The notes: generated by a model not told the origin, from the letters alone. A stretch of 64,000 nucleotides of DNA from Nanobdellota archaeon (GCA_038046005.1 JBBSXB010000009.1:1-64000), one strand, 5' to 3'; shown: positions 1-64,000, counted from the first letter of the stretch. Translations and numbers: made by a program.

Positions 1-790
1 AAATAACTTTGGACTTTTGCGGCTGCAACTCCAATTTTAGGTCTTTAAATAGGAAACCAGCCATTCCCCCCCCCCAGCTTAGCAGTTTCTCTTTTGATGA
101 ACCCAACAAAACAAAATCATCAACATATCTAAGATAATATTTTGCTTTTAGTCTATGTTTTACAAAATAATCAAGTTCATGAAGATAAACATTTGCAAAG
201 AATTGTGAAGTTAAGTTCCCAAGAGGCATTCCCTTTCCAAGATAGTTAGAAGAAACATTATTTTCCAAGATTCCTTTAATAAGCAAGATAACCTTCTCAT
301 CTTTTATTTTTCTTCCTATTAATCCTAGCAAAATAGAATGATCAACTTCTTCAAAGTAGTGCTTAATGTCTGCCTTAAAACAATATCCTTTAGAGGTTAA
401 ATTGTTAGTCGTTTTTCTTTGAAATTTTTCAAATCTTTTTATCGCAAACAGAGTTCCTTTGCTCTTTCTGTTTGCGCAAGAATCATAAATAAATATTTTT
501 TCGTAAATCGGCTCTAAAACTCTGACTTAAGCATGATGAACAATCCGGTCTCTAAAATCTGATTTAGAAATTTTCCTTGTTTTCGGATCTCTTAATATAA
601 AATTAACCAAAGGTTTTGGTTTATAAGTTTGATTCTTTAGCTCATTATAAAGAAGTTTTAAATTAGTTCCTAAATTCTTTTCAAATTCAAGGATATAATA
701 TTTTTTGGTTTTTCCTTTTCTTGCACTCTTGTATGCAAGAATCAGATTCTTCATAGAATAAATTTCAGGATAAATATTGCTAGTTTCCAT
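1..790 (-). pseudogene. DGR-type reverse transcriptase interrupted by one in-frame TAA (527-529); runs off the window start
   Basis: Reading through the stop in the same frame gives ...[33 protein letters not shown]...KADIKHYF...GMPLGNLTSQFFANVYL...YLRYVDDF. The SQ and YVDD motifs are typical of DGR RTs. No other stop down to base 1. Confidence 0.92.
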
Positions 791-816
791 ATTAATATGA
801 GTCCTGAAAGACAGAC

Positions 817-901
817 TATTCCGAGATTAGAATCCCTGTTGGAAGGATTCATGTTGCAGTTAAGGTTAGCCCTATCGTCGTTGGCGTTGAACCTAGCAAC
901 T
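817..901 (-). repeat. DGR template repeat (TR)
   Basis: 85-bp near-copy of 1155-1239, rich in AAC/AAT codons (reads VARFNANDDRANLNCNMNPSNRDSNLGI), immediately upstream of the RT start. Confidence 0.95.
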
Positions 902-1133
902 TCTAGTCAATTTGCTAATTAGGAAAACATTAAGTTTTCGTCACCGAAGCCACACACATGCAACTTCTGTATTTTATGGCTTAAAATAAATCTAAATTAT
1001 GCGCTGACAAATTGGCGTGTAGTCCACCTCTGCATCTCTTGCTGAAGGAGAAACAGATTTCAGGACAAAATGTAAAGTAAATTCTTCTTTAAAAAAATTT
1101 CGCGTCTTGAGAAACATTGTTGGCCAGCAAAAA

Positions 1134-1826
1134 TTAAGCTTTCTTAACAGCACGTACCCCGAGACTAGAATCCCTGTCGGAAGGACTCAAGCTGCAGCTA
1201 AGGTAAGCCCTACCGTCGCTGGCGCCGAACCTAGCAACTGAATTATTATCACTTCTCGGATACCAGTAATATAAATCGCCTTTAGCAACATTTTCTGTTG
1301 GAAGCCCTTGACTTGTGTGATTAGAGTTTAAAAAATCGTCTAGAGAAATTCCAGGAGTTCTGTCTTTCACCAGAGTATTCACAACTAAAGGTTCTGAATT
1401 TCGAAAGCTTAGTTCTCCTTTTGAGTCTAAGACATGATTATAATGAATGTATAAATCTTTTTTTCCTTTCTTAAAATCAGCGTCAAGCCATTCAGCCCTC
1501 CAAGGACTTCTTACCTCAGTTATATCATTATAAATAGATTGATATTCTGCATTGCCTGAAGCTTTAAGATATTGTAAGAATTCAACAAATTCTGGAATTG
1601 TGGGCATGTTCAACCCTTCAGATTGGAGTGCTTTGTGAGAGTCAAACCAATTCTTCCCTAAATGAGTTCTTTGCTTTGCAACATGAATTCCTGATGGAAG
1701 CCTAACGAATCCGCTTAAGTCAGAGTTTGAAGGTTTGCTTTCTAAATCAGGTCTCATTTTATATTTTAAGCCAAGCTGATTATAAGCTTTCAAATCTCCA
1801 TCACTTACTTCTATAATTGGTGCCAT
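1134..1826 (-). CDS. DGR target (variable) protein, probable C-type lectin-like fold
   Basis: C-terminal VR (VARFGASDGRAYLSCSLSPSDRDSSLGVRAV); MPTIPEF and EWLD motifs resemble CLec/FGE-type DGR targets. Confidence 0.88.
   Translation of the reverse strand: MAPIIEVSDGDLKAYNQLGLKYKMRPDLESKPSNSDLSGFVRLPSGIHVAKQRTHLGKNWFDSHKALQSEGLNMPTIPEFVEFLQYLKASGNAEYQSIYNDITEVRSPWRAEWLDADFKKGKKDLYIHYNHVLDSKGELSFRNSEPLVVNTLVKDRTPGISLDDFLNSNHTSQGLPTENVAKGDLYYWYPRSDNNSVARFGASDGRAYLSCSLSPSDRDSSLGVRAVKKA
1155..1239 (-). repeat. DGR variable repeat (VR) at 3' end of the target gene
   Basis: 13 mismatches to TR, all at positions that are A in TR on the coding strand. Confidence 0.95.
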
Positions 1827-1895
1827 GATTTTCCTTAGAAATTAGTATTTATAAATCTTTCTATTGTAGTTACTTAGTAAAAGTAACAGAAATAA

Positions 1896-2144
1896 CTAAC
1901 CAACCCTACTTCCAGTTTCAATATCCTTCTCAGGAACAATAATAATGTTACTTTGAAGCAAAGGAATTATAAGACCGCCATTAGACAAACCAATAACAAT
2001 TTTATCCCCTTTAGAAATATTTAATTTTAAGCCGGTTGTAAAATTTCTTCCACAATTGATAATAGTTTTACCTTTAGTATCTACAACTTCTCCAACCCTC
2101 AGTTCTAATTTTGCCCAATCTGAAAATTTTACTATTTCCTTCAT
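1896..2144 (-). CDS. Small protein related to the MetRS C-terminal/Trbp111 tRNA-binding OB domain (internally shortened)
   Basis: VKFSDWAKLELRVGEV matches MetRS VSFSEWEKLDLRVAKI; ends IVPEKDIETGSRVG, like the Trbp111 C-terminus. Confidence 0.65.
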   Translation of the reverse strand: MKEIVKFSDWAKLELRVGEVVDTKGKTIINCGRNFTTGLKLNISKGDKIVIGLSNGGLIIPLLQSNIIIVPEKDIETGSRVG

Positions 2145-2746
2145 TTTTTATAAACTCCCATTACAAACGACCTTATATTTGAAGAGACTAATTCAACAAT
2201 TTCGTTGAGTTTTAAAACAAAAACAGGGTTTATATTTACTATATCTTTAAGTATTTTCTCTTTAACATTTATTCCTTTTGAAAGTAAAATTGCCTTAATT
2301 TTTGTATTTAGCTCGTATTTTTGTAATTTTCTAGATTCTTTACAAACAATTACCCCTAGCTGCAATTCAGAGTTCCTTAAAGAAGATAAAAAAACATCAA
2401 TATCATTTGAGCCTATAGTTTTGTATTTAATCTGCAAACCAATATCTATTTCTCCTAAAAGATCTAATTTTAATTTTATTACGCCATCAATTCCAAAATC
2501 CCTAGTTTTCTTAGTTTTTATGATTGAAATATTAAAATAATCAAAAAAATCATAAATTATTTCTTCAAAATAAAAAGGCCTTTCCTTCTCGGTCTTTTTT
2601 TCTAGCCTCTCAGAAATAAAATTAAAAACATAATTTTTTATCTTAACTTTGTCAAAAATTATGTTTTCATCAAAGAAAATTTCGTTTTCAATTTCAGAAA
2701 AAATATTAGCCATTTTGAAAAATAACTTTCTCTCCTTGGAAAACAT
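2141..2746 (-). CDS. Mrr-like PD-(D/E)xK restriction endonuclease domain protein (start may be 2713)
   Basis: TRDFGIDGV...IGLQIKY...GVIV resembles the Mrr catalytic D-x-G-I-D...Q-x-K motif. Confidence 0.7.
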   Translation of the reverse strand: MFSKERKLFFKMANIFSEIENEIFFDENIIFDKVKIKNYVFNFISERLEKKTEKERPFYFEEIIYDFFDYFNISIIKTKKTRDFGIDGVIKLKLDLLGEIDIGLQIKYKTIGSNDIDVFLSSLRNSELQLGVIVCKESRKLQKYELNTKIKAILLSKGINVKEKILKDIVNINPVFVLKLNEIVELVSSNIRSFVMGVYKK

Positions 2747-4472
2747 CGTTTTTGGATTTTAATAGAATAACCTTACCATGATCTGACGTTGAAGCAGCAA
2801 GCAACATTCCCTGGCTTTCAATTCCTTTAATTTTTCTAGGTTCAAGATTTGCAAAAACAATTATCTTTTTATTTTTCAGTTCATCTTTAGAATAATAAGG
2901 TTTTATTCCTGCACAAATAGTTCTTTTTCCAATTTCTTTTCCAACATCTAAACTAAGCTTGTAAAGTTTATCAGCACCTTCAATATCTTCAGCCTTCAAA
3001 ATCTTCGCAACTCTCAAATCAAGTTTTTCCCACTCCGAAAATGAAACGTTTGTCATTACCCCTTCAATTTTTTCTTCTTTAATAACTTTTTCCTCTTTTA
3101 TTTCAATTTTTTTAAATAATATCTCACTTTTCTTAACCTTAGATCCTGAGAAACATTTCTTTATTTTTTCGCTAGACTCCGGAATAAAAGGCCAAAGCAA
3201 TTCAGCAATTTTTATAATAGATTCTTTCAATTCAAAAAGGACTTTTTTGTCGTTAGTTCCCCAAGGCTTTTTGTCCTGAACATATTGGTTACAGACATCA
3301 ATAAATGTAAAAATCTCAGACAAAGCTTTATCAAATTCATATTTTTCCATTGACTCATTTATTTTTTTCTCATTAAGTTTTTTTATCAAAGGATTTTGAG
3401 TTTTTGTAACCCCATTTTTTTCAATTAAGCTAGAGACTCTAGAGACTAAATTTCCAAGTTTGTTTGCCAATTCATTATTGTTTCTCTCTATTAAAATCTC
3501 TTCAGAATAATCAGAGTCCTCAAAAACAGAGCATCTGAAAAGAGAATATCTAACTGCGTCTGCCCCGTATTTTTCAATCAACTCCAGTGGGTCAATGACA
3601 TTTCCTAAACTCTTGCTGATTTTTTGTCCTCTAAGATTAAGATATCCATGAACAAGCAAAGTTTTTGGAAGTTTATATCCTGCAGAAATCAAAATTGCAG
3701 GCCATATTACAGAGTGAAACCAATTTATTCCTTTTCCAATAACATGCACGTCTGCTGGCCAGTTTCCACTAGCTCCGGAAATATAATTTATAAGAGCGTC
3801 AAACCAAACATAAATCTTGTATTTTTTATCAACAGGAGAATCAATTCCCCAATCCAAATTTTTTCTAGAGACACAAAGATCCCTAAGTTCTTCGTTTTTT
3901 AATCTTGATAAGATTTCATTTCTTTTTGATTCAGGAACAATATATCCTTTAACAAATTCTGTCAGTTCTTTTTTATATTTGCTCAGTTTAAAAAAATAGG
4001 CTTCTTCAGAAATCCATTCTGGTTTTTTATAATGTTCTGGGCACAACCCATTAACAAGATTTTTTCCAGTTTTGAATTCCTCACAACCAACACAGTACCA
4101 ACCCTCATAAGCTCCTTTGTAGATTTCCCCTTTTTCATAGACTTTTTTAAAAATTTCTTTTGCAATTTTGGTATGTCTTTCTTCTGTTGTTCTAATAAAA
4201 TCATCATTAGATATGTTCAGTTTTTTACAGAGTTCAATAAAAATTCTAGAGTTTGTGTCGACAAATTTTCTTATAGGCATTCCTTTTTCCTTCGCAACCT
4301 GGGCGTTTTTCTGAGCATTTTCATCTGTTCCAGTCAAAAACCAGGTTTTAACGTTTTTTTGTTTCTTCCATCTTATTAAAGCGTCAGCTATAACTTTTTC
4401 GAACGCATGACCTATATGGGGTCTAGCATTTACATAGTCAATTGCCGTAGTAACATAAAATTTCTTTGCCAT
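2706..4472 (-). CDS. metG: Methionyl-tRNA synthetase with C-terminal tRNA-binding domain
   Basis: YVNARPHIGH, KISKSLGN, zinc knuckle, C-terminal OB domain (ESQGMLLAA). Confidence 0.97.
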   Translation of the reverse strand: MAKKFYVTTAIDYVNARPHIGHAFEKVIADALIRWKKQKNVKTWFLTGTDENAQKNAQVAKEKGMPIRKFVDTNSRIFIELCKKLNISNDDFIRTTEERHTKIAKEIFKKVYEKGEIYKGAYEGWYCVGCEEFKTGKNLVNGLCPEHYKKPEWISEEAYFFKLSKYKKELTEFVKGYIVPESKRNEILSRLKNEELRDLCVSRKNLDWGIDSPVDKKYKIYVWFDALINYISGASGNWPADVHVIGKGINWFHSVIWPAILISAGYKLPKTLLVHGYLNLRGQKISKSLGNVIDPLELIEKYGADAVRYSLFRCSVFEDSDYSEEILIERNNNELANKLGNLVSRVSSLIEKNGVTKTQNPLIKKLNEKKINESMEKYEFDKALSEIFTFIDVCNQYVQDKKPWGTNDKKVLFELKESIIKIAELLWPFIPESSEKIKKCFSGSKVKKSEILFKKIEIKEEKVIKEEKIEGVMTNVSFSEWEKLDLRVAKILKAEDIEGADKLYKLSLDVGKEIGKRTICAGIKPYYSKDELKNKKIIVFANLEPRKIKGIESQGMLLAASTSDHGKVILLKSKNDVFQGEKVIFQNG

Positions 4473-4516
4473 GAAGAATCAACAAAATAAGAATATAAAA
4501 ACTTAATCATCAAAAG

Positions 4517-4587
4517 TGCGCCATCCGGGAATTGAACCCGGTCCTAAACCTTGGGAAGGTTTCATTCTACCGATAAACTAATGACGC
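4517..4587 (-). tRNA. tRNA-Gly(CCC)
   Basis: Cloverleaf GCGTCAT...AAACC-TTCCCAA-GGTTT...GGTTCAATTCC...ATGGCGCA. Confidence 0.93.
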
Positions 4588-4589
4588 GT

Positions 4590-5678
4590 TTATTTAGGTG
4601 TGTACAAGAAACTAAAATCTTTTTTTCCAAAATGTGTCCAGCAATTTTCATATCTTTCCAAAACTGTTTTAGCACCGATAGTTCTATCCATATGAGATTT
4701 GTTTAAAACATCAAATCTTGGTCTGCGGTCTTTATCTTTCCTTATAATTAAACTGCTAAGTCTTAGATTATCAATAAACCTTATCATTTTTTCATCTCTA
4801 GGAATTGGAAATGGATTTATTCTAAACTGGACTTCTTCTCCAAGTTCTCTAACAAAACTCATCGCTTTATAAAACCCAAAAATCGCAGGAGCAGACCAAA
4901 TAATAGGCTCGAATCTTCTCTTGTCATGTCCCAAACCACGATAATTTGAATCTGGGTCATTTGAAGTGTGTCCGATATTTATCCAATCAGAATATTGTTT
5001 AGGATCATCTTTCTCAAAAATTGGTAGATTAAAAAGAGTGAACTCATATTCTCTTCCTTCCTCTGATCTCGACGCCACATTAACTCTAAGATTTCTTCCA
5101 TAAGGTTTTTTATCCAAAACTCTTGCTTCAAAATCTCCAACATTATTCATCTGCTTCATTTCCGCGCCAGCAGTAGACCTTATCCAGCTAATAGCTCTTG
5201 GATGATTATCACTGCCAATCCAGTATAAACCAATAGGTGGATTCTCAATGTCTAAATCAGAATGATTCAAAGCTTTTTGAGCTAAAGAATACGGCCAGAT
5301 TCTATGATTTTCTAAAAACTCTTTCGTCATCTTGTTTGGAGGATATCCCCCATAAACAAAACTTCTGAGAACTTTTAAGGAATCTATTTTTTCAAAATCG
5401 TCCAAAGATTTGAATCCTTGATCTACATCTTCTCTGGAAACATCAAAATTATCTTGGAAAAGAGCAATTTGCCAATCTCGCAAATTGTTGACAGTTCTAA
5501 CAGCAGATTTATAACTTGAGTCAAAACAAGAAAAAATTCCATCAGATTCTAATAATTTTACAGTTTCTTCAACAGAATTGGATCTAAGTTTGGAAGGATT
5601 AACTCCGTGAATCTCAAAAATTTCCCTAACGCTTGGCCTCCTAAAAGTTCTTTCTCTCATAAAAATCCAAAATACCAA
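4590..5678 (-). CDS. Hypothetical protein (start possibly 5660)
   Basis: 362-aa ORF, no recognised motif. Confidence 0.7.
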   Translation of the reverse strand: MVFWIFMRERTFRRPSVREIFEIHGVNPSKLRSNSVEETVKLLESDGIFSCFDSSYKSAVRTVNNLRDWQIALFQDNFDVSREDVDQGFKSLDDFEKIDSLKVLRSFVYGGYPPNKMTKEFLENHRIWPYSLAQKALNHSDLDIENPPIGLYWIGSDNHPRAISWIRSTAGAEMKQMNNVGDFEARVLDKKPYGRNLRVNVASRSEEGREYEFTLFNLPIFEKDDPKQYSDWINIGHTSNDPDSNYRGLGHDKRRFEPIIWSAPAIFGFYKAMSFVRELGEEVQFRINPFPIPRDEKMIRFIDNLRLSSLIIRKDKDRRPRFDVLNKSHMDRTIGAKTVLERYENCWTHFGKKDFSFLYTPK

Positions 5679-5760
5679 TCATTTAAATTATTTTGTATTC
5701 TCTAAAATAGTTCACTTACCAATACTCCAAAAACCTTTTAAAATGACGATACGTATTTGA

Positions 5761-6414
5761 ATGATGTTTAACAAAGAAGAATGCAAAAATTGTAAGAACA
5801 AGTATAAAGGTAGTTATGCTTTTTGCCCACATTGCGGACATCCGACAGGAAAACCTCCTAAAGAAGAGGATTTGGGAATGTTAGGAAAAGACGACGAAAT
5901 GGAAGATTTTTCACATCCTTTATTTGGAGGAATTAGTGGGAAGATGCTAAATAAAATGTTGGGAAGCGCAATGAAAATGCTTGAAAAAGAAATTCAAAAA
6001 TCAATGGTTCAGGAAGCCCCTTCCAAAACAAACTTTGAGCTTTATATCAATGGAAAAAAGATTGATCCAAGAAACATTAAAGTGACAAAAACTCCAGTTT
6101 ATGAAAAACCTGTGAGAACTAAAAATGTTCAGACTTATTTTGACGAAAGTTCCCAGCAAAAATTCCTAAAACTTCCAAAGAAAGAACCAACAACAAGCAT
6201 AAGGAGATTAGCAAATAAAGTTGTTTACGAAATTGATATTCCGGGCGTTGAGTCAATAAAAGATATCTCAATAGTAAAGCTTGAAAACAGCATCGAGATA
6301 AAAGCTATCGCAAAAGACAAGGCATACTCAAAATTAATTCCTATAGACCTGCCCATAAAAAATTTCAAGCTTGACCACAATAAACTAGTCCTTGAGTTAA
6401 GTGTTAAGGGATAA
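5761..6414 (+). CDS. Zinc-ribbon + Hsp20/alpha-crystallin-like domain protein
   Basis: N-terminal CxxC...CPxCG; C-terminal KEPTTSIRR...YEIDIPGV...IEIKA...LVLEL. Confidence 0.7.
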   Translation: MMFNKEECKNCKNKYKGSYAFCPHCGHPTGKPPKEEDLGMLGKDDEMEDFSHPLFGGISGKMLNKMLGSAMKMLEKEIQKSMVQEAPSKTNFELYINGKKIDPRNIKVTKTPVYEKPVRTKNVQTYFDESSQQKFLKLPKKEPTTSIRRLANKVVYEIDIPGVESIKDISIVKLENSIEIKAIAKDKAYSKLIPIDLPIKNFKLDHNKLVLELSVKG

Positions 6415-6452
6415 AAACCTTTAAATAACTAAATCTTACTTTCTATAAGAAT

Positions 6453-6527
6453 GAGGCTGTAGCTCAGCCTGGCTAGAGCACTGCTCTGATAAGGCAGGGG
6501 TCCACAGTTCAAATCTGTGCAGCCTCA
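6453..6527 (+). tRNA. tRNA-Ile(GAT)
   Basis: GAGGCTG...CTGCT-CTGATAA-GGCAG...GTTCAAATC...CAGCCTCA. Confidence 0.93.
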
Positions 6528-6657
6528 TTTTATGAAATTGAAAATTTCATCAGATTTGCGAGACAGCGATGGCGCTGACAATTCAAATCTCAAGAGTTTT
6601 GACTTTGACAATAATAAATCAATAACAAAGTCGGGGCTCGAGTCGTGCAGCCTCATT
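6517..6657 (+). repeat. 13-bp direct repeat of the tRNA-Ile 3' end (6517-6529 / 6645-6657) flanking a hairpin-rich spacer
   Basis: GTGCAGCCTCATT occurs twice; three inverted repeats lie between the copies. Confidence 0.8.
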
Positions 6658-6704
6658 AAATTTTTAAACCCAAACCTTTAAAAGTCAAATTTATTCTTAA
6701 TGAT

Positions 6705-7046
6705 ATGGGAAAAACAGCCGGAATAGTCCTAGGAATATTTCTTTTAGTTGTAGGAATAGTCCTATTAATATATGGATTTTCAAGTTTCTTAGGATCAACA
6801 CCTAATCCAGATTCATTAAACTCTTATGGCATACAAAATAGTTTTAAATCAGCAGGAGTAGGGATATTTTCAGTGTTTTTTGGGTTTGCACTAATTGGAG
6901 CAGGAGGAGTAATAATATATCTTGTTAACATTGGAAAAATATTCAATTATATGGCAAAAGAAACAGCTCCCGCAGTTGAAACAACAAGTCACGCACTCGG
7001 TAAAGGTCTCGCTTCAGGTGTCAAAAAAGGCTTGAAAAATAAATAG
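6705..7046 (+). CDS. Small membrane protein (2 TM)
   Basis: Two hydrophobic segments. Confidence 0.75.
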   Translation: MGKTAGIVLGIFLLVVGIVLLIYGFSSFLGSTPNPDSLNSYGIQNSFKSAGVGIFSVFFGFALIGAGGVIIYLVNIGKIFNYMAKETAPAVETTSHALGKGLASGVKKGLKNK

Positions 7047-7080
7047 TTATATTTAAAAATAAACTTTTTCTCCATAAGCC

Positions 7081-7614
7081 ATGACAAAGGGAATGTATCA
7101 CCATATTCGAGAAGCATGGAAGAAACCAGATTCAAAAACTCTGAGAGAAAGAATGGTTCAATGGAGAAAATCCGAAGCTTTTACAAGAGTTGAGAAGCCA
7201 TTAAGACTAGACAGGGCCAGGGCTCTTGGTTACAAAGCCAAAAAAGGATTTGTTGTCATAAGGGTAAGGCTAAAAAGAGGGGGCCATACAAGGTCTCGTC
7301 CAAACAAAGGAAGAAGATCAAAAAGATTGCATACTCGAAAAAATCTAAAAATGAGTTATCAATGGATAGCTGAACAAAGAGTTGCACACAGTTACAAAAA
7401 TTTGGAAGTTTTGAATTCTTACGAAATAGGAAAAGACGGAATCTATTATTTTTTCGAAGTGATTTGTGTTGACCCCCAGAGACCAGAAATAAAAAATGAC
7501 ACTGTTCTCAGTTGGATTACAAAAAAAGAAAATAAGAAAAGAGCTCTTAGAGGATTGACCGGAGCTGCACAAAAGTCAAGAGGCTTGAGAGCCCATATGG
7601 CAAAGGGAAAGTAA
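7081..7614 (+). CDS. rpl15e: 50S ribosomal protein L15e
   Basis: RLDRARALGYKAKKG, LEVLNSY, RGLTGAA. Confidence 0.96.
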   Translation: MTKGMYHHIREAWKKPDSKTLRERMVQWRKSEAFTRVEKPLRLDRARALGYKAKKGFVVIRVRLKRGGHTRSRPNKGRRSKRLHTRKNLKMSYQWIAEQRVAHSYKNLEVLNSYEIGKDGIYYFFEVICVDPQRPEIKNDTVLSWITKKENKKRALRGLTGAAQKSRGLRAHMAKGK

Positions 7615-7662
7615 TATCTCGGCCATAAGAATATTTTTAAACTAAATTTTATTTATCAAAAG

Positions 7663-8115
7663 ATGTTTGCAGAATCTGAATATTCCTCTAAATCAAATAA
7701 TGAAGGTACTACAACAACTTCTAATGAAACACATGAACAAAGATATGCCGAAGCACGTAGAGAATATCAAAGACAATATTATCAACTGCACAAAGAAAAA
7801 GCAAAAGAATACCAAAGACAATACAATTTAACCCATAAAAAGACAAGAAGAGGCCAGAAAGGAACAAGAAAAGCTGGAGGAAGAGAAGAAGTTTTTATAA
7901 GAGACCGGGAAGTTATCAGATCAACATATAATTTAGCAGATCTAATGAGCGCTCCTATGGGGTTAACAGACAAAATACTGCAAAAAATCATTAAGTGTGA
8001 AAGACTATTTACAATGAATTCTAAAGATGCAAGATTGTATGTAGAACAACCAAGTATTAAAGGGCTAAATCCTACCAGCAGCATCCACAGAATAATTGAT
8101 AACACAAACCGTTAA
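7663..8115 (+). CDS. Hypothetical protein with EYQRQY repeats
   Basis: REYQRQYYQLHKEKAKEYQRQY basic helical repeat. Confidence 0.65.
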   Translation: MFAESEYSSKSNNEGTTTTSNETHEQRYAEARREYQRQYYQLHKEKAKEYQRQYNLTHKKTRRGQKGTRKAGGREEVFIRDREVIRSTYNLADLMSAPMGLTDKILQKIIKCERLFTMNSKDARLYVEQPSIKGLNPTSSIHRIIDNTNR

Positions 8116-8158
8116 AATTAAACCTTAATCTTAAATACCTTTATTTCTTGAATGTATA

Positions 8159-8440
8159 ATGAAAAAAATTAGTGGGATAGATATTTTAACAGATGTCATT
8201 GGGCCGGCAAATACTCCACATATCTTAAACGCCCAAAAAAGAGCTGAAAAAAAATATAAATTAAAAAAAGTATCTGAATTTACACAAAGCTTTATTCTTC
8301 TCTTTTGTTGGGGAATATTTTTCTTAATTCTAGGAATATTTTCAGATTATCTACCCTCATTGGTTTCTTACTCTATTGCGGGATTAATGTTTGTTATCAT
8401 AATAATTTTGTATTTAATAAAAAAACCAAAAAAGAAATAA
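8159..8440 (+). CDS. Small membrane protein
   Basis: Two C-terminal TM segments. Confidence 0.65.
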   Translation: MKKISGIDILTDVIGPANTPHILNAQKRAEKKYKLKKVSEFTQSFILLFCWGIFFLILGIFSDYLPSLVSYSIAGLMFVIIIILYLIKKPKKK

Positions 8441-8448
8441 AATAAAAA

Positions 8449-10167
8449 ATGCACTACAAAAAGCTGGCTGAACTTTATGAAAGTCTTAATTCAACAACAA
8501 AAAGACTTGAGAAAATTACAATTTTAGCAAAGTTTCTAGAATATTTACATGAAGATGACAAAGATGTTTTATATCTTTTATTAGGAGACATTTACCCAGA
8601 ATATGACGAAAGAAAAATTGGAATAAGCACACAGCTAGCAATAAAGGCAATTTCAAAGGCAACAGGATCAACTTCAGAAAAAGTAACAAATGAATGGAAG
8701 AAAATAGGTGATTTGGGAGAGGTTTCAAAAAAATTAACTGAATCTAAAAAACAATCAACTCTAGCCTCACATATTTTAACAACTGAGAAAGTTCTTGAAA
8801 ATTTAAGAAAACTTCCAGATCTTGTTGGAAAAGGAACAGTTGATAAAAAAATATCATTAATAACTGAGCTATTAACATCCGCAACTCCTATAGAAGCCCT
8901 CTATCTTGTTAGAACATTGTTGGCAGATTTAAGGATAGGAATAAAAGAAAGCACAATAAGAGAGGCAATGTCAGAAGCATTTTTCAAAAGGGATAAGGAA
9001 GCCTCTGAAAGAATACAGACAGCTGTAGACAACTCAAATGACATATCAAAAGTATTTGAGGCTGCAAAAAAAGGAAATTTCAAAAATCTAGATAAAATAG
9101 AAATAGAAGTTGGAAAGCCGTTGAAAGTAATGTTAGCTCAAAAAGCAACAAGCATAAAGGAAGGTTTTGAAAAAGTAGGAACACCTTGTGCTATAGAATA
9201 CAAATATGATGGATTCAGGCTTTTAATCCATAAAAAGGGAGATGATATAAAATTGTTCACAAGGCGTTTGGAAAATGTGACAAAACAATTTCCAGAAGTT
9301 GTTGGATTTATAAAAAAGTATGTTGAAGGCAATTCTTTCATCCTAGATTCAGAAGCAGTTGGATTTAATTCAAAAACAAAAGAGTATACCTCTTTTCAAC
9401 AAATAAGCCAGAGAATAAGAAGAAAATATGATATAGAAAAACTGCAGGAAAGTCTTCCTGTTGAAGTAAATGTTTTTGACATTCTTTATTACAATGGAAA
9501 ATCCTACATAAACGAGCCTTTCAAAAAAAGAACAGAATTAATAAGAAAAATAATCAAAAGCCAGCCTTACAAAATTATCCATTCAAAGCAAATAATAACT
9601 GATAGTGAAAAAGAGGCAGAAAATTTCTACAAAAAAGCCTTGAAAGACAACCAGGAAGGAATTATGTTCAAAAACCTCGATACATTTTACCAGCCAGGAA
9701 GTAGAGTAGGCCACATGCTAAAACTTAAACCCTCTGAAAAAGACCTTGACCTTGTAATAACCTCGGCAGAATACGGCACAGGAAAAAGATCAGGCTGGCT
9801 TTCTTCTTTCATTCTTTCTTGTAGGGGAGAAAAGGGATTTTTGGAAATAGGGAGAGTCGCAACAGGATTAAAAGAAAAAGCACAAGATGGAATATCTCTT
9901 GAAAATGTTTCATTTGATGAGTTAACTGAAAAACTAAAGCCATTGATAATAAAAGAAAAAGGAAAAATTGTAGAGGTTAAGCCAAAGATTGTTGTCTCTG
10001 TCACATACCAAGAAATCCAAAGATCTCCAAATTACAAATCAGGATTTGCATTAAGATTTCCAAGATTCACAGCTTTAAGACCTGACAGACATGGCGAAGA
10101 TATTGCAACATTAAAGGAAGTTGAAGAAGCCTTTGAGGCTCAGAAGAGGAATTATAAGTATGGGTAA
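8449..10167 (+). CDS. lig: ATP-dependent DNA ligase
   Basis: EYKYDGFR, EGIMFK, ALRFPRF motifs. Confidence 0.97.
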   Translation: MHYKKLAELYESLNSTTKRLEKITILAKFLEYLHEDDKDVLYLLLGDIYPEYDERKIGISTQLAIKAISKATGSTSEKVTNEWKKIGDLGEVSKKLTESKKQSTLASHILTTEKVLENLRKLPDLVGKGTVDKKISLITELLTSATPIEALYLVRTLLADLRIGIKESTIREAMSEAFFKRDKEASERIQTAVDNSNDISKVFEAAKKGNFKNLDKIEIEVGKPLKVMLAQKATSIKEGFEKVGTPCAIEYKYDGFRLLIHKKGDDIKLFTRRLENVTKQFPEVVGFIKKYVEGNSFILDSEAVGFNSKTKEYTSFQQISQRIRRKYDIEKLQESLPVEVNVFDILYYNGKSYINEPFKKRTELIRKIIKSQPYKIIHSKQIITDSEKEAENFYKKALKDNQEGIMFKNLDTFYQPGSRVGHMLKLKPSEKDLDLVITSAEYGTGKRSGWLSSFILSCRGEKGFLEIGRVATGLKEKAQDGISLENVSFDELTEKLKPLIIKEKGKIVEVKPKIVVSVTYQEIQRSPNYKSGFALRFPRFTALRPDRHGEDIATLKEVEEAFEAQKRNYKYG

Positions 10168-10170
10168 GAG

Positions 10171-10500
10171 TTATACTTTCTTTGGTTCAAACCCTGCAAC
10201 ATTTAAAGTAAAAATACTGCCATTCCAACTACACCTAGCTTTCACTTCTAATTTGTTTTGGGAATTTAAACTAACAGTTGCACCATCTTGTATGCTACAT
10301 AAAAGAGTTCTAGAAACAGGCCCTAAAGTTCCAGGCTTTCCAATGCAAATTAATTCTCCTTTTTTAAATTCATAAATTCCTTCGCCAGTATAAAAAACAT
10401 CTTCGGGCAAAACAGCTAATAAAGGACAATTAAAAGGTTTATCTCCATCTAAACTCCTCAAATATTCTCGAAACTTTGAATAGTCATTAACTTCTTTCAT
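10171..10500 (-). CDS. Hypothetical protein (likely starts MKEVND at 10500; the longer ORF overlaps tRNA-Ser)
   Basis: Distal part of ORF 10171..10662; ATG follows an AT-rich promoter-like stretch. Confidence 0.55.
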   Translation of the reverse strand: MKEVNDYSKFREYLRSLDGDKPFNCPLLAVLPEDVFYTGEGIYEFKKGELICIGKPGTLGPVSRTLLCSIQDGATVSLNSQNKLEVKARCSWNGSIFTLNVAGFEPKKV

Positions 10501-10559
10501 AAAAATTAAATTAGTTTTAAGTTTAAATTCATTATTATACTGCAGAATATTCAAAAAAA

Positions 10560-10697
10560 CGCCCCCACCAGGAGTCGAACCTGGATGCCCATAAGGCGCG
10601 GTGAACTCGGCTTCCTTCCGAAAAGGGAGAGGGTGTGAGGGAGAACCATAAGTTCTTCCCATTCGAGACCGCTACACTACCGTTGTGTGATGGAGGC
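10560..10697 (-). tRNA. tRNA-Ser(CGA) with 58-nt intron at 37/38 (10604-10661)
   Basis: GCCTCCA...GCGGT-CTCGAA[intron]C-ACCGC, variable arm, GGTTCGACTCC, TGGGGGCG; BHB helix CTCG/CGAG. Confidence 0.88.
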
Positions 10698-10747
10698 ACA
10701 AAAATCGAAATCAAAATCCTTATATATATTTATTCCTTTCAAAAAAG

Positions 10748-11131
10748 ATGAACAAAGAAATTGTCTATTTTATTATTTCGTTCTTACTGCCATTTATTTA
10801 TTATAGAACTCTTTTTCTTATTGCTTCAAGGGTTTTTGACAAACCAATACTAAGAGAAAAAACAGGCCTAAAAATCCACCATATTCATTATGGAATGATC
10901 TTAACACTAATATCAGCATTGGTATTGTTATTTGCAGGAAAAAATGTTTATGTAGTAATTTTACTTGGTTTAGGTTTAGGATTTATGTATGATGAATTTA
11001 TTCCAGCACTTCTCATGAAGTCGAAAAGATCTGATGAGCTCATAGTTTACAAAAAAGCATTCAAATCAACTTCAATTTTATTCTTAATAATTATCATTAT
11101 AATTCTAGCAGTTAGTTTAATAATTTTATGA
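10748..11131 (+). CDS. Membrane protein (HIHHIHYG-like motif)
   Basis: Four hydrophobic segments with KIHHIHYG. Confidence 0.7.
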   Translation: MNKEIVYFIISFLLPFIYYRTLFLIASRVFDKPILREKTGLKIHHIHYGMILTLISALVLLFAGKNVYVVILLGLGLGFMYDEFIPALLMKSKRSDELIVYKKAFKSTSILFLIIIIIILAVSLIIL

Positions 11132-11176
11132 CCACAAACTATTTAAACATATGAAAAATCATTCATATATCTCAAA

Positions 11177-11773
11177 ATGACACACGAATTACCAAAATTA
11201 GCATACAGTTACGATTCTTTAGAACCTTTCATAGATGCAAAGACCATGGAAGTACATTATAGCAAACACCATAAAACTTATGTTGACAAATTGAATGCTG
11301 CTTTAGAAAAACATCCTGAACTTCAAAAAAAGAAAGTTGAAGAGCTTTTGATGGATTTAAATAAAGTTCCTGAAGATATAAAGACAGCTGTAAAAAATCA
11401 TGGAGGCGGCCATTTTAATCATACTTTTTTCTGGCAGATTTTAAAGAAAGGTACAAAATGCAAAGCTGAAATTGAAAAAGCAATAATAAAAAAATTCGGA
11501 AGTTTTGATGAATTTAAAAAACAATTTTCAGATAAAGCAACAACATTATTCGGCAGTGGTTGGGTATGGTTAGTTTTAAACAAAAAAGAACTCGAGATTT
11601 TACAAACTTCAAACCAAGATTCTCCAATAAGCCAAAATAAAACCCCATTGATAGCTCTAGATGTTTGGGAACATGCATATTATTTAAAATATCAAAACCG
11701 AAGAGCAGAATATATCGAAGCTTTCTTTAACGTAATTAATTGGGACAAGGTTAATGAATTCTTTAAAAAATAA
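11177..11773 (+). CDS. sod: Fe/Mn superoxide dismutase
   Basis: [23 protein letters not shown]. Confidence 0.97.
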
Positions 11774-13193
11774 ATCAGTTATAATGAAAAACTCTCAAGA
11801 AACAATTGATATAAATAGGGAAAGGTATGACCACTACAATCCAGAGGACCTTAAATTTAGGTCAAAACCCGGGATAAATGAAAATTTGATAAGAGAAATA
11901 TCAAAAGACAAAAAAGAGCCAGAATGGATGTTAAAAAAAAGGTTAGAGGGATTGAAACTTTTTAATGAAATAAAAATTCCAAACTGGGGCCCTGATCTTT
12001 CTGACCTGAATATTAATGAAATATCATTGTACATAAAACCAAATGCGAAAAGAAACTCTGAAAATTGGAATGATGTTCCTGAAGAAATAAAAAACACTTT
12101 TGAAAAGCTCGGAATCCCGCAAGCTGAAAGAGAAGTTTTGGCAGGAGTTGGAGCACAATATGAAAGTGAAGTTGTTTATCATAATCTGAAAAAAGAACTG
12201 AAAGACCAAGGAGTTATTTTCATAGATTGTGATGAGGCATTGAAAGAACATGAAGAGCTTTTCAAAAAATATTTCATGACAACATGCATTCCTCCAAATT
12301 TGCATAAGTTCACAGCATTGCACGCAGCTGTATGGAGTGGAGGAACTTTTATTTATATTCCAAAAGGAGTAAAATTAAAAGAACCACTGCACGCTTACTT
12401 CAGAATGAATGCAAAAAAAGCAGGCCAATTTGAACACACATTAATCATCGCTGATGAAGGCTCTGATCTTCATTATATTGAAGGATGTTCTGCCCCAGTA
12501 TATTCTAAAAACTCACTTCATGCAGGAGGAGTCGAAATTCACGTATTAAAAGGAGCAAGAGTTCGTTATACTTCAATTGAAAACTGGAGTAAAAACACAT
12601 ATAATCTAAACACAAAAAGAGCAATTGTCCATGAAAACGGAATAATTGAATGGGTAAATGGAAATTTAGGAAGTAAAGTAACAATGTTATATCCTTGCAG
12701 TGTTTTAATAGGAAAAAATTCAAAATCAGATTATATTGGGATAGCTTATGCTGGGCAAGGACAATATCAAGATACAGGATGCAAAGTGATTCATCTGGCT
12801 CCAAATACCTCATCAACAATTTTAAGCAAAGGGATAAGTAAAAATGGAGGAATTAGTTCTTACAGAGGGCTAATAAAAATTCCAAAAGGATCAACAAACT
12901 CAAAATCAAGTGTAAGATGTGATGGACTGATGCTGGACAATTTAAGCAAGGCTTTAACATTTCCAAGCATGGAAGTTGGAGAAAATGAAGTTGAAGTTGC
13001 GCACGAAGCAGCAATTGGAAAAATAGGGGAAGAACAATTATTCTATTTGATGTCAAGAGGTTTAAGTGAGCAAGATGCAATAAAAATAATTGTCTCAGGA
13101 TTTATAGAGCCAGTAATAAAACTCTTGCCTTTGGAATATGCTGTTGAATTAAATAAATTAATAGAGTTGGAGATAGAAAACTCTGTATGTTAA
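11754..13193 (+). CDS. sufB: Fe-S cluster assembly protein SufB (start likely 11784)
   Basis: [43 protein letters not shown]. Confidence 0.95.
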
Positions 13194-13589
13194 ATGGAAA
13201 AATCACTTTACAAGGAAGAACTTCTTGAAATTTATTCTGAAAAACCAAACTATGGAAAACTTAAAGGCAAAACTCATGAGCTAAAGCAAAGAAATCCAAT
13301 TTGTGATGATGAAATAACTCTAGAATTAAAAATAAAAGACAATAAGATAATTGACGCAAAGTTTCATGGAGTAAATTGTTTTGTGACAACTGTTTCATCA
13401 TCTGTTTTAACTGAAAAAATAAAAGGAATGAAAATTGAACAGGCTTTAAAGTTGACAAAAAAAGATATTGATGAGTGGCTTGGAATAAAAATAACACCGG
13501 GAAGGATAAGATGTGAACTTTTAGCTTTGGATGCTTTAAAAAAATTAAAAATAGATGTAAAAAACAATGCTAGAAATAAAAAATCTTAA
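13194..13589 (+). CDS. sufU: SufU/IscU-like scaffold protein
   Basis: NPICDDEI, FHGVNC, PGRIRC: three conserved Cys. Confidence 0.85.
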   Translation: MEKSLYKEELLEIYSEKPNYGKLKGKTHELKQRNPICDDEITLELKIKDNKIIDAKFHGVNCFVTTVSSSVLTEKIKGMKIEQALKLTKKDIDEWLGIKITPGRIRCELLALDALKKLKIDVKNNARNKKS

Positions 13590-14304
13590 AGTTGAAATAG
13601 AAGGAAAAGAAATTCTTAAAGGAATTAACTTAAAGCTTGAAGATGGAAAAATACATGCATTAATGGGGCCAAATGGAAGTGGAAAAAGCACTCTTGCATT
13701 GGCTCTAATGAATCATCCTAAATACAAAATAACTTCAGGAAAAATTATTCTTAATGGAAAAGATATAACAAACCTCTCGCCAGATGAAAAAGCAAAAAAA
13801 GGATTATTTTTATCTTTCCAAAACCCCCAAGAAATTGATGGAGTAACAGTTTACAATTTTTTGAGACAAGCCTTAAATTCTGTAAGCAAAGAAAAAGTTT
13901 CAATTTTCGAATTCAGAAAATTAATTGAAAAAAAAGCAGAAGAGTTAGGATTAGAAAAAGAATTTTTGCTGAGATACGTGAACGCAGGATTTTCTGGCGG
14001 AGAAAAAAAGAAATCAGAGATATTGCAGATGTTTGTACTTGATCCCAGCATAGCTATACTTGACGAAACAGACTCTGGCCTTGACATTGACTCTCTAAAA
14101 ACAATATCTGAAGGAATAAAAAAATTCACAAAAAAAGGAAAAATATCTCTGATAATAACTCACTACAAAAGAATGTTGGAATATCTTAAGCCAGATAAAA
14201 TATTCATAATGAGTGATGGAAAAATAGCCCTTGAAGGAGATAAAACCCTTGCAGATGAATTGGAAAAGAAAGGATATAAGGGTGTGCTGAGTGGGAAAGG
14301 TTAG
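13567..14304 (+). CDS. sufC: Fe-S cluster assembly ATPase SufC
   Basis: GPNGSGKST, GFSGGEKK, LDETDSGLDID. Confidence 0.96.
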   Translation: MLEIKNLKVEIEGKEILKGINLKLEDGKIHALMGPNGSGKSTLALALMNHPKYKITSGKIILNGKDITNLSPDEKAKKGLFLSFQNPQEIDGVTVYNFLRQALNSVSKEKVSIFEFRKLIEKKAEELGLEKEFLLRYVNAGFSGGEKKKSEILQMFVLDPSIAILDETDSGLDIDSLKTISEGIKKFTKKGKISLIITHYKRMLEYLKPDKIFIMSDGKIALEGDKTLADELEKKGYKGVLSGKG

Positions 14305-15458
14305 TTAGTCAAAAGTTCTTTTATAGAACTTAATCCAGTTTCAATATCTCTCTTCAATCTGTCTATATTTTCTCTTATATAATCACTAGCATTATCTATC
14401 TGTGTTAATTTAGTCTGAATATTCTTAAAGTCTAACAATTTCATTTGCAGTCCTTCGACTTGCTTTTGAATTTCATCTACAGGAATTGCTTTCTTGTTAA
14501 CTTCTCCATTTCTCTCAACAAATAATCTTGCAACTCTATAAGCAAAGTAAAGACCATAATTATCGAAAGAGGTGATAATATAATTGTTAGTAATCTTCAT
14601 TGGTGCTAAAGCCGTTGGAATTTGAGATTGAGACTTGAATAAAAATATACCAAACTTAGCGCTTCTGTTTTCTATTGCATCATTAATTTCATCAATGGTT
14701 TTTTTATGGGAGTAAGCTGAGCTATCTTTACACTCAATGATAACTCTTTTGTTTTCATCTCCATCAATATCAACAGCTATATCTCCTATTTTATTATTTT
14801 TACCCAAATTTTCTCCAACAAAAGCGATTATATCTTCGTACTCCGAACAAAAGTCCTCAATTGATTCAAGAACAACTTCTTCAAATTTGCTTCCCTTTAA
14901 TGTTGTTTTTTCCATCATTTCCCCAGTAGCTTTTTCTTTTATTAATTCGTCTCTTAAATCTTGTATCTTTTTGAAAATCTCTTCTTTCAACTTATTAATA
15001 GGAGAGCCCTCTTCAAAAGGACTTAATAAATCGCTAATCTTACCTTTCCTTTTATCAAAATAATCTTCAAACAACACCCTCATTTTTCCTAAAGAACTGG
15101 AGTTGCTATCAACATCAAGTGTTTTTTCAATCATATTTTTAATGTCTTTTGATTGATTTTCAGAACTCTTTAACAATTCTCTAAATTCTTTCTCAAGATT
15201 ATTCTTAATATCTTTTGACTGACTCTCCAATCCCTTCAATACTTCTTTAAACTCTTTCTCAATATAATCGACATTTTCAGTCAAGTAAAGATTTCTTAAT
15301 CCTATCGCACCTATTATGATTGCTTTTTTAATAAAATCCTCTCTTTTATCCTCTTTAATGTCTTTTAGAATTTTGGAAGTATTTGAATCATTAATAATAA
15401 GATTGTTAATAAGTATGGATTCGTTCTCTACTTTAACTTTTTTGTCTTGCTCGTTCAT
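14301..15458 (-). CDS. Coiled-coil PD-(D/E)xK nuclease-like protein (RmuC/DUF2130-like)
   Basis: Long coiled coils flanking KGSKFEE...GDIAV...VIIECKD. Confidence 0.6.
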   Translation of the reverse strand: MNEQDKKVKVENESILINNLIINDSNTSKILKDIKEDKREDFIKKAIIIGAIGLRNLYLTENVDYIEKEFKEVLKGLESQSKDIKNNLEKEFRELLKSSENQSKDIKNMIEKTLDVDSNSSSLGKMRVLFEDYFDKRKGKISDLLSPFEEGSPINKLKEEIFKKIQDLRDELIKEKATGEMMEKTTLKGSKFEEVVLESIEDFCSEYEDIIAFVGENLGKNNKIGDIAVDIDGDENKRVIIECKDSSAYSHKKTIDEINDAIENRSAKFGIFLFKSQSQIPTALAPMKITNNYIITSFDNYGLYFAYRVARLFVERNGEVNKKAIPVDEIQKQVEGLQMKLLDFKNIQTKLTQIDNASDYIRENIDRLKRDIETGLSSIKELLTN

Positions 15459-15579
15459 AAAATACCCATTAAGAAAGGGCTTAAAAATTTATCTATTAAG
15501 TATCCATAATCCTCAAAAACCCCTTTAAAAAGCTTTATAAAGCATCTTCGACATAATTTTATCATCTTAGAATAATAAA

Positions 15580-16146
15580 ATGTCATCTCAAAAATCCAAA
15601 AGCAACTATAAAATACAGAATATCGTTGCCACAACTTCTTTAGAAAAGCCAATTCCTTTGACTAAATTAGCAAGGACACAGCCTAACACAGAATACAATC
15701 CAGAGACATTCCCAGGCCTTGTTTTAAGGGTTAAAGAGCCAAAATCAGCTGTTTTAGTCTTCTCTTCAGGTAATTTAGTGTGCACGGGGACAAAATCAAT
15801 AGCACAAGTCAAAGAAGTAATACAGGCAGTAATAAAACAACTAAGAAAGATAAATGTCAACATTACAATAAAGCCAAAAATAACTGTCCAAAACATAGTC
15901 GCTTCAGGCTCAATAGACCTAAAACTTAACCTTAATTTCTTAGGATTGGAAATGGAAAACACAGAATACGAGCCAGAGCAATTTCCGGGCCTTGTTTACA
16001 AACTAGCAGAACCGAACGCAACATTCCTTTTATTTAGTAATGGAAAACTTGTATGCACAGGAACAAAAAATAGGCAGCAATTGGAAGATTCCATGGATCA
16101 GCTTTTAAGAAACGTAAAGGCTGCATTGAAGAATTACGAGAAATAA
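15580..16146 (+). CDS. tbp: TATA-box binding protein
   Basis: Two repeats of QNIVA...EY(N/E)PE(T/Q)FPGLV...FS(S/N)G(N/K)LVCTG. Confidence 0.97.
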   Translation: MSSQKSKSNYKIQNIVATTSLEKPIPLTKLARTQPNTEYNPETFPGLVLRVKEPKSAVLVFSSGNLVCTGTKSIAQVKEVIQAVIKQLRKINVNITIKPKITVQNIVASGSIDLKLNLNFLGLEMENTEYEPEQFPGLVYKLAEPNATFLLFSNGKLVCTGTKNRQQLEDSMDQLLRNVKAALKNYEK

Positions 16147-16171
16147 AAATAAAAAAGAAAAATTAAAATAA

Positions 16172-16765
16172 TTACAAGTTTAGCTTTATTCCTGTTGAGA
16201 ATTCTGGTGGATTTTGCCAAGGATATTTTTCCCCTCTAACGACTACAGATAAATCTTTTGCAATCTTAAAAGATCCTTCCAATTCTCCACTTGGAGTAAT
16301 TTTTCCACTTTTGTAGTCTAAATCCACCCATCCTTCTAAGCCAAGAGCCTTATAATTCGTAGAAGCATAAATTCCTAATTGAGAACCAAGTTTTCTAGAA
16401 GTTTCAATTGGTGAGAATTTAGCATCTAAAAATATTGGACCAACTTGTTTTGTGTAAGATACTTGAGGCCTGAGAATATCTCTTACACCAATGCCTCCGT
16501 TATACTCAGCTCCTACGGCAAATCCTTTTCCAAAAGATTTTCTTACTCTAGCTTCTCCATACATAGACTCAAAGTCAAAGTTCTTATCTCCATAAAGGTT
16601 AAGGAACCCATAGGCATTCTTTGTCCCTCTCTGAAGCTTGACAGTTGAGGTATTGTCAGTCTTGTAAGTAGCTGTAGCATTTTGCCATTGAGCACTAGCT
16701 AAAGTTGGAACAGCTGATAAAGCCAAAGCTATAACAACATTTCTTATTGTTTTGTTCATTTTCAT
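16172..16765 (-). CDS. Secreted beta-strand-rich protein (outer-membrane beta-barrel/DUF5020-like)
   Basis: Signal peptide ending ASA, alternating amphipathic strands, AEYNGG motif, C-terminal FSTGIKLNL. Confidence 0.55.
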   Translation of the reverse strand: MKMNKTIRNVVIALALSAVPTLASAQWQNATATYKTDNTSTVKLQRGTKNAYGFLNLYGDKNFDFESMYGEARVRKSFGKGFAVGAEYNGGIGVRDILRPQVSYTKQVGPIFLDAKFSPIETSRKLGSQLGIYASTNYKALGLEGWVDLDYKSGKITPSGELEGSFKIAKDLSVVVRGEKYPWQNPPEFSTGIKLNL

Positions 16766-16908
16766 CTTATTTTTCTCCTTTGATTTATTTAAGTAAAAAA
16801 CGACTATGTCGCTTTTGTATTTACTTAATAATAGTATCAGATTTAACTATATAAATAATAACTCTCCTAAAAAAGAGAGTTTAAATACTATGGACTGTTC
16901 AGTGTATT

Positions 16909-17625
16909 ATGGACACAAGTGTTCTGGAAGAGATAGGGTTGAACAAAGGCGAAGCAAAAGTATATCTTGCTCTTTTAGAATTAGGTGAGTCAAAAGTAGG
17001 TCCAATAATAGACAAGTCAGGATTAGTAAGTTCTGTTGTTCATGTAAATATAAACAAACTGGTTGAAAATGGGTTGGCCTCTTATATTAAAAAAGGTAAA
17101 ATTAAATTTTATAAAGCTGTTTCTCCAAAACAGATTCTTGATTTTATAAAAGAAAAAGAAAAGAAACTCCTAGAGATTATTCCTTTTTTAGAGGAAAAAC
17201 AGAAAAAATCAGAAGGCAAGGAAGAAGCAGAGATATTTGAAGGGATTAAAGGAATAACATCAATGCTAAATCTTATTATTGAAAATTCAAAAAAAGGTGA
17301 AGAATTTTTCCTTTTTGCAACAGATATGGAAGAAAAACAAAAAGAAATACAAGAATTCTGGGAAAAATATGACTTGAAAAGAAAAGAAAAAAGGCTTATA
17401 GTCAAAGGCATAGCCCCAAAAAAACTAAGACATTTGTTCGCAAAAAGAGAAGTATTAAAAATGAAGTACACAAACTCTCCTCTTTTATCAAGCATAACTA
17501 TATTCCAAGACAAAGTTGCAACTATATCTTTTGGCGAAAAACCTGTGGGATATTTGATAAAATCAAAGCAAGTATCAGAAATGTACAAAAATTACTTTAG
17601 GAAAATGTGGAAATCAATAAAATAA
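16909..17625 (+). CDS. TrmB-family transcriptional regulator
   Basis: LEEIGLNKGEAKVYLALLELG, IFEGIKGI. Confidence 0.88.
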   Translation: MDTSVLEEIGLNKGEAKVYLALLELGESKVGPIIDKSGLVSSVVHVNINKLVENGLASYIKKGKIKFYKAVSPKQILDFIKEKEKKLLEIIPFLEEKQKKSEGKEEAEIFEGIKGITSMLNLIIENSKKGEEFFLFATDMEEKQKEIQEFWEKYDLKRKEKRLIVKGIAPKKLRHLFAKREVLKMKYTNSPLLSSITIFQDKVATISFGEKPVGYLIKSKQVSEMYKNYFRKMWKSIK

Positions 17626-17660
17626 TCGTTCTCTACAACATATAATTTTATAAATAATTA

Positions 17661-18149
17661 TTGATAATAAAAATCATGAAAACACTTCCAACAATTATTT
17701 TAGCAACAGGATTATCAATACTTCCTGCAACAAAACAAGGAAATGCTGGAGTTGGAATTCCGGGAAATGTTGGATATTCTAATACAAATTCTTCCTCATC
17801 AAATTTACTTTACGGAAAAACCGAATTCAAAGGAATAGTCCAAGAAGAATATTTAGAACGTGTCTCTGGAGATAGCCTAAAAATTACTCATGATTATCTT
17901 ATAACAGTCCAAAAAGGAGATAATTTATCCGTCATAGCTGATAGAATAAACAGTTTAAACAGAATGAGAGCAGAGTATCCTTTTCCAAGCAAGATTTCAT
18001 GGCCAGATGTTTATAACACCAACTATATTTATGGGTCAGATAATATTTCTGATCCAGACAAAATTTATCCTGGGCAAAGGATATTTTTTAAAACTGAGCA
18101 TGAAATCCCTGTTTTTCATCACTTTCAGGGATTACGGGTTGGATCTTAG
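17661..18149 (+). CDS. Secreted LysM-domain protein (ATG start likely 17696)
   Basis: ITVQKGDNLSVIA...ISDPDKIYPGQRI; N-terminal signal-like segment. Confidence 0.75.
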   Translation: MIIKIMKTLPTIILATGLSILPATKQGNAGVGIPGNVGYSNTNSSSSNLLYGKTEFKGIVQEEYLERVSGDSLKITHDYLITVQKGDNLSVIADRINSLNRMRAEYPFPSKISWPDVYNTNYIYGSDNISDPDKIYPGQRIFFKTEHEIPVFHHFQGLRVGS

Positions 18150-18178
18150 TAAAACATTCACCCTCTTTCAAGAATAAA

Positions 18179-18811
18179 CTAATAGTTATTAACTGAATCA
18201 GAAGAATCTTTTTTTCTAACTACCTCCACATTATCAGTAAACCAATTAGTTTTTTGGTTCAATCTGTAAATTCCCCAGAGATATGTTTTATAATTTACGT
18301 TTGCCTTAGTCATTATTGGATGCATATCGTTAAATCTAATTGCATCACTAAATTCATTTTGTTGGAAAATAACCTCATCCACAGGTTTGTTATCATTTAA
18401 AGGTCTGCAAGAGTAAGATCTAAAGTCCAGAGGCCCATTAAGAACATCATCAAGAGTATAATTAGCTCTATATGGAACTTCCAAACAACCACAACCTTTA
18501 TCGACATATTCATACAATTGTCCGTCCGCCCTCCTGACTTTTAGCGAGCAATCGCAAGTAAAAGTATTTCTTTTAACACTAAATTCCGCTTCATCTTCTA
18601 AAAATTTTCCTTTAAAACCATATCTTTTCATTAAATCTACTTCCATGCGCTTATTACTCTGATACCATAAAGGAAGACTAAACCCCAGTGTTATGGCCAC
18701 AGCCATGAGAAAGATATATCTAAATTTAGTCGTTTTTATTTCTTCATTATTTACTTTAGATTTCAAATTAGACGGAAAGACCCCATTCGGATCATATTCA
18801 TATTGTTTCAT
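18179..18811 (-). CDS. Hypothetical membrane-anchored protein
   Basis: One TM helix, Cys-containing soluble domain. Confidence 0.65.
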   Translation of the reverse strand: MKQYEYDPNGVFPSNLKSKVNNEEIKTTKFRYIFLMAVAITLGFSLPLWYQSNKRMEVDLMKRYGFKGKFLEDEAEFSVKRNTFTCDCSLKVRRADGQLYEYVDKGCGCLEVPYRANYTLDDVLNGPLDFRSYSCRPLNDNKPVDEVIFQQNEFSDAIRFNDMHPIMTKANVNYKTYLWGIYRLNQKTNWFTDNVEVVRKKDSSDSVNNY

Positions 18812-18929
18812 TTTTTTGTCCTAATAATTTAAGGTAAAATTAAAGAATTGAAACAGTATAAGAAACTTTCTAGCATTTTTTCATTCAAATAGGTAATTTT
18901 AAATAGTTACTATTCCTTTTTGGCTTATA

Positions 18930-19892
18930 ATGACAGAATTAAAATCTATAGACCGAAAAATATTATTTGAATTAGATTCAAATAGCAGGCAATCATTTAG
19001 AACCATTTCAAAAAAAGTTGGATTAAGTAAGGATGCTGTAATTTATAGGATAAATAAATTAAAAGAAGAAGGAATAATAAAAGGATATCAAACAATACTA
19101 GACTTAGGTAAGTTAGGATTTATTTCATTTAGGCTTTACTTAAAATTTCAAAACACAACTCCAAAAAAAGAAGAAGAAATAATTGAATTTTTAAAAAGAC
19201 AAAAAAACATCAGTTGGATAGTTTCTATAGAAGGAGAATATGATTTGGGATTATGGTTTTTATGTAAAAAAAATAAAGAAATGGATTTATTCTGGAAAGA
19301 ACTACTAAAAAAATATAGAGATTATATAGAAAAAAAATGGTTAACAATTCCAACGAACGTTATTTACTACTCTAGAAACTATTTATTAGAAGATAATAAT
19401 CAAAAAATAGAGGAATTCAATTTTATTTCTGATTTAGAAGTAAAGATTGATGATGTTGACTTAGAATTATTGAAAGTAATTTCTTCTAATGCTAGGCTTC
19501 CAGTTTTAGATATTTCAAAAATTATAAAATTAAATCCAAAAACAGTAATGTCTAGATTAAAAAGATTAGAAAAAGAAAAGATAATAATTGGATATCGATC
19601 AGTTTTTGACATTGATATGTTAGGATATCAGTACTTCAAAATACACTTTAACCTTCATAATTTAACCAGTGAAAATGAAAAAAAATTAAAAAATTATATA
19701 AAAGAAAATGAGAATATAATATTCAATAATGAAATTTTAGGAGGAGATGATTTAGAAATAGAAATCCAAGTTAGATCACTTCAGGACCTAAGAAAACAGA
19801 TTGATGAAATAAAGAAGAATTTTTCTGGAATTATAAGGAATTATAAGTATATGAACTTCTACAAAGAACACAAATGCCTATCTTTTCCTTAG
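18930..19892 (+). CDS. Tandem Lrp/AsnC-family transcriptional regulator
   Basis: Two HTH-AsnC units (DRKILFELDSNSRQS; DLELLKVISSNARLP). Confidence 0.9.
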   Translation: MTELKSIDRKILFELDSNSRQSFRTISKKVGLSKDAVIYRINKLKEEGIIKGYQTILDLGKLGFISFRLYLKFQNTTPKKEEEIIEFLKRQKNISWIVSIEGEYDLGLWFLCKKNKEMDLFWKELLKKYRDYIEKKWLTIPTNVIYYSRNYLLEDNNQKIEEFNFISDLEVKIDDVDLELLKVISSNARLPVLDISKIIKLNPKTVMSRLKRLEKEKIIIGYRSVFDIDMLGYQYFKIHFNLHNLTSENEKKLKNYIKENENIIFNNEILGGDDLEIEIQVRSLQDLRKQIDEIKKNFSGIIRNYKYMNFYKEHKCLSFP

Positions 19893-19981
19893 TAATTCAC
19901 CCCTCTCAAATAACTCTTGCTCTATAAAATACTCCAAAATTCTACAATAATAATTAAAAACTCCGTTTATATTGAAAAAAT

Positions 19982-22009
19982 ATGGAACAAGAGCAACAGA
20001 AACTGAAAAAAGAAGATTTGATACTTGAAGCAAAAAATTTCTTTGACGCCCATAAGAGAGAGTTTGGAGAATCATTGAGGAAAGGTTCAAATGTCATTTA
20101 TCTTGATTTCATGAAATTGACAGAATTTTCAAACGTCCTTTCAGATCAAATAATAATAAATCCTGAAGAAACATTAGGCATCATAGAATTGGCTATAGAA
20201 GAGTCAGGTCTTGTAAGCAATGTAAGAGTCAGGCTGACTAACCTCCCAAAAAGCCAAGAGATGAAAGTGAGGAATATTCGTTCAAAAAATCTTGACCAGA
20301 CAATAATTGTAGAAGGAATTGTAAGACAAACTTCAGATGTTAGACCACAGGTTGTAAATGCAAAATTCGAGTGCCCTAGCTGTGGGACAATTCTCGGGGT
20401 TCTCCAGATAGAAAAGAAATTCAGAGAACCTTCAAGATGTTCATGTGGAAGAAGAGGCGGTTTTAAATTGATAAGCAAAGATTTGGTCGACACTCAAAGG
20501 TTGGTAATTGAAGAAACACCTGAATCTTTGTCTGGAGGAGAACAACCGAAAAGAATTAATGTGTTCCTGAAAGAAGATCTCGTTGAGCCAAAAATGGAAG
20601 AGAAAACAACTCCTGGAAGCAGGGTAAAAATAATAGGCGTTCTAAAAGAAGTGCCAGTCCCTCTCCAGTCAGGAGGATTGTCAACAAGATTTGATTTGGC
20701 AGTAGAAGCAAACAACATAATTCCTTTGGAAGAAACTTTCGAAGAATTAGACATCTCTGAAGAAGACGAAAAACAAATCCTTGAACTTTCCCAAGATCCA
20801 AGAGTTTTTGAAAAACTTGCAAGAAGTATAACCCCAAGTGTCTGGGGTTATGAAGAGATAAAGAGATCATTAGTTTTACAATTATTCGGAGGAGTTCAAA
20901 AAGTCCACGCAGACGGCCAGAAAAGTAGAGGAGACATTCATATACTTCTTATTGGAGATCCAGGAGTTGCAAAATCCGTAACATTAGACTTCATGGCAAA
21001 AATTTCCCCAAAGGGAAGGTATGTTGTAGGAAAATCTGCATCAGGTGCTGGTTTAACAGCAACAGTTGTAAGAGACGAATATTTAAGGGGTTGGAGTCTT
21101 GAAGCAGGAGCGATGGTTTTAGCCAATAAAGGATTAGTCTGTATTGATGAGCTAGAAAAAATGGATCCAAATGACAGGAGTGCAATGCATGAGGCAATGG
21201 AGCAGCAGACAATAACAATTTCAAAAGCAAATGTCCAGGCAACATTGAGGGCAGAAACTTCAGTATTGGCTGCAGCAAACCCAAAATTCGGAAGGTTCGA
21301 CCCATATCAGTCAATCGCACAACAAATTGACCTTCCTCCAACTTTGATAAACAGATTTGACGTTATTTTCACATTAAGAGATTTGCCAAACAGGGATAAA
21401 GATGAAAAAATAGCCTCCCATGTTTTGAGAGAGCACATAAAACAAGGAGAAGAAATGACAATTCCAAGAGATTTGTTTAGAAAGTACATTGCATATTCAA
21501 AGCAGAGAGTAAGACCTGTTCTTGGAGAAGAGGCAATAAACGAAATAAAAAAATTCTATGTTGAATTGAGAAACAAGCCTGTTTCTTCAGACAGCGCATT
21601 AAGGCCAATCCCGATTTCTGCAAGACAGCTTCAAGCTTTAATAAGAATGGCAGAAGCATCAGCAAAATTAAGGTTGAGTGAAGTGGTCTCTATAGAGGAT
21701 GCCAAAGGCGCGATAGATATTATGAAATACTATTTGATGCAGGTGGGTTATGACTACGAATCAAAAACTTTTGATATAGACAAAATCACGACTGGAATAT
21801 CAACTTCAAAAAGATCAAAAATACTCGGAGTCCTTCACTCAATAACAGAATTAGAGGATAAATTAGGAAAAATGATTCCTATGGAAGAGCTTGAAAAAGA
21901 ACTTGAAGGAAAAATGGAAGTGTTTGAAATTGAAGAAGCAATAACAGAACTAAAAAAAAGAGGAGACCTTTATGAACCAAGAAAAGGTTATATTAGCAAA
22001 ACTAGCTAA
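19982..22009 (+). CDS. mcm: MCM replicative helicase
   Basis: GDPGVAKS, CIDELEKM, HEAMEQQ, ISARQL; no intein. Confidence 0.97.
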   Translation: MEQEQQKLKKEDLILEAKNFFDAHKREFGESLRKGSNVIYLDFMKLTEFSNVLSDQIIINPEETLGIIELAIEESGLVSNVRVRLTNLPKSQEMKVRNIRSKNLDQTIIVEGIVRQTSDVRPQVVNAKFECPSCGTILGVLQIEKKFREPSRCSCGRRGGFKLISKDLVDTQRLVIEETPESLSGGEQPKRINVFLKEDLVEPKMEEKTTPGSRVKIIGVLKEVPVPLQSGGLSTRFDLAVEANNIIPLEETFEELDISEEDEKQILELSQDPRVFEKLARSITPSVWGYEEIKRSLVLQLFGGVQKVHADGQKSRGDIHILLIGDPGVAKSVTLDFMAKISPKGRYVVGKSASGAGLTATVVRDEYLRGWSLEAGAMVLANKGLVCIDELEKMDPNDRSAMHEAMEQQTITISKANVQATLRAETSVLAAANPKFGRFDPYQSIAQQIDLPPTLINRFDVIFTLRDLPNRDKDEKIASHVLREHIKQGEEMTIPRDLFRKYIAYSKQRVRPVLGEEAINEIKKFYVELRNKPVSSDSALRPIPISARQLQALIRMAEASAKLRLSEVVSIEDAKGAIDIMKYYLMQVGYDYESKTFDIDKITTGISTSKRSKILGVLHSITELEDKLGKMIPMEELEKELEGKMEVFEIEEAITELKKRGDLYEPRKGYISKTS

Positions 22010-22052
22010 ATTTATCATAAATCTTTAAAAAGAAATAAAATTTTTAACTAAA

Positions 22053-22388
22053 ATGGCAATAAATAAAAAGTACAACAACCAAAGCATATATCATAAAAGA
22101 AAAGAAGGAAAAATAGTTTATTTTCAAGATCCAGAAACAGGCATTCTTCATTTGAGTGGGGAATTTTTTAGTGGTTCTGAGATAGATGAATATAAATCAC
22201 GAATTGATAATCAAAATCAAATGTTTCCATTGTCATGCCTAAACAGCTTAGTAACTCTTAAAGACGTAAAGGATGTGAAACCTCTTGTCCTAAACCCCAG
22301 ACTAGAGCAAAAAATTATTGAAACCGAAGAAAAATTCGGTAGAGTAGATTATACTCATGTAATTGGAGCAGGTAGCGACGGAACTTAA
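22053..22388 (+). CDS. Hypothetical protein
   Basis: 111-aa ORF with upstream TTTAAA box. Confidence 0.55.
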   Translation: MAINKKYNNQSIYHKRKEGKIVYFQDPETGILHLSGEFFSGSEIDEYKSRIDNQNQMFPLSCLNSLVTLKDVKDVKPLVLNPRLEQKIIETEEKFGRVDYTHVIGAGSDGT

Positions 22389-22409
22389 ATTAAACAAATA
22401 AAATAAAAA

Positions 22410-23039
22410 ATGGCAGACCAAGAATTCAAAAGACACACAGCATACAAATTGAGAGTTGGAAATATTATTTTAGGAAAACCAGTGATGGACGGGGAAAGAT
22501 TCTCATTTCTGGAACTTGGAAGCAAGAAAATAGTAAGGGTGAATATTATAGGAAATATCGTTGACAAATATGAAGGGGCAGGAGAGTCAAAATATCTTAC
22601 ATTTACCCTTGATGATGGTTCTGGCCAGACAAGGCTAAAAACTTTCGGAGACGACACTTCAAGATTCATAAATTTCATGCAGGGGCAGACAGTTGTTGTC
22701 ATAGGAACTCTAAGATTCTGGAACAACGAACTCTATATCTCCCCAGAAATAATAAAAGAGCAGGATCCAAAATATCTCCTTATAAGAAAACTTGAATTGG
22801 AAAAAGAAAATTCAAAAAATGTTAAGGACGTATTGGGAAGGGAAGAGATAATTGCCGTAAAAGACAGAATTTTAAGGGAAATAAAAAATTATGAAGAAGA
22901 AGGCGGAATAGAAAGAGACAAACTGATTATGAACTTAAAAGACATAACTCCCGTAATAATTGAAGATGAAGTGCAAAAATTCTTAGAAGAGGGAATAATA
23001 TTTGAACCAAGGCCTGGGAAAGTTAGATACTTGGGATGA
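22410..23039 (+). CDS. RPA32-like OB-fold + winged-helix protein
   Basis: RVNIIGNIV, LDDGSGQTRLK, C-terminal EGIIFEPRPG. Confidence 0.85.
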   Translation: MADQEFKRHTAYKLRVGNIILGKPVMDGERFSFLELGSKKIVRVNIIGNIVDKYEGAGESKYLTFTLDDGSGQTRLKTFGDDTSRFINFMQGQTVVVIGTLRFWNNELYISPEIIKEQDPKYLLIRKLELEKENSKNVKDVLGREEIIAVKDRILREIKNYEEEGGIERDKLIMNLKDITPVIIEDEVQKFLEEGIIFEPRPGKVRYLG

Positions 23040-23062
23040 AAAATAATCTAATTTTTTGAGAA

Positions 23063-23347
23063 TTAAACAAGAATCACAACTCCAATAACAATAAGAATTA
23101 TTCCTAAAATTAGATAAAAAATCATATAATTCATAGCTTTTTGTTTGGTTAAATTTTGTGTGAAATTTAAGAATTTAAAACCTTCATACTTGACTAATAA
23201 AATTCCATTAACTATCATTAAAATTCCCAATAGAATTAAAGAAACAGACAATCCCTTCATATTTGGAGCAAGAGATTTAATTATAAAATTTAGGACAGCA
23301 AATCCTAGTGCCCACCAGAGCCAATTTTGTTTTCCTTTATCATTCAT
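23063..23347 (-). CDS. Small membrane protein
   Basis: Three TM segments. Confidence 0.65.
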   Translation of the reverse strand: MNDKGKQNWLWWALGFAVLNFIIKSLAPNMKGLSVSLILLGILMIVNGILLVKYEGFKFLNFTQNLTKQKAMNYMIFYLILGIILIVIGVVILV

Positions 23348-23682
23348 TTTATGTGTTTAGGCCCCCATTTTCCTTTGGCTACAAGAACGAGAAAGATTCC
23401 CAAACCACCAAAGACAACAATATTTAGAATAAAGAGAATAACCATTGCGAGAGGAATTGGGGTGCCTTGAATACTTGGGAAAATTAAACTAATAATTAAA
23501 AATAACAAGCTTCCAATACCGATAAATGAAAAGAATATTCCTAAGACCCATGAAAATATTATCAATGGTTTTGCTATTTTGCTTTCTTTCTTATAATAAA
23601 ACTTATAGAATAAATATATTATAAAAATAAATAGGGAATATCCAACAATTTTAGCAATTAGTTGTGAGGTTTCACTTGCCAT
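23344..23682 (-). CDS. Small membrane protein
   Basis: Three TM segments; ATGA overlap with the next gene. Confidence 0.65.
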   Translation of the reverse strand: MASETSQLIAKIVGYSLFIFIIYLFYKFYYKKESKIAKPLIIFSWVLGIFFSFIGIGSLLFLIISLIFPSIQGTPIPLAMVILFILNIVVFGGLGIFLVLVAKGKWGPKHIK

Positions 23683-23813
23683 GAATTATAGAATAAAACA
23701 CGGTATATAATCTTTTCTAAACAGTCAGGTATTTGTTTATTTCTATTATTTCCCCTTATAATTATGCAGTAGCATGAGAAGTAGATTGTTTACTCAAAAA
23801 AGTAAGTTAAAAA

Positions 23814-24362
23814 CTAATGTTTTTTCTTCTTCCCACTTCTCTTACTCAAGAAATAAGCAAACCATATCAAAACTATTAATCCTGCCAGAGATAACAAAAA
23901 CCTAACCCAATTTTCAGTGTAAGGCCAGTAAGCTCCGCTTCCGTAAATTAATGTTCCAACTCCACCACCCATTAATCCAGCACCAACACTTTCCAATCCG
24001 AAAAAGAAAGCTCCGCCCGCAATCAACAAAATTCCCAGAGGCAATGCTATAAAGAAAACATTTCTCGATCTGGATTTCATTGCACTATCAAAATCTTGCA
24101 TGCAATAATAATTAAGATCACAATATCCTGGAGGAAATCCCTTGACTGGAACAGCTTCAACTGGAGCATTTCCGTAAGGAGGATTCCATTTTCCTTGGAC
24201 AGCTTCGCATTGAACAGAAGTATTTATTTCTTGATAATAAGGCCTATCTTTGCAAAAAGAATTGTATTCAGGACTAGGAAAAAACATGTTTATTCCATAA
24301 TAAGTCACAAAAATCGTGAGAATTATTATTGCAATGCCCATCAAAACATTTTTAAGATTCAT
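23814..24362 (-). CDS. Membrane protein with Cys-containing extracellular loop
   Basis: TM, loop with CEAVQGKW/GYCDLNYYC, then 3 TM. Confidence 0.75.
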   Translation of the reverse strand: MNLKNVLMGIAIIILTIFVTYYGINMFFPSPEYNSFCKDRPYYQEINTSVQCEAVQGKWNPPYGNAPVEAVPVKGFPPGYCDLNYYCMQDFDSAMKSRSRNVFFIALPLGILLIAGGAFFFGLESVGAGLMGGGVGTLIYGSGAYWPYTENWVRFLLSLAGLIVLIWFAYFLSKRSGKKKKH

Positions 24363-24442
24363 TAGAAGATTAAGGATAAAAGATTTATAAATGTTCTGAA
24401 AAATACAATAAAATTTATATATTATCTTTCCAAGAAAAATTT

Positions 24443-25615
24443 ATGAAAGATTTAAGCCAAAATATTCTTAAAGGCCTATGGTTCTACGACACCCTTCTTG
24501 AGGATATCACAAATGAAATGTACTTGTCAGAAGAAGCATTTTCCAAAGCAAAAAAAGCATATAAAGAATGTGTAAGCAAATTTAGACTATCAAATAAATC
24601 TTTAGATGATTTTTTAATTCAAGATTTGTCATTAGAAAGAATAACTTTTAGAGATTTTATAAAACTCTTTGAAGATCAAAAGGCAACATCAGAATACCAT
24701 TTATTAAAAAGAAGAAGTTGGGTTTCTGGAATAAGAAATGCAACAACTATACTCATGGGCCCTGCAACAATAGACAGTCTTATAGATGAATCACCAAGAA
24801 CATATGAGTATATCAAAGAAGGTCGTCTTCCATTTAATAATTTATTTTTTAATCTTTTAGAACCATATAAAATAAAAGTTCCTTTTGAAAATAAAGAAAG
24901 TGAAATATTTGGAATTTGGTTTTATAGAAGAGGTGAGATTGATGAAAGCTATGTTAAAACTGAAGAATCAAAAGAGTATGGATATAGGTTAATAGCATTT
25001 TCAAAAGAATATGAACAAGTTTCCAGCCCTCTAGAGCTCATTCTTAATCCAGAGTCTATGGGGAAGTTTTTTGGTCAAATAAATGACTATTCCTTTCTAA
25101 TTGACACAAATCAAGGAACTGTGGATTTTACAAAATGGAGTAATAATTGGAAAGGTATTGAAACTAATGAATACGAAAGAAGAATAAAATTAACAAATAT
25201 GTTAAATAGCCAGGAGTTTTTCAACATAGCTAACTTATCCACTAATATAATCAACTACATCAACGCACACAATGTCACGTTTATAAAAAAAGAAAGAAAA
25301 GTTAAAGTACCAACAAAATTTCAAACTGTGAAAAAAAAGGCTTCATCAAAGCCATTCTATTTAGTAACTGTAAAAGATGAAATTGTCGAAACAGAGCCTG
25401 ATCCAACTAAATCTTGGGAATTGCAATGGAAGGTGTATGTAAGGGGCCATGATAGAAGATATAGAGATGAACAAGGAGAGATAACAAAAATTATTTGGAT
25501 TGCCCCATACGTAAAAGGGCCTCCTGAAGCACCATGGAAAGAAAATCGCTACGCTGTTTCGGCAGAAAAATTATTAAGAGAAAGAGAGTTAAACAAACAT
25601 TTTGAAATAAATTAG
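24443..25615 (+). CDS. Hypothetical protein with C-terminal VRGHxR...WIxPYxKG motif
   Basis: 390 aa; WKVYVRGHDRRY...IWIAPYVKGP. Confidence 0.75.
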   Translation: MKDLSQNILKGLWFYDTLLEDITNEMYLSEEAFSKAKKAYKECVSKFRLSNKSLDDFLIQDLSLERITFRDFIKLFEDQKATSEYHLLKRRSWVSGIRNATTILMGPATIDSLIDESPRTYEYIKEGRLPFNNLFFNLLEPYKIKVPFENKESEIFGIWFYRRGEIDESYVKTEESKEYGYRLIAFSKEYEQVSSPLELILNPESMGKFFGQINDYSFLIDTNQGTVDFTKWSNNWKGIETNEYERRIKLTNMLNSQEFFNIANLSTNIINYINAHNVTFIKKERKVKVPTKFQTVKKKASSKPFYLVTVKDEIVETEPDPTKSWELQWKVYVRGHDRRYRDEQGEITKIIWIAPYVKGPPEAPWKENRYAVSAEKLLRERELNKHFEIN

Positions 25616-25659
25616 TGTTCTATCAAAACCTTATTAAACCCGGTAAATGACCTATTTCT

Positions 25660-26070
25660 ATGGAAACATACGAAAATCTTTTAGAAGGAATATACAAAAA
25701 AGTCAAGAAAGTGGAATCATCTAACGAAAGATTTGAAATTCCAAAAGTGGAAGGCCATTTTGAAGGGAAAAAAACAATATTGACTAATTTTATACAAATT
25801 GCATCATACATAAGAAGAACCCCAGTTCATTTTCAAAAATATCTTCTTAAAGAGTTGGCTGTTTCCGGCCAAACAGAAGGTGAAAGATTAGTTTTAAACA
25901 TGAAAGTGCCGAGTGCAAAAATCACCCAAAAGATTGAAGACTATGCAAAAGAATTTGTAATATGCAAAGAATGTGGAAAACCCGACACAGAATTAATAAA
26001 AGAGGAAAGATTCATGTTCGTTAAATGTTTGGCATGCGGAGCAAAACACGCAGTTAGATCAAAAATCTAG
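25660..26070 (+). CDS. eif2b: Translation initiation factor aIF-2 beta
   Basis: ERFEIP, FVICKECGKPDT, CLACGA. Confidence 0.95.
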   Translation: METYENLLEGIYKKVKKVESSNERFEIPKVEGHFEGKKTILTNFIQIASYIRRTPVHFQKYLLKELAVSGQTEGERLVLNMKVPSAKITQKIEDYAKEFVICKECGKPDTELIKEERFMFVKCLACGAKHAVRSKI

Positions 26071-26444
26071 GAAGCTCGTACTTTTTCCCTTTCCGATCTT
26101 TCTTCAATTATTTTTTCCGCCATTATTCTATAGTCAAATGCATCTACTTCATGACCTATTTTTGAATTTACAGAGTCTGGAAAGACAAAATCCATTATAA
26201 ATAGAGGTTTATTCCTGTCATTACCAATAACAACTTCTTTATATCTACTCTCAATAAAATTTGTTGCTCTTTTCAGTTCCTGAACAAGCACCTCCAAAGT
26301 TGTAGATTCTAAATAATTTCTACATCTCTGAATTTTAACTTCCGGATCATAATCCCCAACAACGATAGAAATTTTAGATGCGGGAAACTGGTAATGGCTA
26401 GAATTTGCAAAATTCTGGAGAGTTTTTTTACGTTTCCAAAACAT
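26067..26444 (-). CDS. Hypothetical protein
   Basis: 125-aa ORF. Confidence 0.55.
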   Translation of the reverse strand: MFWKRKKTLQNFANSSHYQFPASKISIVVGDYDPEVKIQRCRNYLESTTLEVLVQELKRATNFIESRYKEVVIGNDRNKPLFIMDFVFPDSVNSKIGHEVDAFDYRIMAEKIIEERSEREKVRAS

Positions 26445-26496
26445 AATTATAAGTGTGTGTTATTCTTTTTAATTATTTCTATACTAATTTAAAGAT

Positions 26497-26784
26497 TTAA
26501 TTGAAAATAGAACCTCTTCTTTTTTCGATTATCAGCGCATCAAGTACGCCAATATATTTAGGTTTGGGCCAACTATTGCCCTCTCTTTCAATTTTTGCGC
26601 CCTCTTCATCAACACGTAACTTTTCTACCATCAGATTGTACAAATCCAAAGAAGATAGATAAGCCATTATTTCACGGCTTAAAGCTCCTTCATTAACAGC
26701 ATCCTCATACTCTTTTGAAGAACGAACAAGCTTCGGAATAGGAATAATACTCTGAAATTTATCGACACCTCTTTCCAATCCCAT
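26497..26784 (-). CDS. Hypothetical protein
   Basis: 95-aa ORF. Confidence 0.55.
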   Translation of the reverse strand: MGLERGVDKFQSIIPIPKLVRSSKEYEDAVNEGALSREIMAYLSSLDLYNLMVEKLRVDEEGAKIEREGNSWPKPKYIGVLDALIIEKRRGSIFN

Positions 26785-26894
26785 AGAATAAGCAAGGTGT
26801 TCAAATATTAAAACCTTTTTATAAGCAATTTATGCCTATCCAAATCTTTATAAAACGAATTTTCGTAAGAAATTAAATAAACGGAGGAAAGAAA

Positions 26895-27089
26895 ATGGTT
26901 GAAGCTTATTGTGTTAAATGTAAGAAAAAAGGCGTTAAGATGCTGAATGCTGTGATATCTCAAACTGCTAGAGGCGGTTACATGGCAAAAGGAAAGTGTG
27001 GAGTCTGCGGAACTGTTATGTGTGCCATGATGTCAAAGGAAAAGGCAGATGCAGCTATAAAGTCTGGCGAAGCTAAAAAGGATTTTTAG
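26895..27089 (+). CDS. Small zinc-ribbon protein (DUF5679-like)
   Basis: AYCVKCK...KGKCGVCGTVM; GGAGG ribosome-binding site upstream. Confidence 0.8.
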   Translation: MVEAYCVKCKKKGVKMLNAVISQTARGGYMAKGKCGVCGTVMCAMMSKEKADAAIKSGEAKKDF

Positions 27090-27100
27090 TTATTTGCAGA

Positions 27101-27397
27101 ATGTATATCAATATAATAAGAAGTTATAGAGATATAGTTGCGATTTGTGATGCAGAACTACTTGGAAAATTTTTTGAAGAAGAAAATTTTCAGCTGGATG
27201 TCAAGGAAAGTTTCTACAAGGGTGAGAAAACGACAGAGGAAAAAGCCGTAAGTCTGATGAAAGACATGGCAATCGAAGACGCAACATTCAACATTGTTGG
27301 GGCAAAGTCTGTGAATGCCGCGCTAAAGGCGGGAGTAATAAACCAACATGGAGTGAATAAAATTCAAGGGATTCCGTTCGCATTGATATTGATGTAA
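27101..27397 (+). CDS. DUF424-family protein
   Basis: IVAICDAELLGK...SFYKGE...NIVG...IQGIP. Confidence 0.85.
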   Translation: MYINIIRSYRDIVAICDAELLGKFFEEENFQLDVKESFYKGEKTTEEKAVSLMKDMAIEDATFNIVGAKSVNAALKAGVINQHGVNKIQGIPFALILM

Positions 27398-27442
27398 ATT
27401 TAATTCCATCACCTTTATAAAACCAATAATTCTAATTTTAAG

Positions 27443-27790
27443 ATGGTTGAAGAGTTCAAAGATATAAATGAAGAGCAAAACTCCGGCGAGAATGGAGAAC
27501 AACAAGTTACGCGAGCAAGACTTCCTAGAGGAAAAGAAGTAATTGGAGTCATAGAACAAAGGCTTGGAGGGAATAAGATGAATGTTGAATGCTTAGATGG
27601 GAAAACAAGAAACTGCAGGGTCCCTGGAAGATTGAAAAGAGCTTTGTGGTTAAGGCCAGGCGATGTTGTAATAATTGAGCCTTGGGAATTTGACCCAAAC
27701 AAAGGAGATGTAATTTTTAAATACAGATCCAACCAGATTGAATGGCTGAAAAGAAACGGCTTTTTAAAAACGGAAAAGAATGAGTTTTAA
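27443..27790 (+). CDS. eif1a: Translation initiation factor aIF-1A
   Basis: LGGNKMNVECLDGKTRNCRVPGRLKRALWLRPGDVV. Confidence 0.96.
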   Translation: MVEEFKDINEEQNSGENGEQQVTRARLPRGKEVIGVIEQRLGGNKMNVECLDGKTRNCRVPGRLKRALWLRPGDVVIIEPWEFDPNKGDVIFKYRSNQIEWLKRNGFLKTEKNEF

Positions 27791-27791
27791 A

Positions 27792-27911
27792 ATGAAAAAA
27801 ATTTACAAAATAATTCTTCTTGCAATAGTCATCTTACTTTTCATTGGAACAATTCTTTTAATTGCCTTAGGAAATCCCTTGGTAAATAACATACTTCAAA
27901 AAACTCCATAA
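27792..27911 (+). CDS. 39-aa single-TM microprotein
   Basis: MKKIYKIILLAIVILLFIGTILLIALGNPLVNNILQKTP*, read by hand; below the ORF-track cutoff. Confidence 0.5.
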   Translation: MKKIYKIILLAIVILLFIGTILLIALGNPLVNNILQKTP

Positions 27912-27954
27912 CACAAATCAAAAATCTTATAATGCCAAATTTCTTAATAACAAA

Positions 27955-28467
27955 ATGAAAAGATTAATGATTGATAAAACTTCAAGAATAATAAAAAATA
28001 AAAAAAAGCTTGAAGAAACCCTGAATGCCGCTATAAGCACTAAAGATAAAGAAGTGTTCATAGAAGCCACTCCTGAAGATGAATATGTTGCAGAAAAAGT
28101 TGTAGAGGCTTTAAATTTTGGATTTCCTTTTTCAGTAGCATTAACACTAAGAGAAGATGCTTTATTTGAAACAATGAGCATAAAAGATCACACTACAAAA
28201 AAAGACTTTGCAAGAATAAGGGCAAGAATAATAGGAAAAAATGGAAAAACTTTAAGGGCTCTTTCAGAGTTGACAAAATGCCATTTCGAGCTTAAAGGGA
28301 ATGTAGTTGGGATTATTGGAGAACCCGAGTATATAAAAAATGCCCAAATGTCTGTCATCTCTTTGATAAAAGGTTCAAAACAAGCAAATGTTTATGCTTA
28401 TCTTGAAAAGCATCAAGTTCAGCCAATTATTGATTTGGGATTGAAAGATATGGGAAAGAAAAAGTAA
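27955..28467 (+). CDS. KH-domain rRNA processing protein (Dim2/Pno1-like)
   Basis: RIRARIIGKNGKT, LIKGSKQANVYAYLE. Confidence 0.9.
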   Translation: MKRLMIDKTSRIIKNKKKLEETLNAAISTKDKEVFIEATPEDEYVAEKVVEALNFGFPFSVALTLREDALFETMSIKDHTTKKDFARIRARIIGKNGKTLRALSELTKCHFELKGNVVGIIGEPEYIKNAQMSVISLIKGSKQANVYAYLEKHQVQPIIDLGLKDMGKKK

Positions 28468-28755
28468 TTAAAACACTTTTTCCATCTCAGTCATTGCTTG
28501 TTCTAAACTTAAATTTCTTCTTGGAGTATGACTATCTTTGATATCTTTTACTCTCATATAAATGCCACACGTTGTTAAAATAGCTAATTGGGTTATTTTT
28601 CCCTTATCACCAAGTGCAGGACCAATTCTAACATTTGCGCCATGTAAGGCCAAAATCTTATTCATTGGATCATAACCTTCAGGACGAATTGTAGGCATAG
28701 TATTATCTACATAAAAAAAAGCTTTGTATTCATCTTTATAATTTACATTGCTCAT
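28468..28755 (-). CDS. Hypothetical protein
   Basis: 95-aa ORF. Confidence 0.55.
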   Translation of the reverse strand: MSNVNYKDEYKAFFYVDNTMPTIRPEGYDPMNKILALHGANVRIGPALGDKGKITQLAILTTCGIYMRVKDIKDSHTPRRNLSLEQAMTEMEKVF

Positions 28756-28842
28756 GATAAAATAATATCTACACCCTTTATATTAATTATTGTACTCTAT
28801 CAAACAATTATCGACTTGTGTTTAAAGAAAAAGTAAAGGGTT

Positions 28843-29156
28843 TTATTTAATTTTTTCTAGAGGTTGTACAATCAACATATGAAGTCCCCTTTCTGCTATA
28901 TATCTTCTCGTAATTCTTTGATGTGGTTTATAATCTATCTCCTTGCTATCAGATTTTGAAAAAACTGCAATTCCTTGATATTTAAAATTATCACCATTAG
29001 AATCTCTTATAGCCCCGCTAAAATACGTGCAGTAGGACTAATTTCTCTTGTTGGATATTCTAAATCCACTAAAGCAGGATTACCTTTAGTGATATATCCT
29101 TGAGATTTTATCTCAGACAAAGCCATGTCTTTAAAAAAACGATAATCTAAAGCCAT
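28843..29156 (-). pseudogene. Probable frameshifted gene remnant
   Basis: Protein-like segments in successive frames (MALDYRFFKDMALSEIKSQG...; SGAIRDSNGDNFKYQGIAVF; SDSKEIDYKPHQRITRRY...LEKIK*). Confidence 0.35.
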
Positions 29157-29261
29157 GTACTAGACACAACTGATATCTTTAAAAGTATTATTATAAACTA
29201 AAAGTATATTCAAAAATCCAAACAAAAACCTTTAAATAACAATTTCTGTTAAAAATTTCAT

Positions 29262-29384
29262 GTCCGGGTAGCTCAGTCGGTAGAGCGCACGGCTGTTACA
29301 ACACGAACTGAAAAGTTCGTGGAGTCTGATAGCTCAGATAACGCAGAGACCGTGAAGTCGCAGGTTCGAGTCCTGCCCTGGACG
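29262..29384 (+). tRNA. tRNA-Asn(GTT) with 50-nt intron at 37/38 (29299-29348)
   Basis: GTCCGGG...CACGG-CTGTTA[intron]A-CCGTG...GGTTCGAGTCC...CCTGGACG; BHB helix CTGT/GCAG. Confidence 0.9.
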
Positions 29385-29452
29385 TTAAATTTTAATGAAC
29401 GACCTTAGCCAAATGAGAATCGTTTGAGCCTGGACGTTTTATTTTTAAGATT

Positions 29453-29737
29453 ATGCGTTTTATTTTTAAACTCCTTCTTCCTAGTTTATTAATGGACCCA
29501 AAACTAAAAAAGATAATAATCATAATCCTAATACTAATATGCATTCTAGCAATGGTTCTTATTTTAAAAAGATCTTTATATGAAAAAGGCAGTTTAACAG
29601 ATTCTGAAAAAAACTGCGCAACATATTCAAAACAATGCACATGTTTAGGGTTTTTAGCGGAAGAACTCACTTACCCCTCAGCGTATAGTTGTGATGGAAT
29701 AGAATTATGCAGAAATATCAATAAGGAAGTTTGCTAA
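29453..29737 (+). CDS. Small membrane-anchored Cys-rich protein (start likely MDPK)
   Basis: TM helix followed by CATYSKQCTCLG...CDGIELC. Confidence 0.6.
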   Translation: MRFIFKLLLPSLLMDPKLKKIIIIILILICILAMVLILKRSLYEKGSLTDSEKNCATYSKQCTCLGFLAEELTYPSAYSCDGIELCRNINKEVC

Positions 29738-30168
29738 AATTTTGCAACTATTTTTATAAACCCATAGATGTTAAAAATAATATGAGATCAAATTATGAAA
29801 TGAGCGATCTGGCACTAAAAGCAGCAATAGGGATTGGTCTAGATCTTCGCGGGGAAAATAATCCATATCTTAAAGCAATAAATGACCTATCAAAGGAATT
29901 ATACGAATTTTCTCGAACTAGTGAAAAAAAAGCAAGTTCGACAAGTGAGCTAATGATACTAGCAGGAGTAATATGGCCAAACAAAGAAAATTGGAAGGGC
30001 AAAAAAGTTGAAGATGTTTTATTACAAACCTATCTTCTTGCAAAGAATTTAGAAACAATATCTATAGCAACAGAAAATGAGAAAGAATCTATTAAAAGTA
30101 TCTGTCTAGATTTACAGGGTCAATTCTCACATTATATGGAACAATTTAGAAGAAGTCTAGTTGCTTAA
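29731..30168 (+). CDS. Hypothetical protein
   Basis: Helical ORF; ATG start likely ~29782. Confidence 0.6.
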   Translation: MLKFCNYFYKPIDVKNNMRSNYEMSDLALKAAIGIGLDLRGENNPYLKAINDLSKELYEFSRTSEKKASSTSELMILAGVIWPNKENWKGKKVEDVLLQTYLLAKNLETISIATENEKESIKSICLDLQGQFSHYMEQFRRSLVA

Positions 30169-30570
30169 TCACTTCTTCTTCTTAAACTCCAGTGAGCAAG
30201 AATTAACACAATATCTTTTTCCTGTTGGCTTTGGCCCGTCATTGAAAACATGGCCTAAATGTCCACCACATTTTGCACAAATAACTTCTTTTTGAGGAAT
30301 AATTAAAGAAAAATCATTTTGTAACTTAACAGCACCTTTTTCAGCATCATAAAAGCTAGGCCAGCCTGTTCCTGAATCAAATTTTGTCTTTGAACTAAAA
30401 ACCAAGTTTCCGCATGCAGCACACCTATATCCTCCGTCCTTTTTGTTGTAAAGTAACTTTCCTGTTCCAGGCATCTCAGTTCCTTTTTCAAACAAAACAT
30501 TATATTGTTCGGGAGTAAGCTTATCTTTCATTTTGTTTATTGATGGTTTTTTCATAAAAATACATACCAA
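30169..30570 (-). CDS. msrB: Peptide methionine sulfoxide reductase B
   Basis: [27 protein letters not shown]. Confidence 0.96.
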
Positions 30571-30604
30571 AAACCTTTTTAATTCTTATTAGGCTTGAGT
30601 TATA

Positions 30605-31867
30605 ATGAAACCTCAACCCAAAAAAATCCTTTTAGCAATGTCAGGAGGAGTTGATTCTAGCGTAGCAGCTTATTTGTTAAAAAAGCAAGGCTATGAAATT
30701 GTTGGTGCATTCATGAAAAACTGGGGCAACACAAAAAATGATTTTGGAGAGTGTGCTTGGAGAGGTGAAAGAAGATACGCATTGAAAATCGCGGCAATGC
30801 TTGAAATCCCATTAATAACTTTGGATTTTGAAAAAGAATACAAAAAATATGTTGTTGAAAAAATGTTCAAATTATACAAACAGGGAATAACTCCCAACCC
30901 TGATATTGACTGCAATGAAAAAATAAAATTTCCTTTGTTAATTAAAGCTGCAAAAAAACTTAACTGCGATTGCATTGCAACAGGTCATTATTCTAGAATA
31001 AAAAAATTGAAAGCTAGGGTGGGCGAGCGATTTCGCGGTGGAATTGGTAAAGATTTGGAAGCGGGGTCGCGAGTTGGTCGGAGAGATGGTAGTGGGACAA
31101 AATACCTCTTCGAACTCCACAGGGCAAAAGATGAATCAAAAGACCAATCATATTTCCTCTATAGATTAAAACAAAAAGAACTTGCCAAAGCTCTTTTCCC
31201 AATAGGAAATTTTTCAAAACAAGAGATAAGAGAAATCGCAAAAAAACAAAACTTTCCAAATTACGATAAAAAAAGCACTGTTGGAATTTGCTTTATTGGA
31301 AAAATTAATTTGAAAAAATTCCTCCAGAAAAAAATAAAGCCAAAAAAAGGAATAATTCTTGATCCAGATGGGAATAAAATAGGAGAGCATGATGGAATTT
31401 ATTATTACACAATTGGCCAAAGAATAGGCCCAAGATTTGGAATTGAGGTTGAAAAACAAGAGATAATACAAAAAAGATGGTATGTTGCAAAAAAAGACAA
31501 TAAAAAAAATATAATAACAGCAGCTCCAGAAGGCCATGATTTAAATTTCAGAAAAGAAATTTTTGTGAAGGATGCACACTGGATTAATAATAATAATAAT
31601 AATAATAACTTTAGCCCTTCTTCAATTAAAACCAAATCAATTTCGAGCGAAGCGAGACTATCTGGGGGCTGGGTGGGTGGGAAAGAAATCAAAGTCCTCT
31701 CTAGAATACGTCAAGTTGGTGAACTTCTCCCAAGCAAAATAAAATTTGAAAATAAAAATATCAAAGTCACATTAAACAAAGCGATAACAGGAGTTTCAGA
31801 AGGCCAGGCAATTGTATTATATCAAGAAACAAAATGCATTGGTGGTGGAGTCATAAGTTTTCACTAA
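30605..31867 (+). CDS. mnmA: tRNA 2-thiouridylase MnmA (bacterial type) with two in-frame insertions
   Basis: AMSGGVDSS, TPNPDIDCN, ATGHY, KDQSYFL, GICFIG, GQAIVLY. Confidence 0.94.
   Translation: MKPQPKKILLAMSGGVDSSVAAYLLKKQGYEIVGAFMKNWGNTKNDFGECAWRGERRYALKIAAMLEIPLITLDFEKEYKKYVVEKMFKLYKQGITPNPDIDCNEKIKFPLLIKAAKKLNCDCIATGHYSRIKKLKARVGERFRGGIGKDLEAGSRVGRRDGSGTKYLFELHRAKDESKDQSYFLYRLKQKELAKALFPIGNFSKQEIREIAKKQNFPNYDKKSTVGICFIGKINLKKFLQKKIKPKKGIILDPDGNKIGEHDGIYYYTIGQRIGPRFGIEVEKQEIIQKRWYVAKKDNKKNIITAAPEGHDLNFRKEIFVKDAHWINNNNNNNNFSPSSIKTKSISSEARLSGGWVGGKEIKVLSRIRQVGELLPSKIKFENKNIKVTLNKAITGVSEGQAIVLYQETKCIGGGVISFH
31586..31609 (+). repeat. (AAT)7AAC microsatellite encoding poly-Asn in mnmA
   Basis: Read directly from the sequence. 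Confidence 0.85.
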
Positions 31868-31899
31868 ATTTATAAAGAGAGAGAGAGAGTTAGTATTCT

Positions 31900-32337
31900 A
31901 TGGAAAAAATGAGCAAAGGTGAAATAGTCTTTGTTGTTATTGTTATATTACTTATTGTAGCTGCAATGTGGGTAGCTCCTCTTTTTGTACAAGATAAGAA
32001 TCTTAATCTAAAAAATCAAATATATGTAACAATTATTGGTTTATTTTTAATTTTCTTTGTTGTAAAATATAAAAATCAAATAACTAAACCTAAAAATAAA
32101 TTTGAACAATATACAGGTAAAGTAAGTGGATGGTATAGATTAATTTATTCTTATATATACTTAATCGGAGGGATAGTCTTTACTATTGCTGGAATATTAA
32201 TGATTTTTAAAGAAAGCAAATATTGGTATCTTGGACTTCTTGCGATATTAGCTGGTTGTGGTATTATATATCTTTCAAGAAAAGTAAGAATCGTTGCAAA
32301 AGAGATTTTAGAAAAAACCAAAAGTGTTGCAAGATAA
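31900..32337 (+). CDS. Membrane protein (4 TM)
   Basis: Hydrophobic segments. Confidence 0.7.
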   Translation: MEKMSKGEIVFVVIVILLIVAAMWVAPLFVQDKNLNLKNQIYVTIIGLFLIFFVVKYKNQITKPKNKFEQYTGKVSGWYRLIYSYIYLIGGIVFTIAGILMIFKESKYWYLGLLAILAGCGIIYLSRKVRIVAKEILEKTKSVAR

Positions 32338-32379
32338 CTTTTCAATAACCTTTTTATAATCCTAATTCTTTAATAAACC

Positions 32380-32937
32380 ATGGATTTAGACCATGTAATT
32401 CATGCAAGAAGAAGCATTAGAGAATTCTCAACAGAAAAACCTGATTGGAGATTAGTTATTGAAGCAATTGATGCGGCAAGATTTGCCCCCACATCAGGCA
32501 ATAATTTCACAACAAAATTTCTTATGGTGTCTGACCCTGAGAAAATATCAGTTTTGGCAGAAGCAACTCAACAACATTTTGTTGGAAAAGCGAAGTGCAT
32601 TGTCGTGGTTTGTTCCTCTCCTGCAAGAACCATAAATGCGTATGGCGAAGCTGGAAAAGCTTATGTAAGACAACAAGCCGGAGCAACCATTCAAAACTTT
32701 CTTTTAAAATTAACAGAGTTAGGGTTGGGAACTTGTTGGATTGGTTATTTTGCAGAGGAAATAATAAAAGAAACTCTAAAAATTCCTAAAGAAATCCAAG
32801 TAGAAGCTTTATTTCCTGTAGGTTTTATTTCAGAAAAAAATAAAGGAATAAAAAGCAGCATAGATTTAGATAATATATTATACTTTGAAGAATATGGAAA
32901 TAAAAGAATGAAAAAAATAAACAAAATTGAGGTATAA
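32380..32937 (+). CDS. Nitroreductase-family protein
   Basis: RRSIREF, ARFAPTSGN, LGLGTCWIG. Confidence 0.9.
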   Translation: MDLDHVIHARRSIREFSTEKPDWRLVIEAIDAARFAPTSGNNFTTKFLMVSDPEKISVLAEATQQHFVGKAKCIVVVCSSPARTINAYGEAGKAYVRQQAGATIQNFLLKLTELGLGTCWIGYFAEEIIKETLKIPKEIQVEALFPVGFISEKNKGIKSSIDLDNILYFEEYGNKRMKKINKIEV

Positions 32938-32939
32938 AA

Positions 32940-33539
32940 ATGGGTGAAGAAAATTTATCGACACAGCCGGTTTCAACATATCTTCCAAAATCCAATACAG
33001 AAGATGTGCCGCAAAAGAAAAATGTATTTCTAGCATTTATTCTTACAGTAATAACTTTATGTGTGTACACCCCATTATGGTACTTAAAAAGAACACGACA
33101 ATTTTATAATCTCGGCACAACAAAAAGATTAGTCAGGATTCTTCCATCCTTGCTTTTATTCTTCCAAATAATATTAATAGTTTGTGTTGTTGCTTTCGTA
33201 ACCACTCTGTCTTCTAGCATGGGCACATTTTTTCAGAACGTCACAACTTTACAGGCCGCTCTTTTATTTTTGATACTGGTCTCAGCAATAATAACCTTCC
33301 TATTGACAATAATAACTGCATTCTATTCCAGAACAATAATGAACCAGGCTCTAGAAAATAAAGGGGTTAAGAAAAAGCTCTCAATTTTCCATACTTTAAT
33401 TTTTGGCCATTTATACCTTCAATACGAAATTAATAGAATAATGAACGACAACGAAGAAAAACCAAGAATTGCTCCGTTAGTTGTTTTGTTATTGATATTA
33501 TTGGCTGTAGGAATTGGAATGTACTTATTGCTCAAGTGA
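32940..33539 (+). CDS. Membrane protein (DUF4234-like)
   Basis: LTVITLCVYTPLWY...YLQYEIN. Confidence 0.7.
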   Translation: MGEENLSTQPVSTYLPKSNTEDVPQKKNVFLAFILTVITLCVYTPLWYLKRTRQFYNLGTTKRLVRILPSLLLFFQIILIVCVVAFVTTLSSSMGTFFQNVTTLQAALLFLILVSAIITFLLTIITAFYSRTIMNQALENKGVKKKLSIFHTLIFGHLYLQYEINRIMNDNEEKPRIAPLVVLLLILLAVGIGMYLLLK

Positions 33540-33884
33540 AACTTCTAAAAATTTCCAATCCATATGTTGTATCTTAATATCTTTTTCCTTAATTCTTAAA
33601 ATTTTACAGACTTCATCATAACTTTTTTCCAAAATCAAACTAACTGGAAGAAAATTTGAATCTAAAGAAGCATGAAAATCCAAAACTCTTTTTTCAACAG
33701 GACTTCTTTGTTGAGGTGTTCCATAAAAAAAATCCTCATGCCATTGAGTAAAACTCCCATTATCTGCTAGAGTATATTGCGACGCGACAGCAAATTCAAC
33801 TCCCCTAATTTTAGATAAAGAATATTGAACTACTTTTGTTGCTTTTCCATCAAAATAATGAATTTCCGGGTTTTGAAATTTCAT
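33525..33884 (-). CDS. Hypothetical protein
   Basis: 119-aa ORF. Confidence 0.55.
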   Translation of the reverse strand: MKFQNPEIHYFDGKATKVVQYSLSKIRGVEFAVASQYTLADNGSFTQWHEDFFYGTPQQRSPVEKRVLDFHASLDSNFLPVSLILEKSYDEVCKILRIKEKDIKIQHMDWKFLEVSLEQ

Positions 33885-33920
33885 TAAAAAATCATCTAAA
33901 ATAAGTTTAAAAAACTATGC

Positions 33921-33957
33921 AAAAGAAAAAAAGAAAAAACCTCGGGAAACCCCGAGG
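33921..33957 (-). terminator. Hairpin + T-tract terminator downstream of ftsZ
   Basis: CCTCGGG-GTTT-CCCGAGG followed by TTTTTTCTTTTTTTCTTTT on the minus strand. Confidence 0.75.
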
Positions 33958-33976
33958 CGTAAAATCAAATTATGAT

Positions 33977-35053
33977 TTAACCGTAAATTTCTATGCCAAG
34001 ATCAGACATCTCTCTACGTGCTGGCTTGCTGTCTTCATAGCCCTTTCCAAGTACATAAGGAGACTTAACACCAGTCATTATGGTGATAACTCTAACCTTT
34101 CCGACAAAGTCTTTGCTGATTCTCGCTCCAATAATAACCTGTGCATCTGGGCTTAAGTTTTCAGAAACAATTCTACCGATAAGATCGAATTCTTCCAGCT
34201 TAAGATCAGGTCCGCAAGTTATGTGTATCAAAGCACCAGTAGCTCCTTGGTAGTCAACATCCAATAAAGGGTGTGTAAGAGCCTGCTTTACAGCTTCATT
34301 AACTCTATCTTGCGTGTCTGCTTCTCCAATTCCAATAACAGCAACTCCGCCGTCTTTCATTATTGCTGAAACGTCTGCATAGTCTAGATTAATCAAGCTA
34401 GGCAATGTTATAGTCTCAACAATACCCTTTATCATTGTACTAACTAGTTCGTTAGCGACAGCAAAGGCTTGTTCAATTGGCAACTGGCCGGCAATGTCTA
34501 CTAGTCTGTTATTATCCAAAACAATACATGTGTTGGACATTTCTCTAAGCTCCTGAAGTCCGAATTCAGCTTTGTCAACTCTTGCTCTTTCAGCTTCAAA
34601 AGGCATAGTTACAACACCAATAACAACAGCACCAGTTTCTTTAGCAAGTTGAGCAATGACAGGAGCAGCACCAGTTCCGGTTCCACCACCCATTCCAGCA
34701 ATTACGAACACCATGTCTGCATTAGCAACAGCTTTTTTCAAGTCAACAAGTGCTTCTTTAGCAGCTTCTCTTCCTCTTTGAGGCATTCCTCCGCATCCAA
34801 GACCTCTTGTTAATTCCTTACCAATAAGAATCTTGTCGTCAGATTTTGAAACGCTCAAATGCAAAGCATCTGTATTTGCAGCAAAAATAGTGGCACCATT
34901 TATTCCTTTGTTGTAAAGCCAGGTTACAGCATTGCAACCCATTCCACCGACACCAATAACCTTGATGTTAGCTTTTCCAGCTTTCAACTCATCGAAATTA
35001 ATACTGTGAGTCTCTGTCTTGTCTATGGCTTCTTTTGCAAAATCTAATACCAT
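33977..35053 (-). CDS. ftsZ: Cell division protein FtsZ
   Basis: GVGGMGCNA, GMGGGTGTG, NLDYADV. Confidence 0.97.
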   Translation of the reverse strand: MVLDFAKEAIDKTETHSINFDELKAGKANIKVIGVGGMGCNAVTWLYNKGINGATIFAANTDALHLSVSKSDDKILIGKELTRGLGCGGMPQRGREAAKEALVDLKKAVANADMVFVIAGMGGGTGTGAAPVIAQLAKETGAVVIGVVTMPFEAERARVDKAEFGLQELREMSNTCIVLDNNRLVDIAGQLPIEQAFAVANELVSTMIKGIVETITLPSLINLDYADVSAIMKDGGVAVIGIGEADTQDRVNEAVKQALTHPLLDVDYQGATGALIHITCGPDLKLEEFDLIGRIVSENLSPDAQVIIGARISKDFVGKVRVITIMTGVKSPYVLGKGYEDSKPARREMSDLGIEIYG

Positions 35054-35359
35054 TTTTTTCCTCCTTTCAATTATTTTTGTTTTAGTTCTTCGTTTTCAAA
35101 ACGATTTGGGCGAAAACTTTTAATTTTCAGCCTGATTAGTTGTTTTTTCGTCTATGACGAAAAGTTTATATAGTTATTACACTGTCAACTAATAGAGAAT
35201 GAGGAATCGCCTCTGCATGCAAAGGTATTAATTGACGGCAATCAATTAATATAATGAAAGGAACAGAGGATTGTTCTATTTAAACTTTTTTATTTTCCAA
35301 AACATGCTTTTGAAAATGGATTTTTGAAATAATTTTAAGAATTATCCAAATTTTTTAGA

Positions 35360-35599
35360 TTAATTCGTTCTAAACCCGTGTTTCTCCAGATAATCTCTAA
35401 GAGAACTGTCGTGTCCATCATTGATTATGACAGTTCCTCCCTGAACAACAACACTTCCAATGATGAGTTTGTGTAAATTTTCACCAGAGTAACATTCAAC
35501 TGTCGTGGTTTCCCCTTCATGCACAAGACTAAACCTATAATAGGGATGTGCGAAACTAAATGCAGTACACACATCCAAGATTTTTGTTAATGTTGTCAT
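35360..35599 (-). CDS. Hypothetical protein
   Basis: 79-aa ORF following the DHH gene. Confidence 0.5.
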   Translation of the reverse strand: MTTLTKILDVCTAFSFAHPYYRFSLVHEGETTTVECYSGENLHKLIIGSVVVQGGTVIINDGHDSSLRDYLEKHGFRTN

Positions 35600-35604
35600 A
35601 AAAA

Positions 35605-36669
35605 TCAGTTCAATATGTTTCTTTTAAACCTTTCTAAATCTTTTTTTAAAAAACTTCCACCAGATGCTTTTTTATGCCCGCCAGCTAAAGCATCTTCAAG
35701 ACCATTTATAGATTTTTGCAGTAAAAGATTTACATCAACATCTCCAGACTGGCTTCTTGCCGAAACCTTGCATTTTCCAGGTTCTCTTTGAGAGTCAGAA
35801 ACAAAGACAATTGTTTTGCCCGGGATTTCAATAGAAAGAGTTGTGCATATTGCAGAGGTGATTCCAAATTTAGGGGCCCCATAAAAGAAAAGCAATTTTT
35901 TATTTTCATAAAATTCAGCGTTTTTTTTAAACTTGTCAATCCATTTTTTAAATTCTTTATCAATTTCTCTTCTTGCTTTTTCCATGGATTTAATGTCTTT
36001 TTCCTTCAAAAGATTATAAACACCTTTTAAATCATCATTATAGTATATTATCGCAGCCCCGATTGTTTGCATTAACTCCCCTGGAACTGAATCCATGATG
36101 TTATCTTCAGTAATTGAATGGTATTTTTTCTGAAGCAATTTTAAATTTTCTTCAGCAAAGTAAGACCTGTCCGCTATCAGTGTGGCTTCTAAGAGCCAAT
36201 CAAGATTAGAGACGTCAAAATAATGTTTGGCTAAACCATAAATTATCAAAGCGGCACAAAAAGGGGTTTCTGCTTTTATTATGTTTTTTATATTTTTAAT
36301 TTTGGAATTTATTGGATGGTGATCAATCACAAACAAATCAAAATCACTAAAGGCATCAATCAAAAAATTTATATCATCTCTTCCGTCAGCATATATATCA
36401 CTCATCAAAATTTTTTTTATGCCTTCCTTTTTACATTTGCTAAAACAATTTTCTAATTCACCATAGTTGATAAGCTCTACAAATTTTGGTTTTATTCTTT
36501 TAAAATCAAGTATTTTTTCAAGAAAAAAAGCGCTCGCAAGCCCATCTAGATCATTGTGACTTATTATTGCAACATCATCCTCTTTTGTTATCGAATCGAC
36601 AAAATTCCAGAAATCTTTTTCCTGCCCCATTAAAAATTTCATCTTATTCCTTTTCCAAAACCAAAACAT
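35605..36669 (-). CDS. DHH/DHHA1 phosphoesterase (RecJ-like)
   Basis: HNDLDG, IDHH, SARS, GGHKKASG. Confidence 0.9.
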   Translation of the reverse strand: MFWFWKRNKMKFLMGQEKDFWNFVDSITKEDDVAIISHNDLDGLASAFFLEKILDFKRIKPKFVELINYGELENCFSKCKKEGIKKILMSDIYADGRDDINFLIDAFSDFDLFVIDHHPINSKIKNIKNIIKAETPFCAALIIYGLAKHYFDVSNLDWLLEATLIADRSYFAEENLKLLQKKYHSITEDNIMDSVPGELMQTIGAAIIYYNDDLKGVYNLLKEKDIKSMEKARREIDKEFKKWIDKFKKNAEFYENKKLLFFYGAPKFGITSAICTTLSIEIPGKTIVFVSDSQREPGKCKVSARSQSGDVDVNLLLQKSINGLEDALAGGHKKASGGSFLKKDLERFKRNILN

Positions 36670-37309
36670 TTATTCCGGCTTCATGGCAAAGCCCTGAAAA
36701 CTCCTTGGCATCATCATCGCTACCAACAATGCTTCCCCAATGCATAGGAATTACAATTGAAGGTTTTATTATTTTAGCGGCCTCTGCAGCCTCTTCAGCA
36801 CCCATTGTAAATCGCCCACCTATGGGGAGCAAAGCAACAAAAGTTTTGCCCTGCTGCTTGAATCCCGTAAGTTTTTTCATTTCTGGAATTAAATCACAAT
36901 CTCCGCTATGATAGACAATAACCTCATTCATTTTTATTATATATCCAACCCAGCCTTCATCTTTAGGATGAAAATGTTTCCCGATATTATACGCAGGAAC
37001 AGTGACAATTTTAACCTCCCCTAAATCAAGTTCTTGTCCTGCCTCTACAAGTTCCATTTTTATAGGAATGTCAAACTTTGTGACACTGCTTTGGCAGTCA
37101 GCAGTCATAATAATTTTTGTCCCTTCTTTTGCAACTTTTTTCAAGTCAGCAAAACTGCAATGGTCATAATGGCTGTGGGTTATGAGAATTATATCTGCTT
37201 TAGGCAGTCCGTCTTTTATGTTGTAAGGGTCAATATAAATTGTCTTGGAATTCTGAATAAGAAAACCAGAATGCCCCAGCCATTTTAGTTCAATATCTTC
37301 AATTTTCAT
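36644..37309 (-). CDS. Metallo-beta-lactamase-fold hydrolase
   Basis: WLGHSGF, THSHYDH, YHSGD, IPMHWG. Confidence 0.92.
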   Translation of the reverse strand: MKIEDIELKWLGHSGFLIQNSKTIYIDPYNIKDGLPKADIILITHSHYDHCSFADLKKVAKEGTKIIMTADCQSSVTKFDIPIKMELVEAGQELDLGEVKIVTVPAYNIGKHFHPKDEGWVGYIIKMNEVIVYHSGDCDLIPEMKKLTGFKQQGKTFVALLPIGGRFTMGAEEAAEAAKIIKPSIVIPMHWGSIVGSDDDAKEFSGLCHEAGINVLVLEKE

Positions 37310-37713
37310 TTTATATCTCCTTGTTCTATCAAAAATTTTATATTAGGGGCTATTTTATATTTTTCTTTCTTGATTTCCGATATATTTATCCACTTAATTT
37401 CTTTTATTGGTGCAATAGCTCTAATTTTATCTTTATTTTTCAGTTTGGCTAAATAATGAATTAAAACAATTGTCATTTTTTCTCCGCTTTGAGGATTTTT
37501 ATAAATAATCAGAGGATTTAAAGGTTTAATTATTTCAATCTCAGCATTAATTTCTTCTCTTACTTCCCTTATACAAGCATCGTAAAGAGAATCTCCTTCT
37601 TCAACAGTTCCTCCTGGAAGTTTATAAAAGTCATCTTTATCACCCCTATTCACTAATAATTTTCCGCCTTCAATTATTACAGGGCCTGAAGTGACAATAA
37701 ATCTCATTTTCAT
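37306..37713 (-). CDS. NUDIX hydrolase
   Basis: Nudix box GGTVEEGDSLYDACIREVREE. Confidence 0.92.
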   Translation of the reverse strand: MKMRFIVTSGPVIIEGGKLLVNRGDKDDFYKLPGGTVEEGDSLYDACIREVREEINAEIEIIKPLNPLIIYKNPQSGEKMTIVLIHYLAKLKNKDKIRAIAPIKEIKWINISEIKKEKYKIAPNIKFLIEQGDIK

Positions 37714-37731
37714 AGAAAATCATTTTAGTTT

Positions 37732-38847
37732 TTAAGAGTTTTGATATTTTCCAAAGGGCATTTTATAGACCAAAGAATTGATATTCGGGCCACCTGCTCC
37801 AATAGCAGTAATAACAACATTATCTCCAGCATCTAAGGAATGATTGTTTAACTCACCTCTGAATAAAAGGTCCAGCACTGTAGGACAAGTTGCCACAGAA
37901 TTGTTTGCTAGCCAAGAAATTATCATAGGCATGATATTTTTAATTTGGTCTGGTGTGGGATTTGTCCCATACAACTTGAATAATCTTTTCACAACAGAAT
38001 GGTCTAATCTCTCATTTGCCTGATGAATAGCTATTTTGGTAATGTCTTCTAGTTCTAGTCCTGCCTTGTCAATACTTTCTTTTATAACTCCAGGCATATA
38101 TTTTACTGCATACTCAAAAACATCATGCCCTGTCCTCATTTTAAAATATAATCTCCCATCTTTGTTTGGGCCATAGCTTTCCCCCATTCCCATGGCATCA
38201 ACACAACTTGAATCGCCACAATCAACAGCATAGGACAAAATACCAACTGGAGTTTCACTTGCTACACGTTCAAGCACAACAGCTCCTGCACCGTCAGAAT
38301 ATATCATGCTGTCTCTATCATGCGAATCAGCCACTCTTGACAGAGTTTCAGCACCAATGACAATGGCCCTTTTTCCATCTCCACTTTGAAAAAATCTATG
38401 AGCAACAATGAGCCCCTGAACCCAGCCAGGACATCCAAACGGAATGTCATAAGATTCAGTTTTTCTATTTTTAATGCCCAATTTCTTTTTCACCCTTGTA
38501 GCAAGATTCGGGACTTGATTAGTCCTCATGTATTTTGGATCTATGTCTCCAAAATTTTGTGCAAAAATAATATAATCAAGAGTCTCAGAATCTATCTTAG
38601 AATTGTCCAAAGCTTTTACAGCAGCTTTCCTGCCTAAATCAGAAGCAAGTTCATTATCTTCAGCATATCTTCTTTCTTCTATTTTAGTAATATCTGAACA
38701 TTTGTCTATAGCTTCTTGGTTTGGAGTGTCACTTTTATTTCCGTTACTATCATAAAACTCGCTGTTTAAAAAATAAGAATTAGGAATCACACTTGATGGA
38801 ATATAAGAGCCAGTTCCAGTTATAATAGTGAATAGATTTCTTGGCAT
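37732..38847 (-). CDS. fabH: 3-oxoacyl-ACP synthase III (FabH-like)
   Basis: TGTGSYIP; catalytic triad Cys (FGCPGW), His (IHQAN), Asn (ANNSVA); DGAGAVVL. Confidence 0.88.
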   Translation of the reverse strand: MPRNLFTIITGTGSYIPSSVIPNSYFLNSEFYDSNGNKSDTPNQEAIDKCSDITKIEERRYAEDNELASDLGRKAAVKALDNSKIDSETLDYIIFAQNFGDIDPKYMRTNQVPNLATRVKKKLGIKNRKTESYDIPFGCPGWVQGLIVAHRFFQSGDGKRAIVIGAETLSRVADSHDRDSMIYSDGAGAVVLERVASETPVGILSYAVDCGDSSCVDAMGMGESYGPNKDGRLYFKMRTGHDVFEYAVKYMPGVIKESIDKAGLELEDITKIAIHQANERLDHSVVKRLFKLYGTNPTPDQIKNIMPMIISWLANNSVATCPTVLDLLFRGELNNHSLDAGDNVVITAIGAGGPNINSLVYKMPFGKYQNS

Positions 38848-38911
38848 TGATTTATTTAATAAGCTAATCTTTTAAATTTTTATATTCTATTTTTCAACCC
38901 GTAAAAAATAA

Positions 38912-39409
38912 TTATTTCTTTACTTTAATCTTAAAAAGAAGTTGATTATATTCTATAGACATTTTATCCCTAACATAAGTCCGTATTATTTCTCCACTAC
39001 AAGGGGCCTTAATTTTGAACATATGATTTAAATATTCATAATAACCTAGTATGTCTCCTACTCCAATATGACGTCTCCTTTTTAAAAAACTTCTTAAAGT
39101 GTCTCTCAAGGGGTATGCCACCTCTGATTTATCTTCACGCCAGTAAAAAGTTGCAACTTCCGGAGATTTTAATGTAACACGTCCGTGGCTTTCTTTAACA
39201 ATTATGAATTTAGGTTCAACAGAAACAGAAGGCTCTGGTTTTCTCTCTGCTATTTGAGCCAAGTGTTCAATAGTTTTTTGAGAATCCCTCCTATTTTCTA
39301 TTTTCAGAGTATTAATCTTTAATCCAAAAGGAGAAAACGAATATTCAAAACTGTCAACATCAGATTCTTCAACAAGTTTTACTAATCTCCTTACATAGCT
39401 AATACGCAT
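38912..39409 (-). CDS. AccB-like (biotin carboxyl carrier-like) protein lacking the canonical MK motif
   Basis: N-terminal VRRLVKLVEESDV; LKSPEVATFY; GDILGYYEYLNHMFKIKAPCSGEI; IEYNQLLFKI. Confidence 0.65.
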   Translation of the reverse strand: MRISYVRRLVKLVEESDVDSFEYSFSPFGLKINTLKIENRRDSQKTIEHLAQIAERKPEPSVSVEPKFIIVKESHGRVTLKSPEVATFYWREDKSEVAYPLRDTLRSFLKRRRHIGVGDILGYYEYLNHMFKIKAPCSGEIIRTYVRDKMSIEYNQLLFKIKVKK

Positions 39410-39456
39410 AAAAAATCAAGCCGTAGCAAGATTAAAAGATTAATTGTGGTGGAGTT

Positions 39457-40260
39457 TTAGATGTCAATTGCTACATAATCTCCATTAAATCCAACATTAT
39501 AAACTTCAGATTTTCCAATCCTTGTTTTTCCTTTTCCCTCATGAATGTGTCCGCAAAAAACATATTTTGGTTGATATTTTTTTATGTAATCTAAAATTAC
39601 TTTGCTTCCAGCATGTTTTCCGTGCCAGTGTTTTGGGGCACCAAATTTTCCAGTTACTTCATCAAGGTAACCATATGGAGGTTGATGACATACTAAAATG
39701 TCTAAACTTCCAAATCTCTTTAAAATTCTTCTAGCTTTGTCTGTAGCTTTTTTAGCCTTTTGTAATTTCTTCTTGTAATCTGAAGGCTTAAAATCCTGCA
39801 CCCAATTTGTATCAACAAAATATTCCAAAAAACCAATTCTCAATCCACCAATAGTTTTTACACTATTTTTAACAAGATAAAAATCTTTCATTGAATTAAT
39901 CTTTTCACGAGTAGAAGGAAGATTCAATCCATATTTTTTCTTTTCTTTTTTTATTTGAGGAGTGGAAGGAATTCCAACATTCCCTTGCAAAGAATAAACA
40001 GGAGCAATTTTACTGAGATATTTTAGCACTTCAATTGTTGAGTTATGGATTTCCATGTGAACATCTTTTTGATGTTTCGCAGTTTCTTCCAATTCTGGCA
40101 AACCTTCTTTTTTTCGGTTAATATTTTCAAAATGTCTTTTTCTAGCCAAATCAGCCTTACCAATATCTCCAGTTAAAAGAATTAAATCAATACCTTTTGA
40201 AGAAACTTTTCTAACATTTTCAATTGCACCATGCGGGTCTCCAACCACTAATATTTTCAT
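39457..40260 (-). CDS. Calcineurin-like metallophosphoesterase
   Basis: GDPHG, TGDIG, GN, HQPPYG, CGHIHE. Confidence 0.9.
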   Translation of the reverse strand: MKILVVGDPHGAIENVRKVSSKGIDLILLTGDIGKADLARKRHFENINRKKEGLPELEETAKHQKDVHMEIHNSTIEVLKYLSKIAPVYSLQGNVGIPSTPQIKKEKKKYGLNLPSTREKINSMKDFYLVKNSVKTIGGLRIGFLEYFVDTNWVQDFKPSDYKKKLQKAKKATDKARRILKRFGSLDILVCHQPPYGYLDEVTGKFGAPKHWHGKHAGSKVILDYIKKYQPKYVFCGHIHEGKGKTRIGKSEVYNVGFNGDYVAIDI

Positions 40261-40264
40261 TTTC

Positions 40265-41590
40265 TCACGGCTTCCATCTCGTCATTGTTCTTGGAAAAGG
40301 AATTGCATCTTTGATAGTTTCTAAACCACATATCCATGAGATAACTCTTTCTGTTCCCATTCCAAACCCACCATGAGGAATACTTCCATATCTTCTAGTA
40401 TCAAGATAAAATTCATAATTTGCAGGATCTTCACCCATATCAACAAGATTTTCTTTTATTTTTTTAATATCAGATTCCCTTTCAGAACCCCCAATAATTT
40501 CTCCATAACCTTCGGGTGCAATAAAGTCAACGCCATGAACAACTTTCTTGTCTTCGGGAGCCTCTTTCATGTAAAATGCCTTTACAATCTTTGGATAATT
40601 TGTAATCATGATAGGAACATCAAACATGGCACTCAACTTGTCTTCTTCAACTGTCCTCAAATCTTTTCCCCACTCAACATTCATGTGGGCTTTTTCTTTA
40701 AGAAGTTTCAATGCCTCAGTGTAAGTTATTCTGACAAACTTTTTCTTTATGACAGGTTCCAACTTTTTCACATCTCTCTCAAGAATTTGCAACTCTTCTT
40801 TATTTTCATCCAAAACTTTTTTAACAATATGTTTTATGAGTCCTTCTCCATAACTCAAGATATCATCGAAACTCGCCCACGCAACTTCCATCTCTGCATG
40901 CCAATATTCTGTCAAGTGTCTGGAAGTTTTTGATTTCTCGGCCCTGAATGAAGGAGCAATTGTATAAATTTTTTCCAAACTAAAAATTGCAGGTTCTGCA
41001 TACAACTGCCAAGATTGAGATAAGAAAACTCCTTTCTGTCCAAAATAGGGAATAGAAAACAATGTTGATCCCCCTTCTGACTGAACGCTCTGAAAAATAG
41101 GACTTTGATATTCATAAAATCCTTCCCCCCTAAAATAATCGTGAATAGCGCCAAACACAGTGCTTCTAATCTTTAAAATAGAAGTCATCTTCCTGCTTCT
41201 CAACCATAAATGTCTTCTATCTCCTAAAAGTTCTTCATTCAAATCTTTGTTGATTGGAAAATCCTCTGCAATCTGTATAATGTTTATTTTTTCGGCAGAA
41301 ATCTCAAATCCTGTCGGTGCTCTCTTGTCTTCTTTTATTGCTCCTTCAATCTCAACACTGCTTTCAATTTTTATTTTGTCTATCTCATCCCACTGCTTTT
41401 CAAATTTGCCCCTGTCCAAAACACACTGAATTATATCACTTGCATCTCTCAACACAAGGAATTTCATCTTGTTGCTTCCTCTCTCTCTGTGTATCCATCC
41501 ACGCACAGCTACTTTTCCGCTGCCTTTCTTCATGGCCTCTTTTATTGAAAGGAATTTTGTGGATGCCATGGTTTTACTAAACAACAACAT
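40265..41590 (-). CDS. asnS: Asparaginyl-tRNA synthetase
   Basis: FRAEKSKTSRHLTEYW, GEIIGGSERE, PHGGFGMGTER. Confidence 0.93.
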   Translation of the reverse strand: MLLFSKTMASTKFLSIKEAMKKGSGKVAVRGWIHRERGSNKMKFLVLRDASDIIQCVLDRGKFEKQWDEIDKIKIESSVEIEGAIKEDKRAPTGFEISAEKINIIQIAEDFPINKDLNEELLGDRRHLWLRSRKMTSILKIRSTVFGAIHDYFRGEGFYEYQSPIFQSVQSEGGSTLFSIPYFGQKGVFLSQSWQLYAEPAIFSLEKIYTIAPSFRAEKSKTSRHLTEYWHAEMEVAWASFDDILSYGEGLIKHIVKKVLDENKEELQILERDVKKLEPVIKKKFVRITYTEALKLLKEKAHMNVEWGKDLRTVEEDKLSAMFDVPIMITNYPKIVKAFYMKEAPEDKKVVHGVDFIAPEGYGEIIGGSERESDIKKIKENLVDMGEDPANYEFYLDTRRYGSIPHGGFGMGTERVISWICGLETIKDAIPFPRTMTRWKP

Positions 41591-41619
41591 TTTTTAAAGT
41601 TATTTGAATTACAAGAGTC

Positions 41620-42021
41620 ATGAAAAATTTTTATACCAAAATAGACAAAACGCTAAAAAAAGCTCCAAAAAGAGTTATAGGAATGTATAATAATTTGATA
41701 GCCGGAATAATAGGAGGAACTATAATTTATTACCTATTAATCTTAAAAACTCTTGAGAATATAATTCTAGGATTTTTTTATGTATTGATTCTAATGATTC
41801 TAGGATTTCTTATTTTATTGAATATTTTAAAAAATATAAGAAGCAAAAAATCAAAAAAAGATGAACTAAAAAATTATATCTGGAATGTGCTAATGGCTTT
41901 ATTAGGGGGTTTTTATTTATTACTAGTATTTAATTTAGGATTAAACAAAATTTTGTCAGGATTAATTCTTTTAGTTTTATTCATACTGATCAGTTATTTT
42001 AGAAATAAATATAACTTCTAA
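41620..42021 (+). CDS. Membrane protein (4 TM)
   Basis: Hydrophobic; its stop overlaps the TAG of the orphan aspS tail. Confidence 0.65.
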   Translation: MKNFYTKIDKTLKKAPKRVIGMYNNLIAGIIGGTIIYYLLILKTLENIILGFFYVLILMILGFLILLNILKNIRSKKSKKDELKNYIWNVLMALLGGFYLLLVFNLGLNKILSGLILLVLFILISYFRNKYNF

Positions 42022-42071
42022 GGAGTCAACCTCATTCTATCTTTAGGAAATAATGTAGCTTCTCTTATGTT
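42018..42071 (-). pseudogene. Orphan duplicate of the aspS 3' end (NIREATLFPKDRMRLTP*)
   Basis: 15 of 17 aa identical to the aspS C-terminus NIREATLFPRDRNRLTP at 43114-43167. Confidence 0.9.
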
Positions 42072-42919
42072 AAACCTTTCTTAACTAGAAACTCCTTAAG
42101 AATTTTTTGTTTTCTGTCTATTGTAAAACCAACTAGCGAATAAAACAATAAAATAGAATTCTTATCATGAATCCTTAAAACATATTTTTGAGAAGTGTTT
42201 GGTCTTAAATCCTTCTTTTTTATTATAGTAGATCTTATCTTCAAAAAAGAAAGCAAATCTTGAACCTCTTTTAAGCCACCAAAATTCATAGAAACTGCTC
42301 CAACTCTACCAATCTTTCTGTCTATTTCACCCTCAGAGTCAAAGAAACCCATTATGAAAGAGGATTTTATATTGCCATCACTAGTTTTGATAATTTCTGG
42401 AACTTTCCATTTATCTTTACCAAAATTTCCAAATTCTAAGATAAAATCACAAGCTTCTTTAGAACACAATCTGGTCACATATTGATCGCGCCAATTACTA
42501 TTCCTTGATTTTCTGAATTCTGTAGTTGGATTTATTTTAAAGTAATTTCTTAAAACATTTCTAAACTTATCAACAAACTCTTTATCAGTAGCTGATAAAA
42601 CAATATGGTATCTTCTTAATTTTTTATTGCAGCTAATGCACCCATCTCCACATAAAACTCCAAAAATATAAGATAAGTCTTCACTTATTATTAAATCACT
42701 AGGAATATTATGTTTCTTTATTTTGATTCTTCCAGATTTAACACCTTCTTTTGCAGCCGAACTCTTGTTTCTTCTTTCAATGTTTAGTCTTTTCATATGA
42801 TGGAGAATTGTAGAGTGTTGAATGTTAAACCTTTTAGCAATTTCCCAAGTTGACAAACCAGAGCCATATAAAGAAGAAATAGACAGAATATTACTATTTG
42901 TTAACTTTCTTGTTACCAT
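42065..42919 (-). CDS. Free-standing LAGLIDADG homing endonuclease with N-terminal HTH
   Basis: Two motifs, YIFGVLCGDGCI and FIMGFFDSEGEI; C-terminal VGFTIDRKQ; HTH LSTWEIAKRFNI; no intein splicing motifs. Confidence 0.9.
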   Translation of the reverse strand: MVTRKLTNSNILSISSLYGSGLSTWEIAKRFNIQHSTILHHMKRLNIERRNKSSAAKEGVKSGRIKIKKHNIPSDLIISEDLSYIFGVLCGDGCISCNKKLRRYHIVLSATDKEFVDKFRNVLRNYFKINPTTEFRKSRNSNWRDQYVTRLCSKEACDFILEFGNFGKDKWKVPEIIKTSDGNIKSSFIMGFFDSEGEIDRKIGRVGAVSMNFGGLKEVQDLLSFLKIRSTIIKKKDLRPNTSQKYVLRIHDKNSILLFYSLVGFTIDRKQKILKEFLVKKGLT

Positions 42920-43046
42920 CTTTTTTTATAGTTATTTCAACTAGCTCTCCTTTCTTCAATTTGAATTTTTCTATAATAGAATAAGGAATTGTTACAACAA
43001 TAGCATTTCCAGTTTTCCACAATTTAGCATCGAATTGTCTCTTCAT
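42894..43046 (-). CDS. 50-aa AbrB/MazE/SpoVT-family DNA-binding protein
   Basis: Read by hand: MKRQFDAKLWKTGNAIVVTIPYSIIEKFKLKKGELVEITIKKDGNKKVNK*; overlaps the endonuclease start. Confidence 0.85.
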   Translation of the reverse strand: MKRQFDAKLWKTGNAIVVTIPYSIIEKFKLKKGELVEITIKKDGNKKVNK

Positions 43047-43048
43047 TT

Positions 43049-43069
43049 TGTATTTACAATGTAAATACA
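43049..43069. promoter_or_regulatory. Perfect palindromic operator TGTATTTACA-A-TGTAAATACA
   Basis: 10-bp inverted repeat between a TTTATATA box (~43076-43083, minus strand) and the AbrB ATG. Confidence 0.7.
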
Positions 43070-43113
43070 TAGAGATATATAAAGTTTAATATTATCTAAA
43101 AAGTAGTTAATAA

Positions 43114-44394
43114 TTAAGGAGTTAATCTATTTCTATCACGAGGAAAAAGAGTTGCCTCACGAATGTTAGGAAGACTCAGCATAGTTTGCGTCAAACGCTC
43201 TAAACCTATTGACCATCCACTGTGAATAGGACTACCATACCTGAAAGAATCAATATACCATTTGAAATTTTCTGGCTTCAAACCTTTTGCCTTCAGATTT
43301 TTTATCAAAATATCAGGAACATGAATTCTTTGTCCACCAGAAGAAATTTCTATTCCCCCATAAAGTGCATCAAATCCTCCAGAAACTCCAGTCTTCTCAT
43401 CTTTAGGCCAAATATAAAAAGGTTTTATCTTAGAAGGCCACTCATATGTAAAAACAATGCAGTTAGGGAACAACCCACAAAGTTTTCTCTCGGCTTCAGG
43501 CTCAAAATCATCTCCATCTTTCATTTTTATTCCATGTTTGTTCATCAAATCCAAAGCTTCTTTATATTTCAAATATTTAACATCAGGAACTTTTAATTTA
43601 ACTCCTAACAAATCCAGCTCAGTTTTGCATGTATCAATAACTTTCTTAAAGATATATTTAACAACTTCTTCAAGATGTTTCATAATCCCAATGTCATCCT
43701 CAAAAGCCATTTCAATATCCATTTGTCTTATCTCATTGATGTGCTTTGAAGTATCGTGCTTCTCAGCCCTCCAAACGGGAGTTATAAGAAAAACTCTTTC
43801 CATTGAAATTGCCATAAGCTGTTTGTATAATTGGGGGCTTTGAGCAAGATAAGCAGGCTTGTCAAAATAATTTATCTTAAACAAATCGGTTCCCCCTTCT
43901 GTTGAAGTTCCAATAATTGCGGGAGTTTGTATCTCTATAAAATTTTTGTTTGCAAAAAATTCTCTGAATGAATTTGCGATCACAGATTGAATCTTGAAAA
44001 TTGCCATCACTTTCGGTTTTCTGACATCTAAGCTCCTATAATCAAGCCTTGAAGGCAGTTCAGCACTGACAGCTTTTTCATTGACTTGTATTGGTAATTT
44101 TTCAGCCTTGGCCAAAACAACTAAATTTTCAACTTCAACTTCAGCGTCTTTCCTTGCCAAATCATTTTTGACATCAGCTTTCTTTACTTTTCCCTGAATC
44201 TCAATAACACTTTCCAAAGTAAGTGAAGGAATCTCTTTCAGGATTTTTTCATCTTTTATAATACACTGCACAATTCCAGAATTATCTCTTAAAAGGATAA
44301 ATGCCATCTTTGACATGATTCTAAGCTCATGACACCATCCCTTCAACAAAACTTCCTGCCCTATTTTTACTTCCTTGATAAAAGAGCGTTGCAT
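43114..44394 (-). CDS. aspS: Archaeal-type aspartyl-tRNA synthetase
   Basis: AYLAQSPQLYKQ, WRAEKH, EISSGGQRIH, GLER, FPRD. Confidence 0.95.
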   Translation of the reverse strand: MQRSFIKEVKIGQEVLLKGWCHELRIMSKMAFILLRDNSGIVQCIIKDEKILKEIPSLTLESVIEIQGKVKKADVKNDLARKDAEVEVENLVVLAKAEKLPIQVNEKAVSAELPSRLDYRSLDVRKPKVMAIFKIQSVIANSFREFFANKNFIEIQTPAIIGTSTEGGTDLFKINYFDKPAYLAQSPQLYKQLMAISMERVFLITPVWRAEKHDTSKHINEIRQMDIEMAFEDDIGIMKHLEEVVKYIFKKVIDTCKTELDLLGVKLKVPDVKYLKYKEALDLMNKHGIKMKDGDDFEPEAERKLCGLFPNCIVFTYEWPSKIKPFYIWPKDEKTGVSGGFDALYGGIEISSGGQRIHVPDILIKNLKAKGLKPENFKWYIDSFRYGSPIHSGWSIGLERLTQTMLSLPNIREATLFPRDRNRLTP

Positions 44395-44433
44395 AAAATG
44401 AATAGAAGAAAGGTATTTATTAAATTGTTGGTT

Positions 44434-45192
44434 TTATTTTACACTCTTCCAAACTTCATTAAAGTAATTTCTTAGGTTATTTGCAATACTTTCAGATTTT
44501 ATTAGTATTCCAACAACGGATGGCCTCCAAGAAACAATGAAAACCATGTCTTTTATTATGTCTATGTTACCCGGAATTGGGTATTTTACAAATTTAAGAT
44601 TAGACTTCATTTTTTTCGCCTTTTTTGCGAACCAAGAATTTTCATATTTTTTGTTTGCAATGCCTTTGATATTGAATTTTCTTGTTATTTCCCACATAGA
44701 ATGATAAAATTGGTCTGACTCTTCAGCATATTCATCATCATGCAAGTAAAAAAACAAAGCTTCATCTTTTTTTGTTAAACTTTGAAACAATTTTTCATAA
44801 GCACTTCTAAGTCCTTTTAAACCGACAAAAACCTCTGCTTCTTGAATATTCTTTTTTTCTCTTAATCTCTCAAGTTGAGGTATGATTTTCTTTAAAGATT
44901 CTTTATTTTCCAAAATTTCACTTTGTTTTTTATTAAGATATTCTAAGAGGTTTATTGGAGAAGTGGCAGAAAAATGCTTTGTCTTTTCTTTTATAACAAA
45001 GCTTACAAGACCTTTTTTAATGAGTCTATTTAAAATATCATAAACATTAGAGTAAGCAACTCCAGAAAGTTTAACAATTGGTCCAACAGTGCTACTTCCG
45101 ATCTCACTTAAAGCCAAATAAACTTTTGCTTCTCCATCAGTCAAGCCAACTTTTAACAATTCAGAATATTCCTCGTTTACCATTATCAACAT
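44434..45192 (-). CDS. TrmB-family transcriptional regulator
   Basis: GLTDGEAKVYLALSEIG, VFVGLKGL. Confidence 0.88.
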   Translation of the reverse strand: MLIMVNEEYSELLKVGLTDGEAKVYLALSEIGSSTVGPIVKLSGVAYSNVYDILNRLIKKGLVSFVIKEKTKHFSATSPINLLEYLNKKQSEILENKESLKKIIPQLERLREKKNIQEAEVFVGLKGLRSAYEKLFQSLTKKDEALFFYLHDDEYAEESDQFYHSMWEITRKFNIKGIANKKYENSWFAKKAKKMKSNLKFVKYPIPGNIDIIKDMVFIVSWRPSVVGILIKSESIANNLRNYFNEVWKSVK

Positions 45193-45277
45193 AATAACCT
45201 AAGCTATAAAAATTTAACTGTTATATACCCTGTACAGAATAAATAAGTTTTATAAAAAGCCATTAATACTTGAAAAA

Positions 45278-45886
45278 ATGAAGTCAGAGCAAGAATTAAT
45301 TAACCACATAGAAAAACATGAAAATTCTTCTTTAGTAAGAGCTGTGCTAGCTGGGAACACAACTTTCAAACGAGAAGCACGAAGGTTTTATGATTTAGAA
45401 GTGCGTATAATAGCTGGAAGAGGAATGGCTGGAAAATTATTCAATTTTAAAAAGGAGAGTACACTAAAATTAAACCAGAATCCTACGGAATTAATAGAGT
45501 TACTTCAGCCATTTAGTGATGAACCTATAGATAAAAATAAATTGGATTATGAGAAAGTAAGAGAAGATTACAAAAGGTGGCACTCGGGATTAAGAAAGCT
45601 AAAAATAGTTGGAATAAATATTGGAAAATTAAGTATACTTATAGGATCAGCCTTTATTACAGCAAACAACCTAGATAATTTATTGCTAGCAGTTCCTTCA
45701 GGAGCAATAACTGTTGTTGGTTCTTTTTTATACAATAAAATACTTCCTACAAACAAACCTCCAAAAAACACAAACTACGAGTTTATAGAATATATGAAAA
45801 TAGATGACGCTGTTTATGAAGCTGATGGTTTTATGGATAAACAATATAGAAAATATTTTGTGGGAAAAAATCTCAAAACTAAGTAA
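45278..45886 (+). CDS. Hypothetical membrane-associated protein
   Basis: 202 aa with two hydrophobic segments. Confidence 0.6.
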   Translation: MKSEQELINHIEKHENSSLVRAVLAGNTTFKREARRFYDLEVRIIAGRGMAGKLFNFKKESTLKLNQNPTELIELLQPFSDEPIDKNKLDYEKVREDYKRWHSGLRKLKIVGINIGKLSILIGSAFITANNLDNLLLAVPSGAITVVGSFLYNKILPTNKPPKNTNYEFIEYMKIDDAVYEADGFMDKQYRKYFVGKNLKTK

Positions 45887-47327
45887 ATCTCTTAAACTCA
45901 TTTGTATGTTTTTTGATTATTTCCATTGCTTCGCTGCCGGAAATCTTGCCTTTATATTTCTGCATGACCAACCCCATGTAAGCATTTGCATTTAATCCAG
46001 GGTTAGATTTTATTAAATTTAAAATTCCCTCTTCAATTTCACCATAATCAATTTTTGCAGTCGCCTCTTCAAAACTCATTCCTTCAACAAGCCTGTCAAG
46101 AACTCCCTTAACATCCCCCTCATTTATTTTTCCTTTTTTGACTAGTTCTAAAACACTAGGGATCTGGTCTTCAAGTTTTTCCAAAACACTTTCAAAACTA
46201 AGCTTCTTTTTTGAAGCAATCTCTTTAGTAAAAACCAAAAGCGTTTTCGCGACAAATTGTGGCCTGTTTAAAATAATTAGAAGTTCTTTAAATTCTTCGA
46301 GTTTTCTTTCCTTAAACAAAATAGAAATCATTTCCTCAGAAAGTCCTTGTTTTCTTAATTCATTTTCAGTTTCTTCTCTTAGTTTAGGAAGATTTTTTTT
46401 AGACACATTTATCATATCCCTTGAAATTTTCAATAAAGGCAAATCAGTTTCTGGATACATCCTCGCTGCACCAGATATTGGCCTTAGAATAACGGAGCTT
46501 CCATCTTCAAGAACATTCCTTACCTCTTTATCATTTTTTAAACCTCTATTGACAAAATTAAGCTGCCTCTCAACTTCTTTTTCAATTGTCCTTATCATAA
46601 GTTTCGGGTCTTGAAATCCTTTAAGCTCAACTCTATTGCTCCCTTTAACTGAAATGTTAATATCCTGTCTTATTGTCCCAATTCCTCTTTTAACCTGGCA
46701 CGCTCTCAATATTTCGCCAATCTTCAGCGCAGTTTCTTTCGCCTGCTCTGCATTTTTTACGTCCGGCATTGTGGAAATTTCAACAAGTGGAATTCCCAGC
46801 CTGTCTAATCTGTAAATTACCTCACCATCTTTCTTGCTGACAAGTCTGGCAGAATCCTCCTCCAAAAAAATTCCACTTATTCCAACTCTCCCAAAACTAG
46901 TGTCAACAAATCCATCTCTAGCTATCATGACTGTCCTTTGAAATCCAGAAGTGTTGCTTCCATTGATGACCGTTTTTCTCATAATCTGTGTTATCGGAAT
47001 TATTGTGGCGTTAAGCAAAGCAGAAATTTGCAAGACTATTCCTAAAGCGTCTTTATTAATTTCGTGAGGGGGCTCTTCATCCAATTCAACGAGACAGTTA
47101 GTGTTGTAAACTTGATAGACAAATTCCTCTCCCAAAGAGGCCTCATGCTCTGCAGCCATGTCAATTTCTCCAGCCTCTCCGGCTACAACATGGAGCCTTC
47201 TTCTGACAACTATCTCAGGATCATCACTCCTAAAAATGCTAGGGCAATTGCAGAAAAGTTTTCTAGTATCAAGTTGCTGATGAATTTCCAATCCAGCTTT
47301 AAAGCCTATTTTAGTGTAATCAAACAT
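45879..47327 (-). CDS. gatE: Glu-tRNA(Gln) amidotransferase subunit E (short form)
   Basis: GLEIHQQL, SNTSGFQRT, LDRLGIPLVEI, GTIRQDINIS, ARMYPETD. Confidence 0.94.
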   Translation of the reverse strand: MFDYTKIGFKAGLEIHQQLDTRKLFCNCPSIFRSDDPEIVVRRRLHVVAGEAGEIDMAAEHEASLGEEFVYQVYNTNCLVELDEEPPHEINKDALGIVLQISALLNATIIPITQIMRKTVINGSNTSGFQRTVMIARDGFVDTSFGRVGISGIFLEEDSARLVSKKDGEVIYRLDRLGIPLVEISTMPDVKNAEQAKETALKIGEILRACQVKRGIGTIRQDINISVKGSNRVELKGFQDPKLMIRTIEKEVERQLNFVNRGLKNDKEVRNVLEDGSSVILRPISGAARMYPETDLPLLKISRDMINVSKKNLPKLREETENELRKQGLSEEMISILFKERKLEEFKELLIILNRPQFVAKTLLVFTKEIASKKKLSFESVLEKLEDQIPSVLELVKKGKINEGDVKGVLDRLVEGMSFEEATAKIDYGEIEEGILNLIKSNPGLNANAYMGLVMQKYKGKISGSEAMEIIKKHTNEFKRFT

Positions 47328-47358
47328 AGATTGAATAATAAAAAAGAGTTAATAAAGT

Positions 47359-48138
47359 TTATACTTTTAAGTCTCCAAGAATGTTATCAAGTGCGCTGTT
47401 TACTTTACTAGCACAGTAATCAAAGAAAGGTTTTAGTTCATCTCTAGATTCTTCGCCATACGAAGGAAGAATCTTCCTTAGTAAACCGTGATAATAAGTT
47501 CCCTCCCCTGCATGTATTTGCACAGGAGGAAGCCCACAGCTGTGTAAAATTCTATTTTGCACAAGCCTAGCAGTTCTTTTATTCCCCTCTACAAATGGCT
47601 GAATTGCTGCAATACCCAAATGTGCCTCTATTGCTGATTCAAGAGGATCAGAAACATATTTGCCCTTTACAAGACCAATTAGAGTATGAATTTTCTCTGG
47701 CACTCTTTCCCAACTAGGAGGGGTATATCTTGGAATATTTAATGTAACATCATTTGTTCTAAATTGACCAGACCCATATTCTTCCGGAACAACAAGCTTG
47801 TTAGTTCTTTTGATTAATTCCTCATCTAAAATGTTAATAAAGGATTCTGTAACAGCCCCCTTATTCTGGAGAAAATACCATGCATTTTTTATATTATGAA
47901 TCCCCTTTCTTGCCAATTTTTTAATAGTCTCAGGAGATTTTTTGTCTAGCAAAAGTTCTCTTCTAAGGCCAGGATTTTCTATCCAAAAAGAATAGATATC
48001 GCCAAGAGTCTTAAGAGATCTAGCAATAGTTTTTTGTCTGGCATTATAATAGGCTGAATCACCATCTATTTTTTCCAGTTTCTCTTGAACTTCCCTTCTT
48101 ATTATGGGATTTATCATAGTAGACTCCATATTCCACAA
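47359..48138 (-). CDS. Fic/Doc-family protein
   Basis: AIEAHLGIAAIQPFVEGNKRTARL. Confidence 0.85.
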   Translation of the reverse strand: MWNMESTMINPIIRREVQEKLEKIDGDSAYYNARQKTIARSLKTLGDIYSFWIENPGLRRELLLDKKSPETIKKLARKGIHNIKNAWYFLQNKGAVTESFINILDEELIKRTNKLVVPEEYGSGQFRTNDVTLNIPRYTPPSWERVPEKIHTLIGLVKGKYVSDPLESAIEAHLGIAAIQPFVEGNKRTARLVQNRILHSCGLPPVQIHAGEGTYYHGLLRKILPSYGEESRDELKPFFDYCASKVNSALDNILGDLKV

Positions 48139-48235
48139 ACTATTTTTCCATATTTAAACCTTTCTATTTGTAACCTCTTAGGAGTTACAACTAACACGTT
48201 AAAAAACTTTATAATTTCCCATTCCATAAAAGAGC

Positions 48236-48640
48236 ATGGTAAAAGAGGCAAAAATACAGGCAAAACCAGAACATCCTGTGCTAAGGGCTCCAAAAACCTT
48301 CGGCCAAAAATCAGCAGATTTATTGACAAAAATTGTCGGGAGTTGGGGATTTATAATCATGTTAGTAATCATGATGATTATATGGATACTCTTAAATGGG
48401 TATTATTTGATAAAACAAACAGGAAATTCTTTTGATCCTTTTCCATTCATACTTCTTAATCTTGCTCTGTCCTGCCTTGCAGTAATTCAGGCGCCAATAA
48501 TTTTAATGAGTCAGAACAGGCAAGAACAAAAAGACAGGCTTAGGTCAGAATATGACTATGCTGTCAATAGAAAAGCTGAGAAAGAAATTCAAGAGATAAG
48601 AAAACAGCTTGATAGGATTGAGGGAAAAGTCAGAAGATAA
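48236..48640 (+). CDS. DUF1003-family membrane protein
   Basis: VGSWGFI, FDPFPFILLNL, QAPIILMSQNRQ. Confidence 0.9.
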   Translation: MVKEAKIQAKPEHPVLRAPKTFGQKSADLLTKIVGSWGFIIMLVIMMIIWILLNGYYLIKQTGNSFDPFPFILLNLALSCLAVIQAPIILMSQNRQEQKDRLRSEYDYAVNRKAEKEIQEIRKQLDRIEGKVRR

Positions 48641-48681
48641 AAATTATTTGTATATTTCTTCTAATTTCCCCAATCCAAAGT

Positions 48682-49011
48682 TTAATCTTTAAGTGCTAAT
48701 TGTTGATACTCTACCACTAGATCATCCATTTCTGAAAGGTGTAGCCTATTTTCATAAGTCTCTTTCACTAAACTGTTTCTAAGTTCTCTTTCTAAGCTAG
48801 TGTGTCCGTTGAATGCTGATAAAGCTCCACCATTTCCAACCGGCTTGTAGTATTGCATTGCTATTGATCTAGCTAACTCTTTACGAATCGTGGGTGTATT
48901 ATCTGTAATTCCAAAATACATAAGTGATCCAACTAGAGAAATTACAGCAGCTGGAAAAACGAAGGGTTTCAAACAATCGCTTATATTTTTTGACAATTTC
49001 TTTGTGTTCAT
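48682..49011 (-). CDS. Hypothetical membrane-anchored protein
   Basis: N-terminal TM. Confidence 0.55.
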   Translation of the reverse strand: MNTKKLSKNISDCLKPFVFPAAVISLVGSLMYFGITDNTPTIRKELARSIAMQYYKPVGNGGALSAFNGHTSLERELRNSLVKETYENRLHLSEMDDLVVEYQQLALKD

Positions 49012-49124
49012 TTTTATTCTCCCGTTATTTAGTTAAAATATGATATTCATAATAAGTAATATATACTTGGTTCAATAATAATTAAACCAAAAGGTTTAAA
49101 TAAAGAATTAATCTATTAAGTTTA

Positions 49125-49982
49125 ATGACAATAGATATAGCTCTTCCATTTGTAAAGAAGGGAAATGTAGATGACTTAGTGTTCACTATATTAACTAAAG
49201 AGTATCCTTTAAGAGTTATTGACTTGATGAACCTCATAAGAAAAAGATATGGGAAAAGTGTGACCTTTCAAGCTGTGAGAAAAGCAGTTCTACAACTTAT
49301 GGAAAAAGAAGTTTTAGTGGCGCAAGAGAGTAGATATTCGATAAATAAAGAGTGGGTTCTAAAGAGCAAGGAATTAGTTGATTCTCTTTATGAAGAATTA
49401 AACAAGGCAAAAACTTCTCCAAAAAGTATGGAATCAATTAAAGGAGAAATTACAGTATTCAGTTTTGATTCCTTAAATGATCTTATGAAATTCTGGCAAA
49501 ATTTGATAAATGATTGGTTTAAAAAGTTCAAGAAAGGAGATTATGGAGTAAATTATTATCAATCTGCTCATGCTTGGGAAGGATTGTTACATCCAGACAT
49601 AGAAAAATCAACTATGCATCAATTAAAGCAGAAAGGAATAAAATGTTATATTATTACTACAGGAAATACTCCTCTGGATCGACAAATAGCTAAATTTTAT
49701 TCAAAATTAGGAATTACAACCCAAGCGATTCCATCTTCATCCACATTTGATAAGAGTTATTATGTCGGAACTTATGGTGATCTAGTTATTCAAACACAAT
49801 ATCCTCAGTTAATTGTAAAATTGTTAGATGCTTTTTTTAAAAAGACAAAATCTCTCACAGATGTAGATTTAGTAGAATTATCTAATATTGTCAATAGAAG
49901 AATTCTGATTAAATTAACAATAATAAAAGATCTAGCAATGGCAAAACAAATTAACAAATCGATCCATTCTTATATAGAATAA
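49125..49982 (+). CDS. Putative winged-helix transcriptional regulator
   Basis: N-terminal wHTH-like segment VTFQAVRKAVLQLMEKEVL...YSINKEW. Confidence 0.65.
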   Translation: MTIDIALPFVKKGNVDDLVFTILTKEYPLRVIDLMNLIRKRYGKSVTFQAVRKAVLQLMEKEVLVAQESRYSINKEWVLKSKELVDSLYEELNKAKTSPKSMESIKGEITVFSFDSLNDLMKFWQNLINDWFKKFKKGDYGVNYYQSAHAWEGLLHPDIEKSTMHQLKQKGIKCYIITTGNTPLDRQIAKFYSKLGITTQAIPSSSTFDKSYYVGTYGDLVIQTQYPQLIVKLLDAFFKKTKSLTDVDLVELSNIVNRRILIKLTIIKDLAMAKQINKSIHSYIE

Positions 49983-49986
49983 AATT

Positions 49987-51294
49987 TCACTCCTCCAGCC
50001 TATTATTAAACTCATGGCTAATATTTGAAAGCATTATTTCTTTAATTTTCTCCTTGTCCTTTGCCCAATCATCATGGCCCAAAACCCAACCTAACTTTAC
50101 AAAAGCCGTTTCAGACAGCATGTCTTCAAGAAAAACAGCCCCAGTGTCATTCAAAGCCCTGAGATTAGAATAGACATAAGGGTCGACTCTTCCATAAATG
50201 CATTGTGTTGTTATTCCCACAAAAATTCCTTTTGCAATAATTCTCTTCAATGTTGGAATCCATGAATTTTTGGAAGTGAGAGCCGGAACATGTCCCAGAC
50301 CAGTTGCCTCAATTATTAGTCCTTTATATCCTCGCTTAGCATAATAGTCTAAAATTTCAGGATTTTGACCAGGATAAATTTTTAATAAAGCAACTTGGCC
50401 TTCAAACTTTGTATCAACTTTGACTTTCTCTTTTCCAACAACATTATAAGGAGATAAAATTTCAAGAACGCTGGAAGATATTTTTGCAATTGGCTTTGAA
50501 TTAACAACCTTAAATGTGTCTCTTCTTGTGGAATGTAATTTCCTGACTTTCGTGCCAGGCATTGCATAACAAAAATCATCATTTGTAGAGGCATGGCCAA
50601 CAATCATGACTTCTGCAATGTCTGAAATAGCCGCAAGTGCAGCACATTTTAAATTCAAAGCAGCATCGCTAGAAGCCCTGTCAGAACTTCTCTGGCTGTA
50701 AGTTAAAACGATTGGTTTATTCAAATTCTTTATAAAAAAAGACAAAGCAGATGAAGTGTAATGCAAAGTGTCCGTTCCATGTGTTATGACAATTCCCTTG
50801 ATATTTGTATCATTCAAAAAAGGCTCAAGAGTCTTTGCAATTTTCTGCCAGTCTTTATAATCCATATCTTCGCTAGCTTTCATAAAAGGCATTTCAATTT
50901 TCACAACATTTACAATATCAAAAATCTCTGGGTAAAACTTGAATAATTCTTCTGGAGAACTCAAAGGCGCAACAGCACCAGTTCTTGAGTCATAACGATT
51001 TGCAATTGTCCCTCCAGTAATTATCATAGCAATATTTGGCTTTTTAGAATCTTTTTTAATCTCTATTTTTTCTGTTTTCTTTTCAGATTTTTCCAAAACA
51101 TTAATTTCAAGAACATCTTTTTTGTTTAATCCTATATTATAACCAGAATCCAGCTTCAAAAGTATGATTCCTTTCTCGTCTTCAGGAGTTGCAAGAAAAA
51201 TCCCTTCATAAACAACTTTCCCAAAATGCACCTCGACATAATCTCCAGGTTCTGGCTTGGAATGTATTGACTTTTCAGGTTTCTTTGGTTTCAT
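49987..51294 (-). CDS. gatD: Glu-tRNA(Gln) amidotransferase subunit D
   Basis: KLDSGYNIG, TGGTIA, HGTDT, SQRSSDRASSD. Confidence 0.96.
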   Translation of the reverse strand: MKPKKPEKSIHSKPEPGDYVEVHFGKVVYEGIFLATPEDEKGIILLKLDSGYNIGLNKKDVLEINVLEKSEKKTEKIEIKKDSKKPNIAMIITGGTIANRYDSRTGAVAPLSSPEELFKFYPEIFDIVNVVKIEMPFMKASEDMDYKDWQKIAKTLEPFLNDTNIKGIVITHGTDTLHYTSSALSFFIKNLNKPIVLTYSQRSSDRASSDAALNLKCAALAAISDIAEVMIVGHASTNDDFCYAMPGTKVRKLHSTRRDTFKVVNSKPIAKISSSVLEILSPYNVVGKEKVKVDTKFEGQVALLKIYPGQNPEILDYYAKRGYKGLIIEATGLGHVPALTSKNSWIPTLKRIIAKGIFVGITTQCIYGRVDPYVYSNLRALNDTGAVFLEDMLSETAFVKLGWVLGHDDWAKDKEKIKEIMLSNISHEFNNRLEE

Positions 51295-51299
51295 TTTAT

Positions 51300-51977
51300 T
51301 TACTCTAATTGAACGAAAACCATATTCTTAAATTTAATTTCATTAGATATTTCAGGAAAAATTTTCTTCTTTTGAATTTTATCAACTAATTCAGATACTT
51401 TTGTGTTAACAGGATATGGGTGGCAACTATATTCTATTCCATTGCAACTAAATGAGCTTAAAATTTGAGGTAACTCATCAAGCACATAGCTAGCAAGCTT
51501 CTCAATTTCAAGTTCATCTAGCTTAAGAGTAATAGTATTTTTAACAACATCTAAAACTGATTTCTTAAAATTCTTGTCTTGATTAAATTTTTTATGGAAA
51601 AATTCTCTACGTTTTTTATACTCAAAATTTTCTAAAAGTTCTTTTCTTGCAATATTGATAAATTTCTTCCTTTCATTTAGTAATTCATTAATAATCTCAT
51701 CAATTATTATTAAAATTCTGTCTCCTTCTTTTAAGGCTCTTTTTAGTGCATTTTCAGGACTTTGATTATTTTTAACTTCATAATTTATAGCATGGATTTT
51801 ATCAGCAATCCAAATAAGCACTTTTTCTTTAGTATTTTTTAAAGCCCATCCAATATACTCTTTAAGATGTTCTTTAGTAAACCACTTATTTCCAAGACTT
51901 ATTCCAATAAAAATATTATGCTTTCTAGACAAAACATCTTCTTTCTTTCCTCCCTTAACATTTATTATCTTTAACAT
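51300..51977 (-). CDS. tRNA-dependent cyclodipeptide synthase (CDPS)
   Basis: HNIFIGISLGNKWF (catalytic Ser), IADKIHAINY, YVLDELP (YxxxExP), HPYP. Confidence 0.85.
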   Translation of the reverse strand: MLKIINVKGGKKEDVLSRKHNIFIGISLGNKWFTKEHLKEYIGWALKNTKEKVLIWIADKIHAINYEVKNNQSPENALKRALKEGDRILIIIDEIINELLNERKKFINIARKELLENFEYKKRREFFHKKFNQDKNFKKSVLDVVKNTITLKLDELEIEKLASYVLDELPQILSSFSCNGIEYSCHPYPVNTKVSELVDKIQKKKIFPEISNEIKFKNMVFVQLE

Positions 51978-52076
51978 TTTAAGAACTATTACTCCATAAA
52001 ATAAACAAATAAGTTAAATATAAAAAACTATTCCCAACCACATAAATCTTTTTAAACAAAAAAAGTAGTAAAAGGT

Positions 52077-52466
52077 ATGAGAAGAAATTTAATTGCAGGA
52101 TATGTTTTGGGAGGATTACTCACAATTGGAGGTGTGCTGACAGGAGAATATGAAAGAATTAATGGGAAAGAAATTTTAAAAAGTAATCCCAGTTATGCGG
52201 AATACATTCAGCTAAATGATCAAATAGAAAATTTAAATCAGCTTTATGATATGACCTCTCATTATAAAGAATTGAGATTATATAAAGAATTGAGATTACA
52301 TGAAAGAGATAGTTTAAAATCCAAAAGAGATAGCTTAGAAAGTCTTGCCTCAACACAAAAAGGAATAAAAGAAGCGGAAAATAACGATTCAGCAGATTTT
52401 GCTTCTTTTGTTTTGTTTACGCTGGGTTTATCTTTACTTGGGGCAACAGCAATTAATCATAAATGA
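52077..52466 (+). CDS. Hypothetical membrane protein with an 18-bp tandem duplication
   Basis: TM - coiled coil - TM; YKELRL twice (52263-52298). Confidence 0.6.
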   Translation: MRRNLIAGYVLGGLLTIGGVLTGEYERINGKEILKSNPSYAEYIQLNDQIENLNQLYDMTSHYKELRLYKELRLHERDSLKSKRDSLESLASTQKGIKEAENNDSADFASFVLFTLGLSLLGATAINHK

Positions 52467-52575
52467 GCCTACTAGGAATCGAACCTAGATCAACGGGGTT
52501 TTTCAAAAGTAATCCACATAATAAAGCAAACGACTTTTCCGAAACCCGCCGTTCTATCCATTAAACTATAGGCCC
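52464..52575 (-). tRNA. tRNA-Arg(TCG) with 40-nt intron at 37/38 (52499-52538)
   Basis: GGGCCTA...GCGGG-TTTCGG[intron]C-CCCGT...GGTTCGATTCC...TAGGCTCA; BHB helix TTTC/GAAA. Confidence 0.87.
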
Positions 52576-52720
52576 ACGAATGACAGCTTGCTGGCGTTCG
52601 TTCACGAAAACCTTTAGGGTTTTCAGTGTTTAAAAAACAAGATTTTGAGGTTTATTTAATTATTTGCTATACGCCAAAAATTCCTTAATTTTAAAAAGCC
52701 TTTTAACTAAATAATACAGA

Positions 52721-53635
52721 ATGGCAACATACAAAAAGAGAAATAATTTCCAGACAGATGCTCCTGTCCAGCACATAGTCTTGAAAAGACATCATAAGAT
52801 TGTAATTGGAAGTTTCACAACTATAGTCATTGTTTATATGATTATTACTGCCATACTTCTAAACGGACTAATTGTAAAGCAAAGTATCAACAATAAAGAT
52901 TTGACAAATAAAATAAACAGTCTCCAAGCAGACACACAAAGCAAGTTAAATGAAGTAACTTCAGGATTGATGAAAACAAATGAACAAGTATCCTCGTTAG
53001 GCTCTCAAGTAGGTTCAATAGACAAAGAATTTTCTTCATTAAAAGCTTCTGTAAGCGAAGATTTTTCAGGAATAATTGAGCAGTTGATTCCTTCCGTCGT
53101 AACAATAAGAACAAACATAGGCCAGGGAACAGGTTTTGTAATAACAGATGACGGATATGTAGTAACAAATGCCCACGTCCTTTCAGGAGGAAATTTTGTC
53201 CAGGCAATAAATTACAAGCAAGAAATCATTGAAGCAAATTTAGTAGGTTACTATGAAAATTACGACATAGCTCTTTTGAAAATTAACGGAAGTTATACCC
53301 CATTAAAATTAGCAAATTCAAACAATGTGCAGATTGGAGAAAAAGTCATAGCAATTGGAAATCCTTTAGGTTTGCAATTTTCTGTCTCTCAAGGAATTGT
53401 TTCAGGAGTCCACAGATCAGGCCCAAATAATTTGTTAGCATACATCCAAACAGATGCTGCATTAAATCCTGGAAACTCCGGCGGCCCTTTAATAGACAAA
53501 AATGGAGAAGTTGTTGGAATAAATAATTTCAAAATCGGTTCAGGAGAAAGCTTAGGATTTGCACTAGAGAGTAATTTCATAAAAGATTCTGTGAATCAAA
53601 TAGCTTACAAAAACTTGAATCAAACTTTGATTTAA
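52721..53635 (+). CDS. Membrane-anchored trypsin-like (HtrA-type, PDZ-less) serine protease
   Basis: VVTNAHV, DIALLK, QTDAALNPGNSGGPL. Confidence 0.92.
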   Translation: MATYKKRNNFQTDAPVQHIVLKRHHKIVIGSFTTIVIVYMIITAILLNGLIVKQSINNKDLTNKINSLQADTQSKLNEVTSGLMKTNEQVSSLGSQVGSIDKEFSSLKASVSEDFSGIIEQLIPSVVTIRTNIGQGTGFVITDDGYVVTNAHVLSGGNFVQAINYKQEIIEANLVGYYENYDIALLKINGSYTPLKLANSNNVQIGEKVIAIGNPLGLQFSVSQGIVSGVHRSGPNNLLAYIQTDAALNPGNSGGPLIDKNGEVVGINNFKIGSGESLGFALESNFIKDSVNQIAYKNLNQTLI

Positions 53636-53682
53636 CATTCTCAAAACCTTAATTTAATAAACCCCAATCAATTTATACTAAA

Positions 53683-55137
53683 ATGCAGGAAAAACAGAAC
53701 AAAGAAGGATTAACAGTCAAGAAAGATGAGAATTTCTCAGAATGGTATTCACAAATTGTCCAGAAATGCGAGCTGGCAGACCTCAGATACAATGTCAAAG
53801 GTTTTTTAGTTTTTCAGCCATGGTCTGTCCTTTCTATGGAAAAAATGTACTATTATCTTGAAAAAGTATTGCGAAGAAAAAAACACAAACCATATTTTTA
53901 CCCAACAGTTATTCCAGAAAGCAATTTCAAAAAAGAATCTTCTCATGTCAAAGGTTTTACGCCGGAAGTTTTTTGGGTTACACACGGCGGAACAAAAGAA
54001 CTGGAAGAGAGACTTGCTTTAAGACCAACTTCAGAAACTGCGTTTTACCAGATGTTTGCATTATGGATAAGAAGCTACAAAGACCTTCCATTTAAGACGT
54101 ATCAAAGAGCTCAAGTTTTTAGATATGAAACAAAAGCCACAAGACCTTTCCTAAGAAGCAGAGAATTTCACTGGATAGAAACCCATTGTGTTCACGCAAC
54201 AGAAAAAGACGCTTTGACCCAGGTTAATGAAGACATGGAAACGACTGAGGAAGTTTTACATCAAATTTTTGGGTTGCCATTCATGTTTTTTGAAAGACCT
54301 TCTTGGGATAAATTTGCAGGAGCATACAGAACATTCGCAGCAGATGTTTTGAATCCAGATGGAAAAGTTGTCCAACAACCTTCAACCCACATACTCTCTC
54401 CTAGTTTTGCAAAAGCATTTGGCATAAAATACAAAGACAAAGACGGCAAAGACAAAGGAGTCTATACAACATGCTACGGCCCAGCTGTTTCTAGGATAAT
54501 GGCAAGTGTTGCAATAGTCCACGGAGATGATAAAGGATTAAAATTCCCCTGGGAAATTGCCCCAGTCCAAGTTGTAATAGTCCCCATAGGTGAAGAAAAA
54601 GAAGTAATTGAAAAAGCGAAAGTCCTTGAAAGTAAAATAAGTGAATTAGCCTCGGTAGAGATAGACGAAACAAACAAAAGACCGGGAGAAAAATTCAACT
54701 ATTGGGAAATGAAGGGAGTCCCTTTAAGAATTGATATGGGAATGAATGATATAAAGAAAAAACAATTAACAATATTTAGAAGAGATTTAGACAAAAAAGA
54801 AACCATTCAAGAAAAAAACATTTTAAGCTACATAGAAGAAACTTCAAAAGAAATAACAAAAAATCTCAGAGAAAAAGCTGACAAGATTTTTAACAACAGA
54901 ATAAAACTAGCAAAATCCAAAGAAGAAATGAAAAAAATAATAGAGCAAGGTGGAATAGTTCAATGCAATTTTTGCTCTGTAGAAAAAGAAGGAATAAAAT
55001 GTGCAGAAGTCATAGAAAAAGAAATTGGTGCTGATGTTAGAGGAACCAGATTAGATGAAACAAAAAAACCTTCAGGAAATTGTGCAATATGCAATAAAAA
55101 GGCAAACCATGTTGTTTACATCGCCAGAAGCTACTGA
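53683..55137 (+). CDS. proS: Prolyl-tRNA synthetase (archaeal/eukaryotic type)
   Basis: LRPTSET, FRYETKATRPFLRSREF, HGDDKGL, C-terminal ARSY. Confidence 0.96.
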   Translation: MQEKQNKEGLTVKKDENFSEWYSQIVQKCELADLRYNVKGFLVFQPWSVLSMEKMYYYLEKVLRRKKHKPYFYPTVIPESNFKKESSHVKGFTPEVFWVTHGGTKELEERLALRPTSETAFYQMFALWIRSYKDLPFKTYQRAQVFRYETKATRPFLRSREFHWIETHCVHATEKDALTQVNEDMETTEEVLHQIFGLPFMFFERPSWDKFAGAYRTFAADVLNPDGKVVQQPSTHILSPSFAKAFGIKYKDKDGKDKGVYTTCYGPAVSRIMASVAIVHGDDKGLKFPWEIAPVQVVIVPIGEEKEVIEKAKVLESKISELASVEIDETNKRPGEKFNYWEMKGVPLRIDMGMNDIKKKQLTIFRRDLDKKETIQEKNILSYIEETSKEITKNLREKADKIFNNRIKLAKSKEEMKKIIEQGGIVQCNFCSVEKEGIKCAEVIEKEIGADVRGTRLDETKKPSGNCAICNKKANHVVYIARSY

Positions 55138-55434
55138 ATATCTACAGCTATTTGTTTTAGCTCATCTTCTAATCTTAAGGTCAGGCTAATCAATGACTCA
55201 AACTCTTTCTGCAAATATTCTATTTCCTTATCTTCTTTTTCCATTTTATTTGATCAGAAAATTTCCCTGAATTAACTAAGAACTAACTCCTTAATCTAAT
55301 CCAGCAAAAACTCTGAATTAAATTAAAGTGACTTTTTACATTTGATATTAAGAGCTATAGCTAGAAAAATATTCAAATCTGTATCTTCCAGCCTATCCAT
55401 AATAAATTAAGTTATATCTGATATTTATATTTAT

Positions 55435-56475
55435 CTATACTAAAGTTTTGATTTTATCAACAAATTTTTCCAAACTGTCTGCACTCATCTGTCCGCCAAC
55501 AGCATCTTTATGGCCACCGCCCGTCGCACCATCAATCCCCTCAAGAGCTTCCAAAAATTTCTCCCTAATATTGCTTCCCCTAAGAGAGATATTAACCTTG
55601 CTGCCTTTAAGATAGGCAACAACCACTATCTTGTCAGGAAAAAGATATTTGACATTATTCGCCAACTCTCCGCTGACACTCAAATCTCCGCCGTATTTAA
55701 AAAATAAAACCCGGCCATTTTTTTTATAAACTTTTTTAGCCTTTTCTAAAAGCTGAACGTATTTTTTTCTAATCTCTAATGACTTCTTGTGCATATTGCG
55801 ATTTTTTCCATTTTCTTCCAGAATGTCATAAGGCGATTTCACCTTTACCAGATATCTGAGCATATTAACCACATTAGTTGTTGAGTCCTTAAGTCCATTG
55901 CTCATTATAAATGCAACTTCTCCTATCTTAGACTCATAAAGAACTTTAAATGGATCCTTAGTCTCTACTGCAAGTTCTGGAAATTTCTCCTTAAAATTAT
56001 CATAAAAACCAGGGAGATAGCTGTCAGAAACAGAACCTATTAATGCTATCCACTCATCCTCTTTTTTTTTAGTGGCATAATAACACAAAACAGTTGTCGG
56101 CTCATTTGATTTGGGATTATTAAAAATAGGATTGTAATAGGAAACAAACTCTGGAATTTCCTCCCCATCAATCTCATGATGGTCAATCCAAACAATAGGA
56201 ATATTAACTTCTTTAGCTCTCTCAAAAAATCCTTTAGACACAACCGGTTTATCTAGGATAAAGATGTAATCTCCATTCAACTCTTGCACTTTTCTAAAAT
56301 AATTCTCATCCAGAGCAGGAAAAGATTTTATTACCACCCCTTTCCCTCGGCCAATATACCTTTGAAGGATCAGAAAAGCGCACAATCCATCAGGATCATT
56401 ATCAAAAAAGAAAACAGGATTTTGGGCTTTTTCCAGATGTTCTCTGATTTCTTTGATTTGTACATCATTCAACAT
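55435..56475 (-). CDS. DHH/DHHA1 phosphoesterase
   Basis: DNDPDG, WIDHH, SLRG, GGGHKDAVG. Confidence 0.9.
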   Translation of the reverse strand: MLNDVQIKEIREHLEKAQNPVFFFDNDPDGLCAFLILQRYIGRGKGVVIKSFPALDENYFRKVQELNGDYIFILDKPVVSKGFFERAKEVNIPIVWIDHHEIDGEEIPEFVSYYNPIFNNPKSNEPTTVLCYYATKKKEDEWIALIGSVSDSYLPGFYDNFKEKFPELAVETKDPFKVLYESKIGEVAFIMSNGLKDSTTNVVNMLRYLVKVKSPYDILEENGKNRNMHKKSLEIRKKYVQLLEKAKKVYKKNGRVLFFKYGGDLSVSGELANNVKYLFPDKIVVVAYLKGSKVNISLRGSNIREKFLEALEGIDGATGGGHKDAVGGQMSADSLEKFVDKIKTLV

Positions 56476-56532
56476 TGCAGAAAAACGTTAGAGGCCTTTA
56501 AGAGGTTTTTCCTATTATATTTTTCAAAGCTC

Positions 56533-56547
56533 GGACGCTACGCGTCC
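56533..56547 (-). other. GC hairpin GGACGC-GTA-GCGTCC after the putative VR
   Basis: Perfect 6-bp stem with 3-nt loop, overlapping the stop codon. Confidence 0.7.
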
Positions 56548-57281
56548 TCGCACACCCCAAAAGCATAGCCGTTGTTGTCACCAAACCAGCCGTCGCCATC
56601 GACATCCAACCTGTTGCGACCAAAGTCTCTGTCGGAGTAAAGACTAGCAACTCTTAAAGCAGGTTCTTTAGACTTATCAAAATTAAAAACATTAACTCCT
56701 TTCTTGTAAAATTTAGGTGAAGAAATTTCTCTAAGCTTTTCAGCAGTTTTGTTTTCAATATGTTCTAATATTCTTGCTAATCCGCCTTCACAGAAACTAT
56801 CACAATCTTGAGTTCCTTGTCTGAATGTTTCGTAAGGTGCAAATCCAAAATCATTGTCTAAAAGATAAATCCCGTTTACTTTTCTGTCTGAAGTTAAAAA
56901 TACTTTAAGAACATTTTCATCAGTTATTGGATTTCCTTGAGCACCTTTTGGAGGATTTGCAAAAACTCCCTCGCTTGTTCTTACAATGTATCCTAGCTGA
57001 AGCCATCTCGGGTCAAAAATCTGCGGTTTAGCTAAATTCCCAAAATCATAAGCAGCAGCTGAAACTGATTCAGAAGTTGTTGGAGCTTTAAAATTAATCT
57101 CTTTTCCTGTTTGTGGATGAGAATAATCTTTTTTCATTTCAGAAATATTTATACTAAAATAATTTGACCCAAAAGCCGGATGAGAAACAACCAATCCTTT
57201 ATTTTTATGAGGAACTACAAGTAAATCTCTTAGCTCATATTCGGACCTTTTTGCCGTGATTATTCCATATTGCGTTTCCAT
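56538..57281 (-). CDS. Probable remote DGR target protein
   Basis: C-terminal 35 codons are enriched in NNC codons (RVASLYSDRDFGRNRLDVDGDGWFGDNNGYAFGV); a GC hairpin spans the stop. Confidence 0.7.
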   Translation of the reverse strand: METQYGIITAKRSEYELRDLLVVPHKNKGLVVSHPAFGSNYFSINISEMKKDYSHPQTGKEINFKAPTTSESVSAAAYDFGNLAKPQIFDPRWLQLGYIVRTSEGVFANPPKGAQGNPITDENVLKVFLTSDRKVNGIYLLDNDFGFAPYETFRQGTQDCDSFCEGGLARILEHIENKTAEKLREISSPKFYKKGVNVFNFDKSKEPALRVASLYSDRDFGRNRLDVDGDGWFGDNNGYAFGVCEDA

Positions 57282-57326
57282 GGTTTTCCTATTAACTCGG
57301 ACTTTTTAAACTTTATTGTGCAGAAA

Positions 57327-58481
57327 TCAAATCTTCTTCCCTTCCAATATCTTTTCCTTCAAAGATTCCAGATTCCTCTTCAAAGACTCGGCAACAGATT
57401 GCTTACCGAGCACAGTCACCAAAACCTGGTCACTTGCCCCAAATAGCTTTCCCAAAGACTTAAAGTGATTCATCAAAATTCTAAGGTCTTTGTCCAAAAA
57501 CCCTGTCTTCCTCAAAATTCTAAAACCCCTAGGAAAAACAGATTTATCATGCAATTCTTCAAAAATAAGTCTAAGCAAATTAGAAGTTTCTATAAGAAAA
57601 TCATAATTCATTGATCTTAGTATAATGTCAATTTTTGAATGAGATGAACCAAAATAGTCTCTAAGTATCAATTCTCTTTCATTGTCAAGATTCCTTGTCA
57701 ACTCCTTGACCCTCATGCTGACTATCAGCCCTTCTTTTCCAAGCTCAATAAGATATCTCTTTATTGTATCTGTGATTCTCCTTATCATTTCTTTCCTCTG
57801 CAAAACATTGCAAACATCACTTGTTGAGACCAGATCAGTAATTTCCAGAACATTCAGGTGCACAATTATGTCATCTAAGACCTCTTTTTGTTTCTCAAGA
57901 ATCTGCAGGCTTTCTGTAGCCCTTCTCAAGATCTCAGAACTATTCTCTAGAACCTGCCTATGCTCTCCCCAATACAAAGATATTTTATTTCTTCTTTCGG
58001 AAACAGCAACAACGATTGTCCCAAGCTGTTTGGCAGTTCTCTCGGCAGCTTTGTGCCTTGTCCCAGTCTCACTTGTCTTGAATGAATCTTTAGGAACAAG
58101 CAATGTATTTGCATAAAGAATTTTTTTCAAATCCTTGGAAAGTACAATAGCTCCATCCATTTTCGCAAGCTCCACAAGTTTTTGGGCGCTGAACCTGCAA
58201 TTAATTCTGAACCCACCATCAATGATTTTAGACATCCCCTCTTTTTCAACAACAATCAACGCCCCCATTCTTGCCCGCATAATATCATCTAAAGCAGTCC
58301 TCATAGCAGTTCCAGGAGAAAATATTTTCATTATCTCTAAAAAGTTTGAGTCATTCTTTTCTTGATTCTTTTGAAGTAATTTGTCCTTTGTATGTTCACC
58401 CACAGGCAAGTTAACTAAAGGTTTTGTCTCCTGAATTTTTTCAGGAATCTTCTCTTTTTTTTCTAAGATTACAGAGTCCAT
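57327..58481 (-). CDS. disA: DNA integrity scanning diadenylate cyclase DisA
   Basis: SPGTAMRTAL, ELAKMDGAIVL, ETGTRHKAAERTAKQ, VSERR, linker and C-terminal HhH-like region. Confidence 0.92.
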   Translation of the reverse strand: MDSVILEKKEKIPEKIQETKPLVNLPVGEHTKDKLLQKNQEKNDSNFLEIMKIFSPGTAMRTALDDIMRARMGALIVVEKEGMSKIIDGGFRINCRFSAQKLVELAKMDGAIVLSKDLKKILYANTLLVPKDSFKTSETGTRHKAAERTAKQLGTIVVAVSERRNKISLYWGEHRQVLENSSEILRRATESLQILEKQKEVLDDIIVHLNVLEITDLVSTSDVCNVLQRKEMIRRITDTIKRYLIELGKEGLIVSMRVKELTRNLDNERELILRDYFGSSHSKIDIILRSMNYDFLIETSNLLRLIFEELHDKSVFPRGFRILRKTGFLDKDLRILMNHFKSLGKLFGASDQVLVTVLGKQSVAESLKRNLESLKEKILEGKKI

Positions 58482-58600
58482 GCTTATTTTAACTACTCCA
58501 TATATATAAAACTTTACAGAAATTTTTTAAATCTTTCTTTTTTGTTTTTATTATTTTAAAGAGACACAATGGAAAACTTCTTAAATGAAAAAACCTCACT

Positions 58601-59596
58601 TTGAGAATGGTTGACATAAAAAAAGCGCTTGAAAAAGCAAGAAAAGAAGTTTTCAAAAAGTCAAAAGAAGTAAAAGGAACAGAAATAAGAGGTCCGGACT
58701 TTAACAAAGAGATGTCTCTAAATGAATTAATAAATTCTTACAAAAATATTGGATTCCAGGCATCAAACCTCCATAAAGCTATAGAAATAATAAAAAAAAT
58801 GCGAGAAGATAATGCAAAAATATTTCTAGCTTACACATCAGGGATAGTCAGCTCAGGATTAAGAGACATTGTAAAATATTTGGCCGAAAAAAAATTAGTG
58901 GATGTTTTGATAACAACAACTGGGGGAATTGAAGAAGATATAATAAAAACATTAAAGCCTTTTGTGCTTGGAAAATTTGACGCAGATGGAAAAGAATTAA
59001 GAGAGCGAGGAATTAACAGAATAGGAAATATTTTTGTCCCTAATGATAGGTATGTTCTTTTTGAGGATTGGATAAATCCCCAATTAGAAGAGTTATTAAA
59101 ATTGCAGAAAAAAGGAACTAACCTGACTCCTTCAAAGATTATAGATTTTCTTGGAGATAAAATAAACAATAAAGAATCAATTTATTATTGGGCTTCAAAA
59201 AATAAAATTCCAGTGTTTACGCCAGCCCCTTTAGATGGTTCTTTAGGAGATATGGTCTACTTTTTTAAACAGTCAAACCCAGAGTTTAGAATAGATGTGA
59301 CTGAAGACCTAAAAAAATTAATTGATATATCAATAAATTCTGAGAAAGTTGGAATAATAATTTTGGGGGCTGGAATTGTAAAGCATGTGGCATGTAATGC
59401 AAACTTGTTCAGAGGCGGAGCTGATTATGCTGTTTACATAAATGCTGCCCAAGAGTTTGATGGAAGCGATGCTGGAGCAACTCCTGATGAAGCCGTCTCA
59501 TGGGGAAAAATCAAAGGAGAAGAATCAAACTCTGTGAAAGTTTTCTCAGATGCTACGTTGGTTTTCCCATTAATAGTGGCAGAAGCCTTCAAGTAA
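58601..59596 (+). CDS. dys: Deoxyhypusine synthase
   Basis: GFQASNL, GINRIGNIFVPN, EFDGSDAGATPDEAVSWGKI. Confidence 0.95.
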   Translation: MRMVDIKKALEKARKEVFKKSKEVKGTEIRGPDFNKEMSLNELINSYKNIGFQASNLHKAIEIIKKMREDNAKIFLAYTSGIVSSGLRDIVKYLAEKKLVDVLITTTGGIEEDIIKTLKPFVLGKFDADGKELRERGINRIGNIFVPNDRYVLFEDWINPQLEELLKLQKKGTNLTPSKIIDFLGDKINNKESIYYWASKNKIPVFTPAPLDGSLGDMVYFFKQSNPEFRIDVTEDLKKLIDISINSEKVGIIILGAGIVKHVACNANLFRGGADYAVYINAAQEFDGSDAGATPDEAVSWGKIKGEESNSVKVFSDATLVFPLIVAEAFK

Positions 59597-59652
59597 AGCA
59601 TATTTTCAAAAACGAAAATCTTTTTAAATGAAGGTTTCATTAAAAATTTACA

Positions 59653-59868
59653 ATGAACAAATGGAGTGAACTTTTGCTGGGCCTTATCCTTTTCATAGGA
59701 ATTATTTTACTAGCTTGGTTCTCGTCAGCAAATGGTTGGGCAATATTCGGAAAAAATCTTAATCTTTTAACTTCTGCATGGATTGTGTTAAAAGGATTTT
59801 TGTTCTGGATGATTTTCTTTGTAGGTTTGCTTTTGATAATTCTGGGAATAAACGATTTGAGAAACTAA
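59653..59868 (+). CDS. Small membrane protein
   Basis: Two TM segments. Confidence 0.7.
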   Translation: MNKWSELLLGLILFIGIILLAWFSSANGWAIFGKNLNLLTSAWIVLKGFLFWMIFFVGLLLIILGINDLRN

Positions 59869-60512
59869 CCGACAAAAATTATTAGAGTTGTCTCGATTAT
59901 TGCAGCAATGACCAAAAGAGGAAACACTATCAATAAGAATATTCTTAATGAATTAATCAGCCATTCTTTAAAGGAACTTTTTTTTCCATGTATGAAAAGA
60001 TAAGATCCTAACTTAATTCCAAGCCCCAGGGAAATAAAGACAGCAGGAAGTTCAAAAATTCCGTGAGGCAAGATTTTCCATAAGATGCCTATCCCACTTA
60101 CTTTCACACTTATGGCTGCAACAAACCCCAAGATATACCCGTTAAGTAATATTGATATAAGAGGGAAAAGCCCAAAGAAAATTCCAAAAGCTAATCCAAA
60201 AAAACTGCTTTGGATATTGTTAAAGAATATAAAACCAAGAAGCTGAAGATAATTCATTCCTTCTGTCCGTATAATCAAATTTTCCAAATATACTAAAAGT
60301 TGTGAATTAAGATCAATTTTAAATAAAGATTTAAACAACAATTGAAGAATATCTTGGAAGAAAAATCCTATAACCCCAAAAATAAAGAAAAGTAAAATTG
60401 TAGCATAAATAAAATCTCGGGATTCTTTTAAAAATGAAAAACATCTTCGGTATTCAGAAATTATTGAAAAATGTTTTTTTCTGAAAGAAACCTTCACTCT
60501 TTTTTTCGGCAT
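59865..60512 (-). CDS. SpoIIM/DUF95-family membrane protein
   Basis: IFFNN, NGYILG, ILPHGIFELPA, AAIIE. Confidence 0.88.
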   Translation of the reverse strand: MPKKRVKVSFRKKHFSIISEYRRCFSFLKESRDFIYATILLFFIFGVIGFFFQDILQLLFKSLFKIDLNSQLLVYLENLIIRTEGMNYLQLLGFIFFNNIQSSFFGLAFGIFFGLFPLISILLNGYILGFVAAISVKVSGIGILWKILPHGIFELPAVFISLGLGIKLGSYLFIHGKKSSFKEWLINSLRIFLLIVFPLLVIAAIIETTLIIFVG

Positions 60513-60542
60513 TGAAGAAAAAAGTTAACACATTATAAAAAC

Positions 60543-61208
60543 TTAACTAAAAGCCTGACTGATGTAAAGAGTCTTCTTTTTGTATTTCTTCTTGAGATAA
60601 AGACCATAAAAAATACCAAGAATAAATCCTCCAAGATGTGCAGTATTACCTATCGAAACATTTCCAGCAATAGAAATCAGCCACAAAACAATCAACATTC
60701 CTGGCGCAGCATATTTCATTTTTATAGGGATTGGGATGAACATCAAGTAAACTGGAAGATTTGGAGTTAACAGCATTAACAACCCTAGAAGCCCAAATAT
60801 TGCCCCAGATGCTCCAACAGCATATGCACTAAGTTCTCCAGGCAATATAAAAGCGGAAACTACAAATAATAAGCCAGCAAAAAGTCCTGCAGCCAAATAA
60901 AAGTAAAGATATCTTTTAGACCCTAAAATCCTTTCAATTAAACCCCCTATAAAAAATAAGGAAAGCATATTTGCAAAAATGTGGAAAAAATTTGCATGCA
61001 TAAACATACTTGTTAAAAAAGTCCAGAGATATTGTCCGTGAATTATATTGTCAGGTTTTAATGCTATAAAGTCTATAAATTTGGGATTAAGTGAAAGAAG
61101 TATAGAAAACAAAATAAAAGCAGCTACATTAATCAGCACTATTATCAAGGTTACGCTCAGACTAGAGAGAAAACTTTTTCTTTTTGGAACAGCATAAACC
61201 TGGGCCAT
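60543..61208 (-). CDS. Rhomboid intramembrane serine protease
   Basis: SMFMHANFFHIFANM, GASGAIFG, AHLGG. Confidence 0.93.
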   Translation of the reverse strand: MAQVYAVPKRKSFLSSLSVTLIIVLINVAAFILFSILLSLNPKFIDFIALKPDNIIHGQYLWTFLTSMFMHANFFHIFANMLSLFFIGGLIERILGSKRYLYFYLAAGLFAGLLFVVSAFILPGELSAYAVGASGAIFGLLGLLMLLTPNLPVYLMFIPIPIKMKYAAPGMLIVLWLISIAGNVSIGNTAHLGGFILGIFYGLYLKKKYKKKTLYISQAFS

Positions 61209-61915
61209 TATCTTTTTTTCTTAGGTTTTATTTTTTTAGAATTATTTTTAGGCTTCTTACTTACTTTTTTATTGGCCTTAAACAATTTTTTCTTTTTTGT
61301 TTTAACAAATTTATGAGATTTATTTTTCTTTATTTTTGTTTTTCCAAGTTTTGCCTCTTTCTTTTTTGGCTTTTTAACAATCGACAATTTTTCATTTTCA
61401 GTTTTAATTTCCTGGTCAACTTCATTAAGTTCTACCTGTAATTTGCTAAGTCCTTTTTTTAGATCATTAAGTATGGGAACATTATCTAATAGAACAAAAA
61501 TATTCCCGCATTCTTGACAAGTAAAGTCTTTGAGTAATGCATTTTCTTCATTAATTTCCACATGGCACAAAGGACAATAATAGAATTGTCTCGCCTCCCT
61601 ATTCTTTACTTGATTATTCATTTGAGAAATTTTATTCAGTAGCTCATTTCTATAAAATTCCATTGCTTTCACAGGTTCTATCTTCCAAAAATAAGTGTAC
61701 CATCCTTTTTTCTTATCCTTCTTCCTGACGAAGCTTACAAGACCGCGATCAGAAATTTTGTACAAAATATTTCTAGTTTGGTTTATAGTTATATTTAATT
61801 TCTTTGCTATCAAAAATTCATTGACATGTTGATTGCTGTCTAACAACTCAACAATGCCCTCGGCCGGTTTTCCAGCAATTATCACTACTACTTCTCTAAG
61901 AATTTTTTTAAGCAT
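61208..61915 (-). CDS. tfe: Transcription factor E alpha with Lys-rich tail
   Basis: INQTRNILYKI, KKKGWYTYFW, zinc ribbon CPLC...FTCQECG. Confidence 0.9.
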   Translation of the reverse strand: MLKKILREVVVIIAGKPAEGIVELLDSNQHVNEFLIAKKLNITINQTRNILYKISDRGLVSFVRKKDKKKGWYTYFWKIEPVKAMEFYRNELLNKISQMNNQVKNREARQFYYCPLCHVEINEENALLKDFTCQECGNIFVLLDNVPILNDLKKGLSKLQVELNEVDQEIKTENEKLSIVKKPKKKEAKLGKTKIKKNKSHKFVKTKKKKLFKANKKVSKKPKNNSKKIKPKKKR

Positions 61916-62058
61916 TAACTCAATAAAAAAAATCAGAATAAATACCTTTCGGTTGTTGGTTGATTATAAAATTTATAAGAACGCTTAAAAAATAAAGATT
62001 TTTAAACCTATATTGTCTCTTATATATATTAAAATAAGTATATTAGACTATATCAAAA

Positions 62059-62793
62059 ATGGGTTGGTTCAATAAAAAAGAGGAGGTAAAAAGAGATTCT
62101 AGTAAGATGAGTCTTCCAGATTTTCCGAGGCTACCAGAACTTCCCGAGTTGCCACCTTTGTCATTGTCAAAACCAAAAGAGCCATTACCTCAGCTTCCTA
62201 GCTTTCCAACAAATCCTTTAGGTGAAAAATTTTCTCAGAATATTATCAAAGATGCAATAGCTGGAAAACCAGATTTCAAATTTAGTCCATATCCTGAGGT
62301 GAAAAAGAGTGAGAGGACATTCGAAGCAAATGACTTTGCCACATCTAAACAGGAAATGCAAACGATGCAGAGACCTCTAAAACAACAAAGCAGAGAGTTT
62401 GAAATGCCAAAAGTAAAGGAAGTAGAGCCTGAGGAAGAAAATTTCGAAGATTTTGAAGTTGAAGATGCAGGAGATGAGGAAGAAACAAAAGAGTATAATG
62501 AAACCTATCAAGAGGAACAAGAAGGACCTAGATTTGAATATAAACCGGAATTTAGATCATCAAAGTCAAAGAAAAACGAACCTGTATTTATTAGAATAGA
62601 CAAATTCGAAGAGAGCATGAAGGCGTTTGAAAAGGCCAAAAAAGAAGTTTTAGAGATAGAAAGAATGTTAAAAGACATTATGAAGGTCAAAGAAGAGGAA
62701 GAAAAACAATTAGACTCTTGGGCAAAAGATATTTTGAGAATTAAGGAACAAATAGATAAAGTTGACAAAGATATTTTTTCTAAATTAGAATGA
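62059..62793 (+). CDS. Hypothetical protein (Pro-rich, acidic, C-terminal coiled coil)
   Basis: LPELPELPP; EPVFIRIDKFE followed by a coiled coil. Confidence 0.75.
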   Translation: MGWFNKKEEVKRDSSKMSLPDFPRLPELPELPPLSLSKPKEPLPQLPSFPTNPLGEKFSQNIIKDAIAGKPDFKFSPYPEVKKSERTFEANDFATSKQEMQTMQRPLKQQSREFEMPKVKEVEPEEENFEDFEVEDAGDEEETKEYNETYQEEQEGPRFEYKPEFRSSKSKKNEPVFIRIDKFEESMKAFEKAKKEVLEIERMLKDIMKVKEEEEKQLDSWAKDILRIKEQIDKVDKDIFSKLE

Positions 62794-63188
62794 AAACAAA
62801 AAACGACAGCTTGATACATGTTAAGCTAGAATACGAAGAAGCTTTGCAATCAAAAAGAGACATCTTACTTACAGAAAGTGAACTAATAAAAACGGCTCAG
62901 GCAATACGGAAATACAAAGAGTTAAGGATGAAAGAGATTGCAATGAAGCTTGAACTCATAAAGAGAATAAGGGATTTTAAGACGCAATGGCGAAACACGT
63001 TGCATCTCTTGCCGCCTTTGGAGCTGCCAAAAATAATCGAAGATATTGAAGAGGAAAGACACAAAAAAGAACATCATAAAGATAATAAAAAAGCTCACCA
63101 CGAAAAAAAGGAAAAAACAGAAAAACACCACGATAATCTTGAAGCTCAATTAAAAGACATACAAGAAAAATTGAATAGACTTGGATAG
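62790..63188 (+). CDS. Hypothetical coiled-coil protein with His/Lys-rich tail
   Basis: ATGA overlap with the previous gene. Confidence 0.7.
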   Translation: MKTKNDSLIHVKLEYEEALQSKRDILLTESELIKTAQAIRKYKELRMKEIAMKLELIKRIRDFKTQWRNTLHLLPPLELPKIIEDIEEERHKKEHHKDNKKAHHEKKEKTEKHHDNLEAQLKDIQEKLNRLG

Positions 63189-63224
63189 CAAATAACTTTT
63201 AAACTTGGAGTTCTTATTGTTCTT

Positions 63225-64000
63225 ATGAATCGCATACAGCTTATAAAATCATACATTGATTTTTTTAAATCAAAAGGCCACAAAGAAATAGAAAATTCCT
63301 CTTTAATTCCAAAAGAAGATCCAACTGTTTTATTTACCACAGCAGGTATGCATCCTTTAGTCCCATATCTCTTAGGCCAAAAGCATCCTCTTGGGAAAAA
63401 ACTTTGTAATGTTCAAAGATGTTTAAGAACAGATGATATAGATGAAGTTGGAGACGAATTCCACCACACTTTTTTTGAAATGTTGGGAAATTGGAGCCTG
63501 GGAGACTACTGGAAAAAAGAAGTAATAGAAATGAGTTTTGAATTCTTAACACAAGTTTTGAAAATTCCAAAAGAAAAAATAGAAGTAACTTGTTTTGTAG
63601 GAGATAAAGATGCTGAAAAAGATAGTGAAGCTGCAGAAGTTTGGAAAAAGTTGGGAATAAAAAAAATAAAATTCTTGGAAAAAAAAGATAATTGGTGGGG
63701 TCCTGCAGGAAAAACAGGTCCTTGCGGGCCAGACACAGAGATGTTTGTCAATGGCTGTGAAATATGGAATGATGTTTTCATGCAGTATAAGAGAGATAAA
63801 AGAGTAATATTAGTTGATGGAATGCACTGCTTATATGATGATAAGTTTGGTATTAATAAAGAATTATTAGAAATAATAAACAACTTGAACAGCCATTGCA
63901 TACTAACTGTTAATGGATTTAGAGAAAAGGGGTTTAATTTAATAAAAAATCACAACCCCAACAAAAATACTAATTGGCAAGCTTTTTCGTTAGAAGAACA
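63225..64000 (+). CDS. alaS: Alanyl-tRNA synthetase (5' part; runs off the window) with an inserted domain
   Basis: Read by hand: [65 protein letters not shown]. Confidence 0.95.

Follow-up and report, generated by a model that had tools for sequence, protein, structure and literature searches.

This locus raises the question of how a LAGLIDADG endonuclease gene, embedded in neither an intron nor an intein, has come to stand between the essential synthetase gene aspS and a second copy of that gene's own end, with codons that differ heavily from those of the first. It lies in a window of 64,000 nucleotides (GCA_038046005.1 JBBSXB010000009.1:1-64000), the whole stretch of DNA analysed, from a Nanobdellota archaeon; all coordinates below are those of the window.

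Anatomy of the locus and its empty counterpart

The aspS gene (43114-44394, minus strand) encodes 426 amino acids and matches the NCBIfam model NF003483, aspartate-tRNA(Asn) ligase, with 503 bits against a cut-off of 353. Its C-terminal end is NIREATLFPRDRNRLTP followed by a stop, at 43114-43167. Downstream of it come, in this order, a TATA box, a 9-1-9 palindrome, an AbrB-type gene, a gene for an HTH-LAGLIDADG protein and, orphaned, a further copy of the 17 codons with which aspS ends. This arrangement had been described in an earlier, sequence-only reading of the window; we found each feature at the position given there, and the structure as a whole, from aspS through TATA box, palindrome, AbrB gene and endonuclease to the orphan copy, is confirmed as real.

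The TATA box of the cassette promoter, TTTATATA (43083-43076, minus strand), is located 29 bases upstream of the abrB ATG and is kept in nearly all of 19 aligned cassette loci, with the variant TTTGTATA in L072. It is followed by the palindrome GTATTTACA-T-TGTAAATAC (43068-43050, minus strand), a putative AbrB operator with perfect 9-nt arms around one central base. In all 19 aligned loci the palindrome sits downstream of the TATA box and ahead of the abrB start, with no more than 1-2 base changes, and no second match to it was found in the 874,611-base genome with up to three mismatches allowed.

The first gene of the cassette, of abrB type (42894-43046, minus strand), encodes 50 amino acids, counted from the start codon common to 22 related loci; this start is conserved in 19 of the 19 aligned loci. 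The protein matches the Pfam family MazE_antitoxin (PF04014) by a narrow margin (26.7 bits, cut-off 24.7) and falls below the cut-off for the NCBIfam AbrB domain (15.9 bits against 28.3). Its 22 orthologues measure 45-51 amino acids, with a mean column identity of 79%. It is present in 20 of the 24 core-clade rows, and outside the core clade in L096 only. The structural model of the monomer is poor (pLDDT 75, no strands), and a model of the endonuclease in complex with two AbrB copies scored 0.00, which gives no verdict either way. The AbrB-type protein may act as a repressor of endonuclease expression.

The stop of abrB and the start of the endonuclease gene overlap by 26 bases in the window and by 23-29 in the 15 other loci measured. 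The endonuclease gene (42065-42919, minus strand) encodes 284 amino acids that match Pfam LAGLIDADG_3 in two stretches (59.5 bits), preceded by an N-terminal match to HTH_38 that remains under the cut-off (24 bits against 27). Its TAA stop (42065-42067) falls within the orphan copy. The motifs ..GVLCGDGC.. and ..GFFDSEGE.. align with both motifs of PI-PfuI, and each contains one acidic residue, D92 and E196, which we take to be the catalytic residues at the motif ends; among 32 relatives, D92 is invariant and E196 nearly so (at least 90%). The protein was modelled with a pLDDT of 92.1 and in the model shows the alpha-beta-beta-alpha-beta-beta-alpha fold. Foldseek matched it to I-DmoI (TM 0.72-0.76 by target), PI-PfuI (E 1.7e-10) and the TliVMA intein endonuclease, with WhiA at rank 43 (E 1.9e-7). 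The predicted fold and the conservation of both acidic motif residues support nuclease competence. The family comprises 57 relatives at 42-77% identity. PADLOC and PHROGs add nothing beyond the labels 'homing endonuclease' and 'endonuclease'. Site-specific double-strand cleavage is the predicted activity of the enzyme.

The native downstream neighbour of aspS is asnS (40265..41569, minus strand; NCBIfam asparagine-tRNA ligase, 489.5 bits). From 41560 onward it is 87.1% identical to its counterpart in G001, a genome of the same genus whose AspS protein is 92% identical to that of the window. G001 is the relative with an empty aspS locus that the sequence-only reading had called for: its aspS TGA overlaps the asnS ATG, with no cassette between them, and a search for endonuclease relatives in this genome gave none. 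The two genes also abut in G024 and G005; in other loci the slot between them is occupied by different genes. In the window, a further segment separates the orphan from asnS (41571..42017, plus strand), carrying a convergent membrane-type ORF of 133 amino acids (41620-42021). This segment is missing from G001, and the ORF as query had no match in G001, G024, G021 or G005; it is probably an insertion separate from the cassette.

The same samples contain contigs of an approximately 87% identical relative with the empty arrangement. Among the source-sample contigs, which are blind to rare variants, no empty allele was found at 99% identity or more, and in 300 other genomes of the order no cassette endonuclease was closer than 36% identity. 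An aspS-tail fragment in G035 proved to be a contig end. We counted 27 relatives as 'empty', three of which have fewer than 250 bases after aspS: in L006, asnS directly follows aspS, and in L015 and L022 the empty state is not certain.

Two ends of one gene

The orphan, NIREATLFPKDRMRLTP followed by a stop (42018-42071, minus strand), agrees with the aspS end in 15 of 17 residues and in only 38 of 54 bases, which bears out the strong likeness with heavy re-coding that had been claimed for the pair. A repeat search recovered the two at 72%, with the register off by one base. With the last 45 aspS residues as query against the whole genome, tblastn hit aspS, the orphan at an E of 1.5e-5, and two paralogous synthetase-type genes at their ends; given this E value and so few other matches genome-wide, the orphan is not a chance resemblance. 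Its stop overlaps that of the convergent 133-aa ORF, an interlocking already seen in the sequence-only reading and taken there as a sign that the orphan is the original end of aspS. This last proposal may hold in part. The orphan and the empty G001 allele have Met422 and the 14-base run AGAATGAGGTTGAC in common, and over the last 36 bases, a short stretch, the orphan matches G001 at 27 positions and the expressed tail at 22. Over all 54 bases the two are level (39/54 each), and any preference of the empty allele for 42018-42071 would lie in those last 36. The orphan has a native look in its 3' two-thirds and not in its first third. It also carries an R to K change at a residue for which all 27 empty tails have Arg.

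The expressed end is a different matter. Base-level mapping of the replaced end uses G001, the only empty relative close enough. Codons 1 to approximately 386 of aspS (43237..44394, minus strand) are its native part, with 86.4% DNA identity to G001 (157 mismatches in 1158 bases). Mismatch then rises from 13.6% to 34.2% in the last 120 bases, with the step at 43236; the best breakpoint in the comparison with G001 is aspS base 1158, at window position 43236 (Fisher 8e-8). The alignment with the contig of the empty relative from the samples ends at 43235. The 3' end of the cassette-associated, foreign and re-coded type therefore occupies 43114..43236 (minus strand), that is, approximately 40 codons plus the stop, containing motif 3 and the 17-codon tail; the earlier estimate that only 17 codons had been replaced is too short. 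Over 43114..43236, the window is 78% and 72% identical to the cassette-bearing L067 and L072 and 59-66% to the empty L005-L007, and G001 shows the opposite preference.

This pattern extends beyond a single pair of genomes. The last 41 codons diverge more than the preceding 209 in all seven carrier-versus-empty pairs (ratios 1.19-2.52, p<0.05 in six of the seven) and in three of eight empty-versus-empty pairs (ratios 0.67-1.44). When 12 carriers are compared with the consensus of 22 empty loci, the excess mismatch begins at codon ~385-389. Codon choice differs as well. CGT had appeared rare to the earlier reader and is so, making up 2.6% of the Arg codons in 476 long ORFs of the genome (178 of 6,976), where AGA accounts for 70%; aspS has three CGT codons in all, at 400, 412 and 419, all within the replaced stretch. 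In the 17-codon tail, CGN codons form 49/102 of the Arg codons of the carriers' expressed copies, 20/95 of those of empty loci and 8/52 of those of orphans; for genes with at least 50% identity to the window's aspS, the hand-summed counts over the final 45 codons are 46/88 in carriers versus 21/129 in empty loci. Judged by its bases, the expressed aspS end of the window's clade is foreign and re-coded, akin to the ends at other cassette-bearing loci. We also considered a left junction at codon 415|416, where the window and L072 pass from 61% identity to a single difference in 64 bases. Because the foreign tract relative to G001 begins at approximately codon 386, this step was read as a secondary exchange between cassettes. 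That the re-coded end resists cleavage would follow from the proposal below.

Orphan tails are present at 28 other loci, the longest of them beginning at codon 389-391 in three lineages. An in-frame aspS tail terminates 14 of the 32 aligned endonucleases, and in 13 of 17 loci checked the endonuclease is fused in frame to the orphan. The idea that this fusion preserves translational coupling to asnS was abandoned: a gene starts at the orphan stop in only one of the 13 fused loci (L067). Changes at otherwise invariant positions occur in 5/22 orphans versus 4/35 expressed tails, a weak difference in decay, and some orphans are clearly dead, with an in-frame stop in L108, a degenerate copy in L082 and the R to K change in the window.

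Recurrence at aspS ends

We counted sites at 43 other loci where the endonuclease match spans more than 240 residues. The cassette is found at an aspS 3' end in 37 of them, directly downstream on the same strand in 32 and inverted on the opposite strand in five; of the remaining six, two are truncated by a contig end and keep the orphan, and four have neither an aspS end nor an orphan. The sequence-only reading had suggested looking for AbrB and LAGLIDADG pairs next to duplicated gene tails, and such a cassette does recur. Hosts include Nanoarchaeota and Woesearchaeota genomes and one genome labelled Hadesarchaea, a wide spread, and cassette-bearing aspS genes are only 30-73% identical to that of the window. 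By tblastn, asnS follows the cassette in the window, L066 and L067 only.

Carriers are scattered over the aspS tree, where the starred branches force at least nine changes (one row of this tree, L112, is an asnS gene labelled empty in error). Conversely, a six-member endonuclease clade (98, starred) unites hosts whose full aspS genes are 53-100% identical to that of the window, along with L070, whose partial gene is 32% identical. Forcing the carriers of a single aspS clade to group on the endonuclease tree was rejected by AU tests, with p-AU of 0.0023 and 1.8e-52; the aspS tree supplied the groups, but they were chosen with the endonuclease tree already in view. A further test uniting the window, L067 and L072 (p 0.043) was poorly posed, since L066, in which aspS is cut off, nests among them. 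One copy of the cassette, in L088, is frameshifted.

One aspS clade carries the cassette at nearly every locus sampled. A second clade, approximately 40% identical (L075, L077, L081, L086, L089, L146, L148), presents another picture: relative to L031, its sole empty relative, the expressed end has no significant excess divergence (ratios 0.92-1.33), re-coding is near absent (CGN at 0-2 of 5-6 in the last 45 codons), the orphan is of the foreign type and the end upstream of the cassette has the character usual for the host. There, the cassette seems to sit after an intact native aspS end. In L069 and L080, the gene upstream of the cassette encodes a short AspRS of bacterial type that has a C-terminus of its own. 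Other gene ends also lie beside members of the family: in L111 a MinD-like ATPase gene with its 3' end, and in L039 and L038 an Lhr-like helicase gene with its 5' end. The endonuclease family appears to re-target such ends.

Explanations and known counterparts

In view of the empty site in G001, the recurrence at aspS ends, the conflict between trees and the diverged expressed end, together with the anatomy of the locus and the conserved active site, the idea of a mobile cassette that needs no intron or intein and brings a re-coded gene end has stood up well. We consider it probable that the locus holds a free-standing homing cassette dedicated to the 3' end of aspS in archaea. Its components would be a promoter of its own, a repressor gene of AbrB type and an HTH-LAGLIDADG gene, preceded by approximately 40 re-coded codons and followed by a remnant of the native end. 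The endonuclease would cut an unoccupied aspS in the conserved stretch from motif 3 to the C-terminus, probably near codons 386-391, and the break in this single-copy, essential gene would be repaired off a cassette-bearing copy. Repair would bring in the re-coded end and the cassette together and restore aspS, displacing the native end downstream as the orphan, which would double as right-hand homology arm. Synonymous re-coding (AGA to CGT, AGC to TCA) would shield the occupied allele from being cut again and would also make the two versions of the aspS end poorer partners for recombination. Bound to the palindrome between TATA box and start codon, AbrB would hold the endonuclease low in carriers and allow a burst in a naive cell.

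Two other explanations give the AbrB-type protein or the endonuclease a different task. The pair might be an addiction module in which a MazE-type antitoxin neutralises the endonuclease as toxin, the cassette persisting through post-segregational killing in place of homing or beside it. MazE_antitoxin is indeed the best Pfam family of the protein, which also has a weak match to the NCBIfam doc-partner antidote (22.4 bits, cut-off 55.9), and a small gene placed first and overlapping the nuclease gene recalls many toxin-antitoxin operons. The usual layout of MazE, however, includes a C-terminal toxin-binding extension, and the protein found here, at 48-51 amino acids, is the DNA-binding domain alone; moreover, the conserved palindrome is located exactly at abrB's own promoter, AbrB is missing in 4 of the 24 core-clade cassettes and in all non-core rows but L096, and addiction would leave both the fidelity to one site and the duplicated gene end unexplained. 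We regard it as improbable. No better placed is a domesticated, vertically inherited and often lost pair, in which a WhiA-like HTH-LAGLIDADG protein and AbrB control aspS and asnS and the tail duplication is the relic of one old rearrangement. The architecture resembles that of WhiA, the cassette stands between synthetase genes that are otherwise translationally coupled, and nearly every sampled locus of one aspS clade has it. Both acidic active-site residues are nonetheless conserved, the two trees conflict, the cassette is not in the same-genus genome and has at best matches of 36% identity or less in 300 genomes of the order, both orientations relative to aspS occur and L088 is frameshifted, which makes such a role quite unlikely.

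The remaining two concern how the cassette arrived or is tolerated. It could be mobile and yet have been placed by illegitimate recombination or capture at a variable aspS-asnS slot, the endonuclease being a non-specific promoter of recombination; unrelated small genes do fill this junction in other lineages, and the second aspS clade has the cassette behind an apparently native end. The link is to the aspS end and not to asnS, which by tblastn follows the cassette in three loci only, an aspS-derived orphan lies beside the endonuclease at 28 other loci, and the clade of the window has had its expressed aspS end replaced; we give this explanation very little weight. Introns or inteins are the usual homes of LAGLIDADG genes, and an intron-like element (group I/II or archaeal bulge-helix-bulge), spliced from the aspS transcript to join the gene body to the orphan, would account for the invariant residues retained in 17 of 22 orphan tails. 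But the upstream aspS copy is complete with its own stop codon, no Rfam family matched 41500-43400 at E up to 1, which speaks against a group I/II intron, no inverted repeats linking the two cassette junctions were found, the cassette has its own conserved promoter, some orphans are clearly dead (L108, L082 and, with its R to K change, that of the window), and inverted cassettes exist. Nor is there an intein: aspS ends in a stop, and abrB and the endonuclease gene each form an ORF of their own with a separate start. Splicing is, to our mind, extremely unlikely.

The homing cassette that we favour has a close parallel, and the claim that the system is undescribed does not extend to its principle, which is already known from fungal mitochondrial mobile ORFs (mORFs; PMC3630166). 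There, mORFs form 'gene hybrids' in atp6 of Allomyces macrogynus and in atp6, atp9, cox2 and nad3 of Glomus; in Endoconidiophora, cob and atp6 have C-terminal duplications with endonuclease ORFs at their flanks (PMC6279837). Such mORFs resemble the cassette in that an endonuclease ORF comes with a foreign C-terminal coding part fused in frame to the resident gene, a C-terminus that is native, or in the cassette appears so in part, is left downstream as an orphan, the element is missing in close relatives, and the inserted end diverges more in DNA than in protein. Such divergence of the inserted in-frame end is seen in the window's clade and not in the second aspS clade. The cassette differs in residing on an archaeal chromosome and not in an organelle genome, in targeting an aminoacyl-tRNA synthetase gene, in having its own promoter, a dedicated AbrB-type gene with a conserved putative operator and an extra N-terminal HTH in the endonuclease, and in a family whose hosts' aspS genes are only 30-73% identical to that of the window. 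Our literature search, confined to the articles themselves, brought up no paper that connects a homing endonuclease with aspS, DPANN archaea or AbrB. We judge the novelty to lie in the gene-end-replacing strategy on an archaeal chromosome together with a dedicated putative repressor gene.

Free-standing homing endonucleases that practise 'intronless homing' include seg and mob of T4-like phages. Phage genes of this kind are intergenic, encode GIY-YIG, HNH or other nucleases, and co-convert flanking markers via double-strand-break repair; none is known to be accompanied by a repressor gene. They share with the cassette the lack of an intron or intein and, as proposed for the cassette, spread by double-strand-break repair, but lie between genes and replace no gene end. 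A cyanophage example is F-CphI (PMC6083498). The archaeal LAGLIDADG enzymes I-DmoI (from an rRNA intron), PI-PfuI and the TliVMA intein endonuclease share with the cassette enzyme, as modelled, the two-domain monomeric fold and the motif residues. These are embedded in introns or inteins, and their insertion is removed at the RNA or protein level, whereas the host gene of the cassette would be repaired at the DNA level through its duplicated, re-coded end. WhiA also combines a LAGLIDADG scaffold with an HTH domain; its HTH, however, is at the C-terminus and it has lost the catalytic residues, whereas the cassette endonuclease has an N-terminal HTH and retains both acidic residues. Closest in logic are the engineered HomeR drives (PMC7968924), which combine a nuclease against an essential gene with a re-coded functional replacement; these are synthetic, Cas9-based and built in diploid animals, and the cassette is natural, relies on recognition by a protein and resides in a haploid archaeon.

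If the homing reading is right, the bring-your-own-gene-end strategy of fungal mitochondria would also operate on cellular archaeal chromosomes, in an essential translation gene, and a LAGLIDADG gene can therefore inhabit a protein-coding gene without intron or intein. The cassette would be a natural, widespread counterpart of engineered home-and-rescue, with a built-in putative repressor circuit, and would explain in concrete terms how local patches of foreign sequence arise in synthetase genes at their 3' ends. Such patches could mislead phylogenies, and annotation too, through orphan tails and endonuclease ORFs that read into aspS sequence. The endonuclease family may also yield new long-site nucleases, with a predicted target within a conserved coding motif. 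More speculatively, and with considerable doubt, we suggest that the cassettes act on archaeal chromosomes as natural 'home-and-rescue' drives that, by breaking an essential gene and bearing its only cut-proof functional end, force their own uptake across deep lineages, re-targeting and aaRS mosaicism included. Were this true, synthetase genes would be overwritten in part by foreign sequence, and even as whole genes, as with the bacterial-type AspRS of L069 and L080; the AbrB operator circuit would deliver a burst of nuclease upon entering a naive cell, and the cassettes would be a motor of aaRS mosaicism in small-genome archaea.

Organization of the aspS locus

Downstream of the window's aspS gene (43114-44394, minus strand, 426 aa) and on the same strand, roughly 30 bases of variable spacer lead to a TATA box at 43083-43076 and a palindrome of 9-1-9 layout at 43068-43050. 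Two genes come next: one of 50 aa and AbrB/MazE type (42894-43046), and one for a 284-aa endonuclease (42065-42919), whose start sits 26 bases inside abrB and whose product combines an HTH at its N-terminus with two LAGLIDADG motifs. Overlapping the stop of the endonuclease gene is an orphan that repeats the final 17 codons of aspS and ends in a stop codon (42018-42071, minus strand). It shares 15/17 residues and 38/54 bases with the expressed aspS end, and was the sole match outside synthetase-type genes in a genome-wide tblastn with the aspS tail. All of these elements were found where a sequence-only reading of this DNA had placed them. Beyond the orphan, a segment of 447 bases (41571-42021) carries a membrane-type ORF of 133 aa in convergent orientation, and asnS comes next. 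This segment had no Pfam, PHROG or PADLOC match and was not found in the genomes G001, G024, G021 or G005; G021 and G040 carry other small ORFs between aspS and asnS. The archaeal gatE gene adjoins the locus, and the host genome (874,611 bases, 33% G+C) occurs in groundwater metagenomes.

The structure model of the endonuclease (pLDDT 92) can be overlaid on I-DmoI and on the endonuclease domains of inteins. Each of the two PI-PfuI motifs has an aligned counterpart, GDG (D92) and SEG (E196), both being conserved in the family, and the first 50 residues of the enzyme resemble the solved HTH repeat protein 2lvs. A second, intact LAGLIDADG ORF of 234 aa, 27% identical, is present in genome G000 (contig C7, locus L002, 1262-2004), where its 3' end overlaps the end of a tRNA-Leu gene.

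Across 19 aligned loci, the bases right after the aspS stop differ in both sequence and number, and conservation begins at the TATA box, with few base changes at most: TTTATATA, 6-7 bases, GTATTTACA(A/T)TGTAAATAC, 1-4 bases and the abrB ATG. The TATA-to-start spacing implies that the cassette transcript would be leaderless or nearly so, with the palindrome between TATA box and start. A protein bound between an archaeal TATA box and the start would block initiation. The palindrome is unique in the genome, and no part of the cassette is as well conserved as AbrB (65-80% identity vs 55-72% for the endonuclease), which is present in 20/24 rows of the core clade. Given this position, uniqueness and conservation, our preferred reading is that AbrB represses its own promoter at the palindrome, a putative operator. 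Two sister-clade loci have unrelated ORFs of 105 and 99 aa in the abrB position, between aspS and the endonuclease (L090, 3653-3970; L150, 3692-3991), neither with a Pfam family.

The empty site and the replaced aspS end

The sequence-only reading had proposed a search for relatives with an empty aspS locus, and such relatives exist. In the same-genus genome G001, whose aspS protein is 92% identical to that of the window, DNA aligns on both sides of the insertion (84.7% over aspS, 87.1% over asnS), everything between is absent, and the asnS ATG is overlapped by the aspS TGA. No endonuclease relative was found in this genome, which is 88% complete. Similarly, in G024 and G005 the gap between aspS and asnS is just 1-3 bases. 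In two of four runs (X1 and X5, one from each of two studies), a contig with about 87% identity to the window has 126 letters of its own in place of the stretch between 41560 and 43235; it is an empty-site relative living beside the carrier.

The comparison with G001 also bears on the aspS end itself, where mismatch is 13.6% at bases 1-1158 and 34.2% at bases 1159-1278. This jump is best placed at 43236 of the window (Fisher 8e-8, uncorrected for scanning), and the alignment of the empty relative's contig ends at the same place, 43235. Over the last 123 bases the window is 78% and 72% identical to the carriers L067 and L072, against 59-66% to three empty loci (L005-L007), whereas G001 is 59% and 63% identical to the same carriers and 74-75% to the same empty loci; upstream, all these comparisons stand at 68-73%. 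Within the window's aspS clade, divergence over the final 41 codons exceeds that over the 209 upstream of them in 7/7 carrier-vs-empty pairs (ratios 1.19-2.52), compared with 3/8 empty-vs-empty pairs (0.67-1.44).

When 12 carriers are set against the consensus of 22 empty loci, excess mismatch starts at codon 385-389 and peaks at Pro389, Ser395, Arg400, 416, Arg419, Arg423 and 424. Most of the changes in the expressed end are synonymous and maximal, as in AGC to TCA or AGA to CGT. CGT, rightly suspected to be rare from the sequence, makes up 2.6% of the genome's Arg codons, and the three in aspS all lie in its expressed end, at 400, 412 and 419. CGN accounts for 49/102 Arg codons in the expressed tails of carriers, 20/95 in empty tails and 8/52 in orphans. 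Three separate lineages (L151, L095, L099) hold the longest orphans, which begin at codon 389-391. Together, breakpoint, mismatch profile, recoding and orphan starts point to a probable insertion and predicted cut site near codons 386-391, where the class II motif-3 coding stretch begins. These sequence comparisons support replacement and recoding of the expressed aspS end over about 40 codons. The proposal of a recoded replacement end thus stands, and its length of 17 codons does not: that figure is what remains of the orphan in the window.

Two further observations concern aspS ends. The ends of G034, G019 and G012 (loci L012, L013 and L015) are CGN-rich (4/6, 3/5 and 3/5 Arg codons) and may be footprints of lost cassettes; all three were counted as empty, L015 on the basis of the 145 bases available after aspS, which do not establish emptiness. 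Window positions 43085-43148, covering the last 12 aspS codons and 28 spacer bases, are identical to carrier L072 at 63/64 bases, with flanks at 61-87%, reflecting either an exchange in the recent past or strong constraint on an element there, for instance a terminator.

Which copy is native is a finer question, over a short stretch. Across all 54 bases both copies tie at 39 matches to G001. The last 36 bases favor the orphan (27 matches vs 22 for the expressed tail), which also agrees with G001 in Met422, a residue otherwise unusual, and in an uninterrupted run of 14 bases. Against this, the first 18 bases favor the expressed tail (16 matches vs 11), and the orphan has Lys at a position that is Arg in 27/27 empty tails. 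We read the orphan as a probable remnant of the native aspS end, whose 5' part would have been carried by the element or have drifted, the stretch being too short for certainty.

Site fidelity and mobility of the family

Among 5.8 billion proteins searched, 57 endonuclease relatives were found at 42-77% identity, and an in-frame aspS tail of the form ..FPRDRDRLTP ends 14/32 aligned endonucleases. Scans of metagenome and genome contigs yielded 117 loci, 43 of which, with an endonuclease match of more than 240 residues, enter the site count. The aspS 3' end lies directly upstream on the same strand in 32 of these 43; in five the cassette is inverted, still between aspS end and orphan (L095, L096, L102, L104, L152); two are cut by a contig end with the orphan kept (L073, L079); and four have no aspS end (L105=L153, L106=L107). 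The cassettes form a family tied to aspS ends. A protein-level duplicate of the neighboring gene's end flanks the endonuclease gene in 17/98 loci, and below about 34% endonuclease identity the link to aspS is gone. Cassette relatives occur in genomes labelled Nanoarchaeota and Woesearchaeota; one carrier, L151, is labelled Hadesarchaea, and its 38-codon orphan is 66% identical to the expressed end in DNA and about 82% in protein.

On the aspS tree (58 rows), carriers are interleaved with empty loci, the starred branches force at least nine changes, and the window is sister to the empty G001. A starred clade of six on the endonuclease tree joins hosts whose full aspS genes are 53-100% identical to that of the window; it includes L070, whose partial aspS is 32% identical. 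Forcing together the hosts of either of two aspS clades on the endonuclease tree was rejected (p-AU 0.0023 and 1.8e-52). With the empty site of G001 and 37/43 loci at an aspS end, this supports the original view of a mobile cassette, free of intron and intein, at the end of aspS. Decay also occurs, as the L088 endonuclease is frameshifted and the L082 and L108 orphans are dead.

Departures and known systems

In a second aspS clade (L075, L077, L081, L086, L089, L146, L148), about 40% identical to the window's aspS, the expressed end is host-typical (..LLPRDVERVTP) and almost free of recoding, showing no significant excess divergence from the one empty relative (ratios 0.92-1.33), and the orphan, of the foreign ..FPRDRDRLTP type, is fused to the endonuclease. 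Here the mobile unit seems to consist of the promoter, the two cassette genes and a fossil tail, placed after an intact gene. At L069 (2475-3731) and L080 (219-1620), the cassette is preceded by the gene for a short AspRS of bacterial type, about 460 aa long and with a C-terminus of its own, and an archaeal-type orphan tail still follows the endonuclease; these may represent replacement of the whole synthetase gene. Both patterns suggest that the entry mode is not uniform, or that older invasions were overwritten.

The cargo behind the orphan differs from locus to locus. At L066 (1253-1847), VapB-like 71-aa and PIN-domain-like 125-aa ORFs, named by eye, lie between orphan aspS tail and asnS.

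Other genes neighbor related endonucleases. In L039 (1110-1190) and L038 (1116-1181), loci of G152 and G269, an HTH-LAGLIDADG gene (31-36% identical) directly precedes an Lhr-like helicase gene, and just upstream of the endonuclease the first 23-28 helicase residues recur as an orphan (tblastn E 4.5e-5 in L039, 0.065 in L038), which mirrors the aspS case at the 5' end of a gene; tblastn found no such orphan in L037 or L041. In L111 (574-2717), a MinD/ParA-like ATPase gene ending ..VRETTKRLIRALTGRQIR is followed by an endonuclease of 38% identity and then by an orphan, LKETTSRLIRALTGRRV (E 3e-5), the same architecture on another gene.

The cassette had been put forward as an undescribed system. 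Our literature searches found no paper tying homing endonucleases to aspartyl-tRNA synthetase, DPANN archaea or AbrB. The principle itself has been described: the arrangement matches, in the parts of the reports consulted, the 'gene hybrids' of fungal mitochondrial mobile ORFs, in which a foreign segment coding for a C-terminus arrives together with an endonuclease ORF and the native C-terminus stays behind downstream (PMC3630166, PMC6279837). Unlike these, the aspS cassette resides on an archaeal chromosome, targets a synthetase, and has its own promoter with an AbrB gene and a putative operator, as well as an N-terminal HTH. Its logic also parallels that of engineered home-and-rescue drives, as far as the portion consulted describes them (PMC7968924). 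We consider it quite likely that this is a homing cassette replacing the aspS end, with nuclease activity, a cut site, immunity of the recoded copy and repression by AbrB as its predicted features.
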